Part shown: positions 1 through 64,000 of the stretch, piece by piece
Layout of the letters: every line of letters starts with the position of its first letter
Numbering within the stretch: the stretch's first letter is position 1
From: an uncultured Verrucomicrobiae bacterium
GTDB lineage: Bacteria; Verrucomicrobiota; Verrucomicrobiia; Limisphaerales; UBA11358
Reading direction: 5' to 3'
NCBI GenBank assembly: GCA_963786375.1
Contig: CAWAYP010000005.1
Coordinates: 80,036 to 144,035, forward strand
DNA length: 64,000 bases
Notes under the pieces: model-generated
Databases searched by the model: none
Told to the model about the DNA's origin: nothing
The model's input: only the letters and a program-made list of their open reading frames with translations
Translations under genes and position numbers: made by a program

Positions 1-72
1 TGGCGCAAACGCCAGTCGCACCTGACAGGCCCGCAATCGGGAAGCAAAACGGTTAATGATACTCGCCCAGCG

Positions 73-88
73 TTGAATGTTCGATGTT
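73..88. repeat. dispersed 16-mer TTGAATGTTCGATGTT (identical second copy at 40657-40672)
   Basis: Exact 16/16 identity read at both loci; both lie in ORF-poor spacer DNA. Confidence 0.7.
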
Positions 89-284
89 CCCTGTTTTTCC
101 CAATCCCGTCACTGGTCACTCGTCACCCGCCCAACCGCGGCGCATTTTTCCGCCCGCCATGTTCTGCGTCCTCGCCGGACGCATCTTCGCGCACCGGTTC
201 GTCCGGCGGGACGCCGGATGATGCGACCGGGACGGTCGCGCACCCCTTCTCCCGCACTGCGGGATACGGCGCGGCAAGGAAGGC

Positions 285-1311
285 TAGAGCATTTTCTATT
301 TAGATAGACGCATATCGGGCATGACGAAAGAAGCCCCGGCAATGTTGAGCTGAGAAGGAGTCCAGGGCCGTGGCCAAGGCTGAATGAAGCTCACCCAAGG
401 TCCGCGCCGCTGCGTGGCGCAGGTGTGCCTTGAGTTTGGCGAAAGCTAGTTCAATGGGATTGAGATCAGGGCTGTAAGGCGGCAGGTAGCGAATGCCAAC
501 TCCGCGAGCCGAGAGCAACGGGCCGATCTTTTGGATTTTGTGAGTGGAAAGGTTGTCGAGGATGAGCGTGTCGCCTGCACGCAGTTGCGGACCAAGCACC
601 TGCTCAAGATAAACCGTGAACACCTCGGCATCGACGGGGCCTTCGACCAAAAAGGGGGCTTCAACGCTTTCCTGGCGCAAAGCGGCAATGAAGGTGGAGC
701 TTTGCCAGTGACCGTGCGGGATGGTGCTGAGGCAACGTTGGCCAATCGGACAGCGCCCGTAACCGCGGGCCAGCTTGGTGTTCAGGCCGGTCTCATCGAT
801 AAACACCAGTTGGCGAACATCCCAGTCGGGCTGTTGTCTGCGCCAAAGTCTCCGAGCGGCTTTAACGTCCGGCCGATCTTGCTCGGCGGCGCGCGTCGTT
901 TTTTTTATAGCTCAAGCCCAGTTGCTCTAGCCGATGCCACAAAGCGGTGATGCCAATGGAAACATGCAACTGCTCCAGACACCGCTTTTGGAGTTCGTTG
1001 AGCGTCAGATCGGCCTGGGCTGCAATCCAGCGGCGCAGCGTTCGGTCATGCTTTTCCAAGCGGGAGCGCCGGTAACCGCCGATCTTTTGGGGTCGGCACT
1101 GGCCCGTTAGATGGTGCTGCTTCCAAAAACGCTCCACGCTTTTGCGGCTGACGCCAAAACGCTGGCAAACGTCGCCGGTGCCCTCCCCGCGCTCTCGCGC
1201 GGCGATGATCCGCTGTCGTAAGTCCTGGCTCAAAGGCCGCATAGTTCCCTTTTCATGAAAAGAGAATAGCACCAATGGCCAAATGCGTCTATCTAAATAG
1301 AAAATACTCTA
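285..1311 (-). mobile_element. IS630/Tc1-mariner-family insertion sequence (~1.03 kb) with TA target-site duplication
   Basis: Terminal inverted repeats 285-313 (tagagcattttctatttagatagacgcat) and 1283-1311 (atgcgtctatctaaatagaaaatactcta) are 28/29 complementary. The outermost TA is present on both sides. The element encloses HTH and DDE transposase frames. Confidence 0.9.
300..1242 (-). CDS. IS630-family transposase in two frames (HTH part 862-1242, DDE part 300 to ~905)
   Basis: N-terminal part reads MRPLSQDLRQRIIAARERGEG (HTH). C-terminal part reads VFIDETGLNTKLARGYGR...ILDNLSTHK...YLPPYSPDLNPIE (DDE_3 hallmarks). The frames join only through a +1 shift at an A8 run (T8 on the + strand, 899-906). 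Confidence 0.85.
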
Positions 1312-1435
1312 AAGGCTGAAATAAATCCTAAAATTCCGTTCGTGTATTTCGCGTATTTCGCGGTTTGGAATCCGTCCCGCATTGCGGGATCTGTGGCCAT
1401 CCGTGGTTAAATTGGGGTTTCCAAGGCCATACGTA

Positions 1436-2356
1436 TCACTCCGGAATCATTCCGATCGTCCTCAGCCACGTCTCCACCAACTGAGGCCACCGCGTAATCG
1501 GAAGCTTCGTGCGCCGCAACCCAAACCCATGTCCGCCTTGCGCATACAAGTGCATTTCCACGGGAACCCCGGCGTTCTTCAGCGCAATGTAGTAAACCAG
1601 CGACTGTTCGACACCATCCACATGGTCATCTTCCGCCTGTAATATAAATGTCGGCGGCGTTTTGCTCGTGACCGGGACATTCGGATTCAATTTTAAATCT
1701 TCACCGTGGTACAGATGTCCCGGATAGCAAGCTATCGCAAAATCCGGGCGGCAGCTTTCCTGGTCCGCCGCATCCACCGCCGGATATGAACGCTTGGCAA
1801 AATGCGTGCTCGTCGCCGCCACCATATGTCCGCCGGCCGAAAAGCCGATCACGCCAATCTTGTGCGGATCAATCCGCCACTTGGCGGCGTGAAAGCGCAC
1901 CAGCCCAATGGTCCTCTGCGCATCTTCCAATGCCAGCGGCGATTCCCAATATGGTCCCACTTTCTTGAGTGGCACGCGGTATTTCAACAGCACAGCCGTG
2001 ATGCCCTTGGACGTCAGCCAGTCACAAATCTCCGTGCCTTCGAGATCGATGGCCAGACAATTGTAGCCTCCGCCGGGAAACACGACCATCGCAACGCCGG
2101 TGTTTTTCCCTTTCGGCGAATAGACCGTCATCGTGGGCTGAGAGACGTTGCATACCGCGATCCATGGCACGCCGGAAGGTGACACCACGTTCGTAACATA
2201 CTCCGGTCCTGGGACAAGCTGGGCCTTCGCATCGGGAGCAGCCCCCGGCCAGATCGGCACTTGCGTATGTCCCGGCGATGGCTGCCAGACACGCGCCTGC
2301 GCGTTCAGACCGCCCCACGCAAACACAACCCAGAGAGCCAACATCAAAGGTTTCAT
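1436..2356 (-). CDS. secreted alpha/beta-hydrolase (esterase/lipase-like)
   Basis: Signal peptide MKPLMLALWVVFAWGGLNAQA. Nucleophile elbow GFSAGGH. C-terminal DD..H consistent with a Ser-Asp-His triad. Start taken at the internal ATG at 2356. Confidence 0.75.
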   Translation of the reverse strand: MKPLMLALWVVFAWGGLNAQARVWQPSPGHTQVPIWPGAAPDAKAQLVPGPEYVTNVVSPSGVPWIAVCNVSQPTMTVYSPKGKNTGVAMVVFPGGGYNCLAIDLEGTEICDWLTSKGITAVLLKYRVPLKKVGPYWESPLALEDAQRTIGLVRFHAAKWRIDPHKIGVIGFSAGGHMVAATSTHFAKRSYPAVDAADQESCRPDFAIACYPGHLYHGEDLKLNPNVPVTSKTPPTFILQAEDDHVDGVEQSLVYYIALKNAGVPVEMHLYAQGGHGFGLRRTKLPITRWPQLVETWLRTIGMIPE

Positions 2357-2475
2357 CACAATCCTGACATGACAGGCCGGGCGTGTGCTGTCAAGCCCAA
2401 GGCTTTTCCCAAGCGGTTTAAGCAGGTCATCTGCGGCTGTCACAAGGTTGTTTCCCAAAAAGCTTAAAATAGCCC

Positions 2476-2503
2476 TTGCATCGCCGGTTGAATTTGTTAT
2501 ATT
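2476..2503 (+). promoter_or_regulatory. sigma70-type promoter of the str operon (TTGCAT-16 nt-TATATT)
   Basis: -35 at 2476-2481, -10 at 2498-2503, A/T-rich upstream tract, then CCGCGCTCCGTTTC. The same architecture recurs at 5801-5842 and 11303-11344. Confidence 0.6.
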
Positions 2504-2562
2504 CCGCGCTCCGTTTCTCCGACCTCAATGGCCGGTGATGTTTACAGCGAATTTAACGCAAA

Positions 2563-2991
2563 ATGCCGACAATCAATCAGTTGGTCCGCAAGGGCCGCCG
2601 CAAGGTAAAGTATAAATCCAAGTCACCCGCCTTGGATAATTCGCCGTTTCGCCGGGGTGTGTGCATTCAGGTGATGACCCGCACGCCCAAAAAGCCGAAC
2701 TCGGCAATGCGCAAGGTGGCCAAGGTGCGCTTGACCAACGGCTACGAAATCATCGCCTACATCCCGGACGAAGGCCACAATTTGCAGGAGCACTCCATCG
2801 TGCTCGTGCGCGGCGGTCGCGTGAAGGATTTGCCGGGCGTGCGTTATCACATTGTGCGCGGCACGCTCGACGCCGCCGGCGTGGAAAAACGCCGCGTCAG
2901 CCGCTCCAAATACGGCGTGAAACGCCCGAAACCCGGCGCGAAGCCCGCCGCCGCCGCTCCAGCGGCCCCCGCTGCTCCCGCAGCGGCCTAG
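2563..2991 (+). CDS. rpsL: 30S ribosomal protein S12 with Ala/Pro-rich C-terminal tail
   Basis: [14 protein letters not shown]...[18 protein letters not shown]...SKYGVKRPK, then an extra [19 protein letters not shown]. Confidence 0.97.
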
Positions 2992-3030
2992 CAAGGCAAT
3001 TTAACAACTCAACTCATTTAACCGAAACTC

Positions 3031-3504
3031 ATGTCCCGCAGACGACAAGCAACCAGACGGCCGGTGCCCAAGGACGGAAAATTCCAAAGCGCGCTGGTAT
3101 CACGGCTGGTCAACACCGTGATGATATGCGGCAAGAAGAGCACCGCCCAGCGGATTGTCTATGGGGCCTTTGACACCATCTCGGAGAAAAATCCGGCCAG
3201 CAACCCGGTGGAAATTTTGCAGCGCGCGGTGGACAACGCCAAGCCGCGCATCGAGACCAAGGCCCGGCGCGTCGGCGGCGCAACGTATCAGGTGCCGCTG
3301 GAAGTGCCGTCGGACCGGCAGGCATCGCTGGCGTTGCGCTGGATTGTGGATTTTGCGGACGCCCGCAAGGGCATGCCCATGCGCGAGGCGCTGGCGGCGG
3401 AAATTCTGGAAGCCTATCAAGGGCAGGGGAACGCCATCCGCAAGCGCGACGAGGTGCATAAGATGGCGCAGGCCAACAAGGCGTTTGCGCATTTCCGCTG
3501 GTAG
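3031..3504 (+). CDS. rpsG: 30S ribosomal protein S7
   Basis: 157 aa; ...GKKSTAQRIVYGAFD...ARRVGGATYQVPLEV...AFAHFRW; follows rpsL. Confidence 0.97.
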   Translation: MSRRRQATRRPVPKDGKFQSALVSRLVNTVMICGKKSTAQRIVYGAFDTISEKNPASNPVEILQRAVDNAKPRIETKARRVGGATYQVPLEVPSDRQASLALRWIVDFADARKGMPMREALAAEILEAYQGQGNAIRKRDEVHKMAQANKAFAHFRW

Positions 3505-3519
3505 GATATAATTGAAAAC

Positions 3520-3557
3520 ATGCCCCAAAGGCTGCAAGGCCCGGGGGCATTTTTATT
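3520..3557 (+). terminator. terminator/attenuator-like hairpin between rpsG and fusA
   Basis: ATGCCCC (3520-3526) pairs with GGGGCAT (3544-3550), followed by TTTTATT. Confidence 0.45.
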
Positions 3558-3631
3558 ATTTGAGATTCAAAAATGGAAGCCAGTAGCTGAAAAAACGAAA
3601 TCGGTCAATTCGCCCAACCGCGAATACACGC

Positions 3632-5777
3632 ATGGAACGCACGCGCAACATCGGCATCGCCGCGCACATTGACGCGGGCAAGACGACCACGACCGAGCGC
3701 ATCCTGTTTTACACCGGCCTCATCCACAAGATTGGCGACGTGGACGACGGCAACACCGTGACCGACTGGATGGAACAGGAACGCGAGCGCGGCATCACCA
3801 TCACCTCCGCCGCCGTCACCTGCTTCTGGACGCAAAAACACAACAAGCCGGGCGAAGACGAAATTTACAAGGCGTTCAAGGACGTGCCGCATCGCATCAA
3901 CATCATTGACACGCCCGGTCACGTGGATTTCACGGCGGAAGTGGAGCGCTCCATGCGCGTGCTGGACGGCGCGGTGGCGGTGTTCTGCGGCGTGGCGGGC
4001 GTGCAGCCGCAATCGGAAACCGTCTGGCGCCAGGCCACCAAGTACAAGGTGCCGCGCATCGCGTTCGTCAACAAGATGGACCGCACCGGCGCGAATTTTG
4101 AAAATGCGCTGAACGACATGCGCAACAAACTCAAGGCGTATGCGTATCCCGTTTTCCTGCCCATCGGCGCGGAAGACAAGTTTGCCGGCGTCATTGACGT
4201 GGTGAACCAGAAGGCCATCGTCTGGGGGCCGGGCGACGTCGCCAATGAAGGCTTGAATTACGAGGTGAAGGAAATTCCCGCCGAGCACAAGGAACGCGCG
4301 CCAGGCCGCGCTGGCGGAATTGATTGACGCGGTTTCCAACAAGGACGACGCGATTGCCGAATCTGGTGCTGGAAGAAAAGCCGATCACGCCGCCGGAACT
4401 CAAGGCCGCCATCCGCCGGCTGACCTGCAAGATTGAACTGGTTCCCGTGCTGTGCGGTTCGGCCTTCAAAAAGAAGGGCGTGCAGCCGCTGATTGACGCC
4501 GTGGTGGATTATCTGCCCGGCCCGCTGGACGTGCCCGGCGCCGAAGGCATTGAGCCGGGCACGGAAAACAAGGTGTCGGTGGAAACCAGCGACAGCAACA
4601 AGTTTTGCTCGCTGGCGTTCAAGCTGTGGACCGATCCTTACGCGGGCAAGCTGGTGTTCTTCCGCGTTTATTCCGGCCAGCTTAAAAAGGGCGACACCAT
4701 TTACAATCCGCGCACGCGCAAGCGCGAACGCGTCAGCCGCCTGATGATCATTCAGGGCAGCGAACGCAAGGACATCACCGAGGTCTATGCCGGCGACATC
4801 GCCGCGCTGGTCGGCCTGCGCAACATCACCACCGGCGACACGCTGTGCGATGAAGATTTCGACGTGACGCTCGAACCGCCGACGTTCCCCGAGCCGGTCA
4901 TCAGCATGGCCGTCGAACCGAAGACGAAACAGGACCGCGACAAGATGTCCGAGGGCCTGCAACGGCTCGCGGAGGAAGACCCGACCTTCCGCTGTTTCAC
5001 CAACGAGGAGACCGGCCAGCTCATCATCGCGGGCATGGGCGAGTTGCATCTGGAAATCATCATGCGACCGGCTGAAGCGCGAGTTCAAGGTGGACGCCAA
5101 CACCGGCGCGCCGCAGATCGCCTATCGCGAAACCATCACCAAGGCGGCGGACGGCGAAGGCAAGTTCATCCGCCAATCCGGCGGTCGCGGCCAATACGGC
5201 CACGCCTGTGTCCAGATTCAGCCGAACGAAAAGGGCAAGGGCGTCGAGATCGAAAACGAAATCGTCGGCGGCGCGATTCCCAAGGAATACATCCCGGCGG
5301 TCATTGACGGCATCGAGGAAGCCATCAAGGGCGGCGTCTATGCCGGTTATCAGGTCATTGACATCAAGGTGCAGGTCGTGGACGGCACGTTCCACGAAGT
5401 GGACTCCAACGAACTGGCGTTCAAGATGGCGGGCATTTTTGCGCTCAAGGACGCCTTCAAGAAAGCCGGGCCGATTTTGCTCGAACCCATCATGAAAGTG
5501 GAATGCACCACGCCCGACGAATATCAGGGCGATCTGCATCGGCGACATCACCCGCCGGCGCGGGCACATCATCAACATCGAGGCCAAGCAGGGCCAGACG
5601 GTGGTCAACGCCAATGTGCCGCTGGCCGAAATGTTCGGTTACGCCACGGCCATCCGCTCGCTTTCGAAGGGCCGCGCCTCGTATTCGATGGAGCCGTTGA
5701 CGTTCGAGCAGGTGCCGAACAGCGTCCTGACCACGATTTTGGATCAGGCGGCGAAGAAACCGGCGGCGCGGACATAG
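3632..5777 (+). pseudogene. fusA: elongation factor G, frame-disrupted as given (four +1 insertions)
   Basis: Three ORF pieces (3632-4327, 4324-5307, 5090-5818) join into a colinear EF-G: [14 protein letters not shown]...CGSAFKKKGVQPLIDAV...[30 protein letters not shown]...GRASYSMEP. This requires skipping one base near 4301, 4362, 5063-5065 and 5534-5537. The true stop is TAG at 5775-5777. Confidence 0.9.
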
Positions 5778-5800
5778 ATGGGGTTGCCGCCAAAAACATG

Positions 5801-5828
5801 TTGCGCGGAGCCGCTTAATTGCTATACT
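5801..5828 (+). promoter_or_regulatory. sigma70-type promoter upstream of rpsJ (TTGCGC-16 nt-TATACT)
   Basis: -35 at 5801-5806, -10 at 5823-5828, followed by CCGCGTCCGCTTTC, similar to the rpsL and rplB promoters. Confidence 0.5.
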
Positions 5829-5894
5829 CCGCGTCCGCTTTCAAAGATTGAAGCGGCAAATTAATTAAACCATTAACAGACAATTGTTCTTTGT

Positions 5895-6202
5895 ATGGCT
5901 GCACAACGCATTCGAATTCGTCTTAAGGCCTATGACCATCGGGTCATAGACCAGTCCGCGCGCGAAATCGCGGACACCGTCAAACGCACCGGCGCGCGCG
6001 TCGCCGGGCCCATCCCGCTGCCGACCCGCATCGAGCGGTTCACCGTGCAGCGCTCGCCGCACTCGGACAAGAAGTCGCAGGAAACTTTCGAGCAACGCAC
6101 CCACAAGCGGCTGATTGACATCCTCGATCCGACCGCCAAGACCGTGGACGAATTGAAGAAACTCAATCTCCCGCCGGCGTGGACATCACCATCAAGATTT
6201 AA
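5895..6202 (+). pseudogene. rpsJ: 30S ribosomal protein S10, frame-disrupted near its 3' end (-1)
   Basis: [25 protein letters not shown]...RLIDILDPT. The C-terminus AGVDITIKI-stop (6200-6202) is reached only if one base is added at ~6171-6173. Otherwise the ORF runs on into rplC. Confidence 0.9.
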
Positions 6203-6213
6203 GGAGAACGACC

Positions 6214-6920
6214 ATGCCACTCGGACTTTTAGGAAAAAAACTCGGCACACCCGCGTCTATAACGCCAGCGGGGTGTTGATCCCGGTGACGGTCGTGCTCG
6301 CCGGCCCCAACCGCGTGCTGCAGGTCAAGACGCAGGCCGGCAAGGACGGCTACAACGCCGTGCAACTCGGTTTCGACGACCAGAAGGAGCAGCGCCTCAC
6401 CAAGCCGTTGCTCGGCCATATCAAAAAGCAAAACGGCGCGGCGGTGAAACGCATCAAGGAATTCCGCAATTTTTCGAAGGAAGTGAAGCCCGGCGACGTC
6501 GTCGGCCCGACGCTGTTCGCGCCCGGCGATTTTGTGGACGCCATCGGCGTCACCAAAGGCCGCGGTTTTGAAGGTGTCGTGAAGCGCCACTGTTTTGCCG
6601 GCGGTCGATTCGACGCACGGCGCACAAAGGCTGGCATCGCCGCGTCGGCGCCATCGGCCAGCGCCTGTTCCCCGGCACGGTCCTGCGCGGCTTCAAAATG
6701 CCCGGCCACATGGGCCAGGTCCGGCGCACCACGCAGAACCTTGAAGTCATCCAGGTGCGCGAGGCGGACAATCTTTTGCTCATCAAAGGCGCGATTCCCG
6801 GCGCGGAAGGCGATTACGTCGTCATCCGCGAATCCAAGAAACGTCCGAAGGGCTGGAAGCCGCCGGTGAGCCTCGCGCCCGATGAAACGGAAGGGCGCCG
6901 AGGCCGAAGCCAAGAAATAA
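6214..6920 (+). pseudogene. rplC: 50S ribosomal protein L3, frame-disrupted (at least 2-4 indels)
   Basis: ATG at 6214 gives [12 protein letters not shown] frame change at ~6246 leads to [17 protein letters not shown]...[16 protein letters not shown] net frame change 0 to 2 within 6604-6625 leads to [18 protein letters not shown]...[17 protein letters not shown]. The end is either 6949 or, after a further shift at 6870-6890, KRKGAEAEAKK-stop at 6918-6920. Confidence 0.85.
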
Positions 6921-6932
6921 TTAATGCGTGCC

Positions 6933-7560
6933 ATGAAAATTGCCATTAAAAATATCGAAGGAAAAGACCAGGGCGAACTGGAAGTGAAGTTCCCGCTGGT
7001 TGAAGACGGAAAAGGCACGCAGGCCGTCCATGACGCGGTCGTCGCGTACCGGGCGGCGCAACGCAGCGGCACCGCCAGCACCAAGAACGTCGGCGAAGTT
7101 TCCGGCACGAACAAAAAACCGTGGCGGCAAAAAGGCACCGGCCGCGCGCGCGCCGGTTCATTCCAATCGCCGTTGTGGGTCGGCGGCGGCGTGGTTTTCG
7201 GTCCCCGCCCGCGCGATTTCAGCAAGAAAATTTCCAAGAAGACCCGCGCGCTGGCGTTGCGCAAGGCGTTGAGCGAACGTCTCAAGGCCGGCGACGTGGT
7301 GGTGGTGGACGATTTGAAACTTGCTTCGCCGAAGACGAAGGAATTCGTCGGGCTTGATGTCCGCGCTGGAATTGAAGGGCACGACGCTGATTGTCTCATC
7401 GGAGACGGACAAAAATCTGACGCTGGCGTCGCGCAACCTCCCCAGCGTCGCGCTGACGACGAGCGATTCGCTGAACACTTACGACGTGTTGCGGCCCGAC
7501 AAGCTGCTCTTCACGAAGAGCGCGTTTGAAAAAGTCGAAGCCCGTCTGACCAAGGAATAA
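6933..7560 (+). pseudogene. rplD: 50S ribosomal protein L4, frame-disrupted (+1 near 7353-7357)
   Basis: MKIAIKNIEGKDQGE...KKPWRQKGTGRARAGS...KTKEFVGL in frame 0 continues as MSALELKGTTLIVSSE...EKVEARLTKE in frame 1. Confidence 0.9.
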
Positions 7561-7561
7561 C

Positions 7562-7843
7562 ATGAACGCTTTTGAAATCATCAAGACCGTCCGCCTGACG
7601 GAAAAGGGCACGCGCCAGGGCGAGAAGTACAATCAGTACACCGTCGTGGCCGACCGCCGCGCGAACAAGACGCAAATCCGCCAGGCCGTGCAGGAATTGT
7701 TCAAGGTCAAGGTGACGAAGGTCAACACGCTGAACGTGCGTGGCAAGTTCCGCCGCCAGCGCACGACCCAGGCCGGCCGGGCGCCCGATTGGAAGAAGGC
7801 CATCGTCACGCTGAAGGACGGCGACAAGATTGTTTTGACGTAA
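7562..7843 (+). CDS. rplW: 50S ribosomal protein L23
   Basis: 93 aa; MNAFEIIKTVRLTEKGT...IRQAVQELFKVKV; intact. Confidence 0.95.
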   Translation: MNAFEIIKTVRLTEKGTRQGEKYNQYTVVADRRANKTQIRQAVQELFKVKVTKVNTLNVRGKFRRQRTTQAGRAPDWKKAIVTLKDGDKIVLT

Positions 7844-7846
7844 TTT

Positions 7847-7902
7847 GTAGCGGCGCTCTGTGAGCGTCGCTGAAATTTCCGGCGGTCACAGACCGCCGCT
7901 AC
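7847..7902. repeat. REP-like palindromic element (family copy 1)
   Basis: GTAGCGGCGCTCTGTGAGCGTCGC (7847-7870) faces GGCGGTCACAGACCGCCGCTAC (7881-7902). Related copies at 27192-27267 and 51989-52046. Confidence 0.7.
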
Positions 7903-7904
7903 AT

Positions 7905-7938
7905 GGCGCGGAGTGAAAATTCACTCCGCGCCGTTTTT
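7905..7938 (+). terminator. strong intrinsic terminator directly after rplW
   Basis: Perfect 12-bp stem GGCGCGGAGTGA / TCACTCCGCGCC, AAAT loop, then GTTTTT. Confidence 0.8.
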
Positions 7939-8029
7939 GCTTACAAACCAGCCCTTCGGGCTTGGACCGCCTTTGTCCATGCCGGCGTGCGAGGATTTGA
8001 CACGGCCGGAAATTTGGTTCAATTAAAGT

Positions 8030-9298
8030 TTGCCCGTGAATGCCAAAGCACCCATTCGCATCCTGCACGTGGACGGCGACAGCTTCTTCGCCAGTTGCGA
8101 GATCGCCCTGAATCCCCAATTGCAGGAACGCCCGGTCTGGGTCGGCGGCGGGCGGCGCGGCGACGGCATCGTTATCGCGGCCAATCGCGCGGCCAAAAAA
8201 TTCGGCGTCAAGACCGGCATGGCGTGCTTCGAGGCGAAGCGGCTTTGTCCCAAGGGAGTTTTGTGCCGTCCGCAGTACGACAAATACCGCCGCCTGTCGC
8301 AGGAGATGTTCCGCATTTTGGAAGAGTATTCGCCGACGCTCGTGCCCATCTCGATTGATGAAGGCTTTCTGGATTTTACAACGATGGACCGGCATGTCTG
8401 GCGAAACACGTCGCCGGAAAACTATGTGAAGGAAATCTGCCGGCGGATTTTGCAGGAAGTGGGATTACCCGTGTCCGCCGGCTTGGCGAATTCTTCCCAA
8501 CTGGCCAAGCTCGCGACGGACGCCGCCAAGCCCGGGTTCATCGAGATTCCGTCCGGCTCGGAAAGGGAATTTTTAAAGGACCGTTCCGTGCGCGAACTTT
8601 CCGGCATTGGCAAAAACCGGCAGCGCGCGCTGGCCTCGCTCGGCGCGGAGACCTTTGGTCACGTGGCGAAATTGCCGTCGCCGTTGCTCCGGCAGAAGTT
8701 TGGGATTTGGGGCCAGCAACTCTGGCTGTTCGCCAACGGCCTCTGGAGTGAGCCTTTGCTCCTCGAAGTGAAGGACCGCACGACCATTTCCAGCAACACC
8801 ACGCTGCCTTACGACGAGCCGGATTATGAGGCGGCGCTGACGTTTACGTTGAGCGAGGCGACGCGGCTGGTCGGCCAGTTGCGCCGCGAGCAGTTGCAGG
8901 CCCGCGAGCTTGGTCTGACGGTCCGGTTCACCGATTTTAGCGAAGTCAACGGCGGCCATCGCTTTCGCGAGCCGCAATTTCAAAATTCAATCATCAATAC
9001 GGTTTTTGAAAATGTCTTTTGTGAACTCATGGGCAAACAATTCAAACCTGTCCGGCAAATCCGCATTGCGTTTTGGAACCTCGCGCGGCTGGACACGCAG
9101 CCGACGCTGTGGGGGCGCACCGCGGCGGAACGCTGGGGCGCGCTTGACGACGCAACGCATGCGCTCAACGGCCGGTTCGGTCCGACGGCGATCATGACCG
9201 GCGCGCAACTGGCCTTGCGCGAACTGGAGGACGCCTTTAAAAATCCGAAGGCAAAATGTCCATTCGTGCCGCAGCGGGAAATGGTGAAAAAACTCTAG
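8030..9298 (+). CDS. dinB: Y-family DNA polymerase (Pol IV / DinB-like)
   Basis: ILHVDGDSFFASCE (catalytic D-x-D), SIDEGFLD motif, little-finger-length C-terminus; 422 aa; TTG or GTG start. Confidence 0.85.
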   Translation: MPVNAKAPIRILHVDGDSFFASCEIALNPQLQERPVWVGGGRRGDGIVIAANRAAKKFGVKTGMACFEAKRLCPKGVLCRPQYDKYRRLSQEMFRILEEYSPTLVPISIDEGFLDFTTMDRHVWRNTSPENYVKEICRRILQEVGLPVSAGLANSSQLAKLATDAAKPGFIEIPSGSEREFLKDRSVRELSGIGKNRQRALASLGAETFGHVAKLPSPLLRQKFGIWGQQLWLFANGLWSEPLLLEVKDRTTISSNTTLPYDEPDYEAALTFTLSEATRLVGQLRREQLQARELGLTVRFTDFSEVNGGHRFREPQFQNSIINTVFENVFCELMGKQFKPVRQIRIAFWNLARLDTQPTLWGRTAAERWGALDDATHALNGRFGPTAIMTGAQLALRELEDAFKNPKAKCPFVPQREMVKKL

Positions 9299-9522
9299 GG
9301 CACGGACGCCGATCCGCTGGCCCACAAGGGCGAATGGGAAAAACGATTGGCGAAGGTCAGCAAACAGTCCCAATTCCAGCATTGATCGGGGTGGAGTGCG
9401 GGTTCCCGGATTCGCAGCAGGTTTGTTGATCATATTGATTTGCAGAGCGGCTGCCGTTTTGCAAGGGTATGGCGTTGTGCAAAACGCACGGGGATTTCAG
9501 TTTTTGAGCGGTAGCTTCAAAT

Positions 9523-10842
9523 ATGCCTGAGAACGATCTGGATGGTGGTGAAGACCGCAGCCAAGCGAAGGCGGAAGGATTGGGGCGGGGCGGGACGGAT
9601 GGTTTTTTTCCCGTGTCCCGGATGTTGTGGATAACCTGTCTGGTCCAATTTGTCCTGCTGCTGGCGCTGGCGTTTGCGCTCTGGCATGCTCCCAAACCTG
9701 ATTCCGACCGTCCCATTGCCCCGTCCTCGCCGGCGTCCGTTTCATCCGATGTCTATTTCAAGGGCAATCCCGGCCCGTGGGGACAACTGGAATACGCGCG
9801 CATCCAACTCAAGCCGTCCGATGAATTCATTCCCACCGACGCGCATTGCTTCGGTCCGACGCGCTGGTTTTTTGAGGGTTATACGCGTCCGGCGTTGAGC
9901 CATTTTTTCGATCAATGCGGACTGACGGCGTCGCAACTGGCCGGATTGAAGGATCCGGCCATATGGCAGGACCAACCCAGCGGCATTGAAGTCATGCCGC
10001 CGGATGATCTGGTCTTGGGGCTGGCTGAACCGGCGCGTGAGCGGATTTATTCCGTGCTGGCCCGGAGCCGGTTGAACATATTGCATTTGTGGCCGTTCAA
10101 ATCCCGTGAAGGCGGGGTTGATGAATGGTTTGGGCAAAGCGGCTTGAGCGCCGGGACCCTGGCGTTGTTGAGGCAGCTGACCTATTCGCGGGGCGGGCGC
10201 CTTTGCTTTTCTGATCTGTCCATTGTGTATCCGCGCATTTCCACAAGTGAAGAACGGCGGCGATTGATCAAGACGCTGGCCAGCACATCCGCGTTGCTGG
10301 TGAAATTACAGGTCAAGCCGGACAGTGATGTTGCGGCGCTCGCCGATTACTGGTCCAAGGGCCAGCGCACCAAGGATATTCAGGCCCTGCTTGAATCCCT
10401 GAAAAATATTCCCGGCGGGATGACGATTGACGTGACCCATTTGCTTCCTCCATTTGCCCGCAAACGCCTTTATACCTTTCCCGTACCGCCGCTGAACAGT
10501 GCCAAAGTGGGCTGGCCCGATTGCAATTGGACGGCCATGAATTTTTTCAACGACCCCCCGGACGACCGTTTTTATGATTCCGACGTCTGGATGAATGAGC
10601 TGCATCAGAACTACACTGAGGTGAAGCAGGCGACCTTTGGTGATTTGATTGTTTTCTTCCGGCCCGATGGGTTTCCGATCCACATGGTGGTTTTCATTGC
10701 CGACGACATTGTCTTCACCAAAAATGGCAGCAGCAGCTGGCATCCCTGGACGCTTATGAAATGGGACGATCTGATGGCGGACTACACCCTGGACTATGTG
10801 CCGGCCTACATCGTTTTCCATCCGAAAGAACAGACGGAGTAG
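9523..10842 (+). CDS. membrane-anchored hypothetical protein with possible C-terminal papain-like (NlpC/P60-type) Cys-His fold
   Basis: TM helix MLWITCLVQFVLLLALAFALW (alternative start at 9622). C-terminal pattern DCNWTAMNFF, then ~50 aa, then GDLIVFF..PIHMVVFIADDIVFTKNG resembles the C...GDLxFF...H core of NlpC/P60 enzymes. Confidence 0.5.
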   Translation: MPENDLDGGEDRSQAKAEGLGRGGTDGFFPVSRMLWITCLVQFVLLLALAFALWHAPKPDSDRPIAPSSPASVSSDVYFKGNPGPWGQLEYARIQLKPSDEFIPTDAHCFGPTRWFFEGYTRPALSHFFDQCGLTASQLAGLKDPAIWQDQPSGIEVMPPDDLVLGLAEPARERIYSVLARSRLNILHLWPFKSREGGVDEWFGQSGLSAGTLALLRQLTYSRGGRLCFSDLSIVYPRISTSEERRRLIKTLASTSALLVKLQVKPDSDVAALADYWSKGQRTKDIQALLESLKNIPGGMTIDVTHLLPPFARKRLYTFPVPPLNSAKVGWPDCNWTAMNFFNDPPDDRFYDSDVWMNELHQNYTEVKQATFGDLIVFFRPDGFPIHMVVFIADDIVFTKNGSSSWHPWTLMKWDDLMADYTLDYVPAYIVFHPKEQTE

Positions 10843-10989
10843 GATTCAAGCTGTGGCGGGAACAAACCAAGCCCTGCGCGGGACAAAATCCAAGAGTCAT
10901 TTGTCCTGGTCGTTCAAGATCGGCAAGCGGATTCCTGGTTGACCAAATCCCGAACGCACTGCCTGGAAGCGTGTCAAAATAACGGTGTT

Positions 10990-11163
10990 ATGAAGTTGAG
11001 CTTGGGACAATTGCTGTTTCCGCGCATCCCAGAGTACCAGCGCCGCCACCAACTGCGCCTTTTGTTGGCGTCTTTGATGGCGGGTCTGATCATTTCAGGA
11101 ATCATTGTCGTTGTGATGCTCATGAGCGATCAGATGACGAAACATTGGCTGGCCAGACTTTGA
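10990..11163 (+). CDS. small single-pass membrane protein (57 aa), hypothetical
   Basis: MKLSLGQLL...LLLASLMAGLIISGIIVVVMLM hydrophobic span; no recognisable family. Confidence 0.35.
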   Translation: MKLSLGQLLFPRIPEYQRRHQLRLLLASLMAGLIISGIIVVVMLMSDQMTKHWLARL

Positions 11164-11302
11164 TTGATTGAAGGACAGGGTGGATGATTGATTGAGCGCG
11201 CACGGATGGTTCGGTTAAGGTGGCGGAAAACCAGCGAAATTCGCGTTTGGATTTGAGGGGAAACACCTATTTTTAGACATCTAAAATTCCTCAAAAAAAC
11301 TC

Positions 11303-11330
11303 TTGCATCGAAAGGGGCTTTTGATAGTTT
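11303..11330 (+). promoter_or_regulatory. promoter re-initiating the distal S10 operon at rplB (TTGCAT-16 nt-TAGTTT)
   Basis: CTTGCATCG, 16-17 nt spacer, -10, then CTTCGCTCCGTTTC. Near copy of the rpsL promoter (CTTGCATCG...TATATTCCGCGCTCCGTTTC). A-rich UP-like tract at 11285-11300. Confidence 0.6.
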
Positions 11331-11492
11331 CTTCGCTCCGTTTCGCTCGGAAGACAGGCTCTTGTTGCGCACCAGCGCGGCCAGTCACCTTGGGAAAATG
11401 GACAGCATGTTTGCAGACCGATAACTGATTCCCTGCCGGGACAGGAATGATGGCCTGCCGACTTCAAAGTTGCTGCTGAAACTTTTGATTTT

Positions 11493-12347
11493 ATGCCAGT
11501 TAAGACATTTAGACCGCTAACGCCGTCTCTGCGCTACGTCACGTACGCGGATTTCAGCGAGATTACGAAGACGAAGCCCGAAAAGGGGCTGGTCGTCACG
11601 CGGAAGAAGACCGGTGGCCGCAACGCCTATGGTCGCGTGACGGCGCGCGGTATTGGCGGCGGGCATAAACAGAAGATCCGGCTCGTGGATTTCAAGCGCA
11701 ACAAGCACGGTGTGGAGGCGACGGTCGCGGCGATTGAGTACGATCCGATGCGTTCGGCGCGGCTGGCCTTGCTGCAATACCAGGACGGCGAAAAGAGTTA
11801 CATCATAGCGCCGGCGGGGATTAAAGTCGGCGGCACCATTTCCAGCGGGCCAACGGCCCCGCCGGAAATCGGCAATGCGCTGCCGCTCAAGGCGATTCCG
11901 GTCGGCCTGGCGATTCACAACATCGAACTGACGCCGGGTCGCGGCGGGCAGGTGGTGCGTTCAGCGGGCGGCGCGGCGACGTTGATGTCGCGGGACGAAG
12001 GTTACGCGCAGATTCGTCTGCCCTCGGGTGAAATCCGGCGGATCAACGAGGAGTGCTACGCAACGATTGGCCAGGTGGGCAACGCGGAGCATGAGAACGT
12101 GATTTTGGGCAAGGCGGGCCGTTCGCGGCATCGCGGCATTCGCGGCATCACGCGCGGCGTGGCGCGGAATCCGGTTGACCATCCGAATGGCGGCGGCGCT
12201 GGCAAGTCCAAGGGCGGCGGCGGCTGGCAGCAATTGACTTCGCCGTGGGGCTTTGTCGCGAAGGGCGGCAAAACACGCCCCAAATACAAGCACTCAAACC
12301 GTTTCATTATTGTGCGCCGCAACGGTCTGCCGATGAAGATCAAATAA
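11493..12347 (+). CDS. rplB: 50S ribosomal protein L2
   Basis: 284 aa; [14 protein letters not shown]...[13 protein letters not shown]...[10 protein letters not shown]. Confidence 0.97.
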
Positions 12348-12351
12348 TTTT

Positions 12352-12633
12352 ATGGGACGCTCGATTAAAAAAGGTCCGTTTATTGATTTCCACCTGCTGG
12401 ACAAAATCCAGAAGGCGAAGGACACGAAGTCCAAGACGCCGATCAAGACGTGGTCGCGGCGTTCGATGATCACGCCGGATTTCGTCGGGCTGACGTTCAC
12501 CGTGCATAACGGCAAGGTTTTTAATCCGGTGTTTGTGACGGAAAACATGGTCGGCCACCGGCTCGGAGAATTTTCCCCGACGCGCGTGTTCAAGAAGCAC
12601 GGCGCACACACGGCCAAGGCGGAGGCGAAATAA
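12352..12633 (+). CDS. rpsS: 30S ribosomal protein S19
   Basis: [16 protein letters not shown]...[29 protein letters not shown]. Confidence 0.97.
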
Positions 12634-12634
12634 C

Positions 12635-12967
12635 ATGGAAGTTTTCGCGATCTTGAAAAATGTGCCGATGTCCGCGCAAAAGATGCGCGAGGTGGTGCGG
12701 CAGATCCAGGGGCTGCCGGCCTTGCAGGCGCAGGCGGTGCTGCAGGTGGTTCCGCGCAAAGGGGCGCGGCTGGTGGCCAAGACGCTCCGGTCGGCCATCG
12801 CCAACGCGGAGAACAACAACAAACTCAAGCCGGAAAGTTTGCGCATCAAGGAAGCCGTCGCCGGCACGGCGATGACCATCAAACGTTTCACCCCCAAAGC
12901 GCGCGGTTCCGCCGGACCAATCCTCAAACGACGTTGTCACATCAAAATCACCTTGTCAGACGAATAG
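12635..12967 (+). CDS. rplV: 50S ribosomal protein L22
   Basis: 110 aa; ...[14 protein letters not shown]...[14 protein letters not shown]...[17 protein letters not shown]. Confidence 0.95.
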
Positions 12968-12968
12968 T

Positions 12969-13649
12969 ATGGGCCAAAAAACAAATCCAATCGGTCTGCG
13001 TGTCGGCGTCAATCATGACTGGCGCTCGAAGTGGTTCGCCGGCAAGAAGGAATTCGGCCCGCTGCTCAACGAGGACCGGCAAATCCGCGAATTGCTCAAA
13101 AAGAAACTTGAAACGGCGTCCGTGCCGAAAATTTTGATTGAGCGCGCGACGAACCGCTGCCGGGTGACGATTCTAACCGCCCGCCCGGGCGTGGTCATTG
13201 GCCGCAAAGGCTCGGAAATTGACAAGCTCAAGGAAGAATTGAGCCGCATGACGGGCAAGGAAGTCTATGTGGACATTGTCGAGGTGAAGACGCCGGAGCT
13301 CGACGCGCAGCTGGTGGCGGAAAATGTCGCGCTGCAATTGGAGCGTCGCGTGTCGTTCCGGCGCGCGATGAAAAAGGCGTTGCAGACCGCGAAGGATTTT
13401 GGCGCGGAAGGCATCAAGATTCGTTGCGCGGGCCGGTTGGGCGGCGCCGAGCTGGCGCGCGTCGAACAATATCACTGGGGCCGCGTGCCGTTGCACACGT
13501 TGCGCGCGAACATTGATTACGGTTTTGCCGAGGCGCACACCCTTTATGGCAAGCTCGGCGTCAAATGCTGGATTTGCCGGGGCGAAAACAAGCCGCAGAA
13601 GAAGGAACAGCCGGGACCGCCGGCGGTCGAAGCGGTGCCGGTCAAATGA
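12969..13649 (+). CDS. rpsC: 30S ribosomal protein S3
   Basis: [24 protein letters not shown]...; KH domain; 226 aa. Confidence 0.97.
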
Positions 13650-13666
13650 AGAACGAGCGTATCACC

Positions 13667-13693
13667 TTAACCATTTAACGATTTAACGAACCT
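13667..13693 (+). promoter_or_regulatory. tandem ATTTAAC octamer leader immediately upstream of rplP
   Basis: TTAAC|CATTTAAC|GATTTAAC|GAACCT-ATG. The 25-mer TTAACCATTTAACGATTTAACGAAC is identical to 16588-16612. Confidence 0.6.
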
Positions 13694-14116
13694 ATGCCGT
13701 TGATGCCTGAAAGAGTGAAGTACCGCAAGATGCACCGCGGGAATCGCGCGGGTCTGGCGACCCGCGGCAACGCGGTCGCGTTCGGCGAATATGGATTGAT
13801 GGCGCTGGAGCGTTGCTGGATGGACTCCAAGCAGCTTGAAGCGGCCCGCGTGGCGATTGCCCGCAACATGAAACGGCGCGGCAAGATGTGGATTCGCGTG
13901 TTCCCGCAGAAGTCGTTCACGAAGAAGCCGCTCGAAACCCGAATGGGCAAGGGCAAAGCGCCTTTGGAAGGCTGGGTGGCGGTGATTCGTCCCGCGAACG
14001 TGTTGTTTGAAGTGGACGGCATCACGGAAATAGAAGCGCGCGAGTCGTTGCGGCTGGCGGCGACGAAATTGCCCATCAAAACGAAATTTATCGCGCGGCA
14101 CCGGCGGGCGGCTTAA
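13694..14116 (+). CDS. rplP: 50S ribosomal protein L16
   Basis: [20 protein letters not shown]...[20 protein letters not shown]-like core. Confidence 0.97.
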
Positions 14117-14122
14117 CTGATT

Positions 14123-14320
14123 ATGAAATTTTCGGAAATGAAAGACATGACGCTGGTGGAGTTGGCGGCCAAGAGCCGCGACCTGCGCCATGAAATGTTT
14201 AACCTGCGTTTGCAGCAGGCAAGCGCGCAATTGGAAAAACCGGCGCGCCTGCACGTGTTGCGCCGGGACATTGCGCGTCTGGAAACGCGCATCTCGCAAC
14301 TGCGCAACAAAGCGGCTTAA
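14123..14320 (+). CDS. rpmC: 50S ribosomal protein L29
   Basis: 65 aa; ...ELAAKSRDLRHEMFNLRLQQA...; operon position. Confidence 0.93.
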   Translation: MKFSEMKDMTLVELAAKSRDLRHEMFNLRLQQASAQLEKPARLHVLRRDIARLETRISQLRNKAA

Positions 14321-14324
14321 TTGT

Positions 14325-14633
14325 ATGGCTGACACAGTAATTTTAACGAAAACGGCAACCGGGCGCGGGCACCGCAAGCAGCGCGAAGGCGAAGTCATCT
14401 CCAACAAGATGGCCAAGACCATCGTGGTGCGCGTCCAACGCCGTTTTCCGCATCCGCGGTTCCACAAGGTCGTGACCGCGTATCGGAAATTTTACGCCCA
14501 CGACGAAAAAGGCGAGGCGAAGCCGGGCGACCGCGTGCGCATTGAGGAAACGCGGCCCCTGTCGAAAACCAAACGCTGGCGGCTCATTGCCGTGGTTGAG
14601 CGCAACCCGGTGGAAACCACCGCGGCAGCCTGA
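14325..14633 (+). CDS. rpsQ: 30S ribosomal protein S17
   Basis: Start at ATG 14325 (MADTVIL...); [31 protein letters not shown]...[14 protein letters not shown]. Confidence 0.93.
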
Positions 14634-14644
14634 TCGGATTTTTT

Positions 14645-15010
14645 ATGTTGCAAGTTCGTTCTCATTTGGATGTTGCGGACAACACCGGCGCCAGGGTCGC
14701 CTGGGCCATCGGCGTGTTGGGCCGCAACCAGCGTTACGCCCGCGTGGGCGACGTGATCAAGGTGCATATCAAGGATGCCGCGCCGGACGGTCAGGTAAAA
14801 AAAGGCGAGGTGCATAACGCGGTGATTGTCCGCACCCGGCAGCCGATCCGCCGCAATGACGGCTCGTATCTGCGCTTTGACAGCAACGCAGTGGTCATCA
14901 TTGACCCGGAATTGAACCCGAAGGGCACGCGAATTTTCGGTCCGGTGGCGCGCGAATTGCGCGACAAGAAATTCATGAAAATTGTTTCGCTCGCGCCGGA
15001 GGTGATTTGA
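14645..15010 (+). CDS. rplN: 50S ribosomal protein L14
   Basis: [17 protein letters not shown]...; 121 aa. Confidence 0.97.
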
Positions 15011-15014
15011 AGTT

Positions 15015-15293
15015 ATGCCAAAATTGCATGTGAAAAAGGGCGATGAAGTAGTCGTGCTGGCCGGCGCCGAAAAAGGCAAGCGCGGCAAGATCATAGCCGT
15101 CAGTCCGAGTAAAAACCGGGCGATTGTCGAGGGTTTGAAAATGATCAAGCGCCATACGCGCAAAAGCCAGGACCACCCGCAGGGCGCGATTATGGAACGG
15201 GAGGGCACGATTCACCTCTCGAACCTGATGAAGATTGACCGGTTCGACGCGCGGGCGGCCAGGCATGGAAAGGCGGAACCCGCCCCGGCTTGA
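15015..15293 (+). CDS. rplX: 50S ribosomal protein L24
   Basis: MPKLHVKKGDEVVVLAGAEKGKRGKI (KOW motif). Confidence 0.95.
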   Translation: MPKLHVKKGDEVVVLAGAEKGKRGKIIAVSPSKNRAIVEGLKMIKRHTRKSQDHPQGAIMEREGTIHLSNLMKIDRFDARAARHGKAEPAPA

Positions 15294-15320
15294 GGCGGCA
15301 ATTGGAATGAAGCAATGAAG

Positions 15321-15339
15321 TCACGGCAAAATCCGTGAC
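15321..15339 (+). promoter_or_regulatory. 19-nt hairpin TCACGGCAAAATCCGTGAC, 8 nt before the rplE ATG
   Basis: 6-bp stem TCACGG/CCGTGA with CAAAAT loop. An identical 19-mer at 17161-17179 precedes rplR. Confidence 0.6.
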
Positions 15340-15346
15340 CCCAAAA

Positions 15347-15889
15347 ATGAAAGCGAGACTTTACAACAAATACGTGAACGAAGTGGTGCCGGCCCTGAAG
15401 GAAAAGCACAAATTCGCCAACGTTCACCAGGTTCCCCGGATGGTGAAAATTGTGGTGAACATGGGCGTGAGCGCGTCGCTGGAAAAAACGGCGATTGAGG
15501 ACGCGGCCAAGGACCTGGCGCTGATCACCGGACGCAAGGCGGCCATCAGCAAGTCGCGCCACAGCATTGCCAATTTCAAGCTGCGCGAGGGACAGCCCAT
15601 CGGCTGCCGGGTGACGTTGCGCCGTGACGCGATGTACGAATTTTTCGACCGGCTGGTGGCGACAGCGCTGCCGCGCATTCGCGACTTTCGTGGATTGTCA
15701 CCGCGCAAGTTTGACGGCCGGGGCAATTACACGTTCGGCGTGGCCGACCAGACGATTTTCCCGGAGATTGAACTGGACAAGATCAAACGCCAGCAGGGCA
15801 TGGACATCACGATAGTGACCAGCGCCAAAAATGACGGCGCGGCGCTGGATTTTTTGAAATTGATGGGCTTCCCCCTCGCTGAAAAATAA
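15347..15889 (+). CDS. rplE: 50S ribosomal protein L5
   Basis: [43 protein letters not shown] at 15347 is preferred over GTG at 15335, which lies inside the hairpin. Confidence 0.95.
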
Positions 15890-15896
15890 AACGATT

Positions 15897-16166
15897 ATGG
15901 CCAAGAAAGCATGGAGAGAGCGCAACAAGCGCAAGGCGGAAACGGTGAAAAAGTACGCCGCGATTCGCGCGGAATTGAAGGCCAAGCGCGATTACGCCGG
16001 CCTCGCCAAATTGCCGCGCGATGCCAGCCCGTCGCGGCTGGTGAATCGCTGCGCGATGAGCGGACGCCGCCACGGTTATCTCCGCAAATTTGGCGTTTCG
16101 CGCCTCACGTTTCGTGAAGCCGCGTTGAACGGTTTGATTCCGGGCGTGGTAAAGGCCAGTTGGTAA
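15897..16166 (+). CDS. rpsN: 30S ribosomal protein S14
   Basis: [21 protein letters not shown]...[19 protein letters not shown]...ASW. Confidence 0.95.
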
Positions 16167-16189
16167 GCTGATTTAGACACGATTTTGAT

Positions 16190-16576
16190 ATGACTGATCC
16201 GATTTCTGACATGTTGACCCGCATCCGCAACGCCGGCCACGCGCTGCTGCCGACGGTTGCCGTGCCGCATTCCCGCCTGAAGGAGAATATTGCGGCCATT
16301 TTGAAAAAAGAAGGCTATGTCGCCGACGTGGCCGTCGAGGGCGGTGTCCCCAAGACCATCAGCATTAAACTGAAGTACCAGGGCAAAAAGGCCGTGATTG
16401 AAGGATTGCGCCGCATCAGCCGGCCGGGATTGCGTCATTACGTCGGTGCGACGGAAATTCCCCGCGTGCGCGGCGGCCTGGGGGTGGCGGTGATTTCGAC
16501 GCCGGAAGGCGTGATGACGGACGTGCAAGCCCGCAAGAAAAACCTGGGCGGCGAATTGCTTTGCTACGTCTGGTGA
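16190..16576 (+). CDS. rpsH: 30S ribosomal protein S8
   Basis: MTDPISDMLTRIRNA...; 128 aa. Confidence 0.97.
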   Translation: MTDPISDMLTRIRNAGHALLPTVAVPHSRLKENIAAILKKEGYVADVAVEGGVPKTISIKLKYQGKKAVIEGLRRISRPGLRHYVGATEIPRVRGGLGVAVISTPEGVMTDVQARKKNLGGELLCYVW

Positions 16577-16581
16577 GGTTC

Positions 16582-16614
16582 AACGATTTAACCATTTAAC
16601 GATTTAACGAACTC
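16582..16614 (+). promoter_or_regulatory. tandem ATTTAAC octamer leader immediately upstream of rplF
   Basis: GATTTAAC|CATTTAAC|GATTTAAC|GAACTC-ATG; three 8-nt repeats. Confidence 0.6.
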
Positions 16615-17151
16615 ATGTCGCGAATTGGAAAACAGCCGATTGTCATTCCTCCCAAGGTCAAAGTGGAGGTCAAAGGACAGAAAGTCCTGGTTGAAGGCCC
16701 CAAGGGCAAGCTCGACTGGGAATTGCCGCGCCGCACAAGCCTGAAGGTTCAGGATGGCAAAATTGTCGTGAGCCGCGAAGGTGAAGACGCGCAGGCCAAG
16801 GCGTTGCACGGCCTGAGCCGCGCGCTGGTCAACAACATGGTCAAAGGCGTGGCGGAGGGTTTTGTCAAAAAACTCGAAATTCAGGGTGTCGGTTTCAAGG
16901 CCGCCGTGCAGGGCAAGAACGTCAACATGAGTCTCGGTTATTCGCATCCGATCAATTACACGATTCCCGACCAGATTAAAGTAACGGTCGAGGAAAACAC
17001 GAAGCTGACCATCGAAGGTCCGGACAAGCGGGTCGTGGGGCAGGTGGCATCCGAACTTCGCGCGTTTTATCCGCCCGAGCCTTACAAGGGCAAGGGCGTG
17101 CGCTATGTGGGTGAACATGTCCAGCGCAAGGAAGGCAAGACGGTCCAATAA
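16615..17151 (+). CDS. rplF: 50S ribosomal protein L6
   Basis: MSRIGKQPIVIPPKVKVEVKGQKVLVEGPKG...PEPYKGKGVRY. Confidence 0.97.
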   Translation: MSRIGKQPIVIPPKVKVEVKGQKVLVEGPKGKLDWELPRRTSLKVQDGKIVVSREGEDAQAKALHGLSRALVNNMVKGVAEGFVKKLEIQGVGFKAAVQGKNVNMSLGYSHPINYTIPDQIKVTVEENTKLTIEGPDKRVVGQVASELRAFYPPEPYKGKGVRYVGEHVQRKEGKTVQ

Positions 17152-17160
17152 AATTTTGGT

Positions 17161-17179
17161 TCACGGCAAAATCCGTGAC
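17161..17179 (+). promoter_or_regulatory. second copy of hairpin TCACGGCAAAATCCGTGAC, 8 nt before the rplR ATG
   Basis: Identical 19-mer to 15321-15339. Confidence 0.6.
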
Positions 17180-17187
17180 GCATTGAA

Positions 17188-17598
17188 ATGAGAACGGAAA
17201 AAAAACAACGATTGGCGCAACTCCGCCACTGGCGGCTGCGCAGAAAAGTCCGCGGCACCCGGGAACGTCCGCGCATGAGCATCTGCTTCACCAATAAGAA
17301 CATTCATGTCCAGTTTATTGATGATGACGCGGGGGTGACGCTGGCGGCGGCCTCGACGACGAGCAAGGCCACGCCCGACCGCGACAAGCTGGCGGCGAAC
17401 GTGGCCAGCGCCAAGGCCATCGGCAAGCTGGCGGCGGAAACCGCGCTCGCAAAGGGAATCAAGGCCGTTGTTTTCGATCGGGGCGGCGGCCGTTATCACC
17501 GAAGCGAGGGCAAGGGCAAGGACGGCAAGCCGGTGTCGGTGCTCGGCAAGCTGGCGACGCTGGCTGATGCGGCGCGCGCCGCGGGACTGAAATTTTAA
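17188..17598 (+). CDS. rplR: 50S ribosomal protein L18 (with a ~14-aa Lys/Gly-rich insertion near the C-terminus)
   Basis: ...RMSICFTNKNIHVQFIDD...VVFDRGGGRYH[RSEGKGKDGKPVSVL]GKLATLADAARAAGLKF. Confidence 0.93.
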   Translation: MRTEKKQRLAQLRHWRLRRKVRGTRERPRMSICFTNKNIHVQFIDDDAGVTLAAASTTSKATPDRDKLAANVASAKAIGKLAAETALAKGIKAVVFDRGGGRYHRSEGKGKDGKPVSVLGKLATLADAARAAGLKF

Positions 17599-17618
17599 AC
17601 TGTAACCGGAGAATTATT

Positions 17619-18242
17619 GTGGCAGAAATCAACAAAGCTGGAAGTGCAGAACAACGCGAACCGCGCGGCCGGGGCCGCCGGGCCAGGCCGGTTGCCGAAG
17701 GGTCCGAACATCTGGCCGAGGGTGCTGCGGCGGAGGAGTTGACTGAAAAGGTTGTTTACATCAATCGCTCCGCGAAAGTGGTCAAGGGCGGACGCCGCTT
17801 TAATTTCAGCGCCCTCGTGGTTGTAGGCGACAAAAAGGGGCGTGTGGGGGTTGCCCTCGGCAAGGCGGGCGAAGTGGCGGACGCCATCCGCCGCGGTGGC
17901 GAACTGGCCCGCAATCAGATGGTTTCCGTTTCCCTCAAGGACGCGACGATACCGCACGAAGTTTTTTCCGAGTTCGATGGCGCGCGGATTTTGCTGCGCC
18001 CGGCGTCGCCGGGAACCGGGATCATCGCGGGCAAGACCGTGCGGGCGGTTTTGGAATCCGCCGGGGTGAAGGATATTTTGAGCAAATCACTTGGTTCAAA
18101 GAACGCGGCGAATGTGGTGAAGGCGACGCTGAAAGCCTTGTTAAGCCTGCGGCTGCGCGAGGAAATTTACAAGGGCCGCGGTTTGGAAATAAGGAAGGTG
18201 GAGATGCCCAAAACGCCGGAAACCATGCCGGCCACGGCTTGA
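17619..18242 (+). CDS. rpsE: 30S ribosomal protein S5 (N-terminal extension, GTG start)
   Basis: ...EKVVYINRSAKVVKGGRRFNFSALVVVGD...; ~40 extra N-terminal residues. Confidence 0.95.
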   Translation: MAEINKAGSAEQREPRGRGRRARPVAEGSEHLAEGAAAEELTEKVVYINRSAKVVKGGRRFNFSALVVVGDKKGRVGVALGKAGEVADAIRRGGELARNQMVSVSLKDATIPHEVFSEFDGARILLRPASPGTGIIAGKTVRAVLESAGVKDILSKSLGSKNAANVVKATLKALLSLRLREEIYKGRGLEIRKVEMPKTPETMPATA

Positions 18243-18247
18243 TTTTT

Positions 18248-18721
18248 ATGCGATTACACGATTTAAAACCCCGTCCCGGCGCGAAACACCGCGTGAAGCG
18301 GCTCGGCCAGGGTGAATCCAGCGGTCACGGCAAAACCAGCGGACGTGGCGGCAAAGGCCAGACGGCGCGTTCCGGCAGTTCCATCCGCATCGGCTTTGAG
18401 GGCGGCCAGATGCCGCTGATCCGGCGCATTCCCAAACGCGGATTCAACAATGCGCGCTTTGCGAAACAATTCATCGCGGTGAACGTCGGCGAACTGAATC
18501 AGTTTGACGCCGGCGCGCGGGTGGACGAAACGGCGTTGCGCGCGGTCGGCCTGGCCAATGGCCGGGCGGATGGAGTCAAGGTGCTGGGCGACGGCGAATT
18601 GTCCAAAAAACTCACGGTGAGCGCGCACGCGTTCAGCGCCTCAGCCCGCTCCAAAATCGAGGCCAAAGGCGGCGTGTGCGAACTCGTCGGCGGCAAACCA
18701 ACCACTCCGGCGAAAGCCTGA
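18248..18721 (+). CDS. rplO: 50S ribosomal protein L15 (directly after rpsE; no rpmD)
   Basis: MRLHDLKPRPGAKHRVKRLGQGESSGHGKTSGRGGKGQ. Confidence 0.95.
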   Translation: MRLHDLKPRPGAKHRVKRLGQGESSGHGKTSGRGGKGQTARSGSSIRIGFEGGQMPLIRRIPKRGFNNARFAKQFIAVNVGELNQFDAGARVDETALRAVGLANGRADGVKVLGDGELSKKLTVSAHAFSASARSKIEAKGGVCELVGGKPTTPAKA

Positions 18722-18738
18722 GTGCCGGCGGCTAACGC

Positions 18739-20130
18739 ATGTTCCGCTCAATCTTCAATACCTTTGCCAACTGCTTCAAAATACCGGAGCTGAAATCCCG
18801 GATTTTGTTCACGCTGGCATTGTTGGGGGTCTGCCGGTTGATGGCCTATATTGTCATTCCCGGTCTGGACGGGTCGGCGCTGGCCAATTATTTCAATGAA
18901 AATGAACAGAGCAGCGGCGGGTTGCTGGGCATGTACAATATGTTTGCCGGCGGCGCCTACGGAAATTGCGCCATCGGAGCGTTGGGCATTATGCCTTACA
19001 TCAGCGCCACCATCATTATCCAATTGCTCACGGCGGTCTGGCCGAAACTCAGCAAGCTGGCGCGCGAAGAGGGCGGGCGGGCGCAAATCATCAAATATGG
19101 CCGTTATTTGACGGTGTTGATTTGCCTGGGCCAAGGATTGTATTTTGCCAGCGGCTGGCAGCATCCGCAAAACATGTTTCACGGGTTTCAAGGCCAGCTT
19201 GTGCTGGTGGGCAATCCGGTTTGGTATCTCATCCAAACCACGCTCATCTTGACGACCGGGACGATGCTGCTCATGTGGCTGGGCGAACAAATCACCGATC
19301 GCGGTGTGGGCAACGGCGTTTCACTGGTCATAACCATCGGCATCGTGGCGCGCCTGCCGCGGGCTTTCGTTGCCTTGCGGGACATGTTTTTCCCGGCGGG
19401 CGGGATTGAACCGAATTACCATCCCATGGGCACGGGCGTGATGTTGGTCTTGTTGCTGGCCATGGTGATTGGCGGTGTGATTGCCATTACCCAGGCGCAA
19501 CGGAAAATTCCCGTGCAATACGCGCAGCGCGCCGTTGGACGCAAACTGTATTCCGGCGGCACCTCATTCATGCCATTGCGCGTGAATTATTCCGGCGTCA
19601 TGCCGATTATTTTCGCCCAATCCATTTTGATGTTCCCGGGGCCGCTTTGCGAAAAGGCGGCGGAAATCATTCCGGTGCCGTTCCTGCAGGATTTCTTCCG
19701 GGGAATCGCTTTGCAGCTTGCCTACGGTACCGTGGGATATCTGGCGATTTACGGGCTGATGATTTTGTTTTTCTCGTATTTCTGGGTGGCCACGCAATTC
19801 AACGAGTTGCAGATTGCCGACGATTTGAAGAAAAACGGCGGTTACATTCCCGGGGTGCGGCCGGGGCAGGGGACCAGTGACTATCTGCACAAGGCGATGA
19901 GCCGCATCACACTGGCGGGCGCAATTTTCCTGACGATTATCGCGGTCATTCCCATCATCATGCGCAACGCGATGAGCATTCCCTATGACGTTTCCCAGTT
20001 TTTCGGCGGCACAAGCATCTTGATCACCGTCGGCGTTTTGCTGGACACCATGCGACAGGTCGAATCGCACTTGATGATGCGCCATTATGACGGATTTTTG
20101 AAGAAGGGCCGCCTGCGTGGACGGTTCTAG
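18739..20130 (+). CDS. secY: preprotein translocase subunit SecY
   Basis: 463 aa, 10 hydrophobic spans; ...GALGIMPYISATIIIQLL...WLGEQITDRGVGNGVSL. Confidence 0.97.
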   Translation: MFRSIFNTFANCFKIPELKSRILFTLALLGVCRLMAYIVIPGLDGSALANYFNENEQSSGGLLGMYNMFAGGAYGNCAIGALGIMPYISATIIIQLLTAVWPKLSKLAREEGGRAQIIKYGRYLTVLICLGQGLYFASGWQHPQNMFHGFQGQLVLVGNPVWYLIQTTLILTTGTMLLMWLGEQITDRGVGNGVSLVITIGIVARLPRAFVALRDMFFPAGGIEPNYHPMGTGVMLVLLLAMVIGGVIAITQAQRKIPVQYAQRAVGRKLYSGGTSFMPLRVNYSGVMPIIFAQSILMFPGPLCEKAAEIIPVPFLQDFFRGIALQLAYGTVGYLAIYGLMILFFSYFWVATQFNELQIADDLKKNGGYIPGVRPGQGTSDYLHKAMSRITLAGAIFLTIIAVIPIIMRNAMSIPYDVSQFFGGTSILITVGVLLDTMRQVESHLMMRHYDGFLKKGRLRGRF

Positions 20131-20191
20131 TTTTTCGCATTGCGGGTTGCATGAAATGGTTAATTGACCCAACGCGCGGTTCGCCCGACGT

Positions 20192-20968
20192 ATGATCATT
20201 CTGAAAAATGAACGGGATTTGGACTCAATGCGGCCGGCTTGCCGGGTGGCGGGAACGGTGCTGGAAGAAATCGCCGCGTTCATCCAACCCGGCATGACGA
20301 CGCGGCAGGTGGATGAATTTGCCGCGAAGCGCATCAAGCAGCACGGCGCCAAGAGCGCATTTTTGGGTTACCGGAAATATCCGTGCCACACGTGCATTTC
20401 AGTGAATGACGAAGTGGTGCATGGTTTGGCGGGCGACCATGAACTGCGCTTCGGCGACATCGTGAGCGTGGATGTGGGCGTGTTTTACAAAGGGTTTGTG
20501 GGGGACACGGCGCGCACGGTGGCGGTGGGCGGCTGCGGCGTGGCGGCGCAACGGCTCATGGATGTGACGGAACATGCGCTTTACGAAGGCATTGCAGCGG
20601 CGGTTCCGGGAAACCGCGTGACGGACATTTCGCGCGCGGTTCAAAATTACGTCGAAGGCAATGGTTTCAGCGTGGTGCGCGAATTTGTGGGGCACGGCGT
20701 CGGACGCTCAATGCACGAAGAGCCGCAGGTGCCGAATTTTGTGGATCCCAAGAGCAATCAAAAGCTCCGTCCGGGCATGACGCTGGCCATTGAGCCGATG
20801 GTCAACGCCGGACAGCCCGGAGTAAAAATATTGAAAGACGGCTGGACAGTGGTCACCCAAGATGGTTTACTGTCCGCTCATTTTGAGCATACGGTCTTGG
20901 TCACCGAGGGTGAACCGGAGATTTTGACATGCCCGGAAACGAAGCCTTCCAGGTTGAAGGTCGGGTGA
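20192..20968 (+). CDS. map: methionine aminopeptidase type I
   Basis: ...CHTCISVNDEVVHG...DIVSVDVG...FVGHGVGRSMHEEPQV...LAIEPM...HFEHTVLVT. Confidence 0.95.
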   Translation: MIILKNERDLDSMRPACRVAGTVLEEIAAFIQPGMTTRQVDEFAAKRIKQHGAKSAFLGYRKYPCHTCISVNDEVVHGLAGDHELRFGDIVSVDVGVFYKGFVGDTARTVAVGGCGVAAQRLMDVTEHALYEGIAAAVPGNRVTDISRAVQNYVEGNGFSVVREFVGHGVGRSMHEEPQVPNFVDPKSNQKLRPGMTLAIEPMVNAGQPGVKILKDGWTVVTQDGLLSAHFEHTVLVTEGEPEILTCPETKPSRLKVG

Positions 20969-21147
20969 TGGAGGCCCTGGCGAACGGAACGTATCGCGTG
21001 GGGCTGTCCAATGGACACCGGCTCACGGCGTTCGTGGCGGGCCGGGCGAAGCGGAATTTTGCCGGATTGAAAGCCGGTGACAAAGTGAAATTGCAATTGA
21101 CGCCCTATGATTTGTCAACGGGGCGGATTGTGTTGGAAGTTAAATAA
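20929..21147 (+). CDS. infA: translation initiation factor IF-1
   Basis: 72 aa; ...FQVEGRVMEALANGTYRVGLSNGHRLTAFVAGRAKRN...; overlaps the map 3' end by 40 nt. Confidence 0.93.
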   Translation: MPGNEAFQVEGRVMEALANGTYRVGLSNGHRLTAFVAGRAKRNFAGLKAGDKVKLQLTPYDLSTGRIVLEVK

Positions 21148-21159
21148 GTGATAAATGAT

Positions 21160-21219
21160 TGGTTAAACAAGTCATGGCCGACGGGAAATGTTGAGTGGCG
21201 CAAATCACTTGTTTAACCA
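21160..21219 (+). promoter_or_regulatory. long hairpin between infA and rpmJ
   Basis: GGTTAAACAAGTCAT (21161-21175) pairs with ATCACTTGTTTAACC (21204-21218), 14/15 bp, ~28-nt loop, no T-run. Confidence 0.5.
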
Positions 21220-21246
21220 GTTGTTCATCTAACGAATTACCAGAAC

Positions 21247-21360
21247 ATGAAAGTTCGCGCGTCAGTAAAAAAAATGTGCGAGCACTGCAAAATAGTGCGG
21301 CGTCGCGGTGTCATTCGCGTGATTTGCTCGAACAAACGGCACAAACAACGGCAGGGCTGA
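21247..21360 (+). CDS. rpmJ: 50S ribosomal protein L36 (37 aa; below the ORF-track cutoff)
   Basis: Hand translation gives [37 protein letters not shown]-stop, with the C-x2-C...C...H zinc-ribbon pattern. Confidence 0.93.
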
Positions 21361-21373
21361 TGGCCGATGCCGG

Positions 21374-21402
21374 GATTTAACCAGCTAACCATTTAACGAC
21401 CT
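21374..21402 (+). promoter_or_regulatory. ATTTAAC octamer leader upstream of rpsM
   Basis: GATTTAAC|CAGCTAAC|CATTTAAC|GACCT-ATG. Confidence 0.55.
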
Positions 21403-21798
21403 ATGGCACGCATCATTGGTGTGGAAGTTCCGCCGAACAAGCGCATAGACATTGCGTTGCGCTACATCTATGGCATCGGCCCGTCCAACTCGAAGGAGAT
21501 TTTGGAGCACGCCAACATTGACCCCGGCATTCGCGCGAAGGACTTGACCGAACAGCAACTTTCCCAAATCGTCCACGCGATTCAGGAAGGCAAATATGTC
21601 ATCGAGGGCGATCTGCGCCGCGAAATCGGCATGAATCTCAAGCGGTTGCAGGGCGTTAAATGTTATCGTGGCATCCGCCACATGCGCGGGTTGCCCGTGC
21701 GCGGCCAGCGCACACAAACCAACGCCCGCACGCGCAAAGGTCCGCGCAAGACCGTCGGCGTGCAACGCAATCCGAACGCCAAGACCGGCATCCACTGA
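21403..21798 (+). CDS. rpsM: 30S ribosomal protein S13
   Basis: [26 protein letters not shown]...[19 protein letters not shown]. Confidence 0.97.
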
Positions 21799-21806
21799 TT
21801 TTTTGT

Positions 21807-22412
21807 ATGGCTGAAGAAAAAAAGAAACCGGCTCCCAAAAAGAAGGAAGCAAAACCCGAAGCGGAAAAGGCGGCTCCGGCCGAACAGGCCGCCAGACCGG
21901 CGGCGGAGAAAACGTCCCCCCAAGCCGCGCCCGCTGCAGAGGTTCCTGCGGCGGAAGCGTCCAAGCCCGCGGGCACGCCGGTGGCCGGTTCCGCGCCCAG
22001 CGCGGCCGAATTGCTGGGCGAAGACGCCGCCGCCAAGAAAATCATCAAGGCCAAACACGCCAAGAACATTGTCTCCGGCGTGGCAAACATTCTGGCCACG
22101 TTCAACAACACGCAGGTCACCATCACCGACCTGCACGGCAATCTCATCGGCTGGTCGAGCGCCGGTCGCGTTGGCTTCAAAGGTTCGCGCAAAAGCACGG
22201 CCTACGCCGCGCAACAGGTTGCCCAAGACGCCGCGCGCCAGGCGATGGCGCACGGCATGAAGGAAATCGAAGTGCGGGTCAAAGGCCCGGGTTCCGGCCG
22301 GGAATCGGCCATCCGCGCGTTGCAAGCCATTGGCTTGGAAATTAGCGCAATCAAGGACGTGACGCCCATTCCGCACAACGGTTGCCGGCCGCGCAAAAAG
22401 CGCCGCGTGTAG
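21807..22412 (+). CDS. rpsK: 30S ribosomal protein S11 with ~75-aa Ala/Pro/Glu/Lys-rich N-terminal extension
   Basis: ATG at 21807 ([21 protein letters not shown]...). Conserved core from ...[27 protein letters not shown]... to [11 protein letters not shown]. Confidence 0.93.
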
Positions 22413-22433
22413 AATCCCAACTCTTAAAGTCCT

Positions 22434-23042
22434 ATGGCTCGTTATACAGGTCCCCGCGTTCGCATCAGCCGCCGTTTCGGCACGCCGATTTTCGGCCCGT
22501 CGAAATATCTGGAACGGCGCAATTATGGTCCCGGCGTTCACGGTCCGAAGTCGCGGCGCAAGCACACCGATTATGGCCTCGGCCTGATCGAGAAACAAAA
22601 GCTCCGTTACTACTACGGCCTGATGGAGCGCCAGTTTCGCGGCGTTTATGAAAAGGCGTTGAAACGCCGGGGTGTCACCGGCGAGCAGATGTTGCAGATA
22701 TTGGAAACGCGTTTGGACAACGTCGTTTTCCATCTCGGTTTTGCGACCACCCGCGCCGCCGCGCGCCAGATGGTTTCGCACGGCCACGTCACGGTGAACG
22801 GGCGCAAGGTCAATGTCCCGTCTTACAGCCTCCGGGTGAACGATGTGGTCGAGGTGAAAAATTCAAACGTGTCGCGCCAGTTGGCGACGAAGAATATGGA
22901 AATGGCCACGAGCCGCGCGGTGCCGGATTGGCTGTCGTTAAGCAAGGAAGAGTTCAAGGGCACGGTTATGCGGATTCCGACGCGCGACGAGATTCAACCG
23001 ATTGCCAACGAGCAGGCGGTTGTCGAATTTTATTCCCGCTAA
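22434..23042 (+). CDS. rpsD: 30S ribosomal protein S4
   Basis: MARYTGPRVRISRRFG...LETRLDNVVFHLGFA (S4 domain). Confidence 0.97.
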   Translation: MARYTGPRVRISRRFGTPIFGPSKYLERRNYGPGVHGPKSRRKHTDYGLGLIEKQKLRYYYGLMERQFRGVYEKALKRRGVTGEQMLQILETRLDNVVFHLGFATTRAAARQMVSHGHVTVNGRKVNVPSYSLRVNDVVEVKNSNVSRQLATKNMEMATSRAVPDWLSLSKEEFKGTVMRIPTRDEIQPIANEQAVVEFYSR

Positions 23043-23160
23043 AAACATGAACCCGTTCCGCTCCTTTGCTGAGGGGGTGGAACAAAGCAATTATACGGGC
23101 TTTGCCGGACGCGGGAATAAACAGCCGGCGAAGCCAGATTGAAATTGTTGAAAGGAAAAT

Positions 23161-24177
23161 ATGCCAGTACGTCTCGGACGTTTTGAAATGCCGAAACGGT
23201 TGCAGAAGGACGACGCGACCGCCACGGAAACCTACGCCAAATTTGTCGCCGACCCGTTTGAAACCGGTTACGGCCACACCATCGGCAACTCGCTGCGCCG
23301 CGTGTTGCTTTCCTCGCTGGAAGGCGCGGCCATCACCTCGATGAAGGTGGATGGCGCCATGCATGAATTCGCCACCATTGAAGGGGTGGTTGAGGACGTA
23401 ACCGACATCGTTTTGAATTTGAAAAGGATCAAATTCAAGGCCCACTCCCGCGACCCGCAGACGCTGTTGCTGTCTGTGAATAAGGAAGGTGCCGTGACTG
23501 CCGCCGACATTCAGCTCAACCAGAACGTGGAACTGGTCAATCCTGATCAGCACATCTGCACGCTCGACAAAAAGAAGAAGTTTGAGATGGAATTGGAGCT
23601 TAAGATCGGCCGCGGTTTTTGCCCCGGCGACGAAAACAAAAAACCCGGCCAGCCCATTGGCGTCGTTGCGATTGATTCGTTGTTTTCGCCGGTGACGCGC
23701 GTGCGTTATGCCGTGGAAGCCGCGCGCGTCGGCAACCGCACGGATTACGACCGGTTGATTTTGGAGATTTGGACGGATGGACGCATTTCACCCGACGACG
23801 CGTTGACGCAGGCGTCGGCGATTCTGGCCCATCATCTGGATGTGTTTGTGGGTTACGACAAGAACGCCGTGGAATTTGAAGAGGCGGAGTCGAAGCAGGA
23901 TGACGAGAAGGCCAAGCTCAAGAAGCTGCTCAACATGAGCGTCAATGAGATTGAGTTGAGCGTTCGCGCGGCGAACTGCCTGAACAACGCGAACATCACC
24001 ACCGTCGGCCAGTTGGCAATGAAGACCGAGCAGGAGATGCTCAAGTACCGCAACTTCGGCAAAAAGTCGCTGAACGAAATCAAAGACAAACTCCAGGCTT
24101 TGGGTCTGTCGCTCGGCATGAACTTTGAAGCGGGCTTGCTGGACGCGCCGGTCAAGGAAACCCCGGAGAATAATTAA
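23161..24177 (+). CDS. rpoA: DNA-directed RNA polymerase alpha subunit
   Basis: 338 aa; ...GYGHTIGNSLRRVLLSSLEGAAI...; C-terminal domain ELSVRAANCLNNANITTVGQL. Confidence 0.97.
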   Translation: MPVRLGRFEMPKRLQKDDATATETYAKFVADPFETGYGHTIGNSLRRVLLSSLEGAAITSMKVDGAMHEFATIEGVVEDVTDIVLNLKRIKFKAHSRDPQTLLLSVNKEGAVTAADIQLNQNVELVNPDQHICTLDKKKKFEMELELKIGRGFCPGDENKKPGQPIGVVAIDSLFSPVTRVRYAVEAARVGNRTDYDRLILEIWTDGRISPDDALTQASAILAHHLDVFVGYDKNAVEFEEAESKQDDEKAKLKKLLNMSVNEIELSVRAANCLNNANITTVGQLAMKTEQEMLKYRNFGKKSLNEIKDKLQALGLSLGMNFEAGLLDAPVKETPENN

Positions 24178-24185
24178 GCGACCCT

Positions 24186-24704
24186 ATGCGACACTTAAAG
24201 CACACGGCCAAACTGGGCCGCACGTCGGAGCATCGCAATGCGATGCTGGCAAACTTGGTTTGCAGTCTGATCAAGCATAAACGTGTGACCACCACGCTCG
24301 CGAAGGCCAAGGCCGCGCGTCCCGTCGCCGAAAAAATCGTCACCCTCGGCAAGCGCGGCACCATTCAGGCGCGCCGTCTGGTGACGGCCCGCTTGCATGC
24401 GCACGGACCGACAGTCCAATTGACCAAGGACGAACGTCGCAAATGGCGTCAAAGCGAAGACGTGTTGCGGGCGCTTTTTGAAGAGATCGCGCCCGCGTTC
24501 AAGGAGCGCAATGGCGGTTACACCCGCATTGTCAAAATGGGCCAGCGTCCGGGCGATGCCGCCCAGCGCGCGATTTTGGAATGGGTGGATTACACACCGG
24601 CGGCTCCGGCGCCGACGGAAGCCGCTCCCGCCGGAGAAACCAAGCCTGCCGAGACCAAACCGGCGGAGGCCGGGCCGGCGGAGACCAAGGCCGAGAAGAA
24701 GTAA
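24186..24704 (+). CDS. rplQ: 50S ribosomal protein L17 with ~45-aa Pro/Ala/Glu/Thr/Lys-rich C-terminal tail
   Basis: MRHLKHTAKLGRTSEHRNAMLANL...GGYTRIVKMGQRPGD..., then TPAAPAPTEAAPAGETKPAETKPAEAGPAETKAEKK. Confidence 0.95.
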   Translation: MRHLKHTAKLGRTSEHRNAMLANLVCSLIKHKRVTTTLAKAKAARPVAEKIVTLGKRGTIQARRLVTARLHAHGPTVQLTKDERRKWRQSEDVLRALFEEIAPAFKERNGGYTRIVKMGQRPGDAAQRAILEWVDYTPAAPAPTEAAPAGETKPAETKPAEAGPAETKAEKK

Positions 24705-24721
24705 GCCGGCCAATTTTTCAC

Positions 24722-24750
24722 AGCCCGTTCTTCAAAACGGGCTTTTTTAT
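24722..24750. terminator. intrinsic terminator closing the alpha operon (possibly bidirectional)
   Basis: AGCCCGTT / AACGGGCT stem followed by TTTTTTAT; sits between convergent rplQ and the 24766 gene. Confidence 0.7.
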
Positions 24751-24765
24751 TATGCCCCGCGCCCA

Positions 24766-25035
24766 TTACAACAGCCACAAATAAACCAGTCCGACAACGA
24801 GCAGAATCGCCACGAGCCACCAGAACCAAGGAATGCCACGAGGCACCGTTCGTTCTCCGCCGAATTCGCGTGCGGCAAAATCGTCGTAGTTGAAATTCCT
24901 GTCGGGCAGGTTGAGATTGTCATAACGTGCTTCCTCGGACCATCCGGTATGATCGTCCGAGCCGCATTCCGGGCAGACCTTGGCGCCCGGCGGAACTTCC
25001 GCGCCGCAATGGGGACAGACTTCGGGTGGCATCAC
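24766..25035 (-). CDS. zinc-ribbon protein with C-terminal transmembrane helix
   Basis: CPHCGAEVPPGAKVCPECG (two CxxC); C-terminal WFWWLVAILLVVGLVYLWLL. Confidence 0.6.
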   Translation of the reverse strand: MMPPEVCPHCGAEVPPGAKVCPECGSDDHTGWSEEARYDNLNLPDRNFNYDDFAAREFGGERTVPRGIPWFWWLVAILLVVGLVYLWLL

Positions 25036-25622
25036 CCTCCCACACCGGCGTATTCCTCGTCGGTTTTCAACTCGAGTCCCATCAAAACGTAATCATGGGA
25101 AACAGCCTGCATGTCCTTGACGTATTCCTCCAGACGCAGCAGTTGGCTGAAACTGAGCATGGCAAACATTTTGATGGCCGTTTCCTGTTCGCCAATGAAT
25201 TCCGCCTCGACCCTTTCCAAACCGGCGCTCCGCGCGATGCCAATAATTTCGCCGACCAGCGCCCGCGCCAGACCACGCCCGCGGAATTCCGGATGCACGA
25301 GCACGCTCACGCGGCCAATGTGGCGTTTCCAGCCGCCGAGCTGCTGGTGCAGTGTCGCGTCGCCAATAATTCTGCCGCCAACCAGCGCAACCAGCGGCAG
25401 GTTCCGGCCGTAATCAATGTTCCGGCACCAATCGTGAATCACCTCAAGGTCGGTGACGCGATGTTTGATGAACATGCGTTCCGGCTCTGGAACGCCGAGA
25501 AAAAGTTTGTGAAAATCCTTTTCGTCGTCGGGACGCAGTGGACGCAACGTCGCCTTCGTGCCGTCCTTGAGGGTGACGACCTTGGGAAACCTTTGAAGTT
25601 CAAGTTCAATACTGAATGACAT
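25032..25622 (-). CDS. GNAT-family N-acetyltransferase
   Basis: ...VLVHPEFRGRGLARALVGEIIGIARSAGLERVEAE (acetyl-CoA motif A, R/Q-x-x-G-x-G/A). Confidence 0.7.
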   Translation of the reverse strand: MSFSIELELQRFPKVVTLKDGTKATLRPLRPDDEKDFHKLFLGVPEPERMFIKHRVTDLEVIHDWCRNIDYGRNLPLVALVGGRIIGDATLHQQLGGWKRHIGRVSVLVHPEFRGRGLARALVGEIIGIARSAGLERVEAEFIGEQETAIKMFAMLSFSQLLRLEEYVKDMQAVSHDYVLMGLELKTDEEYAGVGG

Positions 25623-25701
25623 GAGTTTCCTTTCTCTTTGCTTTGTACTTTGCGGTAAATGCCCCGCTCCCGCAACCTAATCCCGGCAAAAAAGTGACGA
25701 T

Positions 25702-26049
25702 TTACCCGCGATGCCGTGGGGGAGCCTGGCTAAATTTGCGCAGCCAATTGAGATAACGCTGGTTTCCTGCGTTCAGCGGCAAGACGAGAAACTCCGGCGT
25801 GTCGTATGGATGTTTGGCGAGAATCAATTTTTCGAGTGCCGTCAGTTTAGACTTCTGAGTTTTCAATATCAGCAAAACCTCCGCGCTCGATTCGATTTTT
25901 CCCCGCCACCAGTAATGGGATTCAATTTTGGGAACAAAGTTCGCGCAGGCAATCAAACGCGCTTGCAACGCGGCCTTGGCCAGTGCGCGGGCGGTTTTCA
26001 AATCCGGCGCGGTGACAAAAATAACGGCAAATTTCGAAGCGGATTTCAT
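25702..26049 (-). CDS. cutA: divalent-cation tolerance protein CutA
   Basis: ...VIFVTAPDLKTARALAKAALQARLIACANFVPKIESHYWWRGKIESSAEVLLILKT...HPYDTPEFLVLP. Confidence 0.85.
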   Translation of the reverse strand: MKSASKFAVIFVTAPDLKTARALAKAALQARLIACANFVPKIESHYWWRGKIESSAEVLLILKTQKSKLTALEKLILAKHPYDTPEFLVLPLNAGNQRYLNWLRKFSQAPPRHRG

Positions 26050-26133
26050 TCCTGATCACCCTGACCGCTAACGTGAGGAAGCTTAGGCTTAAATTTCCAG
26101 TTTTGATTTGTAATCAGGAGACGAGGTCACCGT

Positions 26134-26382
26134 TCACGATGTCATGCCCCGGCTGATTTTGAGCGTGTGTATGACGATTTCCTGCCGCCGCGGGTGATGA
26201 CAATAGAAATGACCGCCGTGACTCAGAACATATTCACAGTTATGGGGCGGGGGCACGAGACATTCCGCAGCCTCATTGATGCTCCACAAAGACCTGGCCC
26301 GGCACGTCTCCGCAAATGGCGGCTGAGACTTCAAATCGTTCGCCGGGGCGGAAGATTCTTGTTTGTTATTTGCTTTCGGCAT
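26134..26382 (-). CDS. hypothetical small Cys/His-containing protein
   Basis: ORF only (start taken at MPKANNKQ...); ...CEYVLSHGGHFYCHHP...; no family recognised. Confidence 0.3.
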   Translation of the reverse strand: MPKANNKQESSAPANDLKSQPPFAETCRARSLWSINEAAECLVPPPHNCEYVLSHGGHFYCHHPRRQEIVIHTLKISRGMTS

Positions 26383-26493
26383 GCGACAGGCTGATGAAAT
26401 CAAACTGAACCACCCCGGCACTTGGCGCAAGTACAATGTTTTTGAATGCCAAATCGGGTTTGTTTTTCTTCTGATTTCTGGTTAAGTCAGGCC

Positions 26494-27195
26494 ATGGAAC
26501 TGCCACCGCTGGAAGCGGGTACGCTGTATCTGGTCGCCACACCCATCGGCAATCTTGAAGACATTACATTGCGCGCGCTGCGGGTGTTGCGCGAGTGCGA
26601 CGTGGTCGCTGCTGAAGACACGCGCCGCACGGGGCAATTGCTCAAGCATTTTGGAATCGCCAAGCCGCTGCTAAGCTATTTCCAGTTCAATGAAGCGAAG
26701 CGCAGCGGGGAAATCATTGAACATCTCCGGCGCGGTGAAAAAATCGCGCTGGTCACGGACGCGGGCAGTCCCGGCATCAGCGATCCGGGGGAGCGTGTTG
26801 TCAAGGCAGCCATCACCGCCGGTTTTCGCGTTGAGCCGGTGCCGGGGTCGTGTGCGCTGGTTGCCGCGTTGACCGCGAGCGGCCTGCCGGCGGACGAGTT
26901 CCATTTCACCGGTTTTCTGCCGCATAAATCCGGTCAGCGGCGGAATAAATTGGAATCACTTAAAGTGACTCCCGGCACGCTGGTGTTCTACGAATCGCCG
27001 TTCCGGATTGAAAAACTGTTGGGCGAGTTGGTTCAGGTTTTCCCCGATCGGGAAGTGGTTCTCGCGCGCGAGCTGACAAAGAAGTTCGAGGAATTTCTTC
27101 GCGGCAAACCGGCGGACTTGCTGGCACTCAATCAACCGCGCCCCTTAAAAGGCGAATTTGTGGTTTTGGTTGGCCCGGCTGCCAAAACGAGGTAG
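26494..27195 (+). CDS. rsmI: 16S rRNA (cytidine1402-2'-O)-methyltransferase RsmI
   Basis: GTLYLVATPIGNLEDITLRALRVLRECDVVAAEDTR...SDAGSPGISDPG (tetrapyrrole-methylase fold, RsmI pattern). Confidence 0.85.
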   Translation: MELPPLEAGTLYLVATPIGNLEDITLRALRVLRECDVVAAEDTRRTGQLLKHFGIAKPLLSYFQFNEAKRSGEIIEHLRRGEKIALVTDAGSPGISDPGERVVKAAITAGFRVEPVPGSCALVAALTASGLPADEFHFTGFLPHKSGQRRNKLESLKVTPGTLVFYESPFRIEKLLGELVQVFPDREVVLARELTKKFEEFLRGKPADLLALNQPRPLKGEFVVLVGPAAKTR

Positions 27196-27267
27196 CGGCG
27201 CTCTGTGAGCGCCGCAGACTGCAAATGCCCCGAAGAAATGTGCGGCGGTCATAGACAGCCGTTGCAA
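27192..27267. repeat. REP-like palindromic element (family copy 2)
   Basis: GTAGCGGCGCTCTGTGAGCGCCGCA ... TGCGGCGGTCATAGACAGCCGTTGCAA. The left arm is 22/24 identical to 7847-7870. Confidence 0.65.
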
Positions 27268-27283
27268 TGTCTTCGCGCGAAAC

Positions 27284-27520
27284 CTACTTCGACTTGGCGG
27301 CCCTGACTTTCGCCCACCGCGCCTTGGCGGCCAGCGAAATTTTCCTGCGGGCGGCGGCACTCATCTTCCGACGCTTGCGACCAGTCTTTTTGACCGGAGA
27401 CTTGGCCCCATTCTTGGCCAAGGCTTCCAATTGTGATTGAAGACGTTCGATTTTTGATTTCAGGGCCGCCAGGCGTTTCAGCTTGGCTACCGAGAGATTG
27501 AGTAGTTCATTCATGCGCAT
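27284..27520 (-). CDS. small basic coiled-coil protein, hypothetical
   Basis: 78 aa; heptad-like LKRLAALKSKIERLQSQLEAL, then a Lys/Arg-rich tail. Confidence 0.4.
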   Translation of the reverse strand: MRMNELLNLSVAKLKRLAALKSKIERLQSQLEALAKNGAKSPVKKTGRKRRKMSAAARRKISLAAKARWAKVRAAKSK

Positions 27521-27631
27521 TCAGGATAAGTCTGGGGAAATAAAAATAAAAGCAACAAATGTTACTACTTTGTCATAACTAAACGGACCGCAAGATAGTG
27601 AGTAGTTCCGAAATCTTTTGAAGCAATCAGA

Positions 27632-29011
27632 CTATACAAACTTGCCCGGGTTTAAAATACCTTTCGGGTCCAGCGCTCTTTTTATAACGCCATGCAATTT
27701 GCGGACCTCCTTTGAAACGGCCCGCGGCCACCAGCGCTTTTTGGCGAGGCCGATGCCATGTTCGCCACTGATGGCGCCGCCCCAGGCGATGATTTGTGCG
27801 AACAGTTCGTCCAATGCCGCCTCGGCACGCCGGGCGGCTTTCGGTTGATTGAAGTCCACCATGATGTTGGTGTGGATGTTGCCGTCACCGGCATGACCGA
27901 AACACGCGACGGTCAGGCCGTGTTTCTTCTGAAGCCTGGCGGCAAATTGGAAAAGGTCTTCCAGCCGGCTGCGCGGCACGACGATGTCTTCGTTGAGTTT
28001 GGTAAGGCCGGTATCGCGCAGGGCGTAAGAAAATTCCCGGCGGATTTTCCAGATTTTCTCGCATTGAGCGGCGCCCAGGCCGCGCTCGACAAACAATGGT
28101 TTTTGACGGCGCACAATTTGCTCCAAATCCTTCAACTCGTGCCGGACGGACCTTTCCTGTCCATCGAGTTCAACAATCAGGTGGGCGCGGCAGCCGCGCA
28201 GCCGTTCGCTTTTGGTGCGTTGGTAAGCGGCGGCGAGCGTGAATTCGTCGGCCAACTCGAGCGCGCAGGGCAGGAAACCGGCAGCGAGAATGGATTGCAA
28301 CACGCGGACCGCAGTTTTCATCGAGCCAAAACCAACAGCCAGGTTTGCACGAAACGGCGGCAGCGGAATCAATTTGAGCGTGGCTTCCGTAATGATGCCA
28401 AGCGTGCCTTCGGAACCGACCAACAGGCGGTGAAGGTCGTAGCCGGTTTTGTTTTTGTGCGTGCGCCCGCCGACACGAATGATTGTGCCATCGGCCAGCA
28501 CGGCTTCGAGTCCGAGGACGTAGTCGCGCGTGACGCCGTATTTCAAACAGTGCGGACCGCCGGCGTTGGTGGCAATGTTGCCGCCAATGAAATTATCTGC
28601 GCGGCTGGCGGGGTCGGGCGGATAAAACAAACCGCGCTTTTCGACAGCTTCCTGGAGTGTCTGCGTGACGACGCCCGGTTCCACGACGGCGACAAAATCA
28701 GCGGCGTTGATTTCCTTGATCCGGCTCATGCGTTCCAGGGAAAGCACGATGCCGCCATAGACGGGCACGCAGCCGCCGACGTAGCCATGGCCGGCGCCGC
28801 GCGGCGTGACGGGGATTTTGTGCTGATTGGCAAAGCGCAGAATTGCAGAAACGGATTTAACGGAGCGGGGCAGGGCGACGGCGTCGGGTTGTTGGGCGGC
28901 GAACCATTTGTCGGCGGCGTAATTTCTGAGTGTTTGCGGCTCCAAACTGATTTCACCCGGCGGCAAATTTCTTTTGAGGCGGCGCAGGAGTTTTAAATTC
29001 GCGGCGGTCAT
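27632..29011 (-). CDS. FAD-linked oxidase (GlcD / D-lactate dehydrogenase family)
   Basis: 459 aa; FAD-binding PCMH pattern ...PVTPRGAGHGYVGG...; C-terminal ...GGAISGEHGIGLAK...LDPKGILNPGK. Confidence 0.85.
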   Translation of the reverse strand: MTAANLKLLRRLKRNLPPGEISLEPQTLRNYAADKWFAAQQPDAVALPRSVKSVSAILRFANQHKIPVTPRGAGHGYVGGCVPVYGGIVLSLERMSRIKEINAADFVAVVEPGVVTQTLQEAVEKRGLFYPPDPASRADNFIGGNIATNAGGPHCLKYGVTRDYVLGLEAVLADGTIIRVGGRTHKNKTGYDLHRLLVGSEGTLGIITEATLKLIPLPPFRANLAVGFGSMKTAVRVLQSILAAGFLPCALELADEFTLAAAYQRTKSERLRGCRAHLIVELDGQERSVRHELKDLEQIVRRQKPLFVERGLGAAQCEKIWKIRREFSYALRDTGLTKLNEDIVVPRSRLEDLFQFAARLQKKHGLTVACFGHAGDGNIHTNIMVDFNQPKAARRAEAALDELFAQIIAWGGAISGEHGIGLAKKRWWPRAVSKEVRKLHGVIKRALDPKGILNPGKFV

Positions 29012-29223
29012 TCAGCAGGCGGGTTAAGAAACTCCCGGACGTCGGCGGCTTCGGGTTCCGGAACCTGGACGCGGATGCCGCCGGCGGCGAGTGAATAGCC
29101 GTCAATGCTCAGTGCGGAAAGCTCACCGGCAACGAAGGGGTGGAAATCCGCCGCTTCGAGGCGGGAACGGACGAGTTGAGCTTCAGCCGGGCTGAAGGCG
29201 GTAAAGACAGTAACGAGATCCAT
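29008..29223 (-). CDS. small DUF2007-like (putative signal-transducing) protein
   Basis: 71 aa; MDLVTVFTAFSPAEAQLVRSRLEAADFHPFV; 4-nt overlap with the next gene. Confidence 0.4.
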   Translation of the reverse strand: MDLVTVFTAFSPAEAQLVRSRLEAADFHPFVAGELSALSIDGYSLAAGGIRVQVPEPEAADVREFLNPPAE

Positions 29224-29256
29224 TTTTATTTTGGCGCTTGCCCCCGCTTTGCGGGA

Positions 29257-30273
29257 TCAAACGACTTGCGCTGCTTTTATTTCGGCGAAAACAATAATTC
29301 CAGCGCCGGTTTGGAGCAGGCTTTGGACTTCCACCTCGACTTGCTGGCCGATATGTGACTGGCCGTTGTTGACGACGATCATCGTGCCATCGGGCATGTA
29401 GCCGATGCCTTGGCCCTTGTCCTTGCCTTCGCGCACGATTTTCAGGCGCAAAATTTCGCCCGGAAGCAAAATCACTTTAAGGCACTTGGCGACTTCATAA
29501 AGATTCACATAGTTGATTTTTTGCAACTCGGCAACCTTGGCGAGGTTGTAATCGTTGGTGAAAAGACGGGCGTTCAGGTTGCGCGCGAGGCGGACGAGTT
29601 TGGAGTCCACGTCCTTTTCTTCGGAAAAATCACCGTCATGGATGCGGACTTCGATGCCGGTGTTGCGTTGAATGCGGTTGAGCATTTCGAGTCCACGGCG
29701 GCCTCGGGCGCGTTTGATGGGATCGGTGGAATCGGCGATTTGTTGAATTTCCTTCAACACAAACCGCGGCACGACAATGAGGCCTTCGAGAAAATGGGCT
29801 TCAATCAAATCGGCGATCCGGCCGTCAATGATGACACTGGTGTCGAGCAGCAACAGATTGTCCAGTTGGCCTTGGGGTCGAAAACGGACGTAAGGAATAA
29901 TCAGCGAGAAATCCTCCTTGTTGCTGCGCATCGCGAGAATGATGCCGATGTAGCTGAAAGCCAAAAAAAGACCGAGACGGACAAACCATTGAACCTTGTC
30001 GTCAGCGTTATCCATCAAGGGCGAGTGGCCAATGAGCAAAGCGACGGCCATGCCGAGCAGCAACCCAAACGTCGTGGCGGAGAATGCGCGAAGGGAAAAG
30101 CCCTTGAGCATTTCGTCCATGGCAATCATCAGTCCACCGAAACCAAAGCCGATCAGCATGCCGAACACCTCACTATGGTTGACGGCGAGAAATTCCGTCC
30201 GCTGGCTGATGGCGTAGCCAGCCGCAATGCACAGGCTCAAAAACAAAATGCGAATGGTCCAAAGGGAACTCAT
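29257..30273 (-). CDS. integral-membrane PIN + TRAM domain protein (YacL-like)
   Basis: Four N-terminal hydrophobic spans; PIN core LLLDTSVIIDGRI; C-terminal TRAM-like ...GQQVEVEVQSLLQTGAGIIVFAE. ATG at 30273 overlaps the mlaD stop (ATGA). Confidence 0.75.
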   Translation of the reverse strand: MSSLWTIRILFLSLCIAAGYAISQRTEFLAVNHSEVFGMLIGFGFGGLMIAMDEMLKGFSLRAFSATTFGLLLGMAVALLIGHSPLMDNADDKVQWFVRLGLFLAFSYIGIILAMRSNKEDFSLIIPYVRFRPQGQLDNLLLLDTSVIIDGRIADLIEAHFLEGLIVVPRFVLKEIQQIADSTDPIKRARGRRGLEMLNRIQRNTGIEVRIHDGDFSEEKDVDSKLVRLARNLNARLFTNDYNLAKVAELQKINYVNLYEVAKCLKVILLPGEILRLKIVREGKDKGQGIGYMPDGTMIVVNNGQSHIGQQVEVEVQSLLQTGAGIIVFAEIKAAQVV

Positions 30274-31244
30274 GGTTGTTCGGCTGCTCCGTGGGGCGGC
30301 GCGTTGGTGGGTGGCGGCTCGCGGTGCCAGAGAAAATGCCACAAACCGAGCCGGTTCAAATTGCCCGTCGCTATGGCCAGGTTCGCCGCGACGGTTTGCA
30401 CGTTGGTGGACAATTGTTCATTTTTCAGCAAGGTTCCCGCCAAGCCCCTGCCGGATTGCAAATCATCCATCAATTTTTTCAGATCCTCGGTTGAAGCCTC
30501 AATATTGGTTGCGGCGGCGGAAATTTCCGCGCCATTGGTCGAGACGATACCATGGGCGTCGTCAGACAGGCGGATAAGGTCCTGCGAAAAGAAGACCACG
30601 TTGCTGACGGCGAGATCAATTTGCGAGCCGTTGGTCGCGACGAGCGCGTTGATGTTGGCCACCGTGTCCGTCGCCTGTTCGGAAAACATGCGCAGGTTGC
30701 TGACGGCGGCGGAAAAATTGGTCAGCGTCTGTTCGTTCAACACCAGACGGCGCACGTCGCTGACGGCGTCGTCGAGTTTCTTTGCCGTTTCATCAATGCG
30801 CTGAATGAAACCGGACGCCGAGCGCGCGACTTCCTGCAAATTGAACGGCGCTTCGCAATCAACATCCGCGCCGTTGGTCCACACCGGCGGCTGATTGGCC
30901 GTCGGGACGATCGCGACATACTGGTCTCCGAGAAAGCCGGATTGTTGGATGACAAACCGCGCGTCGTGATAGACTTTATAATCATTGTAAATTCGCAGCA
31001 AAATGGTCACGCTTTTGCCGTCCGGGGCGAGTTTAATGTCCGAAACGCTGCCGACCTGCACGCCGGCCAGCAACACCGAAGCGCGTTTCTTGAGGCCGCC
31101 GACGTTGCTCGCGTGCAGGCTCAATTCGTAGGTGCCGCGAAAAATGCTCGTGCTTTTGCTGAATTGAATCAGCAGCACGGCCAGCAACACCAGCCCGATG
31201 AACACGAACAGGCCGACTTTGATTTCCTGGTGTGACTTTTCCAT
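30270..31244 (-). CDS. mlaD: MCE/MlaD-family substrate-binding protein
   Basis: N-terminal anchor KVGLFVFIGLVLLAVLLI; MCE core ...LLAGVQVGSVSDIKLAPDG...; long helical C-terminus. Confidence 0.8.
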   Translation of the reverse strand: MEKSHQEIKVGLFVFIGLVLLAVLLIQFSKSTSIFRGTYELSLHASNVGGLKKRASVLLAGVQVGSVSDIKLAPDGKSVTILLRIYNDYKVYHDARFVIQQSGFLGDQYVAIVPTANQPPVWTNGADVDCEAPFNLQEVARSASGFIQRIDETAKKLDDAVSDVRRLVLNEQTLTNFSAAVSNLRMFSEQATDTVANINALVATNGSQIDLAVSNVVFFSQDLIRLSDDAHGIVSTNGAEISAAATNIEASTEDLKKLMDDLQSGRGLAGTLLKNEQLSTNVQTVAANLAIATGNLNRLGLWHFLWHREPPPTNAPPHGAAEQP

Positions 31245-31247
31245 GGT

Positions 31248-31988
31248 CTAGTTTTTTTTGGCGTCCGCCACCCCGTCAACAAACTGGCGCACCACCGGGT
31301 CTGGCGACGCAAAAAAGTCGTCCGGCGCACCGCTGGCATAAATGGTTTTGTCGTGCATCATCAGCACGCGATTGCCAACGCGCCGCGCTGTGCGCATATC
31401 GTGGGTGACCACGACGGTCGTGACATGAAACTGGTCGCGCACTTGCATCATCAATTTGTCAATGCTGTCGGACACGATTGGGTCCAAGCCGGTCGTCGGT
31501 TCGTCGTAAAGCACAATTTGCGGTTCGTAAACAATCGCGCGCGCTAGGCCGACGCGTTTTCTCATGCCGCCGGACAATTCCGCCGGACTCTTGTTTTCCG
31601 TGCCTGGCAAATCCACCACGTCCAAAGCGTGAGCGACCTGACGGGCGATTTCCGCCTCGGTCAAATGCTCATGCCGGCGCAACCCAAAGGCGACATTTTC
31701 GGCGACCGTCATCGAATCGAACAACGCCGAGCCTTGAAACACCATGCCAAATTTTCGGCGCACGCGCAGCAATTGTCGTTCATTCATTGGCACGATATTT
31801 TCGCCGTCAATCAGCACTTCACCGGCGTCCGGCTTTAACAGGCCGATCAATTGCTTGAGCAAAACGCTCTTGCCACAGCCGCTGCGGCCTATGATGGCGA
31901 CCGATTCGCCGTTTTCAATCAGAAAGCTGACGTCATCCAAAACGGGCTGGTCACCAAAACGTTTTTGCAAATGGCGCGCTTCAATCAT
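31248..31988 (-). CDS. mlaF: ABC transporter ATP-binding protein (MlaF-like)
   Basis: Walker A GRSGCGKS, signature LSGGMRKRVGLAR, Walker B VLYDEPTTGLD. Confidence 0.9.
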   Translation of the reverse strand: MIEARHLQKRFGDQPVLDDVSFLIENGESVAIIGRSGCGKSVLLKQLIGLLKPDAGEVLIDGENIVPMNERQLLRVRRKFGMVFQGSALFDSMTVAENVAFGLRRHEHLTEAEIARQVAHALDVVDLPGTENKSPAELSGGMRKRVGLARAIVYEPQIVLYDEPTTGLDPIVSDSIDKLMMQVRDQFHVTTVVVTHDMRTARRVGNRVLMMHDKTIYASGAPDDFFASPDPVVRQFVDGVADAKKN

Positions 31989-32764
31989 AATGAGTTAAAC
32001 AATCGTTCCAATAACAACGTCAAAAAGAAATTGGTGATCAGTATGGCGATGGAGGCGGAAACGACCGCCTCGGTGGTGGCTTTTCCGACACCTTCGGCGC
32101 CCAGCCCGCAGGTCATGCCTTTGTAGCAGCCAACCAGCGTCAGGATGCCGCCATAGGTGAACGCTTTGATCAGGCCGATCGCCACGTCCGTGTCACCCGT
32201 GTATTTGAGCATGTGCGCCCACGAATACGTCGGGTCAATGCCCAGCAACGCGACGCCGACAAAATAACCCGCGGCAATGCCGATGGAGATGGATTCCGCA
32301 GTCAGCAGCGGCAATGCAATCAACCCGGCCAAAACCCGCGGGACAACGAGATAATCCACTGGATGCGTCGCCAATGTCCGCAGGGCGTCAATTTGCTCCG
32401 TCACACGCATCGTGCCGATTTCGGCGGCGATGGCCGCGCCGACCCGGCCCGTAACCATCAGCGCGGTCAGGACGGGACCCAGTTCGCTGCACATGGAAAC
32501 GCCGACAACCGCCAGCGTGGCCGTGTCCATTTTGACCTTGTGAAATTGAAAATACGTTTGGGCGCCGAGCACCATGCCCGTGAAGGCGCCGGTGATGAGC
32601 ACGACCGTCTGCGATTTCACCCCCACAAAAAAAAGTTGATAAAGCAGATCGCGCCAGGCCACTTTGAACGTGAACAGCGAGGCGGCGGTCTCTTTGGCCA
32701 GCAAGGTGAACCGCCCCAAACCGGCAAGGGATTCAGCCACGCGCTGGTTGGCGGAAAAAATCAT
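31985..32764 (-). CDS. mlaE: ABC transporter permease (MlaE-like)
   Basis: Start taken at MIFSANQRVAESL (ATG 32764), because the upstream ORF extension overlaps the divergent promoter region; ~260 aa, multiple TM spans. Confidence 0.8.
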   Translation of the reverse strand: MIFSANQRVAESLAGLGRFTLLAKETAASLFTFKVAWRDLLYQLFFVGVKSQTVVLITGAFTGMVLGAQTYFQFHKVKMDTATLAVVGVSMCSELGPVLTALMVTGRVGAAIAAEIGTMRVTEQIDALRTLATHPVDYLVVPRVLAGLIALPLLTAESISIGIAAGYFVGVALLGIDPTYSWAHMLKYTGDTDVAIGLIKAFTYGGILTLVGCYKGMTCGLGAEGVGKATTEAVVSASIAILITNFFLTLLLERLFNSL

Positions 32765-32873
32765 CGTTGGACGCAAAATATCAAACCGCCCCAGGGTTGG
32801 CCAGTGCTGGATTTCGTGTCCACCGCCATTGCGGTTCGGCCTGAAATTTGCAATATTCAGCCGCGTGACCGGA

Positions 32874-33443
32874 ATGCGAAAATGGCTTTTAAGGGTCGGG
32901 TTCATCCTTTTTACGCTCTTTATTCTGCTGGGCGCCGCCGCGTTTCTCTTTCCGCAAAAATGTTTGTGTGTGGACAGCGGGGCGGTGAAGGCTGACGTGA
33001 TGGTGGTTTTGGGCGGCGGTTCGCACGACCGCCCCGAACGCGCGGTGGAACTTTTCAAGGAGCGCGCCGCGCCGCGCATTCTCGTCAGCGGCCTGGGCGA
33101 TTGTAAAATCAGCCGGCAATTTTTGATCGAGTCCGGTGTGCCGTCGCGCTTGATTGAAATGGAAAATCAGTCACGCACGACGAAAGAGAATGCCATTTAT
33201 GCCGTCAAGCTGCTTCGCAAACAAGGTGCGCGCCGCGTCATCATCATCACCTCGTGGTATCATTCACGCCGGGCGCTGGCGTGTTTCGAGCATTACGGGC
33301 CGGAAATCCGATTTTACTCGCGTCCGTCCTATTTTGCCTATCTGCGGGCCGATTGGCCACAGCACGACCTTGCGCGGCGCATCTATCTGGAATATCCCAA
33401 GCTGCTCGGGTATTGGATGTGCTATGGCGTTTTGCCCTTCTGA
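32874..33443 (+). CDS. DUF218/YdcF(ElyC)-family membrane-anchored protein
   Basis: MRKWLLRVGFILFTLFILLG anchor; ...VMVVLGGG...RILVSG...TKENAIYAVKLL...VIIITSWYHSRRA. Confidence 0.75.
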   Translation: MRKWLLRVGFILFTLFILLGAAAFLFPQKCLCVDSGAVKADVMVVLGGGSHDRPERAVELFKERAAPRILVSGLGDCKISRQFLIESGVPSRLIEMENQSRTTKENAIYAVKLLRKQGARRVIIITSWYHSRRALACFEHYGPEIRFYSRPSYFAYLRADWPQHDLARRIYLEYPKLLGYWMCYGVLPF

Positions 33444-33501
33444 TTTACGCTGAAAACTCCTTGCGCTTGGTTTGTTTGTCGGCCAGACTAAAAGACTCAA
33501 T

Positions 33502-33578
<77 letters not shown>

Positions 33579-33584
33579 ATTTTC

Positions 33585-33770
33585 GTCCTGTTGTACGAAG
33601 ATGCCTGAAGAATTGGTGCCGGCGATTGAACCGTCCAGTATAAGTACCGAGGAACCATTTCATGCCCGCCACCGGATTTGGCTGTGGGTGTTTCGGCCGC
33701 GAAGTGAAAATCTTTTCCATCAGGCAATAGACGTATACCTGCCAGCCGATCTCCTCGGCTCATCAAATAG
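33585..33770 (-). pseudogene. decayed fragment of an IS200/RAYT-like (Y1 transposase-like) gene
   Basis: Two frames read ...DFHFAAETP and ...QPNPVAGMKWFLGTYTGRFNRRH, which I recall from a transposase-like family (..HLVVETPQPNLVAGMKW.LGTYT.RFNRRH..). Frame-shifted and truncated at both ends; abuts the tRNA 3' end. Confidence 0.4.
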
Positions 33771-33840
33771 TAAATTGTTCCCGCAAACTCAACTCACAAC
33801 GGTCTTAGCATAATCCGCCATTTGGCTGGCTAACGACAAG

Positions 33841-35376
33841 TCATTGCCGAGGGAAGGACTTCGGAAGAATTGGCCTGTCTCCTTCTTGGCAATTTCCATC
33901 TTTGCTTTTTCCAGAGCAGAACCCCGAGGTGGCGGTGAGACTGCCCTGATAGATCGTTGGCGTGTTGGTGCCGCTTGCCGGGACGGCAAAATGCAACGCC
34001 CCACTGAGATTGAAGAAGGCAATTGAATTGCTGGGGCCGTAGACGAAACGTTCCGTAGCCGCCAAAGTGCCGGCTGCCAGCGAGTTGTTTCCCGGGAAAA
34101 TCCATATCAATCGCTCGGCTAGCGTGTTGTTGGTGTTGTGCAGGGATACACCGCCTTGGAATGTGTAGGGTGTGCTAACCACGGTGTTATTGGTTCCCCT
34201 CACCACTTCCAGTGCATCGACCGTCAGATCGTAAACCAATCTCAACCCCTGGAGGTTGGTAATGCCCTGTTGGCTGGCACAGTTGCGGATGATGTCCCGG
34301 TTCTCAAACTGAGCACAGGTCAGATTCCCAGTTTGGTTGGTCGAGATGCTCAGTGCGCTCACGCAGGCGTTGAACAATTCGTGAGGGGAATTCTCTTTCA
34401 GGGCAAGCGAGTGATGCGCGCCCCCGCCGGCCGCAATGGCCGTAAAACCCGTATTGGGCGACGGCACATTGCATTCACCGTACCCATTATATCCCCAAGC
34501 CACGATAGAACCATCAGTTTTCAGGCCAAGTGAGTGAGACCAACCGGCTGCGATGGCTATAAAGCCAGTATTGGGCGACGGCACATCGCATTGGCCGGCA
34601 AAATTCCCCCAGTAGTCCAGATTATTTCCCCAGGCGACAATCGAGCCATCGGCTTTCAGGCCAAGCGAGTGATCCCAGCCGGCTGCGATGGCCACAAAAC
34701 CCGTATTCGGCGACGGCACATCACACTGGCCGTACAAGTCGCTTCCCCAGGCGACAATCGAGCCGTCGGCTTTCAGACCAAGCGCGTGATACCCGCCGGC
34801 CGCGATGGCCACAAAACCCGAATTGGGCGACGGTACATTGCATTCACCCCAACCATTGTCTCCCCAAGCGACAATCGAGCCGTCGTTTTTCAGGCCAAGC
34901 ATGTTTCCGTTGCCGGCTGCGATGGCTACAAAACCAGTGTTAGGCGGCGGCACAGTCAGTCGAGGATCCCCGTTGACATTGAATCCCCAGGCCACAATCG
35001 AGCCGTCATTTTTCAGCCCAAGCGACATATAATTACCAGCCGCGACAGCTATAAAATTCGCATTGGGCGGCGGTACATTGCATTCACCCCAAGTGTTGTC
35101 TCCCCAAGCCACAATCGAGCCGTCGTTTTTCAGGCCAAGCGATTGATCCCCGCCGGACGCGATGGCCGTAAAATCCGAATTGGACGAGGGCACATTGCAT
35201 TGACCGTTCCCGTTGTCTCCCCAAGCCACAATTTCTCCGGCGGCAAACACCGGTATGGGTGAAACAAACGCGGACAGGAAAAGACAGACCACAGCAATTG
35301 TGATGAAAGAGCATATTTTGTTTCGGTAGCTGTGATCGGAATTCCCTCGTTTAATATGCCCAGATAGGTTTTTCAT
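33841..35376 (-). CDS. RCC1/BLIP-II-like beta-propeller repeat protein with N-terminal signal anchor and unknown ~170-aa C-terminal domain
   Basis: Seven ~48-aa repeats of the form GSIVAWG.N..G.C.VP.PN.GF.AIAAG..HSLGLK.DGSIVAWG. Confidence 0.8.
   Translation of the reverse strand: MKNLSGHIKRGNSDHSYRNKICSFITIAVVCLFLSAFVSPIPVFAAGEIVAWGDNGNGQCNVPSSNSDFTAIASGGDQSLGLKNDGSIVAWGDNTWGECNVPPPNANFIAVAAGNYMSLGLKNDGSIVAWGFNVNGDPRLTVPPPNTGFVAIAAGNGNMLGLKNDGSIVAWGDNGWGECNVPSPNSGFVAIAAGGYHALGLKADGSIVAWGSDLYGQCDVPSPNTGFVAIAAGWDHSLGLKADGSIVAWGNNLDYWGNFAGQCDVPSPNTGFIAIAAGWSHSLGLKTDGSIVAWGYNGYGECNVPSPNTGFTAIAAGGGAHHSLALKENSPHELFNACVSALSISTNQTGNLTCAQFENRDIIRNCASQQGITNLQGLRLVYDLTVDALEVVRGTNNTVVSTPYTFQGGVSLHNTNNTLAERLIWIFPGNNSLAAGTLAATERFVYGPSNSIAFFNLSGALHFAVPASGTNTPTIYQGSLTATSGFCSGKSKDGNCQEGDRPILPKSFPRQ
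34440..35250. repeat. intragenic tandem repeats (~144-150 nt period) encoding the RCC1 blades
   Basis: Recurring ...gccacaatcgagccgtc..tttcaggccaagcg... strings roughly every 145 nt. Confidence 0.75.
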
Positions 35377-35521
35377 AATGGATGCTCCTTAGTGGTGTTA
35401 GAATGCCAAACTTAGTTTTTCATAAGCGCACTTGAACCAAGGGGCATCATCGGTAAAACAGAGCTTTTCGTAATGCAAGCAAAAAAAAACGGAATACTGT
35501 AAGGCCGGCTCGTGGGCTTTT

Positions 35522-35560
35522 AAAAATTGTGCTGCCTTATCCAGTAAGTAGCACAATTTT
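35522..35560 (-). terminator. hairpin terminator downstream of the 35691-36272 gene
   Basis: AAAATTGTGCT / AGCACAATTTT 11-bp stem; on the minus strand it is followed by TTTTAAAA. Confidence 0.55.
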
Positions 35561-35690
35561 ACCGGTTTCAGAACGTTTATGAATCCAGTTTTGAGAAATG
35601 GCCTTAATCGTTTATCTACAGTTCTGAATTTGCAGGTTCCTGTGAATTAGTCTGGTCTGCATTCCCGGCCGCCGCTGGCATCCACGGATA

Positions 35691-36272
35691 TTACAGATGC
35701 CCAAACCGTGTCTGGCTTGAAACCAACGTGATCGGACGAAACCGGGACTGGCACGGAGCGGTGGTTTTTCTATGCGCAAGCAAACACCGTGTCGTTGTCT
35801 GGCAAGCCACGGTAGAGCTGATGTGAGAGCTAAAAGCGTCCTGTTTTATGACACGGTTGACTGGTGCGGGCAGGACAGCCAATGGATTCATTCTTGCCGG
35901 AGGATTCGCACAGGCATACACGACTTTTCTGCGAATCCGCTTTATTTTACCCCAGCCGCCCTGAAGGCACCAAGTTGACGCCAACCAAAGTGCGGCCAGG
36001 CCGGACAAGCCCAAAATCCCGTTGACGGAAACCAATTTGGCCAGCCCTTCGCCAGCCTTTGTTCCCGAAATGGCAGTGGAGGAAGCCGTGCCGGTCAGGT
36101 GGAACGGATTTTGATAGGAATAAACCGGAAAATTCACGGATTGCGGCACCAACACATTATGCCGGGCGATTGCCGCCATGCAGAGAAGAATTGCGCATAA
36201 CGAAGCGGCGGAAAAGAGAAATGCGGTTTGCGCAAGTTTCTTCGTTTGGATTTCGACGTACATGCCTGGCAT
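35691..36272 (-). CDS. hypothetical membrane protein
   Basis: 193-aa ORF with two hydrophobic spans (AFLFSAASLCAILLCMAAI; ILGLSGLAALWLASTW); no family recognised. Confidence 0.35.
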   Translation of the reverse strand: MPGMYVEIQTKKLAQTAFLFSAASLCAILLCMAAIARHNVLVPQSVNFPVYSYQNPFHLTGTASSTAISGTKAGEGLAKLVSVNGILGLSGLAALWLASTWCLQGGWGKIKRIRRKVVYACANPPARMNPLAVLPAPVNRVIKQDAFSSHISSTVACQTTTRCLLAHRKTTAPCQSRFRPITLVSSQTRFGHL

Positions 36273-36365
36273 AAAGCAGGCTGCGTACCAGCCAGGCGGC
36301 CAATTGGGCAGATGGCTTCCGCCTTATGATTGAGTGCTGCCATGGCTGTCGGGATGCGTGACGGT

Positions 36366-36384
36366 GTAGTAGTGTCACTACTAC
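36366..36384. promoter_or_regulatory. perfect 19-nt palindrome GTAGTAGTG-T-CACTACTAC upstream of the aroB promoter
   Basis: 9+1+9 perfect dyad read directly, 32 nt upstream of the putative -35. Confidence 0.4.
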
Positions 36385-36415
36385 GGTCAATGCACCGTCA
36401 TGCCTGCAAACCTTT

Positions 36416-36443
36416 TTGACATGCGCAGCGCAGTCTTTATTCT
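36416..36443 (+). promoter_or_regulatory. putative aroB promoter (TTGACA-16 nt-TATTCT)
   Basis: Consensus -35 at 36416-36421. The -10 ends 6 nt before the first possible start codon (GTG 36450), so the mRNA may be leaderless. Confidence 0.4.
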
Positions 36444-36449
36444 AGGCGC

Positions 36450-37532
36450 GTGCGCACTGTGAATGTACCGCTTGGCAATCGGAGTTATGAAATCAGAATC
36501 GGCGGCGGGTTGCTCGCAACCTTGGGAAGCAAATGCGCGCGCCTGAAACTCGGTCCGCGTTGTGCCATCATCACGGACACCAACGTCGGCAAGCGGTTTG
36601 CCAAACCGGCCTTCAATTCGCTCGCGCGGGCGGGCTTTTCCCCCTCTTTGATTGTGGTCCCGGCGGGTGAAATTGCCAAAAGCCTGAAGTCGGTTCAGGT
36701 TTGTTATGACCAGCTCGCTGTGCATCGGCTGGAACGAACGTCCTTTATCGTCACGCTGGGCGGTGGCGTGGTCGGCGACCTGGCGGGATTTGTCGCGGCG
36801 ACCTATCTGCGCGGCATTGCCTTCGTGCAGGTGCCGACGACATTGCTGGCACAGGTGGACAGCTCCGTCGGCGGAAAGGTCGGCGTTAATTTGAAGGCCG
36901 GGAAAAATCTCGTTGGCGCCTTTTACCAGCCGCGGCTGGTCTTGTGTGATCTCGATACGCTCCAGACATTGCCGGAACGCGAATATCGCGCCGGCCTCGC
37001 CGAGGTCATCAAATACGGCATCATCTACGACGCCAGATTGTTTGCGCAACTGGAGCGCGACTTTCCCAGATTGCTGCGCCGCGACCACCAAACGCTCGCC
37101 GCCGTGGTGGCGCGTTGTTGCGAAATCAAGGCGGAGGTGGTCGGTCAGGACGAAACTGAAGGCGGACTGCGCGCGATTCTGAATTTCGGCCACACGGTCG
37201 GCCATGCCATTGAGGCCATTTGCGGCTACGGCAAGTTTTTACACGGGGAGGCGATTTCCATCGGTCAGGTTACCGCGGTAAATATCTCCCGGCGCGTTCT
37301 GGGTTTGTCGAAGCGTGACGCCGACCGCATCATCAATTTGTTCCAGCGCGCCGGTTTGCCGACGCAGATCCGGTTGAATTCCGTGCAACGCCGGAAATTG
37401 TTTGCCGCCATGCGGCTCGACAAAAAAGTCCGCGGCGGCGAAGCCCGGTTTGTGCTCGCAAAAAAAATTGGCGGGGTTTTGTGGGGCCGGCGCGTGCCTG
37501 AAGTGTACATTCGCGAGGCGCTGGATTCCTGA
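36450..37532 (+). CDS. aroB: 3-dehydroquinate synthase
   Basis: ...[12 protein letters not shown]...[44 protein letters not shown]...[11 protein letters not shown]. Confidence 0.93.
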
Positions 37533-37569
37533 TTTGCAAAGCCGGCGCGGTAAGGTAGCTTTTCCACTC

Positions 37570-38139
37570 ATGGTCCTGGTCATAGACAATTACGACTCGT
37601 TCACCTACAACCTCGTGCAATATCTCGGTGAGTTGAGCGTCGAGATGCAGGTGCGGCGGAACGACGAGATTACGCTCGACGCAATTCGCGACTTGAAGCC
37701 GGAGCGCATTCTGGTGTCGCCCGGCCCGTGCTCGCCGCGCGAATCCGGCCTGTCGAACGACGTGATTCGCAGCTTCGGCAGCCAGCGGATTCCGGTCTTT
37801 GGCGTCTGCCTCGGACACCAGTGCATCGGCCACACCTTTGGCGCGGAGGTGGTCGTAAATTACCGCATGATGCATGGCAAAACCTCGTTGATTAAACACA
37901 ACGGGAAGGATTTGTTTGAAGGCATGCCAAACCCATTTTCCGCGACACGCTATCATTCCCTCGTCATCAAACGCGACACGCTGCCCGATTGTCTTGAAAT
38001 CACCGCCGAGACCGACGAAGGCGAAATCATGGGCGTGCGCCACAAGGAACTGCCGATCTGGGGCGTGCAATTCCATCCCGAAAGCATTCTGACGGAGAGC
38101 GGACGGCAGATTATGAAAAATTTTCTCAAGTTGAAGTAG
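37570..38139 (+). CDS. glutamine amidotransferase component II of anthranilate / aminodeoxychorismate synthase (TrpG/PabA)
   Basis: [22 protein letters not shown]...[13 protein letters not shown]...GVQFHPES. Confidence 0.92.
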
Positions 38140-38158
38140 CCGCGCCGCACGCTATACT
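38131..38158 (+). promoter_or_regulatory. putative panD promoter (TTGAAG-16 nt-TATACT)
   Basis: The -10 ends 9 nt before ATG 38168, so the leader would be very short or absent. Confidence 0.4.
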
Positions 38159-38167
38159 TAATTGCTC

Positions 38168-38530
38168 ATGCAAGTTTTTTTACTCAAGTCGAAAATTCAT
38201 CGCGCCACCGTCACCGACGGCAACGTGGATTACGAGGGCAGCCTCACCATTGCCGCCGATTTGATGAAGACCGCCGGGTTTCATCCCTACGAGCGCATCC
38301 TGTGCAGCAACCTGAACAACGGCAACCGGTTTGAAACCTACGTCATCACCGGCAAACGCGGTTCCGGCGCGATCATCCTGAACGGCGCCGCCGCGCACCT
38401 CGGCAAAAAAGGCGACCGGCTCACCATCATGAGCTTTGCCGCCATCAGCAAAAAGAAGGCGGAAAAATGGAAGCCGCGCGTCATCGTCCTCGGCAAGGAC
38501 AACAAAATTTCCGGCAAACGCGGGATTTAA
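38168..38530 (+). CDS. panD: aspartate 1-decarboxylase
   Basis: MQVFLLKSKIHRATVTDGNVDYEGSLTI (G-S self-cleavage site)...NGAAAHL. Confidence 0.93.
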   Translation: MQVFLLKSKIHRATVTDGNVDYEGSLTIAADLMKTAGFHPYERILCSNLNNGNRFETYVITGKRGSGAIILNGAAAHLGKKGDRLTIMSFAAISKKKAEKWKPRVIVLGKDNKISGKRGI

Positions 38531-38544
38531 TCGGCGGTTTTTTT

Positions 38545-38618
38545 CGATTTACGATATACGATTTACGCGGAGCTTGCGGTCGGTGTCTGTCGCGTAAATC
38601 GTAAATCCGATATCGTAA
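38545..38618. repeat. TACGA/TTTACG-rich inverted repeat between convergent panD and sodA (bidirectional terminator-like)
   Basis: ACGATTTACGCG (38558-38569) pairs perfectly with CGCGTAAATCGT (38591-38602). Flanking cgatatacg / cgatatcgt repeats. Confidence 0.55.
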
Positions 38619-38620
38619 GT

Positions 38621-39235
38621 TCAGAAGTTCTTCGCGACGGCGTTCCAATCAATCACATTCCAGACCGCCTTCAGATAATCCGCGCGTTTATTCTGGTATT
38701 TGAGGTAATAGGCGTGTTCCCAAACGTCCACGCCGAGCAGCGGTTTGCCTTCGCAACCGGCCACGGCCTTGCCCATGAGCGGATTGTCCTGGTTGGCGGT
38801 GGAGACAATTTCCAGTTTACCCCCGTTGGAGACAAGCCAGGCCCAGCCGCTGCCGAACCGGCCCAGGCCCGCCGCCTCGAACTTGGCCTGAAAATCGGCA
38901 AAGGAGCCGAACGTGGCCTTGATGGCGTCGCCGAGCCTGCCGGAGGGCGCGCCGCCGGCCTTGGGCGCGAGAATTTTCCAGAAGAACGAGTGGTTCCAAT
39001 GGCCACCGCCATTGTTGCGTACCGGACCACGGATATTGTCCGGCACGGACGCGATGTCCTTGATGAGCGCGTCGAGCGATTTGCCTTCGAGCGCGGCATT
39101 GCCGGCGATGGCCTTGTTGAGGTTGTCCACATAAGCCTTGTGATGACGGTCGTGATGGATTTCCATCGTCAAAGCATCAATGTGCGGTTCCAAAGCTTCC
39201 TTGGGATAGGGCAGGGGCGGTAGTTCGTATGCCAT
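38621..39235 (-). CDS. sodA: Fe/Mn-family superoxide dismutase (Mn-type signature)
   Basis: [10 protein letters not shown]...HHDRHH...[11 protein letters not shown]...[18 protein letters not shown]. Confidence 0.93.
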
Positions 39236-39526
39236 AATTTTTAATCCTTTCTTTTCGTTTCGTTAATCTTGAACCGCAAATTGCTTCAAATTTCAATCAA
39301 ATGCAAGCTCGCACCACGCTACTATCCACGTGCAAAGCCGCGCCGTTGATGGCCGAAGATATCATTGACCAAGACTGACTGAATGGGAAGGTGCTGGCAC
39401 GGACGGGTTCGTTGTCTTATGGCATCGGCCGTCAGCCATGTGCGCGGGGAGCCAGAACCGTTCGCACCCAACTTTTACACAGAACTCTTGCCGTTACCAC
39501 AGTGCCCGGATTCTGATTTTGAATTT

Positions 39527-40510
39527 TCAGGCGCCCACCGCCGCGCGCGCTTCAGCCGCCAGCGGTGTGCTCAAGTAACGTTCGCCCGTCGAGCAGGCCA
39601 CCGTGACGATCAACTTGCCCTTGTTTTCAGGACGGTTGGCCACCTGAATGGCTGCCCAGACGTTTGCGCCGGATGAGATGCCGCACAAAATTCCCTCTTC
39701 CTTCGCCAGGCGGCGCGCCATTTCAAAGGCGTCGTCGTTGGAAACCTGGACACATTCGGTGATTAAGGAATTGCCTTTCGCATCTTTCAGATGGAGGTTG
39801 TTGGGTACAAAGCCCGCGCCCGTGCCTTGAATCTTGTGCGGGCCGGGCTTGAGCGGCTGGCCGGCCAGCGTCTGGGAAATGACCGGTGAATCCTTAGGTT
39901 CGACGGCGATGGCCTGGAACGACGGCTTGCGCGGTTTGATGACTTCCACGCAGCCGGTGATGGTGCCGCCCGTGCCGACCGCTGCCACCAGGATGTCCAC
40001 TTTGCCGTCCGTATCGGCCCAGATTTCCTCCGCCGTGGTCTTGCGATGAATTTCCACGTTTGCGGGATTGTTGAACTGCTGCGGAATCCACGAATTCGGC
40101 GTTTCGCTGGCCAATTGCTCGGCCTTGGCGATGGCGCCTTTCATGCCTTCGGCGCCGGGCGTCAAAACCAGCTTCGCGCCGAGCATCGCGAGCAACGTGC
40201 GGCGCTCGACCGACATGGTTTCGGGCATGGTCAGAATCAGCTTGTACCCCTTGGCCGCGCACACGAACGCCAGCGCGATGCCGGTGTTGCCGCTGGTCGG
40301 CTCGATAACGACGGTGTCCTTTTTGAGAACGCCGCGTTTTTCCGCGTCTTCAATCATGGACATGCCGATGCGGTCCTTGACGCTGCTGAGCGGGTTGAAA
40401 AATTCGCACTTGAGCAAAATGGTGGCGGGCAATCCGGCCGTGACCTTGTTCAACCTGACCAGCGGCGTGTGCCCGACGGTTTCGACGATGTTGTTATAGA
40501 TGCGTCCCAT
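39527..40510 (-). CDS. cysK: cysteine synthase A (O-acetylserine sulfhydrylase)
   Basis: ...[12 protein letters not shown]...[16 protein letters not shown]...[12 protein letters not shown] (PLP lysine motif). Confidence 0.93.
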
Positions 40511-40577
40511 AATTTTTTTTGACGGTTAAGTTAATGGCAATTTGTGCTGAACATGGCCGGCGGGCAAGCCCTTTTTT

Positions 40578-40672
40578 GTTGGAAAAAAATTCCAACGCCC
40601 AACATCCAACATTCAATGAAACGCAATTGGGCAGCCGGTTAATTCGGTGTTCGATGTTGAATGTTCGATGTT
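40578..40672 (-). terminator. composite inverted repeat (dispersed-repeat arms) plus T-run; candidate terminator for the upstream minus-strand RNA
   Basis: AACATCCAACATTCAA (40601-40616) against TTGAATGTTCGATGTT (40657-40672), 15/16 complementary. On the minus strand it is followed by GTTGGAATTTTTTTCCAAC (40578-40596). Confidence 0.4.
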
Positions 40673-40679
40673 TTTCCAC

Positions 40680-41552
40680 CCTGAAACATTAAGTCCCCGC
40701 CTGGCCTTTCGGCCAGACAGGGACAAATGGGGGATGGGAGTGCGCCAGGCTCTCTTTCCCGGACCGGCATTAGGCGCGCACCCTCGCGGGGGGCTGCCGG
40801 TTTCCCGACGCCATTCTCCACGGCAAGCGGAGTTTTCGGCCTCGTAGCAGGGCCGTCCAGCGCCTTGCGGCCGCTGAATTTCGAGTGAGGCTTTTCAGCT
40901 CGCTTCGGCTGATGGTTGCGCCACCGGCCTGCGAACCAGGTCAAGACACGCCTGCAGTTTATGTGTTCGCGTCTTGACCGTTTAGCGCCGGGTCAGCCGC
41001 CGCTTTTGGCGGCGCGTTCGCCCGGTGCCACGGGTCTCGCCTCTTCACTCTCAGGTTACTTTTTGCTCACAGTCCAGCGACGCCGTTTTTAACATCGCCA
41101 GCTTTTGGAAGTTCTTAACGCGACCTGCCCAGTCGGCGTGTCCTTCCCGGCGCCGGCGCTCCCTTTGTCCGCCTTTCGGCGGGTTTCATTGGGCGGTCTC
41201 ATTTTATTGAATCCGCCAGAGTCGCCCGCACCGTGCTGATGCACAGTAGCAACCGCATACCCTCTGGGTAACTGCGATTCACTCAGGCTCGAAACCGGCC
41301 TGAGCTACTTGACCCGGCTCGGAGCGGTTTCTAAGTCGCTCCTGGCCGCCAAGTCCCTCATTCGCATTTGGCATTAGCGAACATGCCAGAGGAACTGGTG
41401 AATGCTGCCTCCCGCCGAACCTTTCGATCCGGTTTCCGAGGGACCGGGCCAACCAGCCTAACCCGACCTTTCCCCAGTCGCCTGGGATTATCCTGGAAAC
41501 AAACAGAACAATCTTTCGACCGTTTCTGCCTGCTTCGTTCTTTCAATGAACT
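40680..41552 (-). ncRNA. candidate large structured RNA of unknown family (~0.85-1 kb)
   Basis: No convincing ORF. At least 10 perfect or near-perfect local helices. Three loops read GAAA on the minus strand, and three helices need G-U pairs that would be A-C mismatches on the plus strand. Promoter-like element upstream, terminator-like element downstream. Confidence 0.35.
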
Positions 41553-41558
41553 GCTGAA

Positions 41559-41586
41559 ATCATATCTCAATCCAGCGAACCGACAA
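41559..41586 (-). promoter_or_regulatory. putative promoter of the candidate RNA (minus strand TTGTCG-16 nt-TATGAT)
   Basis: -35 is the reverse complement of 41581-41586; -10 is the reverse complement of 41559-41564. Confidence 0.3.
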
Positions 41587-41593
41587 TGAATTG

Positions 41594-41771
41594 ATATCCA
41601 CAGCTTGTTCACCGGAATGCGCGTGTGAACAGCGTGTGAACAATGCAAAACAAGCCGGTAAATCAAGGGTTTTTCCACCCGGTTTCCAACGACTATCCAC
41701 AGTTTTTTAAGGACAAAGACGGGCCTGGTGAACAAGTTGTTCTGCTGAAACTGCGGGAATTTTTTTCCACT
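41594..41771. promoter_or_regulatory. cluster of DnaA-box-like 9-mers
   Basis: aTATCCACA (41594-41602) and cTATCCACA (41693-41701) are 8/9 to TTATCCACA. TTTTCCACC (41671), TTTTCCACT (41763) and inverted TGTGAACAA (41635) are 7/9. TGTGAACAG (41624) and GGTGAACAA (41727) are weaker. Confidence 0.35.
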
Positions 41772-41798
41772 CAAAGTCTCTGCTCATGCCGAAACAGG

Positions 41799-41822
41799 AG
41801 AGCCGCCCCAAAAGGCGGCTCT
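41799..41822 (-). terminator. hairpin downstream of the small basic ORF
   Basis: AGAGCCGCC / GGCGGCTCT 9-bp stem, 6-nt loop; only a weak U-tract on the minus strand. Confidence 0.4.
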
Positions 41823-41852
41823 GAATGGCGAAGGGATACCCCCGTCTTAAGT

Positions 41853-41966
41853 TTAAGAAGCAGCTTTCGCGGGTGCGGTTTTTTTAGCTTTGGCCGCCTG
41901 GTTTTTCCGTTTGAGATAGCGCGTTCGGCGTTGTCGTTTTTCTGCTTTGTTGAATTGTTTGCTCAT
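41853..41966 (-). CDS. 37-aa highly basic protein (below the ORF-track cutoff), hypothetical
   Basis: Hand translation gives MSKQFNKAEKRQRRTRYLKRKNQAAKAKKTAPAKAAS-stop; followed by a hairpin. It does not match L34, L36, S21 or Thx as I remember them. Confidence 0.4.
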   Translation of the reverse strand: MSKQFNKAEKRQRRTRYLKRKNQAAKAKKTAPAKAAS

Positions 41967-42013
41967 ACAAGTGTCTTTACATCGGCCACATATTCCGATT
42001 GTGTGTTGGCACT

Positions 42014-42538
42014 ATGAAAGTTCGGGCGCGACAATTCAACATCTATTTGATGCTGGCGGCAATCCTGGCATCGCTCTGCGGCTGCGAAACCAACAAGCCC
42101 CACGGTCCCGTCAGTGCATTGCGCATCCATGTTGAAACCAGTCCTGATTCCTTGGGCACGAGCCAGACCGTCTCCGTGTTGCGTGCCGATCCCGTGCAGG
42201 TCACCATCGCGGAACAACCCATTTTGACCGAGGTCAGCCTTGTTGGCGCAAAAGTCATTGATGACCCGGGCGGATTCGCCATTGAAGTTCGTTTTGATGA
42301 AAACGGCACCTGGATTTTGGAACAATACACCGCCACCAATACCGGTCGTCATCTCGTTATTTTCGGTCAATGGGGTGACAAATTGGCCAATGGCCGCTGG
42401 CTGGCGGCGCCGCTCATCACCCGTCGCATTGCCAACGGCGTGCTCGCCTTTACCCCGGACATGTCGCGTTCCGAGGCCGACCAGCTTGTGCTGGGACTCA
42501 ATAACGTCGCCAAATTTTACAAAAAACAATTCAAATGA
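42014..42538 (+). CDS. lipoprotein, hypothetical
   Basis: Lipobox LAAILASLCGC after MKVRARQFNIYLM; 174 aa. Its stop overlaps the next start (ATGA). Confidence 0.6.
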   Translation: MKVRARQFNIYLMLAAILASLCGCETNKPHGPVSALRIHVETSPDSLGTSQTVSVLRADPVQVTIAEQPILTEVSLVGAKVIDDPGGFAIEVRFDENGTWILEQYTATNTGRHLVIFGQWGDKLANGRWLAAPLITRRIANGVLAFTPDMSRSEADQLVLGLNNVAKFYKKQFK

Positions 42539-43557
42539 GTTTTCCCGCTGTTTGCCGCGCCCTCCTGTTTGCCGGCGGGTTTTTGCCGGCCGCACTCTTT
42601 GCACAGGAACCATTTCAATTTCCGACGGCCAATCATTATCTGTTTGAACCGGGCAAGGAGTCGGAATTTTTCGCTCCCACCGCGCCCGACAAACCGTGGA
42701 CGAGCGGTTCTTTCGGCTGCGTGCGTGACGATGGCCGGCGAATTCACGAAGGCCTCGACATCCGCTGTCTGCAGCGTGACAAATACGGGGAACCCACCGA
42801 CCCCGTCATGGCCACCGCCGATGGCACGGTGGTTTATTTCAACACGAGACCGTCCCTGTCGAATTATGGCAACTACATCGTGATTCGCCACGTCGTGGAG
42901 GGCATTGAAATTTATTCGCTCTACGGGCACCTGCGCGCGGTTCGTCCCGGCCTTGCCATCGACCGGACCGTGAAGGCCGGCGAAGTCATTGGCACGATGG
43001 GCCGCACTTCCAACACCGCTGAACGCATCGCCAAATGGCGCGCCCACACGCACTTTTCATTGAACCTGCTCGTCAATGATCGGTTTGCCGCCTGGTTTAA
43101 AAAAGCCAATCCCCGCGAGCGCAACGATCATGGCGAATGGAACGGCCAGAATCTCAGCGGCCTTGATCCGCGGGGAATTCTGCTGGCCGAACACGCCGAA
43201 GGCGCCAAGTTCAGCCTGCTCGATTTTATTCGCGGCCAGACAGCCCTGTGCCGCGTGGTTGTGCGGGCCACGAATTTTCCATTTGTGAAACGCTATCCGA
43301 TGCTGGTCCTGCCCAATCCCAAGGCCGACCAGGAAGGCGTGGCGGGTTACGAAATTGCCTTGAATTTCGACGCCATTCCTTTCGAATTGATGCCGCTGGC
43401 TCCATCGGAAATCAAAGGCGGCGGAAAATTCCAACTGCTGTCCGTCAATGAAGCCGAAGAACGGGCCAATCCCTGCCGCCATCTTGTGGTTCAACGCCGC
43501 GGACATTGGGAACTGACTGAGACCGGACTGCGCGAATTGGAGTTGCTGACGTATTGA
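42535..43557 (+). CDS. M23-family (LytM-type) metallopeptidase
   Basis: Signal peptide; HEGLDIRC (HxxxD)...DGTVVYF...YGHL...GEVIGTMGRTS...HTHFSL (HxH). Confidence 0.8.
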   Translation: MSFPAVCRALLFAGGFLPAALFAQEPFQFPTANHYLFEPGKESEFFAPTAPDKPWTSGSFGCVRDDGRRIHEGLDIRCLQRDKYGEPTDPVMATADGTVVYFNTRPSLSNYGNYIVIRHVVEGIEIYSLYGHLRAVRPGLAIDRTVKAGEVIGTMGRTSNTAERIAKWRAHTHFSLNLLVNDRFAAWFKKANPRERNDHGEWNGQNLSGLDPRGILLAEHAEGAKFSLLDFIRGQTALCRVVVRATNFPFVKRYPMLVLPNPKADQEGVAGYEIALNFDAIPFELMPLAPSEIKGGGKFQLLSVNEAEERANPCRHLVVQRRGHWELTETGLRELELLTY

Positions 43558-43564
43558 GCCAGCC

Positions 43565-44695
43565 GTGCATACCGACATCAAATCCCTTGCCCGCGACGAA
43601 CTGGAAGCCCGGTTCGCCGCGTGGCATCAGCCGGCTTACCGCGTCACCCAACTGCTCGAATGGCTGTATTCCCGCCGCGCCACGAGTTGGGATGGCATGA
43701 CCAATCTGCCCAAGGCGTTGCGGGAAAAGCTCGCTGAAACGTTTTCACTTCAGACGTTGGAGTTCGTTCGCAAGCAAGGTGCATCCGACACCACCCAGAA
43801 ATTCCTTTGGCGGCTACGTGATCACGCTTTGATCGAAAGCGTTTTAATTCCGGCCAATCCGGCGCTTTACGGCGACGCGAGCGACCGCCACACCCTTTGC
43901 ATCTCCACGCAGGTCGGCTGCGCCTACGGCTGCAAATTCTGCGCCAGCGGCCTCGACGGCTGGAAACGCAATCTGACGCCGGACGAAATCGTCGAACAGG
44001 TTTTGGCAGTGGAACGGTTCGTTTCACAGTCCACAGCCCACAGTCACGAGTCGAAAGATGGTGCGGATTCGAAACTGAGGACTGCGGACGCAAGACTGAT
44101 CGACAACATTGTCGTGATGGGCATGGGCGAGCCGCTGGCGAACTACGATCCTTTGCTCAAGGCGCTCAGAATTCTGAACGCGCCGTGGGGCGGCGGCATC
44201 GGTGCGCGCAAAATAACCATTTCCACCAGCGGCCTCGCGCCGCAGATACGCCGGCTGGGCGGCGAGCCGGAACAATTCCGCCTCGCCATTTCGTTGCACG
44301 GCGCCACCGACGAAGTGCGCAACAAAATCATGCCCGTGAACCGCAAATATCCGCTCCAGGAGCTGGTCGCCGCCTGCGAGGATTACCAGGGTCAAAAGGG
44401 CCGGATGCTCACGTTCGAATACATTTTAATCGCAGGCATGAATGATTCGGTTGATCAGGCCAAACCGCTGGCCATGCTCGCCAAAAAGCTCTTCGCCAAG
44501 GTGAACTTGATTCCTTACAACCAGGTTGAAGGCCTGCCCTGGGAACGCCCGGCGGAAAAAGTTTGCGAGGCATTCCTCGCCGTTTTGAAGAAGCAAAAAG
44601 TCATTGCCACACTCCGCCGCGAAAAGGGCGGCGACATTGACGCCGCGTGCGGCCAGTTGCGGCTCAAAACCGAACGCGAACTGGTTTCAACTTGA
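43565..44695 (+). CDS. rlmN: 23S rRNA/tRNA (adenine-C2)-methyltransferase RlmN (radical SAM)
   Basis: ...YRVTQLLEWLY...CISTQVGCAYGCKFCASG (CxxxCxxC)...VVMGMGEPLAN...CGQL. Confidence 0.92.
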   Translation: MHTDIKSLARDELEARFAAWHQPAYRVTQLLEWLYSRRATSWDGMTNLPKALREKLAETFSLQTLEFVRKQGASDTTQKFLWRLRDHALIESVLIPANPALYGDASDRHTLCISTQVGCAYGCKFCASGLDGWKRNLTPDEIVEQVLAVERFVSQSTAHSHESKDGADSKLRTADARLIDNIVVMGMGEPLANYDPLLKALRILNAPWGGGIGARKITISTSGLAPQIRRLGGEPEQFRLAISLHGATDEVRNKIMPVNRKYPLQELVAACEDYQGQKGRMLTFEYILIAGMNDSVDQAKPLAMLAKKLFAKVNLIPYNQVEGLPWERPAEKVCEAFLAVLKKQKVIATLRREKGGDIDAACGQLRLKTERELVST

Positions 44696-45727
44696 TTTGG
44701 CCGCGAGCAGCCCGTTGATTCTGGCCATTACCTTGAAAGCATCGGCGACGTAAAGCACGTCGGCCTTGCCGCGCGCCCAGCCACAATTCGGGTCGAGATT
44801 GATGGCGCGACGTTCAGCGACGAAACGCCAGCCGACCGTGTGCGGCTCCTCGCCGTGGCAACAGGTGGAAAGTCCCTTGGGATGACGCGGCGTCGCGCCG
44901 GTCTGGCCGACCTGGTTCATGTGGGATAAAAATGACAACACCGCCTGTCCTTCTCCGCTCTGGTCCACCAGCGATTTGCTGCTGCCCAGCGAGGCGCGCG
45001 ACTGCTTCAGAAAATTGAGAATCAGTTTCTCCGCCTCGGGCATGTGCGTCTGACCGTCGGCCTGCTTCTTCGTCCAGCCCGCGCCGGTCACGAACAACAA
45101 TTGCGCGTCGGGGCGGATCGTTTGCGCGTCGGCCTTTGGCTCGCGGATGCCAGCCACCGTCGTGCGCTTGCTCGCGTCGGTGAGATTTACCGAAACCATT
45201 TCCACACCCGCGGTGCCCGCGCCGCAATCGCACGGCGTCTGGCTGCCGGGATCAATACCGATGAACCACGGGCGCTGCGTCCGCGTGAGCGCGCCTTCCA
45301 TGCGCTGGCGGTAATACCAGCGGCTGACGGAAAGTTTCCCGTCCGCGACCGCGGCGCCGGTGACGTGCATGTCCGCGCGTCCGCCGAGCCGTTGCGCCAC
45401 GCCGGCAAGGCAGCGCGCCCAGCGCGAAGCTGCCGGGGCAACTACGACCGTGGCCTGGGCCGCTTTGCAGATGGCTTCCGCCGCCGCCGCGTCCGTGGCA
45501 TAGCGCGACTGGCTGAACTCCGCGCCGGTGATACCGAAGTATTTTGTGACCGGACTGGCGGCGATGGAATTGGCCGCCGCCTGGACATTTTCGCCGATCA
45601 AACCAGCGACAAGTTTTGAGCCGTTGAGTGATTTATGAATATCCGCCGCGACGTGCAGTGCTTCGCGGGCGGATTGGGCGAGTGAACCGTCGGATTCCGT
45701 GTGTATCAGTAACAAGATGATTTCCAT
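44687..45727 (-). CDS. etfA: electron transfer flavoprotein alpha subunit
   Basis: Start at MEIILLLIHTE (ATG 45727). C-terminal FAD-binding region ...LLFVTGAGWTKK.../...QVGQTGATPRHPKGLSTCCHGEE-like; follows etfB. Confidence 0.8.
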   Translation of the reverse strand: MEIILLLIHTESDGSLAQSAREALHVAADIHKSLNGSKLVAGLIGENVQAAANSIAASPVTKYFGITGAEFSQSRYATDAAAAEAICKAAQATVVVAPAASRWARCLAGVAQRLGGRADMHVTGAAVADGKLSVSRWYYRQRMEGALTRTQRPWFIGIDPGSQTPCDCGAGTAGVEMVSVNLTDASKRTTVAGIREPKADAQTIRPDAQLLFVTGAGWTKKQADGQTHMPEAEKLILNFLKQSRASLGSSKSLVDQSGEGQAVLSFLSHMNQVGQTGATPRHPKGLSTCCHGEEPHTVGWRFVAERRAINLDPNCGWARGKADVLYVADAFKVMARINGLLAAKSS

Positions 45728-45738
45728 AAAATGATTTA

Positions 45739-45973
45739 GCCGCAAAAAGGCACAAAAGGCGTAAAATTAAACAGCTTCTGACAGGACATATTTTCTGACT
45801 TCAAGTTTGCTGGGCGCAACTTGACACCACCATCAACTCCCTCGCTCCGCCTGAGCGGGGCGAGGGGATTTGAATTTAAACGTGCCACCTCTCCCCGGCC
45901 CTCTCCCCCAACTCCGTTGGCGGAGAGGGAGGGATATTTTTGTGTTTTCATGCCTTTTGCGCTTTTTTGCGGC
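45739..45973. mobile_element. MITE-like 235-bp element inserted in the etfB-etfA spacer
   Basis: 22-nt terminal inverted repeats gccgcaaaaaggcacaaaaggc (45739-45760) and gccttttgcgcttttttgcggc (45952-45973), 20/22 complementary. No ORF. The interior carries a ctccccggccctctccccc...ggagagggaggg dyad. Confidence 0.55.
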
Positions 45974-45975
45974 GA

Positions 45976-46785
45976 TTATTTTTTTATCCACTCTACGATT
46001 TCCTTCGCGATATCGTCGGCTGATTTATCCTTCACGATTTTGGTTTCACGCAATTGTTTCGGGAGCGAGACACTCGCGAAGCTCAACCCCTCGCCGGCCA
46101 GTTTCACCGGTCTGGCTTTCTGCAACGCGGGCATCACCGTGCGCATGTTCATCATGCCGATCTGTGGATTATTCTTGGGTTCCGGCAAATTTCCCGTCGC
46201 CCAACCAAGCACCACCGGCGGGCCGGCACACCTTGAAATTTGATGTTTGCCGCCCTCGATGCGTTCCATAATTTCCAGCGAACCGTCGGGATTGATCTTG
46301 AGTTCATCCACGCCTTGAAATTGATCCACGATGCCCAGCCGTTCGCCGACAATTTGCAGGGTCGCACCCGCCCCCCGTGAAGCCGATTCCCAGCCGCCGA
46401 AAATCAACAGCCTGGATTTGTCGAGTCCCGGAATGGTCTGGATGGCATCGGCAAGTGCGTTGGCAGTTTCGGTTGCATCGGTAAAACCACTGGCCGGGCC
46501 GTCCAGCGCCACCAACTCGAACGGCACCTTCTGCGCGACCGTCATCATCACCTGTTGAAGTTTGGCCTTGGGCCCAAGACTGACGAGCCAGACTTTCGAG
46601 CTAGGCGCATTTTTTGCCAGGTTGGCCGCCTCGTAAAGCGCGTGACCCGCCCACGGATCTAGGATGGCGGGCAGCATCATCTCATTTTTCAACGCAGGAC
46701 CGGCCGGACCGCTGACGGGCTCAAGGGTCTGGAGCGGGTCCGGGACGATGCCGGCGCAAACAACGATTTGGTATGCAGTGCTCAT
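45976..46785 (-). CDS. etfB: electron transfer flavoprotein beta subunit
   Basis: MSTAYQIVVCAGIVPDP...; ~269 aa; adjacent to etfA. Confidence 0.8.
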   Translation of the reverse strand: MSTAYQIVVCAGIVPDPLQTLEPVSGPAGPALKNEMMLPAILDPWAGHALYEAANLAKNAPSSKVWLVSLGPKAKLQQVMMTVAQKVPFELVALDGPASGFTDATETANALADAIQTIPGLDKSRLLIFGGWESASRGAGATLQIVGERLGIVDQFQGVDELKINPDGSLEIMERIEGGKHQISRCAGPPVVLGWATGNLPEPKNNPQIGMMNMRTVMPALQKARPVKLAGEGLSFASVSLPKQLRETKIVKDKSADDIAKEIVEWIKK

Positions 46786-47156
46786 AAATCCGAACGGCGG
46801 TAAAAAATCACACAAGGCTCAAAAGAATTTGGACCTGGCGGCCATCGCAATGTGATTCATTTACGGCGCAGGAACAAAGCACAAACTGGTACAGGACAAG
46901 TCGTGGGAAGGTTCTGCCAAAAAATGGCAGGTGTGCAGAGTCTCCGAAGGCCAACCGGACTGCGCCACCACGTCCCGCGGGCAACCGCTTTATCTGCCCG
47001 ATCGGCTCAGAAATCGGCCAAAGGCATTTTGGTCTCGACCACGCCAACACGCGGGATACAATGAGGCCATCATGCGAACGGGTAGAACCACAACGCCCCA
47101 TCATCCCCCAAATAAGGGCATCAACCGGTAATAACCCCATAATCAGCGAGGAACCG

Positions 47157-48572
47157 ATGAGCAACGAAATCCAGAAATGTTCATTAAGAGAAAGAGCCGT
47201 TTACGGATTTGGTGATCTGGCCTCCTGCCTGTTCTGGCAGACCATCACATTGTATCTGCTTTTCTTTTATACCGACGTCTTCGGGCTGGCCGCCGCGGCT
47301 GCGGGAATCATGATCGGCGTCTCCCGCTTGTTGGATGCCTTTTTTGACGTGGTCATCGGCATGACCGCGGACCGGACCAGCACCCGGTGGGGCAAGTTCA
47401 GGCCTTATTTGTTGTGGATGGCAATTCCGCTGGCGGTTTCGGCGGTGCTGGCCTTCACAACGCCCTCTTTTGGCGGCACGGCAAAAATCGTTTACGCCTA
47501 CGTCACCTTCATCGTCTTCATGTTCATGTATTCGGCCATCAACATTCCCTATACGTCTTTGCTGGGCGTCATCAGCGGGGACCCCATCGAAAGAACCAGC
47601 GCTTCGTCGTTCAAATTTATCGGCGCTTATGTGGGTGGATTTATAGTTTCCGCGACGGCGCTGACCTTTGCGGAGCATTTCGGGCATGGCAACGTTGCCA
47701 AAGGATGGCAGACGACCCTGGCCATCTATGGCGTGGCCGCCGTCATCCTCTTTTTCATAACGTTTCTTTCCACCCGCGAACGGATTCAGCCCATCGCCAA
47801 GGAAAAAACCTCCATAACCCGGGACCTGGCGGATTTGACCAAGAACGTGCCCTGGATGTTGCTGTTTGCCGCGACGATTCTTTTCATCCTGTTTGTCTGC
47901 ATCCGCTTGAGCGTGACCACGCACTATTTCAAATATTACATCGGTGAACAGGAAGTCACGCTCTTCGGTAAAACCAATAAATATGGTTTTGAAGTGCTGG
48001 CATCTGCTTTCAACACCATCGGCCAGGCGATGGCCATATTGGGGGTCATTCTGGTACCGTGGTTCGCGAAACTCTGCGGGAGAAAGAACGCCTTGATCAT
48101 TCTTTTTGTAACGGCCCTGATTTGCACGGGCGCATTCTATTTCTTAAAACCCGAAAATCTGGCGCTGATTTTTGTCTTTCAGACCATCGGCTCACTGACC
48201 GGAGGTCCCATTTCCGCGTTGTTATGGGTTCTCTACGCCGATACCGCCGATTATTCCGAATGGAAAACCGGCCGCCGGGCCACCGGCCTCGTGTTTTCCG
48301 CTTCCATCATGTCAAACAAGATTGGCTGGACCGTGGGCAGCATGATCGCGGGCCTAATCCTTGCGTCCACCGGGTTCGTGGCCAATGAGGTTCAAAATGT
48401 GAATGTCCTGAATGGTCTGAAAGCGATGATGAGTGTCATACCCGTCGCGATTGGAGTGGTCGCCTTGATTATTCTCCTGTTCTACAATTTGGATGAAACG
48501 AAAATGAAACAAATCAAGGCGGACCTGGACGAAAGACGGAAGGCGGGCGAGGCCGGCGCCGCCACTGCTTAA
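47157..48572 (+). CDS. GPH-family (MelB-like) glycoside:cation symporter
   Basis: Start at ATG 47157; ...RERAVYGFGDLASCLFWQ...; 12 hydrophobic spans; ...DRTSTRWGKFRPYL (GPH signature). Confidence 0.8.
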   Translation: MSNEIQKCSLRERAVYGFGDLASCLFWQTITLYLLFFYTDVFGLAAAAAGIMIGVSRLLDAFFDVVIGMTADRTSTRWGKFRPYLLWMAIPLAVSAVLAFTTPSFGGTAKIVYAYVTFIVFMFMYSAINIPYTSLLGVISGDPIERTSASSFKFIGAYVGGFIVSATALTFAEHFGHGNVAKGWQTTLAIYGVAAVILFFITFLSTRERIQPIAKEKTSITRDLADLTKNVPWMLLFAATILFILFVCIRLSVTTHYFKYYIGEQEVTLFGKTNKYGFEVLASAFNTIGQAMAILGVILVPWFAKLCGRKNALIILFVTALICTGAFYFLKPENLALIFVFQTIGSLTGGPISALLWVLYADTADYSEWKTGRRATGLVFSASIMSNKIGWTVGSMIAGLILASTGFVANEVQNVNVLNGLKAMMSVIPVAIGVVALIILLFYNLDETKMKQIKADLDERRKAGEAGAATA

Positions 48573-48578
48573 TACGAA

Positions 48579-49574
48579 ATGAAAAGGACCATTGTCGGAA
48601 AGTCCCTGCCCAACATCCCGTGGCAGGAAAAACCCAAGGGCGATTCCAGCGTTGTCTGGAGATATGACGGGAATCCCGTTGTCGGCCTGGACGCGCTGAA
48701 AGATTCGTGCCGGATTTTCAACAGCGCCACCATTCCCTATCGGGGCGGATTCATCGGCGTTTTCCGGGCTGACCACCGAAACGGCTATCCCAATTTGCAC
48801 CTGGGAAAAAGCCAGGACGGCATTCATTGGAAAATTGAGGAAAAGACCATCGGTTTCTCCACGGAGACCGGCAAGCCGGCCAAACCCATCCTGTACGGCT
48901 ACGACCCGCGGCTGGTGGAGATTGAAGGCACCTATTACATCACCTGGTGCAATTATTTCAACGGGCCGACGATCGGGCTGGCCAAAACCAAGGATTTTAA
49001 AACCTTTACCCAGCTCGAAAACGCCTTTGTGCCGTTCAATCGCAACGGCGTTTTGTTCCCGAGAAAAATCAAAGGCAATTTCGTGATGCTGAACCGGCCG
49101 AGCGACAACGGACACACGCCGTTCGGAGACATTTATCTGAGCCAAAGCCCGGATTTGACTTATTGGGGCAAACACCGGCTGGTGATGAAGGCCCCTCATT
49201 ACTGGTGGAAAAACACCAAGATTGGCCCGGGCCCGATCCCGATTGAAACCACCGAGGGATGGCTGTTGATCTACCACGGCGTTTGCAACACCTGCAGCGG
49301 GTTTGTGTACAGCATGGGCGCCGCCCTGCTGGATCTGGACGACCCATCCAAAATCATCGTGGATTGCGAAAACTACCTGTTGACCCCCGAACAGCCCTAT
49401 GAGCGGATGGGGTTTGTTCCCAATGTCGCGTTCCCCTGCGCCACCTTGCAGGATGCCGACACGGGACGAATCGCCATTTTCTACGGCGCAGCGGACACGT
49501 ATTGCGCGCTCGCGTTCACGCAGGTGGATGCGTTGATCGCCTACATCAAGGCGCATCCGGGCAAGCCCCTTTAG
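48579..49574 (+). CDS. GH130-family glycoside phosphorylase (beta-mannoside phosphorylase-like)
   Basis: 331 aa; ...VVWRYDGNPV...IFNSATIPYRGGFIGVFRAD...NGVLFPRKIKG...WLLIYHGV... pattern as I recall for GH130/DUF377. Confidence 0.7.
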   Translation: MKRTIVGKSLPNIPWQEKPKGDSSVVWRYDGNPVVGLDALKDSCRIFNSATIPYRGGFIGVFRADHRNGYPNLHLGKSQDGIHWKIEEKTIGFSTETGKPAKPILYGYDPRLVEIEGTYYITWCNYFNGPTIGLAKTKDFKTFTQLENAFVPFNRNGVLFPRKIKGNFVMLNRPSDNGHTPFGDIYLSQSPDLTYWGKHRLVMKAPHYWWKNTKIGPGPIPIETTEGWLLIYHGVCNTCSGFVYSMGAALLDLDDPSKIIVDCENYLLTPEQPYERMGFVPNVAFPCATLQDADTGRIAIFYGAADTYCALAFTQVDALIAYIKAHPGKPL

Positions 49575-49610
49575 CAACTTCGTTCACCAACTCGAAAGGA
49601 TTCATCACTC

Positions 49611-51977
49611 ATGCGATTCGGTCATTTTGACGATCTAGCCAAGGAATATGTCATCGAGCGGCCCGATACGCCGCGGTCTTGGGCCAATTATCTCGGTTCC
49701 AAGGAATACGGCGCCATCATCACCAACAACGGCGGCGGCTACAGCTTCCACATGTCGGCGGCGCTGGGCCGCCTGACGCGGCTGCGGTTCGACGACGTCC
49801 CGACCGATCAACCGGGCCGTTATATTTATCTCCGCGACCGGGACTCCGGCGATTACTGGTCCAACGCCTGGCAGCCCGTCGGCAAACCGCTCGACCAGTA
49901 CAAAACCACCTGCCGGCACGGCACCGCGTACACCATCATCAATTCCCGGTATTCCAAGATCGAAACGGAAACCACCTATTTTGTTCCGCTGGGCAAACGT
50001 TTCGAGTGCTGGCTGTTGAAGGTCACAAACCGGGACGCCGTCAAAAGGAAACTGAGCCTGTTCACATTCGTCGAATACCCAAACTCCGGGCATGTCTTCA
50101 ACGACTTCCTCAACCTGCAATACTCGCACGGCATCGTGAAGATGGATTTCGTGGACGGCATCATTGATTACGGCAGCTCCGTCCACATCAGCGACCAGAT
50201 CAATCGCTCGTTTCTGGCCTTCGTTGGCGGCGACATCGTCGGCTTCGACACCGACCGCGACGTTTTTATCACCCCGTATCGCGGTTATGCGAATCCGATG
50301 GTGGTCGAAAAAGGCCGGTGCACCGGCTCCAAGGCCTTTGGCGACGACGGCTGCGGCTCCATCCAGATTGACGTCGAGCTTGAACCGGGCGAGACGCGCG
50401 AACTGGTGGTCCTGATGGGCGTCGGCAAGGCGGCGGTGGAAGGCAAACGCACCGTGAAGCAGTTTGGCAACATCGCCACGGTCAAGGCCGAGTTTGAGAA
50501 ACTCCGCCAGTACTGGCACAACCGCATCGAGGGATTGAGTGTCGTCACCCCGGACACGCAGTTCAACAGCATGATGAACATGTGGAGTCCTTTCAACTGC
50601 CTCATGACCTTCGCCTGGTCGCGAATGGCCAGTCTCATCTACAGCGGCGAACGCGACGGGCTGGGTTATCGCGACACCGTCCAGGATTTCATGGGCGTCA
50701 TGCAACTCATTCCGGCCGAGGCGAAACAACGGCTCGAGCTGATGATTACCGGGCAAGGCTCCAGCGGTGGCGCGATGCCCCTCGTCATGGCTTTCACCCA
50801 CAAACCGGGCAGGGAAAAGATGCCCCCGGAAGACGAATACCGTTCCGACGACTGCCTGTGGCTGTTCAACTCCATTCCCGCCTACGTCAAGGAAACCGGC
50901 GACACCGGCTTTTACAACAAAGTCCTGCCTTATGCCGACAAGGGCAAGGCGACCGTGCTCGGCCATCTGCGCCGGGCGATTGAATTCAATCTTAAACGCA
51001 CCGGCCAGCACGGTCTGCCCAGCGGCCTGTTCGCCGACTGGAACGACTGCCTGCGGCTGGGCACCAAGGGCACCTCGGTGTTTGTGGCCCTGCAAGTACG
51101 TTACGGCCTGACGGTCTATATCGAGATTTGCGAAATGCTCAAAAAGACCGCCGAAATCAAATGGGCAAAACAGCAGCTCACCATCATCGACCGCAAGCTC
51201 GACAAATCCGGCTGGGACGGCAAATGGTACGTCCGCGCCTACAAACAAACCGGCGAGAAAATCGGCTCGCACGAAAACAAGCACGGTCAGATTTATCTCA
51301 ACACGCAATCCTGGGGCGTCCTCAGCGGCCACGCCGACAAGAACCGCGCCGAGCAGGCGATGGAATCGGTGAATGAAAAGCTCGCCACCGATTACGGCCT
51401 GATGTTGTGTGCACCGCCTTACGAGAACATGCCCTGCGCGGAAATCCGCTCGATTGTATTCAACAAGGGCGTCAAGGAGAACTGCGGCATCTTCAATCAC
51501 ACGCAAGGCTGGGCGGTGATGGCCGAGACGATGCTCGGCCACGGCGACCGGGCGTTCAAATACTTCCGCAGCTCCATGCCGGCCTCGTTCAACGACACGG
51601 CCGAGATTCGCGGCAGCGAGCCGTACGTCTACTCGCAATACACCCACAGCATTTACAGCAAACGCTACGGCGCCTCGCGCGTTCCCTGGCTTACCGGCGC
51701 CGCCACCTGGGCCTACTACGCCGCGACCCAGTACATCCTGGGCATCCGGCCCGACCATGACGGCCTGCGCATAGATCCCTGCATTCCCGCCGCGTGGAAG
51801 GGATTCACCGCCACCCGCCGGTTCCGGAACAAGACGGTGAACATCAAGGTGGTGAACCGTACCGGCGTCCAGAAAGGCGTCAAAAAAATCACGCTCAACG
51901 GCCAGCCGATTCAGGGCAACATCGTTCCCGTCTCCAAAATGAAACCGGAGAACGAGGTTGTGGTGGAGATGGGGTAA
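49611..51977 (+). CDS. GH94-family disaccharide phosphorylase (cellobiose/chitobiose phosphorylase-like)
   Basis: 788 aa; MRFGHFDDLAKEYVIERPDTPRSWANYLGS...GGGYSF...RYIYLRD closely parallels the cellobiose phosphorylase N-terminus. Confidence 0.85.
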   Translation: MRFGHFDDLAKEYVIERPDTPRSWANYLGSKEYGAIITNNGGGYSFHMSAALGRLTRLRFDDVPTDQPGRYIYLRDRDSGDYWSNAWQPVGKPLDQYKTTCRHGTAYTIINSRYSKIETETTYFVPLGKRFECWLLKVTNRDAVKRKLSLFTFVEYPNSGHVFNDFLNLQYSHGIVKMDFVDGIIDYGSSVHISDQINRSFLAFVGGDIVGFDTDRDVFITPYRGYANPMVVEKGRCTGSKAFGDDGCGSIQIDVELEPGETRELVVLMGVGKAAVEGKRTVKQFGNIATVKAEFEKLRQYWHNRIEGLSVVTPDTQFNSMMNMWSPFNCLMTFAWSRMASLIYSGERDGLGYRDTVQDFMGVMQLIPAEAKQRLELMITGQGSSGGAMPLVMAFTHKPGREKMPPEDEYRSDDCLWLFNSIPAYVKETGDTGFYNKVLPYADKGKATVLGHLRRAIEFNLKRTGQHGLPSGLFADWNDCLRLGTKGTSVFVALQVRYGLTVYIEICEMLKKTAEIKWAKQQLTIIDRKLDKSGWDGKWYVRAYKQTGEKIGSHENKHGQIYLNTQSWGVLSGHADKNRAEQAMESVNEKLATDYGLMLCAPPYENMPCAEIRSIVFNKGVKENCGIFNHTQGWAVMAETMLGHGDRAFKYFRSSMPASFNDTAEIRGSEPYVYSQYTHSIYSKRYGASRVPWLTGAATWAYYAATQYILGIRPDHDGLRIDPCIPAAWKGFTATRRFRNKTVNIKVVNRTGVQKGVKKITLNGQPIQGNIVPVSKMKPENEVVVEMG

Positions 51978-51988
51978 AACCAATCATC

Positions 51989-52046
51989 GGTAGGGTGCGT
52001 CACTCCGTGCGCGCCGCAGTGGCGGCGGTCACAAACCGCCGCCATT
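51989..52046. repeat. REP-like palindromic element (family copy 3, degenerate)
   Basis: ...GCGCGCCGCAGTGGCGGCGGTCACAAACCGCCGCCAT shares the GCGGCGGTCACA.ACCGCCGC arm with 7881-7902. Confidence 0.5.
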
Positions 52047-52395
52047 TTATTTTCACCATCGCTCACAGAACGCGTTGAAAGAATAGCGGTGGAGGGCCAC
52101 CGCACTCCAAGACGCGAAGCATTTACCGATGACTCACGAACAGCGCGAAGCGTCCTGGACTGCGCCAGCCCTCTGGCGCTTTGGCCAGAGCCGGGGAAAA
52201 ACTAAAGCTGGTTAGAAAGTTTGAGCGCACCTGCGGCGGGATTTCAACCTCGACCACGCAAACAGTTTTTGAAATACAAATATCACGAACTGCCGCATCC
52301 TGCGCCGAACGCATTTATGGCTCAACTGAAATTCCGCTCTCGAAAACAAGTTCGGCGCCAAGTGGAATCCGTCCGTCTCAGCGCCAGATAGCAGG

Positions 52396-53298
52396 TCAAA
52401 AATAACCCGCTTTTTTGCGGTCTTCCATGGCCGCTTCGCCGGCCTTGTCGTCGGCGCGGGAGCCGCGTTCGGTCACGCGCGCGGCGGCGATTTCGACGAT
52501 GATGTCGTCCACGGAATCCGCCGGCGATTCAACCATGCCGGTGCTGATGATGTCGCCGATGGTGCGGACGCGCACGACGAGTTCTTTTACCGGCTCCCGG
52601 TCTTTGGGCGGGAGCAAATCCGTGACCGGCAGCCATTGACCGTTGCGGCGGACGCATTTTCGGGTGTGACTGAAATAAATCGCCGGCACTTCAAGTTGTT
52701 CGCGCTTGATGTATTCCCACACGTCCATTTCCGTCCAATTCGATAGTGGAAAAACGCGCATGTGTTCACTGGGATTGACGCGCGCGTTGTAAAGGTTCCA
52801 GATTTCGGGCCGCTGGTTTTTGGGGTCCCACTGGCCGAAGCTGTCGCGGAAACTGAAAAAGCGCTCCTTGGCGCGGGCCTTTTCCTCGTCCCGCCGCGCG
52901 CCGCCGATCAGACAATCAAGCTGAAATTCCTCGACCGCCGCGAGCAACGTCGGGATTTGCAACTGGTTGCGGCTGATTTCGCCGGACCGCGGCACGGCAA
53001 TCCCCTTGGCGATGGCGTCCTCGACCTTGCGGACGATGAGTTTCGCGCCCAGTTCCCTGGCGCGGCGGTCACGGAATTCGTTCAGTTCAGGAAAGTGATG
53101 CCCGGTGTCAATGTTGAGCAACGGCATGGGAATGTCCGATGGCCGGAACGCCTTTTCGGCGAGCCGCAACAGGCAGATGGAATCCTTGCCGCCGGAGAAG
53201 AGCAGGGCGGGGCGTCCAAATTCCGCCGCGACTTCACGCATAATGTGAATCGCTTCGGTCTCCAGATATTGTAAATGATCCAAATGATAGCTGTTCAT
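52396..53298 (-). CDS. cysD: sulfate adenylyltransferase subunit 2
   Basis: Start at MNSYHLDHLQYLE (ATG 53298); ...LLFSGGKDSICLLRLA (PP-loop)...ERGSRADDKA. Confidence 0.92.
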   Translation of the reverse strand: MNSYHLDHLQYLETEAIHIMREVAAEFGRPALLFSGGKDSICLLRLAEKAFRPSDIPMPLLNIDTGHHFPELNEFRDRRARELGAKLIVRKVEDAIAKGIAVPRSGEISRNQLQIPTLLAAVEEFQLDCLIGGARRDEEKARAKERFFSFRDSFGQWDPKNQRPEIWNLYNARVNPSEHMRVFPLSNWTEMDVWEYIKREQLEVPAIYFSHTRKCVRRNGQWLPVTDLLPPKDREPVKELVVRVRTIGDIISTGMVESPADSVDDIIVEIAAARVTERGSRADDKAGEAAMEDRKKAGYF

Positions 53299-53404
53299 TT
53301 TGACAGGGATTTCACGAATTGACACGGATTCATAAAACAACGCGGATCCATTCTAGCGAATCCGCCCCGAATATTAACAAGCAATCCGTGTCCGAGCCTG
53401 TATG

Positions 53405-54091
53405 TTAAATTCCGGAGCCCAGCGCCTGTGATCCCCAGCTTGTGTGAAGACCGCACTCGCGTTTGTCGTCGGCTTTTGCCGGATCAAAATAATCCCACTC
53501 GTTTGGCAGGTGGTGCTGCTTCAAATAAGCTTCCATGTCGGCATCGCTCCAGTAAAAGACCGGGTTCACCTTTAATGCGCCAAAGGTTTTGTCCTCGGAA
53601 ACGATGTCGAGTCCGGCGCGGTTCGGATTTTGCACTTTGCGCAACGCGGTAATCCAAACCGCCGGCGCCAGTTCCTTCAGGCCGCGTTGAAACGGTTCCA
53701 GCTTCATCAATGCGCTGAATTGTTTCAAAGCCTTCTCATCGTCGGTGGACGGAATGTCCCCGTGGAGCGCGTCGCGGTGCGCGGCGGAAATTTTGGGCAG
53801 GTAAGGCTTGAGATTCAGCTTGAGCTGTTTCTTCAATTCTTCCGCGTGCTTGTAAGTGGCCGGGCGATTGTAGCCGTGGTCCACCCACAGCACTGGAATG
53901 TCCGGCTGCACCTGCACGCACAAATGCAGAATCACCGCTTCGTACGGCCGGAAATTGGTTGAGACCAGCGCGCGTCCGTTGGCTTGAACCATGGCCCAGC
54001 GGATGATTTCGAGCGGTGGCTGGTCGCGCAACCCGGCGTTGGCTTTGGCAATTTGGTCGGCGGTCACGATGTTAATCTGCTTCAATTTCAT
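53405..54091 (-). CDS. cysH: phosphoadenosine phosphosulfate reductase family protein (CysH)
   Basis: 228 aa; ...VSTNFRPYEAVILHL...; C-terminal KRECGLH motif; no CC...CxxC Fe-S motif seen. Confidence 0.85.
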   Translation of the reverse strand: MKLKQINIVTADQIAKANAGLRDQPPLEIIRWAMVQANGRALVSTNFRPYEAVILHLCVQVQPDIPVLWVDHGYNRPATYKHAEELKKQLKLNLKPYLPKISAAHRDALHGDIPSTDDEKALKQFSALMKLEPFQRGLKELAPAVWITALRKVQNPNRAGLDIVSEDKTFGALKVNPVFYWSDADMEAYLKQHHLPNEWDYFDPAKADDKRECGLHTSWGSQALGSGI

Positions 54092-54165
54092 TCCCGTGTG
54101 GAGGTCCCGGCAGGATGACGGGCTGTTTCATTCCACCGGTTGCGCATAGGTGTATTTGTCCGCAT

Positions 54166-55857
54166 TCAAATGGAAAAACCGGTCACCGGCTCTTTCAGGA
54201 ACACGCGGTCGCACCAGTCGCCAAAGCTCTCGCGGTTGAACCGCTCGTTTGCATAGCGGATCAGGACCGGCCCTAGTTCCGATTCGATGTCGGCTTCCTT
54301 GACCATTTCCTTCCAGACGCGGGCCAGCCGCGTGCCGGCGGGGGCGCCGCCCAGCCAGATTTGATAACGTCCGGGCGCCTTGCCGACGAATGCAATTTCC
54401 GCGGTGTACGGCCGCGCGCAACCGTTCGGACAGCCGGTGGAGCGGATGATGATTTCTTCGCCGGCCAGACCCGCCTCGGCGCAAAGTTTTTCAATCCGGT
54501 CAAGCAAACCGGGCAACATGCGTTCCGATTCCGCGAGCGCCAGCCCGCAAGTGGGCAGGGCGGGGCAGGCCATCGCGGCGGCATGAAGGACGGTGGCGGG
54601 ACGATGGCCGGTGCTGACGCCATGCTCCGTGAGCAGTTCGGTAATGGCGTCCTGATCCTCTTCAGCGATGTTGGCCAGAATTACATTTTGATTGGGCGTG
54701 AGACGGAATTCGGTTTCGGAAAACTTTTCCGCGAACTGGCGCAAGGCGGTTTTCAACCGGCGGCCTTCCATGTCTTTGACGCGCCCGGTCTCGACGAAGA
54801 TGGTCAGGAACCATTTACCGTCCACCGCCTGGTGCCAGCCGTACAGGTCGCCCGACGTGGTGAATTGAAAGGGCCGCGCTGGCTCAAGCTTGAAACCGGC
54901 GCGTGTCTCGAACTCGGCGCGGATCCACTCCACGCCGCGCTCCTCCACGACGTATTTAAAACGCGCATGTTTGCGGTCGGTGCGGTCGCCGAGATCGCGG
55001 TGCATGGTCACCACGGCTTTCGCCACGGCTTCAAGCTGTTCCGGTTTGAAAAAGCCCAGCACGTCGGCGAGCCGCGGATAGGTGGCTTCGTTGCCGTGAC
55101 TGCGGCCCATGCCGCCGCCGACGGCGAGATTGTAACCGGCCAGTTGGTCATTCTCAATGATGGCAATCAGGCCGACGTCATTGGTGAAAACGTCAACGTC
55201 GTTGACCGGCGGGATGGCAAAGGCGAACTTGAACTTTCGCGGCAGATAGGTTTTGCCGTAAAGCGGGTCCACAAAATCCTTATTGGCCGGTTCATCGAGA
55301 TTGAGCTGCACGCCGTCAATCCAGATGCCGTGATAGGCCGGCGTTTGGGGGGCGACCGACACGGCCACGTGGCGGCAGTCCGCAAAGACCTGTTCGCGCG
55401 CCCGGGTGTAAGCGGGCGTGGGCGGCGCCAGCACGTTGCGGCAGACATCGCCGCAGGCGGCCAGCGTCGAAAGCAACGATTCGTTGATGCCTTTGATCAC
55501 CGGGCGCAGGTTGGATTTCAAGATGCCATGGAACTGGATGGTCTGGCGGGTGGTGAGGCGCAACGTGTTGTTGCCGTATCGCGCCGACAAATCGTCGAAC
55601 ACGCGCCACTGATTCGCGGTCATCACGCCGCCGGGAATGCGGCTGCGGGCCATCATGATGTAATGCTTGCCGGTCTTGCGCAGGTCGCGGTCGTCCTGCT
55701 GATAGCAGCCGTGAAATTTCAAAAACTCGTAGTCGTCCTGGGAGAAATGATCCGCGTTCGGGTCGGCGAGCGTTGCGGCAATGGTGCCCGCGACCGTTGG
55801 GATCGCGGCCTTAATCTCTTCGTTGTGGGTTAATTTAACCGGTGCTTCAGTGCTCAT
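54166..55857 (-). CDS. cysI: assimilatory sulfite reductase hemoprotein (CysI/Sir)
   Basis: Start at MSTEAPVKL (ATG 55857); ...FLKFHGCYQQDDRD...; siroheme/4Fe-4S cysteines ...ACPALPTCGLA... and ...STGCPNGCARP. Confidence 0.9.
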   Translation of the reverse strand: MSTEAPVKLTHNEEIKAAIPTVAGTIAATLADPNADHFSQDDYEFLKFHGCYQQDDRDLRKTGKHYIMMARSRIPGGVMTANQWRVFDDLSARYGNNTLRLTTRQTIQFHGILKSNLRPVIKGINESLLSTLAACGDVCRNVLAPPTPAYTRAREQVFADCRHVAVSVAPQTPAYHGIWIDGVQLNLDEPANKDFVDPLYGKTYLPRKFKFAFAIPPVNDVDVFTNDVGLIAIIENDQLAGYNLAVGGGMGRSHGNEATYPRLADVLGFFKPEQLEAVAKAVVTMHRDLGDRTDRKHARFKYVVEERGVEWIRAEFETRAGFKLEPARPFQFTTSGDLYGWHQAVDGKWFLTIFVETGRVKDMEGRRLKTALRQFAEKFSETEFRLTPNQNVILANIAEEDQDAITELLTEHGVSTGHRPATVLHAAAMACPALPTCGLALAESERMLPGLLDRIEKLCAEAGLAGEEIIIRSTGCPNGCARPYTAEIAFVGKAPGRYQIWLGGAPAGTRLARVWKEMVKEADIESELGPVLIRYANERFNRESFGDWCDRVFLKEPVTGFSI

Positions 55858-55967
55858 AAACGAACGACAAAAATAACCGAAGATGATTGCTTGTTCAAGC
55901 GCGGCTTGTGGAGGGCTGGTTGCATGAGGTTTGGCTGGAGCAGCAACCGGCGGCAACTCCGCTTAAG

Positions 55968-56849
55968 TCAGGTGGCCGGCACGAACCGTTGCAGCCCCAA
56001 TGTCATGCCGAACAGGGCCAAAAAAAGAAAGCTCAACTCCCGCGAACATCCCGGCGCCACCGCAAGCCAATCCACAAAAACAATCCCCGCCACCAGGCCG
56101 GAAACGACGCGTCCCACGTTCACCGCGCCCGCCTGGAAAATTGGCCGCAGGCAACGCGCAACCCAGAGCACGACAATGAACGACAGCCAGATGGCCGGGT
56201 CGCGGTTTTCTCCGCCATCCATTAACATGGCCAGAACAACCGGCACGATCAGCAGGGCGAGCGGCCAGTAAGGAATTGGCCGGCGCGAATTTTCCAGCCG
56301 CGCCAGGTGCCCCAGGCCGGCGGCGTAGAGTGCCAGCGCCAGACCGCACCAGATGGGCCAGCCGTTCACGCCCCAACCGGCGGCCGAGGCGGCGACGACG
56401 TAAATCCAAAACCGGCACGCGCCCATCAGCCACGGCGAAAGGGTGATCACTTTATGCGTGGCGTCATAGACGACAATGCACACCAGCAACACGACCGCCA
56501 GCGCGCCCGTTGTTTTTCCAATGGCAATCAAGCTCAACACGCCCAGCGCCAGCCACGCCAGGCCCCAGCCCCAGACCGCCGGCAGCGAAATCGCGCCGGA
56601 GGGGATCGGTCGTTGGGGACGGTGTTGGCGGTCAAAATCCACGTCAAACGCGTCGTTCCAAAACATGCCGCCAAGGTAAAGCGCGGTGACGCCGAAGAAC
56701 AGAAAGGGCAAATTCGCATACGTTTCGCCGCCCGCCAGCCACCAGCCCGCCAGGCAATTTGACCAGACTGTCGGCAGATTCGACACGCGCCCCAAAATCA
56801 CCAGCGTGCGGAGTTGGCGGAAAAAGTCCCGGTTCATCGCCCGGAGCAA
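55968..56849 (-). CDS. UbiA-family aromatic prenyltransferase (EboC-like?)
   Basis: ...RVSNLPTVWSNCLAGWWL...; Asp-rich motif WNDAFDVDFDRQH; 8-9 TM spans. Confidence 0.8.
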   Translation of the reverse strand: MLRAMNRDFFRQLRTLVILGRVSNLPTVWSNCLAGWWLAGGETYANLPFLFFGVTALYLGGMFWNDAFDVDFDRQHRPQRPIPSGAISLPAVWGWGLAWLALGVLSLIAIGKTTGALAVVLLVCIVVYDATHKVITLSPWLMGACRFWIYVVAASAAGWGVNGWPIWCGLALALYAAGLGHLARLENSRRPIPYWPLALLIVPVVLAMLMDGGENRDPAIWLSFIVVLWVARCLRPIFQAGAVNVGRVVSGLVAGIVFVDWLAVAPGCSRELSFLFLALFGMTLGLQRFVPAT

Positions 56850-56859
56850 ATCAGAAAAC

Positions 56860-58047
56860 TCATGGGTTGGCGAGTCCGCGTTCCGCCAGTTGCGGGAGCA
56901 GCCACTTGTATTCCGCCGCGAGTTGTTCGGCGACGCTGCGGCTCTTCAGTTCCGGCGGCAATACTTCCCACACGTGGGTTTTCATTTCCAGATGCGAGCA
57001 GAGGGCCGGATTTTCCGCGAGCAAATCCAGCACCGCGAGCAGATGATCGTTCGTGGTTTCAAAGGGCGGCGCGGCGGGGGTGTGCAGTGGAATGTGATAA
57101 TGAATCCGCCATTCGGGCAAATTTTCAAAGGAAGTGTCCTGCGCTTCATAAGGCTCGCCGGCCAGCGCTTCATCAAGATCCGTGTAAATGACCCGCTGGC
57201 CGTCAGGGCGCCGGATGACCACCTGGTGAAAATAAACGTCGTCGGCAAAGGCGGCCAGCGCCGCCCGGGCTTCCGCCGTGGGCCGCACTTTGAGGGCCGA
57301 GCTGACGTGAATTTTGCTGATTCTAATGCCGTGATGATGCAAACAGGGGATGGCGTTTTGAGGCTCTTCAAAATTCACGGCGAAGTGGCAGGTGTCGTAA
57401 TTCACGCCGAGATGTTCGGCCAGGCGCGGATCGCGCGGATGTTCGGCGCGCAGCCGGTCAAAGAGTTGGATGGTTTCGCCGCTGCTTTCCAACAGGCAAA
57501 GCGGCTCGGGTTCGAGACCGAGATGCAATTTTCTTCCCGTTTGCCCGGTCAAATGCGCGATGTGCTCGATGCACTGCCAAAGATGGTAGCGGATGGTTTT
57601 CAGCGCGTCGGCGTGGAGGTGAAAGCCTTTGAACGAACCCGGCAGGGTGCTGACGCTGCCCTCGACCCCGGCCGGCAGCAATTTTGCAAGCAGGTCGAAA
57701 AGCAGGTTGGTATAGGCCAGCCGTTCCGGCGACGTCCAATCCGGCAGGTAAACCTGTTCTTTCACACGCGCGCCGTGGAATTGGCCGAAGGAAAAGCCAT
57801 TGATCGTGAAAACGTAACAATCGTTTTGTCCGAGCCAGCGTTGAAATTCCAGCAGCGCGCCGGGTTCGCTCAATTCGCGCGCGGCGCGGTTGCCCAGGCG
57901 CAGGCCGATGGCGAACGGTTTTTGGGGACAAACCCGTTCACGCACCGCGAGCGTGTGGCGGTTTAGCGCGTCAAATATTTCACGCCACGTCTCGCCGTGA
58001 TGAACGTTCGTGCTGTAGGCCAGGTGCAAGCCGTGATTTAATCGCAT
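56860..58047 (-). CDS. xylose-isomerase-like TIM-barrel protein (EboE-like)
   Basis: ...LAYSTNVHHGETWREIFDAL...PFAIGLRLGNRAARELS...YVFTINGFSFGQFHG..VKEQVYLPDWTSPERLAYT resembles EboE as I remember it; adjacent to UbiA. Confidence 0.5.
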   Translation of the reverse strand: MRLNHGLHLAYSTNVHHGETWREIFDALNRHTLAVRERVCPQKPFAIGLRLGNRAARELSEPGALLEFQRWLGQNDCYVFTINGFSFGQFHGARVKEQVYLPDWTSPERLAYTNLLFDLLAKLLPAGVEGSVSTLPGSFKGFHLHADALKTIRYHLWQCIEHIAHLTGQTGRKLHLGLEPEPLCLLESSGETIQLFDRLRAEHPRDPRLAEHLGVNYDTCHFAVNFEEPQNAIPCLHHHGIRISKIHVSSALKVRPTAEARAALAAFADDVYFHQVVIRRPDGQRVIYTDLDEALAGEPYEAQDTSFENLPEWRIHYHIPLHTPAAPPFETTNDHLLAVLDLLAENPALCSHLEMKTHVWEVLPPELKSRSVAEQLAAEYKWLLPQLAERGLANP

Positions 58048-58236
58048 GGCCGACGGTTTTTCAGGTTGTCCGTGTTTGCTTCAGTTCCGGCCCCGTTTCG
58101 GCGGCGCAACCGTTTGCGGTGGTTCCGAATCCCTGCTGGAAAGATGCAATAAAATCGGGTTTTAGCAAGATGCAAACCGGCGTTGACATGTTTGGCGCAA
58201 AAGTCTATTCTGCGGCGAAACTGAAGTGACCAATCC

Positions 58237-59007
58237 ATGTTGACTCGCATTAGTCTGATTGTGGCGATTGTCGCGGCGCTGGCCGTGGGCGCACTGAACA
58301 TTTTTCAAGTTCGGGACAAAATTGACACGCTGATTACGCAACGCAACGACTTTCACTCCGAACGGGACCAAGCCCGGACCCAACTGGCCAGCGCGCGGGA
58401 CGAGTTGGAGAAAACAAAAGATGATTTGACACAGACCCGGCAGGACTTGACCAACACAGTGACCCAGCTCGCCAAGGCCGAGGCCGACGACAAGGTGCAA
58501 ATCGCGCGCGCCAATGAATTGTCGGACAAGCTGGCCCGGACGGCCCAGGAACGGGATGACGCGCAAAACCAGGTGGCGGCTTACCGGGCGACGGGCTTTT
58601 CCGCGGAGCAGGTGGGCGGATTGAGCAAGGCCCTCAAATCCACCCAGTCCGAACTGGAGGCGGTCCAGGAGGAAAATGGCGTTTTGCAACGCACGGTCAG
58701 TCGTTTGAATAATCAACTGGCTCAATTGATCGGGGTGACAAACTATGTCGTTACCTTGCGCGCCGACCTGAAGGGCAAGATCATTGCCGTGGATCCGAAA
58801 TGGAATTTTGTGGTGCTGAACGTCGGCGGAGACCAAGGCGTGTTGGACGACGGTGAGATGCTCGTCAGCCGTGACGGCAAGCTCGTCGCCAAGGTCATCG
58901 TTCGCAGCGTCCAGAAAGACCGGAGCATCGCCAACGTCGTGCCGGGCTGGCAGCTCGGCGACGTGATCGAAGGCGACGTGGTCACTCCGGCACATCCCGC
59001 TTCTTGA
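58237..59007 (+). CDS. membrane-anchored coiled-coil protein, hypothetical
   Basis: N-terminal TM ISLIVAIVAALAVGAL; ~150 aa of heptad-rich Q/E/R/D sequence; C-terminal beta-rich domain. Confidence 0.55.
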   Translation: MLTRISLIVAIVAALAVGALNIFQVRDKIDTLITQRNDFHSERDQARTQLASARDELEKTKDDLTQTRQDLTNTVTQLAKAEADDKVQIARANELSDKLARTAQERDDAQNQVAAYRATGFSAEQVGGLSKALKSTQSELEAVQEENGVLQRTVSRLNNQLAQLIGVTNYVVTLRADLKGKIIAVDPKWNFVVLNVGGDQGVLDDGEMLVSRDGKLVAKVIVRSVQKDRSIANVVPGWQLGDVIEGDVVTPAHPAS

Positions 59008-59008
59008 A

Positions 59009-59176
59009 ATGGGACGTCCAGCCGTCAAATGGCTTTTGCTGTTCATGCTGGGCGCCATTCTCCTCGGTGTCAGCGGTTGCGAAACCAACGAGCCGGGAAA
59101 TGCCTCCGTCCGCCCGTGGAATTCCCCTCAAAGTTGGGAAGGTGGCTCGCCGATGCTCGATCAACAGCACCAATGA
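59009..59176 (+). CDS. 55-aa lipoprotein (below the ORF-track cutoff), hypothetical
   Basis: Hand translation gives MGRPAVKWLLLFMLGAILLGVSGCETNEPGNASVRPWNSPQSWEGGSPMLDQQHQ-stop; lipobox LGVSGC. Confidence 0.5.
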   Translation: MGRPAVKWLLLFMLGAILLGVSGCETNEPGNASVRPWNSPQSWEGGSPMLDQQHQ

Positions 59177-59207
59177 CGCGGCCAGTGGCGAGTGACGGGA
59201 AATCGCG

Positions 59208-59795
59208 TCACGTTTCAGCACATCGCGTCGGCGTCAGAACAAAATTCATTCGCACGTCCAGCTTCCCCGCCGGAACTGCGTTCATGATTTGTTCGTCAAA
59301 GGCCACGCCGCATTTGGCGCCGCCCACTTCGGCCAACAAACGGTCGAAAAATCCCCTGCCGCGGCCGAGCCGGTGACCCAGCGCGTCGAACGCCACTCCC
59401 GGCACGAGGACCAAATCGAAGCGGTTCAACGGGATTTCGGCGCAATTTGCCGCCGGCTCGCGGATGCCGAATTTTCCCGTCACAATTTCGCTTTGGGGAT
59501 GTTGCACGCGCGACGCCGTGTATTTTCCCGTCGCGAGATTGAAACGCGGCAGGGCGACGATTTTTCCGGTTGCCACCGCTTCTGCCAGCAACGGCCATAT
59601 ATCCACTTCATTCGGCAGCGGCGCAAAAAACAAAATCGTGGCCGCGGCCTTCCAAAACGGCTGCCGCGGTAAAAGCGCGCGGACCTTTGCCGAATCCGCC
59701 ACCCGTCTTTCCGGCGATAAATTATTCAGGACGCCCCGGATTTCAGAGCGCAGCTTCGCCTTGGTTTTGTCCAATCCATGTTTATCCGTGTCCAT
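59208..59795 (-). CDS. 5-formyltetrahydrofolate cyclo-ligase
   Basis: ...KLRSEIRGVLNNLSPERR...ILFFAPLPNEVDI...LVPGVAFDALGHRLGRGRGFFDR. Confidence 0.85.
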   Translation of the reverse strand: MDTDKHGLDKTKAKLRSEIRGVLNNLSPERRVADSAKVRALLPRQPFWKAAATILFFAPLPNEVDIWPLLAEAVATGKIVALPRFNLATGKYTASRVQHPQSEIVTGKFGIREPAANCAEIPLNRFDLVLVPGVAFDALGHRLGRGRGFFDRLLAEVGGAKCGVAFDEQIMNAVPAGKLDVRMNFVLTPTRCAET

Positions 59796-59996
59796 CTGTG
59801 TTCAAGTTATTAAAACCCTTGTAAATACAGGGTTTCTTGAGCGGATGGACGGCCACTGTCAGCAAAACTGTCAGTCACGGGGCGTATGGTAAAACAACTC
59901 GCCACTACTTGCCAGAACTTGCTGAAACTCTGCCACCACTGGCGTTCACAAACGCCGTGGATACGGGACTGGTTACTCGATTCGAGCAATCCAGTT

Positions 59997-61022
59997 ATGA
60001 AAACGAAATACACATTGTTCCGGCGCGGCGAAATGTTCTACATGCAGGACAGCGCGACCGGCAAACAGACCAGCCTTCGCACAAAGGACGAGACCGAGGC
60101 CAAGAGCCTGCTAAACGCCCGGAACGAGGCGCAACGCCAGCCAGTGCTAAACTTGCACCTTGCCCGCGCCTACCTCACAGCCAGCGACCCCTCGTTTGTG
60201 GAACGCACTTGGCAGATCGTCATGGAGCAGTTGCAATCACGCGGCAAGGACAGCAGCCGCGAGCGTTACGCGACCGTGTTCAAATCATCCTGCTTTGACA
60301 GCCTGCGTCACAAGAAATTGCTGGAAACAACCGCCGACGATTTCTTTGCCGTGTTCAAAGACGGCAAAGTGTCCATCGTCTATTTCCTGAAACGGCTTCA
60401 CAACTTCGCCTTGAGCTTGGGCTGGATTGCCCTGCCAGTGGTTGCCCCCTACCTTTGGCCGAAATACGAGGCCAAAGAACGGCGCGGCATCACGCCGGAC
60501 GAACAGGACGCCATTCTAGCCATTGAGAAAAAAGCCGAGTGGAAGCTGTTCTTGGAACTGCTATGGGAAACGGGCGCGGCCCAAGGGGACGCCGCCTCCA
60601 TGACCGCCGAGGACATTGACTGGCAGAGCCGGACAATCACCTACTTTCGGATGAAAACTGGCTCGCGGGCGCAGTTCACGATCAGCAAGAAGCTGGAAAC
60701 CGTTTTGGGCCACTTGCCCACCAGCGGTCCGCTATTCCCGAACCTCTCGAAATTCACGGCCAACGACCGGGCCAGCCGGTTTCGCCGCCGCTGCCATCGG
60801 GCGGGAGTGCATGGCGTAACCTTGCACAGCTACCGTTACGCATGGGCAGAGCGGGCGAAGGTGGTCGGGATGCCGGAGCGGTTTGCCCAGGCGGCGCTTG
60901 GGCATAACAGCAAGGCGATTCACCGCGCCTATGCGAAGAAGGCGCAAATCATCGTGCCCTCACTTGAGGACTACGAAACGAAGGCAGCGACGGCCACGCT
61001 ACAAAACGCAGTCGCGGCTTGA
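59997..61022 (+). CDS. tyrosine recombinase / phage-type integrase
   Basis: Start at MKTKYTLFRRG (ATG 59997). C-terminal catalytic region ...GVTLHSYRYAWAERA...ALGHNSKAIHRAYAK (H-x-x-R ... H ... Y). Confidence 0.8.
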   Translation: MKTKYTLFRRGEMFYMQDSATGKQTSLRTKDETEAKSLLNARNEAQRQPVLNLHLARAYLTASDPSFVERTWQIVMEQLQSRGKDSSRERYATVFKSSCFDSLRHKKLLETTADDFFAVFKDGKVSIVYFLKRLHNFALSLGWIALPVVAPYLWPKYEAKERRGITPDEQDAILAIEKKAEWKLFLELLWETGAAQGDAASMTAEDIDWQSRTITYFRMKTGSRAQFTISKKLETVLGHLPTSGPLFPNLSKFTANDRASRFRRRCHRAGVHGVTLHSYRYAWAERAKVVGMPERFAQAALGHNSKAIHRAYAKKAQIIVPSLEDYETKAATATLQNAVAA

Positions 61023-61041
61023 AGCCGCGCCAATAAGAACG

Positions 61042-61084
61042 AAGCGGTTGAGTCCAACGACTCAACCGCTTTTCTGGTTTTGGG
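61042..61084 (+). terminator. intrinsic terminator after the integrase
   Basis: AAGCGGTTGAGTC / GACTCAACCGCTT 13-bp stem, CAAC loop, then TTCTGGTTTT. Confidence 0.75.
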
Positions 61085-61297
61085 GTCTTGCGCCATCCCC
61101 AAGCCCCGCGCCAGAGGCTTTGCCTCTGGACTCCTTCATCCGCTGCGCTGGCCTTATCGCTGACGCGCCCTTTCCGTAGCGGAAAGGAAAGTGTTTTGCA
61201 CATCGCCGCCCGTCGCGGCGGCAGAGAGCGACAGAAGCACCGTCTGAAATGTGAACGCGCGTTTCGCGCTTGGAAAATTACCCCCTAAAAGCCGACT

Positions 61298-61516
61298 TCA
61301 AATCTCCGGCTCCATCGGCTCCCGATCCGGCTGGTTCATTTCGCGCTGCACGTTATATCCGCTTTGCTCCAGTCCGATGAGCCACGCATCCCAAATTGCG
61401 TTTGCGGCTCCTTTGGCCAACTTCTCACCCGCCGGAAATAGGTCCGTGCGGGTTTGAATTGTCGGCCTGCCAAAGGCCAGTTTCCGAATGTCCATTTCGC
61501 TATGTTCGAGTTCCAT
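61298..61516 (-). CDS. hypothetical small protein (72 aa)
   Basis: Start taken at MELEHSEMD, 8 nt after the upstream gene's stop; no family recognised. Confidence 0.3.
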   Translation of the reverse strand: MELEHSEMDIRKLAFGRPTIQTRTDLFPAGEKLAKGAANAIWDAWLIGLEQSGYNVQREMNQPDREPMEPEI

Positions 61517-61524
61517 AAATTGAA

Positions 61525-61857
61525 TCAGTTCGTTTCCGCCAATTCCGCGTGACCATTGCGTAAGCCGTTTGTGCCGACGTTCCTTTTCCGGCCATTCTGC
61601 TGCTGCCAGTGCTGGCAAATCGTATTGGTGACTTTGACGAGCCAGGAACGATCTTTGGCCGTTTCCAAAACATCGGCAGTCGCAAAATACTTCGCGCCGT
61701 TCTTCGCGGGATTGCCAAGCGGCTTGAGCAGCCGCGCCGAAATCAGCGCGGGAATGTCATGGGGCTGACAGTTCAGCACCCAGCCCGCTTGCTCCGCCGT
61801 CAGGCGGGCGGGCAACTGACCGAGCAGCGACAGAAACCGATGTTGATCGTCTTTCAT
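61525..61857 (-). CDS. excisionase/AlpA-like helix-turn-helix DNA-binding protein
   Basis: ...LTAEQAGWVLNCQPHDIPALISARLLKPLGNP... resembles a short HTH of the excisionase type; island context. Confidence 0.45.
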   Translation of the reverse strand: MKDDQHRFLSLLGQLPARLTAEQAGWVLNCQPHDIPALISARLLKPLGNPAKNGAKYFATADVLETAKDRSWLVKVTNTICQHWQQQNGRKRNVGTNGLRNGHAELAETN

Positions 61858-62050
61858 TACGCAACACCAGTCGCAGGCCAGCTTGAAACCGAACAGCCAA
61901 CCCGTTCCCTGCCTGAAAGGCCGCAGGCGTTGACTTCCCTGCTTTCCTCACGGCCAGAATTGTTGGCCGTTGCGCGGGCGTATAGTCAACTTTCAGGCTG
62001 CGTCACTTTTTAATCGCCGGGCCTGGGCATTTGGGCTTTCATTTCGGGGC

Positions 62051-62608
62051 ATGGACGAATTGATCAAGCTGGTCCGCACCTACCGGCTGACGGCAGGACT
62101 GGCCGAGCGCATCCGGCTGGCGGAAGACATCTTCCGCCGCATTGAGCCGGATTTGCGCGCGTTCGTTTTCAGCAGTGTTTCCAACGAAGCCGCCAAGGAC
62201 GCCTTGCAGGAAGTCTTGAAGGCCATCGCCGTCAGCTTGAAGCAATTTAAGGGCGACACCCACAAGGAATTTTGGGGGTGGTGTTACCGCATCGCCCGGA
62301 ACAAATTGAGTGATCATTTTCGCCAGCAATACACGGAGCGGATGCAGCCCGTTTCGCCGGAAGAACTCTGGCGAATGATGGATTTGACGGCGCAGACCTC
62401 GCCGATCTCACCCGCCGTCCGGCATGATTTAGACCACATCATCAAACTGCTGACCGCCACCAAGCCGGATTGTTCAGACCTGCTTTGGAAACATTACGTC
62501 ATCGGCCTCGACTACGCCGAGATTGCAGAGGAACGAAACGTGAGCTATGATAATGCACGAATGAAAATCGGGCGTTGCCTCGATGAGGCAAAATCGCTCG
62601 TTTCCTGA
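62051..62608 (+). CDS. ECF-type sigma-70 family RNA polymerase sigma factor
   Basis: Region 2 ...FWGWCYRIARNKLSDHFR...; region 4 HTH ...LLWKHYVIGLDYAEIAEERNVSYDNARMKIGRCL. Confidence 0.8.
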   Translation: MDELIKLVRTYRLTAGLAERIRLAEDIFRRIEPDLRAFVFSSVSNEAAKDALQEVLKAIAVSLKQFKGDTHKEFWGWCYRIARNKLSDHFRQQYTERMQPVSPEELWRMMDLTAQTSPISPAVRHDLDHIIKLLTATKPDCSDLLWKHYVIGLDYAEIAEERNVSYDNARMKIGRCLDEAKSLVS

Positions 62609-62609
62609 T

Positions 62610-62831
62610 ATGGCCGAGCTATCACCAAAAGAACAACTGGCCTTGCACGAATTCAGCGTGCGGTATCGCGCGGCGCTGGCGCAGCGGCACCAGACGCCGG
62701 AGCAGAGCCTTGACACAGTCAAGGACGCCGTGCGGGAACAATACGAGCAGGAGCAGGACGCCAAGCGCAGCCCATCCGTTGAGCCGGAAAGTCCCACGCC
62801 GGAACAGGAACCGGAAGAGCCGGAGCCGTAG
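62610..62831 (+). CDS. small acidic protein co-transcribed with the ECF sigma (possible partner / anti-sigma), hypothetical
   Basis: The ATG at 62610 lies 1 nt after the sigma gene stop (62606-62608). 73 aa with an acidic PEQEPEEPEP tail. Confidence 0.4.
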   Translation: MAELSPKEQLALHEFSVRYRAALAQRHQTPEQSLDTVKDAVREQYEQEQDAKRSPSVEPESPTPEQEPEEPEP

Positions 62832-62840
62832 GCGGCAGAT

Positions 62841-62954
62841 TCACCGCCGCACCTTGCGGCGGCGGCGGGAACGGGACGCATTGCGTAAGGTTGCCAGCGC
62901 ACTAAGGACATGCGCGAGGGCGTTAATCAGCAAAGCGAAATCAAAAACAGTCAT
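62841..62954 (-). CDS. 37-aa hydrophobic-then-Arg-rich peptide (speculative, toxin-like)
   Basis: Hand translation gives MTVFDFALLINALAHVLSALATLRNASRSRRRRKVRR-stop. AGAGGA lies 8 nt upstream of the ATG. Confidence 0.25.
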   Translation of the reverse strand: MTVFDFALLINALAHVLSALATLRNASRSRRRRKVRR

Positions 62955-63196
62955 GTGGTTAATCCTCTTTTATGTCCGCCTTGATTGGCGTGACGTGAGG
63001 GGAAAGAGCCGGGATCAGAGCATGAGGGGCAAGGCCGCGCCGCGCCGGAACGGGGCGAAGCTGCACAAGCCGCAGGCGCGGAAGCGAGCCGCCTTGGACG
63101 CTTGGCTCGACCGGCTAAAGCTGCTCACGACCACGCCGAAGGCGGCAGAAATGGGAGAAAACCTGATTTTGAATCGTGGCCCGATGAAACGCGCCG

Positions 63197-64000
63197 CTAT
63201 TTTTTTCGAGCGAGCTTGTCCAGATAGTCCGCCCACCATTGCATCATCTTCCGACGTTCGGGCAGAAATTCGGCATAATTATATGCGCCGCGCACCTTGT
63301 CCCCTTCACCGTGCGCAAGCTGGCGTTCGATGGCGTCCCGGTTCCAGCCGTTTTCGTTGAGCAGGGTGGACGCCATTGACCGGAAACCGTGGCCGGTCAT
63401 TTCATGTTTCTCGTAACCCAAAAGGCGCAGGGCGGCATTGACCGTGTTCTCGCTCATGGGCTTGTCGCCTGTCCGCGCTCCGGGGAACAAATACCTGCCC
63501 CCGCCGGTGAGTGGCTGCAATTCCTCAAGAACGGCCACCGCCTGTTTGGACAAGGGAACAATGTGTTTGTGGCGCATCTTCATGCGCTCGGCGGGAATCC
63601 GCCATTCGGCGGCTTCCAAATCAAATTCCTTCCATTCGGCCTTGCGAAGCTCGCCCGGACGGACAAACACCAAGGGGGCGAATTTAAGGGCGCAGCGGGT
63701 GATGAATGAACCGATGTAACCGTCCATTGCCCGCATGAGAACACCAACCTTTTTCGGATCGGTAATGCTTGGGTGGTGCTTTTCCTTCGTCGGCAACAAG
63801 GCTCCCCTCAAATCACTCGAAATATCCCGCTCCGCTCTGCCCGTGGCCACCGCATAGCGGAAAACCGCCCCACAGTTTTCCAAAGCCCGATGCGCCGTCT
63901 CCGAGGCGTTTCTCGCCTCGACGCGCCGGAGGCATTTGAGCAATTCGGACGCGGCAATGCTTTCAATCGCCCGGCCTTTGAACCACGGAAAGATATTTAG
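63197..64000 (-). CDS. P4-type tyrosine integrase, 5' part beyond the window end
   Basis: ...ETAHRALENCGAVFRYAVATGRAERD...HGFRSMASTLLNENGWNRDAIERQLAH...VRGAYN.AEFLPERRKMMQWWADYLD. The frame stays open to position 64000. Confidence 0.85.
   Translation of the reverse strand, partial: LNIFPWFKGRAIESIAASELLKCLRRVEARNASETAHRALENCGAVFRYAVATGRAERDISSDLRGALLPTKEKHHPSITDPKKVGVLMRAMDGYIGSFITRCALKFAPLVFVRPGELRKAEWKEFDLEAAEWRIPAERMKMRHKHIVPLSKQAVAVLEELQPLTGGGRYLFPGARTGDKPMSENTVNAALRLLGYEKHEMTGHGFRSMASTLLNENGWNRDAIERQLAHGEGDKVRGAYNYAEFLPERRKMMQWWADYLDKLARKK

Follow-up and report, generated by a model that had tools for sequence, protein, structure and literature searches.

In E. coli the S10 operon is transcribed as one unit, which L4 regulates at the S10 leader. 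Of 113 bacterial genomes, more than 110 have rplW and rplB in an operon (PMC2837039). The disconnection of operon pairs has been described as a two-step process, a small insertion being followed by full disconnection, without signs of distant horizontal transfer; the breaks reported, from Gammaproteobacteria and Bacilli, mostly separate one operon from the next or fall at rplL|rsmC (Brandis 2021, PMC8046335). In Alphaproteobacteria a candidate L2 leader precedes rplB-rpsS-rplV-rpsC (Eckert and Weinberg 2020, PMC7247131).

In the soil Verrucomicrobia genome analyzed here the S10 ribosomal-protein operon is divided between rplW and rplB. The window (the whole stretch of DNA analyzed, 64,000 nt, positions being counted from its first letter) carries rpsJ-rplC-rplD-rplW-rplB-rpsS-rplV-rpsC on a single strand (Pfam assignments, ORFs 5895 to 13649), and genes, order and orientation are those of the canonical operon. 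In contrast with the latter, a predicted terminator cuts after rplW, the distal part has a promoter of its own, and the leader is a different one, placed at rplB rather than at rpsJ. Both rplW (L23; 7562-7843, + strand; Pfam Ribosomal_L23, 1.7e-29), the last gene of rpsJ-rplC-rplD-rplW, and rplB (L2; 11493-12347, + strand; Pfam Ribosomal_L2_N and L2_C), which heads rplB-rpsS-rplV-rpsC and the genes beyond, are single copy in the genome. The gap of 3649 nt between them hosts, in 5' to 3' order, a REP-like palindrome, a strong terminator, a dinB-like gene, a gene coding for a 439-aa protein, a conserved promoter and a leader of about 157 nt. All the features listed in an initial annotation of this DNA were found where it had placed them (a 57-aa ORF as a reading frame only), and the split it had described is real. 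With a probability of about 0.8, the rplW|rplB junction is read here as an ancient, lineage-wide boundary of two transcription units, not as a recent insertion, the rplB unit having its own predicted promoter and leader. The leader RNA of rplB, matching no Rfam family, is new.

The two genes are adjacent in 80 out of 80 Verrucomicrobiota genomes outside the order (54 genera), and apart in every genome of the genus checked in which both were found, as well as in many other families of the order. Their distance is 2.5-5.5 kb in seven genomes of the genus. In others they are divergent and 17 kb apart (G014), in reversed order and 28 kb apart (G005), on opposite strands and 98 kb apart (G023), or separated by 332 kb (G011); in the remaining genomes of the genus they lie on separate contigs. 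In G077, rplW, terminator, promoter, leader and rplB are all found inside 290 nt, with no cargo, the promoter sitting 80 nt past the rplW terminator. The leader is absent from all 34 genomes in which a joined rplW-rplB match was detected, and such a match is absent from all 77 genomes carrying the leader. The break, being common to relatives, is thus an old lineage trait, and the claim that this genome had acquired a 3.65-kb insert did not survive the synteny comparison. The RplB tree features 9 label changes, and is too weak for showing a single origin, only 6 of its 67 inner branches being well supported. The pattern fits the two-step scheme of Brandis 2021 (PMC8046335), as both of its stages are seen in the genus, some genomes having gaps of 2.5-5.5 kb and others fully separated halves. 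It differs from the breaks described there in that it lies inside the S10 operon, in Verrucomicrobiota, and is accompanied by a module of terminator, promoter and leader that would be newly evolved. Over much of one Verrucomicrobiae order the S10 operon would consist of a terminator-closed rpsJ-rplC-rplD-rplW unit and of an rplB-led unit; because the two halves would be autonomous, the space between terminator and promoter may tolerate cargo and rearrangement.

It is hardly conceivable that the arrangement results from an assembly or binning artefact, that is, from a contig in which unrelated pieces were joined somewhere between 7.85 and 11.5 kb. It might be suggested by the errors of the assembly just upstream, where fusA, rpsJ and rplC (about 4.3-6.9 kb) are interrupted by many single-base frame breaks, but the order rplW-dinB-orf439-rplB recurs in an independent assembly (G016, DATJYM010000176.1), dinB-orf439-rplB-rpsS in a SPRUCE MAG, and rplW and dinB precede rplB in five further genomes. 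The join that the initial annotation had named as fatal to its proposal is contradicted by these independent assemblies.

The rplW unit is closed, as had been claimed, by a predicted intrinsic terminator (7903-7938, + strand), made up by a 14-pair stem followed by TTTTT (-27.2 kcal/mol, z = -7.0). G+C-rich hairpins with a T-run, either homologous or analogous, are found 3' of rplW in nearly all split relatives. The REP-like palindrome (7846-7903) is placed past the rplW stop codon and ahead of the terminator, and has 24-nt arms, 88% complementary (-37.3 kcal/mol, z = -6.5). It is a dispersed repeat, about a dozen partial copies being spread over 9 contigs; an identical copy resides at the same site in G002, and most relatives lack it.

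The rplB promoter (11283-11330, + strand) features an A-rich UP-like tract (11283-11299), a -35 hexamer TTGCAT (11303-11308), a 16-nt spacer and an extended -10 element TGaTAGTTT (11322-11330), the sequence CGCTCCGTTTC beginning 3 nt after the -10. It was not flagged by a simple sigma-70 scan, and its support is conservation: promoter and leader are kept in 24 of 24 aligned relatives from 7 families, also where rplB is unlinked from rplW, being found on a different contig, on the other strand, or as much as 332 kb away. The view that rplB has its own promoter and leader, and that the operon has been rewired and not merely interrupted, is upheld by these data. With its UP-like tract, TTGC at -35, extended -10 and the CGCTCC box of the lineage, this would be a strong promoter driving the rplB unit. 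Sequence and conservation are the basis on which termination at 7938 and initiation near 11336 are predicted.

A leakier boundary may be imagined, at which the rplW terminator is partial, rplB depends largely on read-through where the halves are in tandem, the promoter is supplementary, and dinB is co-expressed with the ribosomal genes. From rplW to rplB every gene is on the + strand, and dinB stays behind rplW in about half of the genus (12 of the 24 genomes in which rplW was found). As the + strand shows no terminator-like site past orf439 and before the rplB promoter, transcription of dinB or orf439 may continue into rplB here. Yet the terminator is a strong one, dinB has a conserved promoter-like site and a palindrome of its own, and in many relatives the same rplB promoter must suffice, since rplB is unlinked there from rplW. 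On balance such leakiness is improbable.

The claim that the rplB promoter nearly copies the rpsL promoter (2476-2520, + strand) stands as to resemblance, as -35, spacer, -10 and CGCTCCGTTTC are spaced alike in the two, and this 11-mer occurs at these two sites only in the 3.04-Mb genome. It fails as to duplication. A CGCTCC box following the -10 is present also at the rplM and rpmH-rnpA promoters, which points therefore to a promoter class and not to a copy of rpsL; in the rplB leader, moreover, the box pairs with a downstream GGAC (CUCC/GGAC), and compensatory changes are seen.

The leader (11336-11492, + strand, as defined by alignments) varies from about 125 to 160 nt across the lineage. 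Its first elements are the CGCTCC box and a 5' hairpin that is variable, having an extra segment of about 40 nt in G000, G017, G004 and G016. The core is an irregular hairpin, P1-P2-P3 (11413-11458, + strand), with two invariant internal loops, CCGAUAAC and GGAWUGAUGG. Paired cells amount to 90% in 24 sequences (22-53% when the alignment is slid) and to 92.5% in 44 sequences (22-55% when slid); in the latter set 14 pairs changed on both sides vs. 8.5 in shuffles, and none of 500 shuffles reached the observed values. Covariation is significant in both alignments, and the same 14 pairs were independently obtained with RNAalifold; alignment A4 was aligned to the leader model, and favours in consequence the structure of the model. 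A further hairpin, P4 (11466-11486, + strand), is found just 5' of the start codon. Its stem is AAAGUU/AACUUU in the genus, CCAAG/CUUGG in most other families and CCGGG/CUCGG in L103, and its loop hosts a conserved GCUGA, complementary to an upstream CAGC; the CAGC/GCUG pairing is nearly invariant.

The leader model R1 finds exactly one match per genome in 77 of the 201 genomes of the order, and none in 300 genomes elsewhere in the phylum. In all of twenty sampled matches, from 20 families, the leader runs up to the start codon of rplB. It is absent from two of the split families (G025, G031). No Rfam match overlaps the 11300-11500 interval, either at E <= 10 or at gathering score, and none of the Rfam ribosomal-protein leaders reaches its gathering score anywhere in the 64-kb window. 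The RNA predicted upstream of rplB is structured and previously undescribed. It resembles the alphaproteobacterial L2 leader candidate in being placed directly 5' of rplB, lineage-restricted and present once per genome; unlike the latter, it is found in another lineage, has different sequence motifs and no Rfam match at E <= 10, and would come first in a separate transcript, driven by a predicted promoter of its own.

Features by which ribosomal-protein leaders are recognized are found here, namely location in a ribosomal-protein 5' UTR with consistent gene association, and a predicted structure with compensatory changes. From these we infer a cis-regulatory RNA of this type. Its conserved internal loops would be recognized by a protein encoded in the same operon, and the fold, in which P4 lies 7-27 nt before the AUG, would thereby be stabilized. 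Binding at the CCGAUAAC and GGAWUGAUGG loops would lock the structure, the GCUGA loop of P4 being paired with the CAGC that precedes it and the start region occluded; with the protein bound, translation would be reduced or the mRNA would be less stable. The nearest candidate ligand is L2. That the leader represents a new class, arisen with the S10 fission in a large clade of soil Verrucomicrobiae, and exerting feedback by a protein of the rplB unit through these loops, is proposed tentatively, at somewhat less than even odds. If so, a protein of the rplB-led unit would have assumed the part of L4, whose feedback controls the entire operon in E. coli, L2 being the first candidate regulator, followed by S19, L22, S3, L16, L29 and S17.

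The boundary may be real and the 5' region of rplB constitutive, not protein-sensing, acting as a stabilizer protecting the 5' end from RNases, as a standby site or a translation enhancer, clear Shine-Dalgarno sequences being absent from this lineage, or as an RNA processing site. The region preceding the AUG is U-rich and devoid of a Shine-Dalgarno sequence in all relatives, and the stability of the single-sequence fold is ordinary (z = -0.9). The loop motifs showed no resemblance to the 16S/23S rRNA operon of the genome in a sequence-only comparison, and thus mimicry gives no clue to a protein ligand. Against a constitutive role, invariant loops set between freely covarying stems are typical of a specific ligand-binding site rather than of a hairpin with a general stabilizing role, and the leader is found once per genome, at rplB only. 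We regard this alternative as rather unlikely.

The space between terminator and promoter is filled here by dinB, the orf439 gene and non-coding DNA. Relatives carry other genes at the boundary, or have the halves far apart; cargo varies among seven close relatives, dinB alone being constant, and dinB is the commonest cargo member. The product of dinB (8030-9298, + strand) has both the catalytic core (Pfam IMS, 2.4e-44) and the little-finger domain (IMS_C, 1.4e-10), as well as the N-terminal motif LHVDGDSFFASCE. Its match to the NCBIfam DNA polymerase IV (5e-68) scores at best 229 bits, below the cut-off of 381, and that to PRK02406 scores 213, below the cut-off of 256; by these profiles, it is a DinB-like Y-family polymerase falling short of the DNA polymerase IV equivalog cut-off. 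Upstream of the gene are the palindrome TTGGACCGCCTTTGTCCA (7962-7979), a candidate dinB operator, of which TTGGACAGCCTTTGTCC is kept in most members of the genus, and a promoter-like site read from the sequence (7997-8024, + strand; TTGACA, 16 nt, TCAATT), kept in G017, G004, G002 and G019. The picture of a polymerase gene embedded in the operon has to be revised accordingly, dinB being probably a separate unit behind the terminator, and probably regulated separately.

The cargo bears also on a recent acquisition, according to which a 3.65-kb segment carrying dinB, orf439 and orf57 entered an intact S10 operon, and a copy of the rpsL promoter restored distal expression. The common layout of the two promoters and the exclusive sharing of CGCTCCGTTTC would agree with this, as would the REP-like mobile repeat at the left edge and the fall in G+C content to 0.49-0.52 in the 10.5-11.5 kb interval. 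But the latter corresponds to the non-coding promoter region, the CGCTCC box is shared with rplM and rpmH, and break, terminator, promoter and leader are common to the genus and to many families. Codon usage is native, the distances of dinB (0.29) and orf439 (0.40) comparing with a genome mean of 0.45 +/- 0.11, and neither integrase or transposase domains nor flanking direct repeats above chance were found in the segment. A foreign origin, as first suggested, is at odds with these figures, and recent acquisition appears very improbable.

The 57-aa ORF (10990-11163, + strand), taken initially for a membrane peptide gene, is unsupported as such: tblastn gave no match in any relative, including those sharing dinB-orf439-rplB, and no credible family match was found in Pfam and NCBIfam. 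The 439-aa protein (9523-10842, + strand), by contrast with its earlier description as an orphan, belongs to a widespread uncharacterized Verrucomicrobiota family, with homologues in at least 363 clusters, all unnamed. It appears to be membrane-anchored, with an N-terminal helix at residues 31-55 and a predicted C-terminal NlpC/P60-like domain. No match was found in Pfam, NLPC_P60 included, and NCBIfam. With the AlphaFold2 model (pLDDT 85.5), the top Foldseek matches in the PDB are all NlpC/P60 endopeptidases, the matches being weak (E = 0.008-0.4, TM-score 0.3-0.5 on target). Within the family C334 is invariant, and H387 nearly so.

rplW and rplB form one of the most stable gene pairs of bacteria, and the case analyzed shows that they can be harmlessly separated. 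The real novelty is a lineage-wide module found at the boundary between the two genes, together with its new leader RNA. The MAG under study (3.04 Mb in 17 contigs, G+C 0.575), of which the window covers C5:80036-144035, has as relatives Verrucomicrobiota/Verrucomicrobiae MAGs from soil and peat. In the window, rpsL (2563-2991) and rpsG (3031-3504) are followed by fusA (3632-5818), rpsJ and rplC (5895-6869), rplD (6924-7529) and rplW (7562-7843), the last two intact. Between rplW and rplB (11493-12347, also intact, with rpsS, rplV, rpsC and further genes downstream) lie dinB, an intact Y-family polymerase gene (8030-9298), an intact 439-aa reading frame (orf439, 9523-10842) and one of 57 aa (orf57, 10990-11163).

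rplW and rplB were sought in 40 relatives, and the sequences past rplW (up to 15 kb) and ahead of rplB (about 4 kb) were fetched. Among the relatives searched, rplB is never found directly after rplW in the genus. The two genes are in tandem, 2.5-5.5 kb apart, in seven genus genomes including the one under study, are divergent and 17 kb apart in G014, on opposite strands and 98 kb apart in G023, and 332 kb distant in G011. In G005, rplB precedes rplW by 28 kb. The genes reside on different contigs in the remaining genus genomes, as well as in many further families of the order. Adjacent rplW and rplB were found in six families of the order and, outside the order, in 80 of the 80 genomes sampled from the phylum, which represent 54 genera. 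The initial annotation described a 3.65-kb insert acquired by this genome; the break is shared by the relatives, and is therefore an old trait of the lineage, not an acquisition. An assembly join inside the locus is excluded as well, since the gene order recurs in independent assemblies, rplW-dinB-orf439-rplB in G016 and dinB-orf439-rplB-rpsS in a SPRUCE MAG. The resolution of a tree of RplB only is too poor to count the origins of the split, or to show a single one.

A G+C-rich hairpin followed by a run of Ts is found within about 20-60 nt past rplW in nearly all genomes in which the pair is split, and the rplW terminators of the genus are visibly homologous (GGCGCGGAGTG, loop, CACTCCGCGCC). 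In the window the terminator spans residues 7903-7938 (14 pairs, T5, -27.2 kcal/mol, z = -7.0), and the palindrome residues 7846-7903 (-37.3 kcal/mol, z = -6.5), both as originally described. The palindrome belongs to a REP-like family, about a dozen partial copies of which are scattered on contigs C1, C3, C5, C6, C9, C10, C12, C14 and C16; an identical 59-nt copy is found in G002, in the same place between rplW and the terminator. Upstream of rplB, wherever this gene lies, all of the 24 aligned genomes (7 families) share an A-rich tract (AAAATTCTTCAAAAAA), TTGC at -35, an extended -10 (TnTGATAnTTT), CGCTCC, and a leader of about 125-160 nt. The entire module is found free of cargo in G077, where terminator, 80 nt, promoter and leader are accommodated in the 290 nt separating rplW from rplB; in the window, the cargo sits exactly between the rplW terminator and the rplB promoter. 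Comparison of the sequences shows that terminator, promoter and leader are conserved and that the cargo varies where what are predicted to be two autonomous units adjoin. Transcripts may read through from orf439 into rplB in this genome. The original observation is thus confirmed as such, and its interpretation supported in part: the earlier suggestion that the distal genes have been rewired, not merely interrupted, is judged right. Terminator, strong promoter of the ribosomal-protein class of the lineage and new structured leader would have made this half autonomous, and the rplW-rplB junction would thereafter have been permissive for cargo and rearrangement.

The rplB promoter had been regarded as a duplicate of the rpsL promoter. 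The likeness is confirmed, as both feature TTGCAT, 16 nt, TAnnTT, 3 nt and CGCTCCGTTTC, and the 11-mer CGCTCCGTTTC occurs in the genome at these two promoters only. The duplication is not, because the rplM promoter (TGATAGTTTTTTCGCTCC) and the one upstream of rnpA carry the box following the -10 as well; the rplB promoter is best described, from its sequence, as a member of a promoter class and no copy. The promoter upstream of rnpA is presumably that of rpmH-rnpA. Located 2-4 nt past the -10, the box has the form (C/T)CGC(T/G)CC at the rpsL, rplB, rplM and upstream-of-rnpA promoters, and is found as a variant at rpsJ. Box-bearing promoters lie at 2476-2520, 5801-5842 and 11303-11344 in the window, and at C10:87403 (-) and C10:107031 (+) in the genome. 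The box may act in growth-rate control, either as a lineage-specific discriminator or as a start-site signal. Within the rplB leader, the box also contributes its CUCC to a pairing with GGAC further downstream, supported by compensatory changes in G003 and G005.

A covariance model built on the leader (R1) was run on 201 genomes of the order and on 300 from the rest of the phylum. It matches exactly once in each of 77 order genomes (45 of 118 genera), and in none of the 300. The leader is linked exclusively to rplB: of the matches sampled, one from each of 20 families, 20 end at the rplB start codon. Among the rplW matches listed, the leader is found in none of the 34 order genomes with one joined rplW-rplB match, and a joined match in none of the 77 leader-bearing genomes, a count covering these 34 joined matches and 77 genomes only. 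R1 finds no leader at two loci, L082 (G031) and L083 (G025), where rplW and rplB reside on different contigs; the rplB leader in the families of G031 and G025 may be another one, or one that has diverged very far. No Rfam family matches the leader, even at E <= 10. The nearest published analogue, the candidate L2 leader of Alphaproteobacteria (PMC7247131), is a different RNA. Strong covariation, together with the occurrence in 77 genomes of 45 genera, lends good support to the leader being a new candidate regulatory RNA, without an Rfam family.

RNAalifold, run on 24 sequences, predicts an irregular hairpin with compensatory changes, the parts of which were defined as stems P1 (GCAG/CUGC and CCG/UGG), P2 (CUG/CAG) and P3 (UCCC/GGGA), and a CAGCA/UGCUG pairing (P0). 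In this set 90% of the cells pair, vs. 22-53% with the partner slid, and double-change cells number 33 vs. 12.4 in shuffles, none of 500 shuffles reaching the observed value. In a 44-sequence alignment, which was fitted to R1 and favours the structure of the model, 92.5% of the cells pair (22-55% slid), and 14 of 19 pairs changed on both sides vs. 8.5 in shuffles (0 of 500); P1-P3 were once more predicted independently by RNAalifold from the 44 sequences. P0 is nearly invariant, neutral as to covariation in the 24-sequence set, and features few double changes in the larger, model-fitted alignment. The stems covary freely around the internal loops, CCGAUAAC and GGAWUGAUGG, neither of which varies. 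As to mimicry of rRNA, a sequence search of the rRNA operon of the genome (C3, minus strand) found none of the conserved loop motifs. A resemblance to helix 71 of E. coli 23S (AAUGAUGGCC) was discarded, as this sequence is missing from the 23S of this organism. Upon inspection, the internal loop does not qualify as a K-turn, its bulged strand lacking the required G-A.

The 3' hairpin P4 is located about 7-27 nt before the AUG. Its stem is AAAGUU/AACUUU in the genus, CCGGG/CUCGG in one family and CCAAG/CUUGG elsewhere, and its loop bears GCUGA, complementary to an upstream CAGC. Further variation was observed at L073 (G014) and L034 (G019), where the usual P4 region is displaced by an extra perfect hairpin (TTGCAA, 4 nt, TTGCAA) within the 30 nt that directly precede the rplB ATG. 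No Shine-Dalgarno sequence was found before rplB, either at 11475-11492 in the window or in any of the aligned relatives; a conserved U-rich stretch (UUUUGAUUUUAUG) occupies its place. At L080 (G038:C17:17689-18534) the rplB frame is open over 630 aa, continuing upstream across the leader with no stop, which is probably meaningless in G+C-rich DNA. The leader may work as an autogenous operator, the ligand being a protein of the rplB-led unit, and the start region would be occluded by P4 and the CAGC/GCUGA pairing. The module may have arisen in place, in a G077-like form, before cargo and rearrangements built up, an order in agreement with the two-step pattern of Brandis 2021 (PMC8046335). The system would add a candidate case, from beyond the model phyla, of ribosome synthesis whose feedback control is re-invented once an operon has been re-partitioned.

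dinB follows rplW in 12 of the 24 genus genomes in which rplW was found. A palindrome (TTGGACAGCCTTTGTCC) and a TTGACA-N16-TCAATT site, both conserved, lie between the terminator and dinB. The palindrome (TTGGACA-N5-TGTCC, 7962-7979) is found upstream of dinB across the genus (loci L033, L034, L038, L043, L045, L053 and L061), and does not match the LexA motif of Verrucomicrobia, TGTTC-N4-GAACA. None of three perfect GGACA-N5-TGTCC copies found elsewhere in the genome (C5:173595, C6:68626, C10:268410) is located beside obvious SOS genes. dinB, initially viewed as a polymerase embedded in the operon, looks insulated, with control elements of its own, and is probably a separate, regulated transcription unit. 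A second Y-family polymerase gene (L002, C15:3385-3804, minus strand) features an IMS domain (3e-40) and one in-frame TGA.

What is found 3' of dinB varies among the close relatives. It is orf439 in the genome under study, G016, G012 and G018; in G017 the place is taken by patatin-like and flavodoxin-like genes, in G019 by DoxX, pirin and LysR genes, and G004 has nothing there. dinB and orf439 have the codon usage typical of the genome, and no flanking repeats were found around the cargo. orf57 has no counterpart in any relative searched. orf439, formerly termed an orphan, has homologues in more than 363 clusters, all unnamed. Its AlphaFold2 model is confident (pLDDT 85.5), and the C-terminal part of the model bears a weak but consistent likeness to NlpC/P60 endopeptidases; Cys334 is invariant among homologues, and His387 nearly so.

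Upstream of rplD, in the 3632-6869 interval, the coding sequence of fusA falls into four frame segments, rpsJ and rplC are read as one 324-aa ORF, the rpsJ frame is lost near its end, and the rplC frame changes twice. Because the genes concerned are essential and single-copy, these breaks are most likely indel errors in a poorly polished part of a long-read assembly. The window also hosts an IS630-type transposase (300-1275, minus strand), divided between an HTH ORF (862-1275) and a DDE_3 ORF (300-806), and a full-length MISL RNA (Rfam RF03079; 40737-41493, minus strand), scoring 601 bits vs. a gathering score of 274.6.

Follow-up and report, generated by a model that had tools for sequence, protein, structure and literature searches.

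The MISL RNA locus upstream of cysK in an uncultured Verrucomicrobiae bacterium

The locus and its family assignment

The stretch of DNA analyzed here, referred to as the window, comprises 64,000 nucleotides of contig CAWAYP010000005.1 from an uncultured Verrucomicrobiae bacterium (assembly GCA_963786375.1). On its minus strand, the gene for cysteine synthase A (cysK) and the gene for a conserved small basic protein (p37) lie on either side of a stretch of almost 0.9 kb that is filled with local helices, preceded by a promoter and a cluster of short boxes, and closed by a terminator hairpin (Table 1). Read on the minus strand, 41552..40684 folds with -411 kcal/mol and a z score of -5.9 relative to dinucleotide shuffles, which bears out the dense structure proposed upstream of cysK in the original prediction; the plus strand of the same stretch gives -358 kcal/mol and z = -3.1 relative to such shuffles.

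Table 1. Coordinates of the features at the MISL locus, in window positions.
Feature	Position	Strand	Basis or description
MISL RNA, Rfam-modelled part (RF03079, model 1-751)	40737..41493	-	cmscan and pair counts in 106 homologues
Sigma-70-type promoter: -35 TTGTCG (41586..41581), 16-nt spacer, -10 TATGAT (41564..41559)	41559..41586	-	consensus scan
5' leader, 59 nt, outside the Rfam model	41494..41552	-	conserved block and RNAalifold
5'-terminal hairpin GUUC-AUUGAAA-GAAC, near-invariant	41551..41537	-	
Covarying leader helix	about 41536..41496	-	
Extra closing helix, absent from the Rfam consensus: MISL 259-270 / 337-348	41146..41235	-	encloses two hairpins
Pseudoknot, absent from the Rfam consensus: MISL 422-427 (41072..41067) / hairpin loop 537-542 (40957..40952)	40952..41072	-	
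Invariant long-range helix, in the Rfam model: GAG....GAGG (MISL 444-454) / CCUC.CUC (604-611)	40883..41050	-	closes the central domain
3' tail, outside the Rfam model	40684..40736	-	linker, terminator hairpin and U-rich tract
3' linker CAUCCCCCAUUU, conserved	40736..40725	-	
Intrinsic terminator hairpin, GAAA loop	40724..40693	-	14 pairs, 10 of them G-C (terminator scan)
U-rich tract of the terminator	40692..40684	-	
Eight DnaA-box-like 9-mers in both orientations (TT[A/G]T[T]CAC[C/A]), adjoining the -35 element on its upstream side	41594..41771	.	
cysK (cysteine synthase A), neighbour, outside the RNA	39527..40510	-	TIGR01139, 452 bits (cutoff 351)
p37, conserved small basic protein, 37 aa, neighbour, outside the RNA	41853..41966	-	
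p37 terminator-like hairpin	41800-41822		

The whole 64-kb window was searched against Rfam 15, and the region 40400-42000 was additionally scanned with a permissive threshold (E up to 1). The covariance model RF03079 (MISL RNA) matches positions 41493..40737 of the minus strand with 601.1 bits, where the gathering score is 274.6; the E value is 4.5e-182 when the whole window is searched and 1.1e-183 when the search is confined to the region. The match runs over the full length of the model (positions 1-751 of 751, not truncated) with a mean posterior accuracy of 0.97, and no family besides MISL was matched in the permissive scan of 40400-42000. One copy is present in the 64-kb window, as in each of the fetched loci. 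With a probability of roughly 85%, 41552..40684 on the minus strand (~869 nt) is the gene of a MISL RNA (RF03079), that is, of a single-copy, chromosomal, Verrucomicrobiota-specific and large structured non-coding RNA.

The RNA at this locus is thus real, but it is already curated in Rfam: it is an ordinary full-length member of its family and founds no new one. The original prediction could name no family for it, implied that it was novel, and named beforehand a significant Rfam match of the region as refuting that novelty. Because such a match exists, the novelty of the RNA is refuted; the minus-strand orientation proposed for the transcript is right.

RF03079 is typed in Rfam as "Gene; sRNA". 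The family reportedly goes back to the survey of 224 motifs that Weinberg et al. published in 2017; the name MISL is absent from the main text of that paper. The literature searched has no function on record for MISL, and the sole paper found there to name it is Ribonanza, in which a MISL window was an in-vitro substrate for chemical mapping. The discovery value of the present locus is small, as a routine cmscan would name the RNA. MISL is nonetheless among the few bacterial non-coding RNAs of such size, an orphan in function on which almost nothing has been written, and the remaining interest lies in this orphan status and in the new anatomical details, the box array above all. The comparative anatomy given below—transcript ends ~110 nt longer in all than the Rfam model, a 5' hairpin, a pseudoknot, the box array and p37—forms a concrete base for experiments.

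Homologues were collected with a 22-nt invariant block, taking one genome per species, which gave at least 119 loci. MISL was found by nhmmer in all 119 listed loci, and 18 diverse homologous loci gave full-length RF03079 matches of 411-605 bits. Among the loci listed (at least 119), nearly all are labelled Verrucomicrobiota (Limisphaerales/Pedosphaera, Opitutales and Verrucomicrobiales), and the window copy falls within this range; the closest copies among the matches listed come from the Verrucomicrobiota MAGs L108, L031, L024 and L007. Cultured carriers of MISL include Limisphaera, Opitutus, Pedosphaera and Horticoccus. A few listed loci carry the labels Bifidobacteriaceae, Klebsiella, Acidoferrum or Stutzerimonas, which are most simply explained as mis-binned or contaminant contigs.

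A mobile, phage or plasmid origin was considered and rejected: the phage and plasmid collections held no match to MISL, each locus has a single copy, and the surroundings are syntenic and of housekeeping type.

Transcript ends and consensus structure

Hexamers resembling the -35 element TTGTCG and the -10 element TATGAT occur at fixed spacing in essentially all homologous loci, so that the TTGTCG-16-TATGAT promoter first proposed at 41559-41586 is both recovered by a consensus scan and kept in position across homologues. From the promoter spacing, transcription is predicted to start at the A at 41552, which coincides with the 5' limit drawn originally. Close to this predicted start lies the conserved block CAGUUCAUUG. 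In nearly all loci the spacing between the -10 element and a block CAGTTCATTGAAAGAAC is constant, and a near-invariant block CAGUUCAUUGAAAGAAC begins ~7 nt past the -10 element and is followed by a variable hairpin. Within the leader, RNAalifold left all four pairs of the 5'-terminal hairpin unchanged in 32-35 of 35 sequences. The second leader helix instead stays paired where both of its sides have changed, which RNAalifold shows for up to 14 of 35 sequences, and independent pair counts agree.

At the other end, the linker CAUCCCCCAUUU, a GC-rich hairpin and a U-rich tract follow essentially every MISL copy listed, whatever gene lies downstream, and the terminator stem covaries with changes on both sides in 8 of 18 pairs. 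The 3' limit of 40575 given in the original prediction is ~110 nt too far. The inverted repeat and T-run at 40578-40672, formerly read as the downstream end, make up a separate element: an inverted array of heptad units (AACATYS), of which a second copy lies at window positions 72-95, and because of this second copy we regard 40578-40672 as a dispersed repeat and not as the terminator, which is the hairpin at 40724..40693.

RF03079 covers 757 nt of the apparent ~869-nt transcript, and the ends seen in the window add 59 nt on the 5' side and ~53 nt on the 3' side. MISL has its own conserved promoter and terminator, both independent of the neighbouring genes, as is proper to a stand-alone gene. 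These comparisons support the view that MISL is a self-contained transcription unit of ~869 nt (41552..40684, minus strand), as judged from sequence. Its 5'-terminal hairpin and terminator hairpin would serve to stabilize the RNA.

The consensus structure from Rfam was projected onto an alignment of 106 full-length MISL copies. In the window the projection yields 172 consensus pairs, nine of which are non-canonical. Over the 106 copies standard pairs fill 90.8% of the consensus pair cells, compared with 34-42% when the 3' partners are slid; changes on both sides are seen in 132 of the 172 pairs, and the observed pairing values were reached by none of 500 shuffles. The long-range helix MISL 444-454/604-611 is of a different kind: all of its seven pairs are identical in 106 of 106 copies, and since it is absolutely conserved no covariation is possible there. 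More than 100 positions of MISL are invariant, many of them unpaired, for example AACCUGAGAG..AGAGGCGAGACCCGU, CCUGCUACGAGG, GAAUGGCGUCGGG and GCGCCUAAUG.

Ten local helices had been listed for the stretch before the family was recognized. Six of them belong to the consensus (40939-40979, 40996-41013, 41169-41182, 41282-41304, 41321-41342 and 41370-41387) and one is the terminator, which lies outside the model, but the remaining three (40796-40809, 40737-45/40776-84 and 40896-40911) are alternative local pairings with no place in the consensus. The argument by which G-U pairs in three helices had pointed to the minus strand arrived at the right strand, although two of those three helices are absent from the conserved structure.

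Pairings beyond the Rfam model were sought by a covariation screen of the extended alignment, followed by pair counting. A 6-bp pseudoknot between MISL 422-427 and the hairpin loop 537-542 is paired in 96.2% of cases, with changes on both sides in all six pairs. The helix 259-270/337-348 consists of two segments (95.8% and 81.8% paired) and has changes on both sides in seven of nine pairs, and a further 4-bp extension joins MISL 393-396 with 417-420. These percentages are optimistic, the extra helices having been chosen and tested on nearly identical sets of sequences, and their contiguous stacking is a stronger argument for the added pseudoknot and helices than the pair statistics. For pairing of the 5' leader with the 3' tail, the covariation screen found no convincing support. 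Compared with the elements found here, the Rfam model is without the 5' leader, the terminator, the 6-bp pseudoknot and two helices supported by covariation. Overall, the alignment supports a predicted multi-domain fold with several GNRA tetraloops, an invariant long-range helix and at least one pseudoknot.

The box array upstream of the promoter

The eight 9-mers upstream of the -35 element fall within 178 nt (41594-41771), each one or two substitutions away from TTATNCACA and with its CAC core intact. The background of such boxes in the window is 2.1 per kb, no other 180 nt holds more than three, and the array is the densest in the 64 kb. It is also conserved throughout the phylum: 418 boxes were found in 103 loci, with a median of four per locus and at least three in 93 of the 103. 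Their consensus over the 103 loci is T-T-[A/G]-T-[T>G,C]-C-A-C-[C/A], and the T in the first position, which was not forced, is present in 80% of boxes. The layout is fixed, with one box at about -245, a box in the opposite orientation at about -210, and tandem pairs at about -150/-140 and -120/-110; 57 of 103 loci have tandem pairs whose period is 11 nt. This arrangement is kept from Limisphaerales to Opitutales, between which the flanking protein genes differ.

Palindromes of LexA type (GAAC-N4-GTTC and TGTTC-N4-GAACA, a check that used what we take to be the LexA motif of Verrucomicrobia) or of CRP type do not account for the conserved arrangement of the array. Response regulators of the OmpR/PhoB type also bind 7-nt direct repeats with an 11-nt period. 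Since the consensus is DnaA-like, yet features of an origin are lacking and the period is shared with OmpR/PhoB-type regulators, we call the array a conserved putative operator array that would be bound by a protein, for which the consensus makes DnaA the best candidate. A protein bound to it, upstream of the -35 element, would probably control the transcription of MISL.

If DnaA were that protein, MISL and its array could be linked to replication, either as an RNA of the cell cycle under DnaA control or as an origin-type or DnaA-titrating site (oriC, datA, DARS) that includes the RNA gene. We consider this unlikely, though still worth weighing. The array resembles DnaA-box clusters (oriC, datA, DARS and DnaA-regulated promoters) in its consensus, in the use of both orientations and in its tandem pairs with an 11-nt period; the fit to the pattern TTATNCACA with the first T in 80% of boxes, the unequalled density of the cluster and an architecture that outlasts changes of flanking genes from Limisphaerales to Opitutales all speak for such a link. 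It differs from these clusters in that it lacks an AT-rich unwinding element, has neither dnaA nor dnaN as a neighbour and shows no origin-type switch in skew. Mean AT content upstream of the array is 0.42-0.54, and the highest values (0.58-0.61) fall on the promoter itself, so that an unwinding element was not found. A search of the window and of all loci for DnaA domain-IV and Walker-A motifs returned none, and the annotated neighbour clusters contain cysK, rho, typA and hrpB, none of which is linked to an origin. Within the window, cumulative GC skew rises to a broad maximum at 30-40 kb instead of falling to a minimum, which is not origin-like, although this evidence is weak because the signal of a 64-kb stretch is noisy. 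Most boxes are, moreover, one or two positions off TTATNCACA, and an 11-nt direct-repeat period would also suit a regulator of OmpR/PhoB type.

The narrower proposal of a chromosomal origin (oriC) at MISL was rejected on the same grounds: no unwinding element, neither dnaA nor dnaN nearby, and a skew that is not origin-like, noisy as it is. Two further records place MISL 49.4% of the way along a complete chromosome (OY969416.1, at about 2,924,261-2,925,028 of 5,922,632) and 99.6% along a contig of 4.64 Mb, but such positions are uninformative unless the start points of the records are specified. Should DnaA indeed bind the array, MISL would provide the first example of a large structured RNA connected directly to the replication initiator.

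Possible function and neighbouring genes

The most likely role of a MISL RNA, held tentatively and at somewhat less than even odds, is that of the core of a ribonucleoprotein or of an RNA-only assembly, by analogy with OLE, ROOL and GOLLD. OLE RNA (Firmicutes, ~610 nt) forms a ribonucleoprotein with OapA, OapB, OapC and RpsU, in which it binds small basic proteins and makes a defined dimer (PMC12286853). Like OLE, MISL is large, highly conserved, restricted to a lineage, chromosomal and non-coding, and has many invariant unpaired nucleotides, but the two share no similarity in sequence or structure and belong to different phyla. OLE shares an operon with the gene of its partner, unlike MISL, which has a promoter and a terminator of its own.

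Just as OLE binds small basic proteins, MISL often adjoins the gene for one, p37, whose consensus is MGKQ[SY]NKVEKRKRRKSY[LI]KRKK. The p37 gene shares the strand of MISL in 54 loci and is its direct upstream neighbour in 43 of the 102 loci whose upstream flank is long enough. Purifying selection on it is clear, with a codon entropy of 1.2 at the third position versus 0.67 at the others. Neither Pfam nor NCBIfam gave a match for p37, even at E up to 10, and a large protein database returned only four matches, all annotated as "hypothetical". By its gene linkage, seen in only 43 of 102 loci, p37 is a candidate partner of MISL.

ROOL and GOLLD are RNA-only multimeric assemblies (cages), encoded by phages or prophages and often located near tRNA islands (PMC12286853). 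MISL falls into the same size class (~600-800+ nt) and shares with them a pseudoknotted, ornate fold. It differs from these phage-borne RNAs in being single-copy and syntenic among housekeeping genes, and in having no phage or plasmid match. The Rfam models of ROOL, GOLLD, HEARO and group II introns gave no match in 40400-42000 at E up to 1, in a context of housekeeping genes.

Catalysis is the next role to be weighed: MISL would then be a ribozyme whose active site is built from its pseudoknotted core and its invariant unpaired nucleotides. Bacterial RNAs of such size and complexity for which a function is known are mostly catalytic or ribosomal, and MISL would be in keeping with them by its size, its multi-domain fold, its pseudoknot and its invariant positions, which number more than 100 and are in many cases unpaired. 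Against this, no ribozyme family was matched in 40400-42000 at E up to 1, there is no candidate substrate, and the locus bears no mark of self-cleavage or splicing, for example exons on either side or a mobile setting. Other large orphan RNAs whose structures were recently solved (OLE, ROOL and GOLLD) also turned out to be assemblies and not enzymes (PMC12286853). We regard a catalytic MISL as doubtful, and as less likely than a role in an assembly.

The position of MISL upstream of cysK invites a different reading, that of a cis-acting, riboswitch-like 5' leader controlling that gene. The two share their orientation, the RNA ends 227 nt before the start of cysK in the window, and cysK is the adjacent downstream gene, on the same strand and within 400 nt, in 31 of the 94 loci with enough flank. 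In the other 63 of 94 loci, however, the adjacent downstream gene is not cysK. A strong, conserved and covarying intrinsic terminator stands between the RNA and the gene, the separate repeat element lies between this terminator and cysK, and the size of MISL is far above that of known riboswitches. As MISL is a unit of its own with a conserved, unconditional terminator, and as cysK adjoins it in only 31 of 94 loci, we do not take it for a cysK leader; a cis-regulatory role of this kind is largely refuted by the comparative data, namely by the inconstant linkage and the terminator in between, and is highly improbable. Some read-through from MISL into cysK may occur.

A decayed protein gene or a small protein encoded in the region has next to no probability, even though two ORFs of 101 and 138 aa (40639-40944 and 41358-41774) overlap it: their covered parts are free of stops in only 38 and 14 of 103 homologues, respectively, their length shifts by a non-multiple of three in 67 and 75 of 103, the alignment has no 3-nt periodicity of variability (the period-3 power lies under the median of the spectrum), and substitutions keep base pairs. 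The original judgement that no convincing ORF is present here thus holds for both listed frames, which are broken in most homologues. We infer that MISL RNA would be stable and would act in trans through its fold, neither by way of an ORF nor as a leader of cysK.

The genes found next to MISL comprise cysK, rho, typA, hrpB, rlmN, an M23 peptidase and a SecDF-head-like lipoprotein. They are uninformative on the function of MISL because they are of housekeeping type and vary with lineage; in Opitutaceae, for instance, the neighbours are hrpB and typA. The cysK gene of the window is also found on a contig of NCBI assembly GCA_049686435.1.

Conserved features upstream of MISL

The large structured RNA MISL (Rfam RF03079) is preceded in the window by an array of DnaA-box-like 9-mers and, further upstream, by the gene for p37, a small basic protein. 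The boxes include tandem pairs with a period of 11 nt, and an array is found at the equivalent site, about -250 to -100 relative to the start of the MISL model, in the homologous loci L001-L119 among the matches listed. It is retained across Verrucomicrobiota despite differing flanking genes.

The p37 gene is conserved in 54 loci among the matches listed; the N-terminal motif of its product is MGKQ[SY]NKVEKRKRRKSY[LI]KRKK, and variability at third codon positions is twice that at the first and second. The protein has no family match in Pfam or NCBIfam, and its site is without a gene call in the NCBI assembly contig bearing the cysK of the window.

Features flanking MISL in the window
Feature	Sequence or type	Position	Strand	Remark
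Box array	DnaA-box-like 9-mers, TT[A/G]T[T]CAC[C/A]	41594-41771	both orientations	directly 5' of the MISL promoter
p37	unannotated 37-aa Lys/Arg-rich protein	41853-41966	minus	conserved across homologous loci
Inverted heptad array	AACATYS, 3-4 per arm	40584-40675		between MISL terminator and cysK
Promoter-like site	TTGCCA-17-AAAAAT	40512-40540	minus	ends 2 nt before the cysK ATG

Repeats and a promoter-like site between MISL and cysK

The inverted repeat with a T-run noted in the original prediction is an array of heptads, separate from the MISL terminator. We regard it as a dispersed repeat because a second heptad run lies at the start of the window (72-95); similar runs occupy the equivalent position in many homologous loci. 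In eight homologous loci (L001, L009, L019, L032, L047, L049, L050, and L079) the heptad units are replaced by short C-rich, G-poor repeats of the CGTCCTCGT type, which lie in the first 90 nt past the MISL terminator and for which a Rho-loading site is one possibility. The rho gene itself is located downstream of cysK in 31 loci among the matches listed. Only one promoter-like site precedes cysK, and use of this predicted promoter would make the cysK mRNA leaderless.

Length, position, and taxonomic labels of MISL copies

Copies of about 850-890 nt (L052:4045-4937, L020:35-927, and L056:6014-6860) carry inserted hairpins in their 5' third that are specific to the lineage; the MISL core tolerates expansion segments. 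On the complete 5.92-Mb chromosome OY969416.1 (L013), MISL is found 49.4% of the way along the record, and on a 4.64-Mb contig (L047) 15-23 kb separate it from the end, positions that are interpretable only relative to the start point of each record and that could have a meaning relative to the origin or terminus.

Several MISL-bearing public records are labelled as other phyla: two scaffolds assigned to Stutzerimonas marianensis PS1, 858 and 323 nt long (L017 and L099), MAGs labelled Bifidobacteriaceae (L026, L027, L029, L030, L112, and L115), Klebsiella (L063, L069, and L083), Acidobacteriaceae (L096), and Proteobacteria (L117), and assemblies labelled Acidoferrum/Acidiferrales (L084, L086, and L110). 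The labels probably reflect mis-binning or contamination; the neighbours of MISL in these assemblies are of Verrucomicrobia type.
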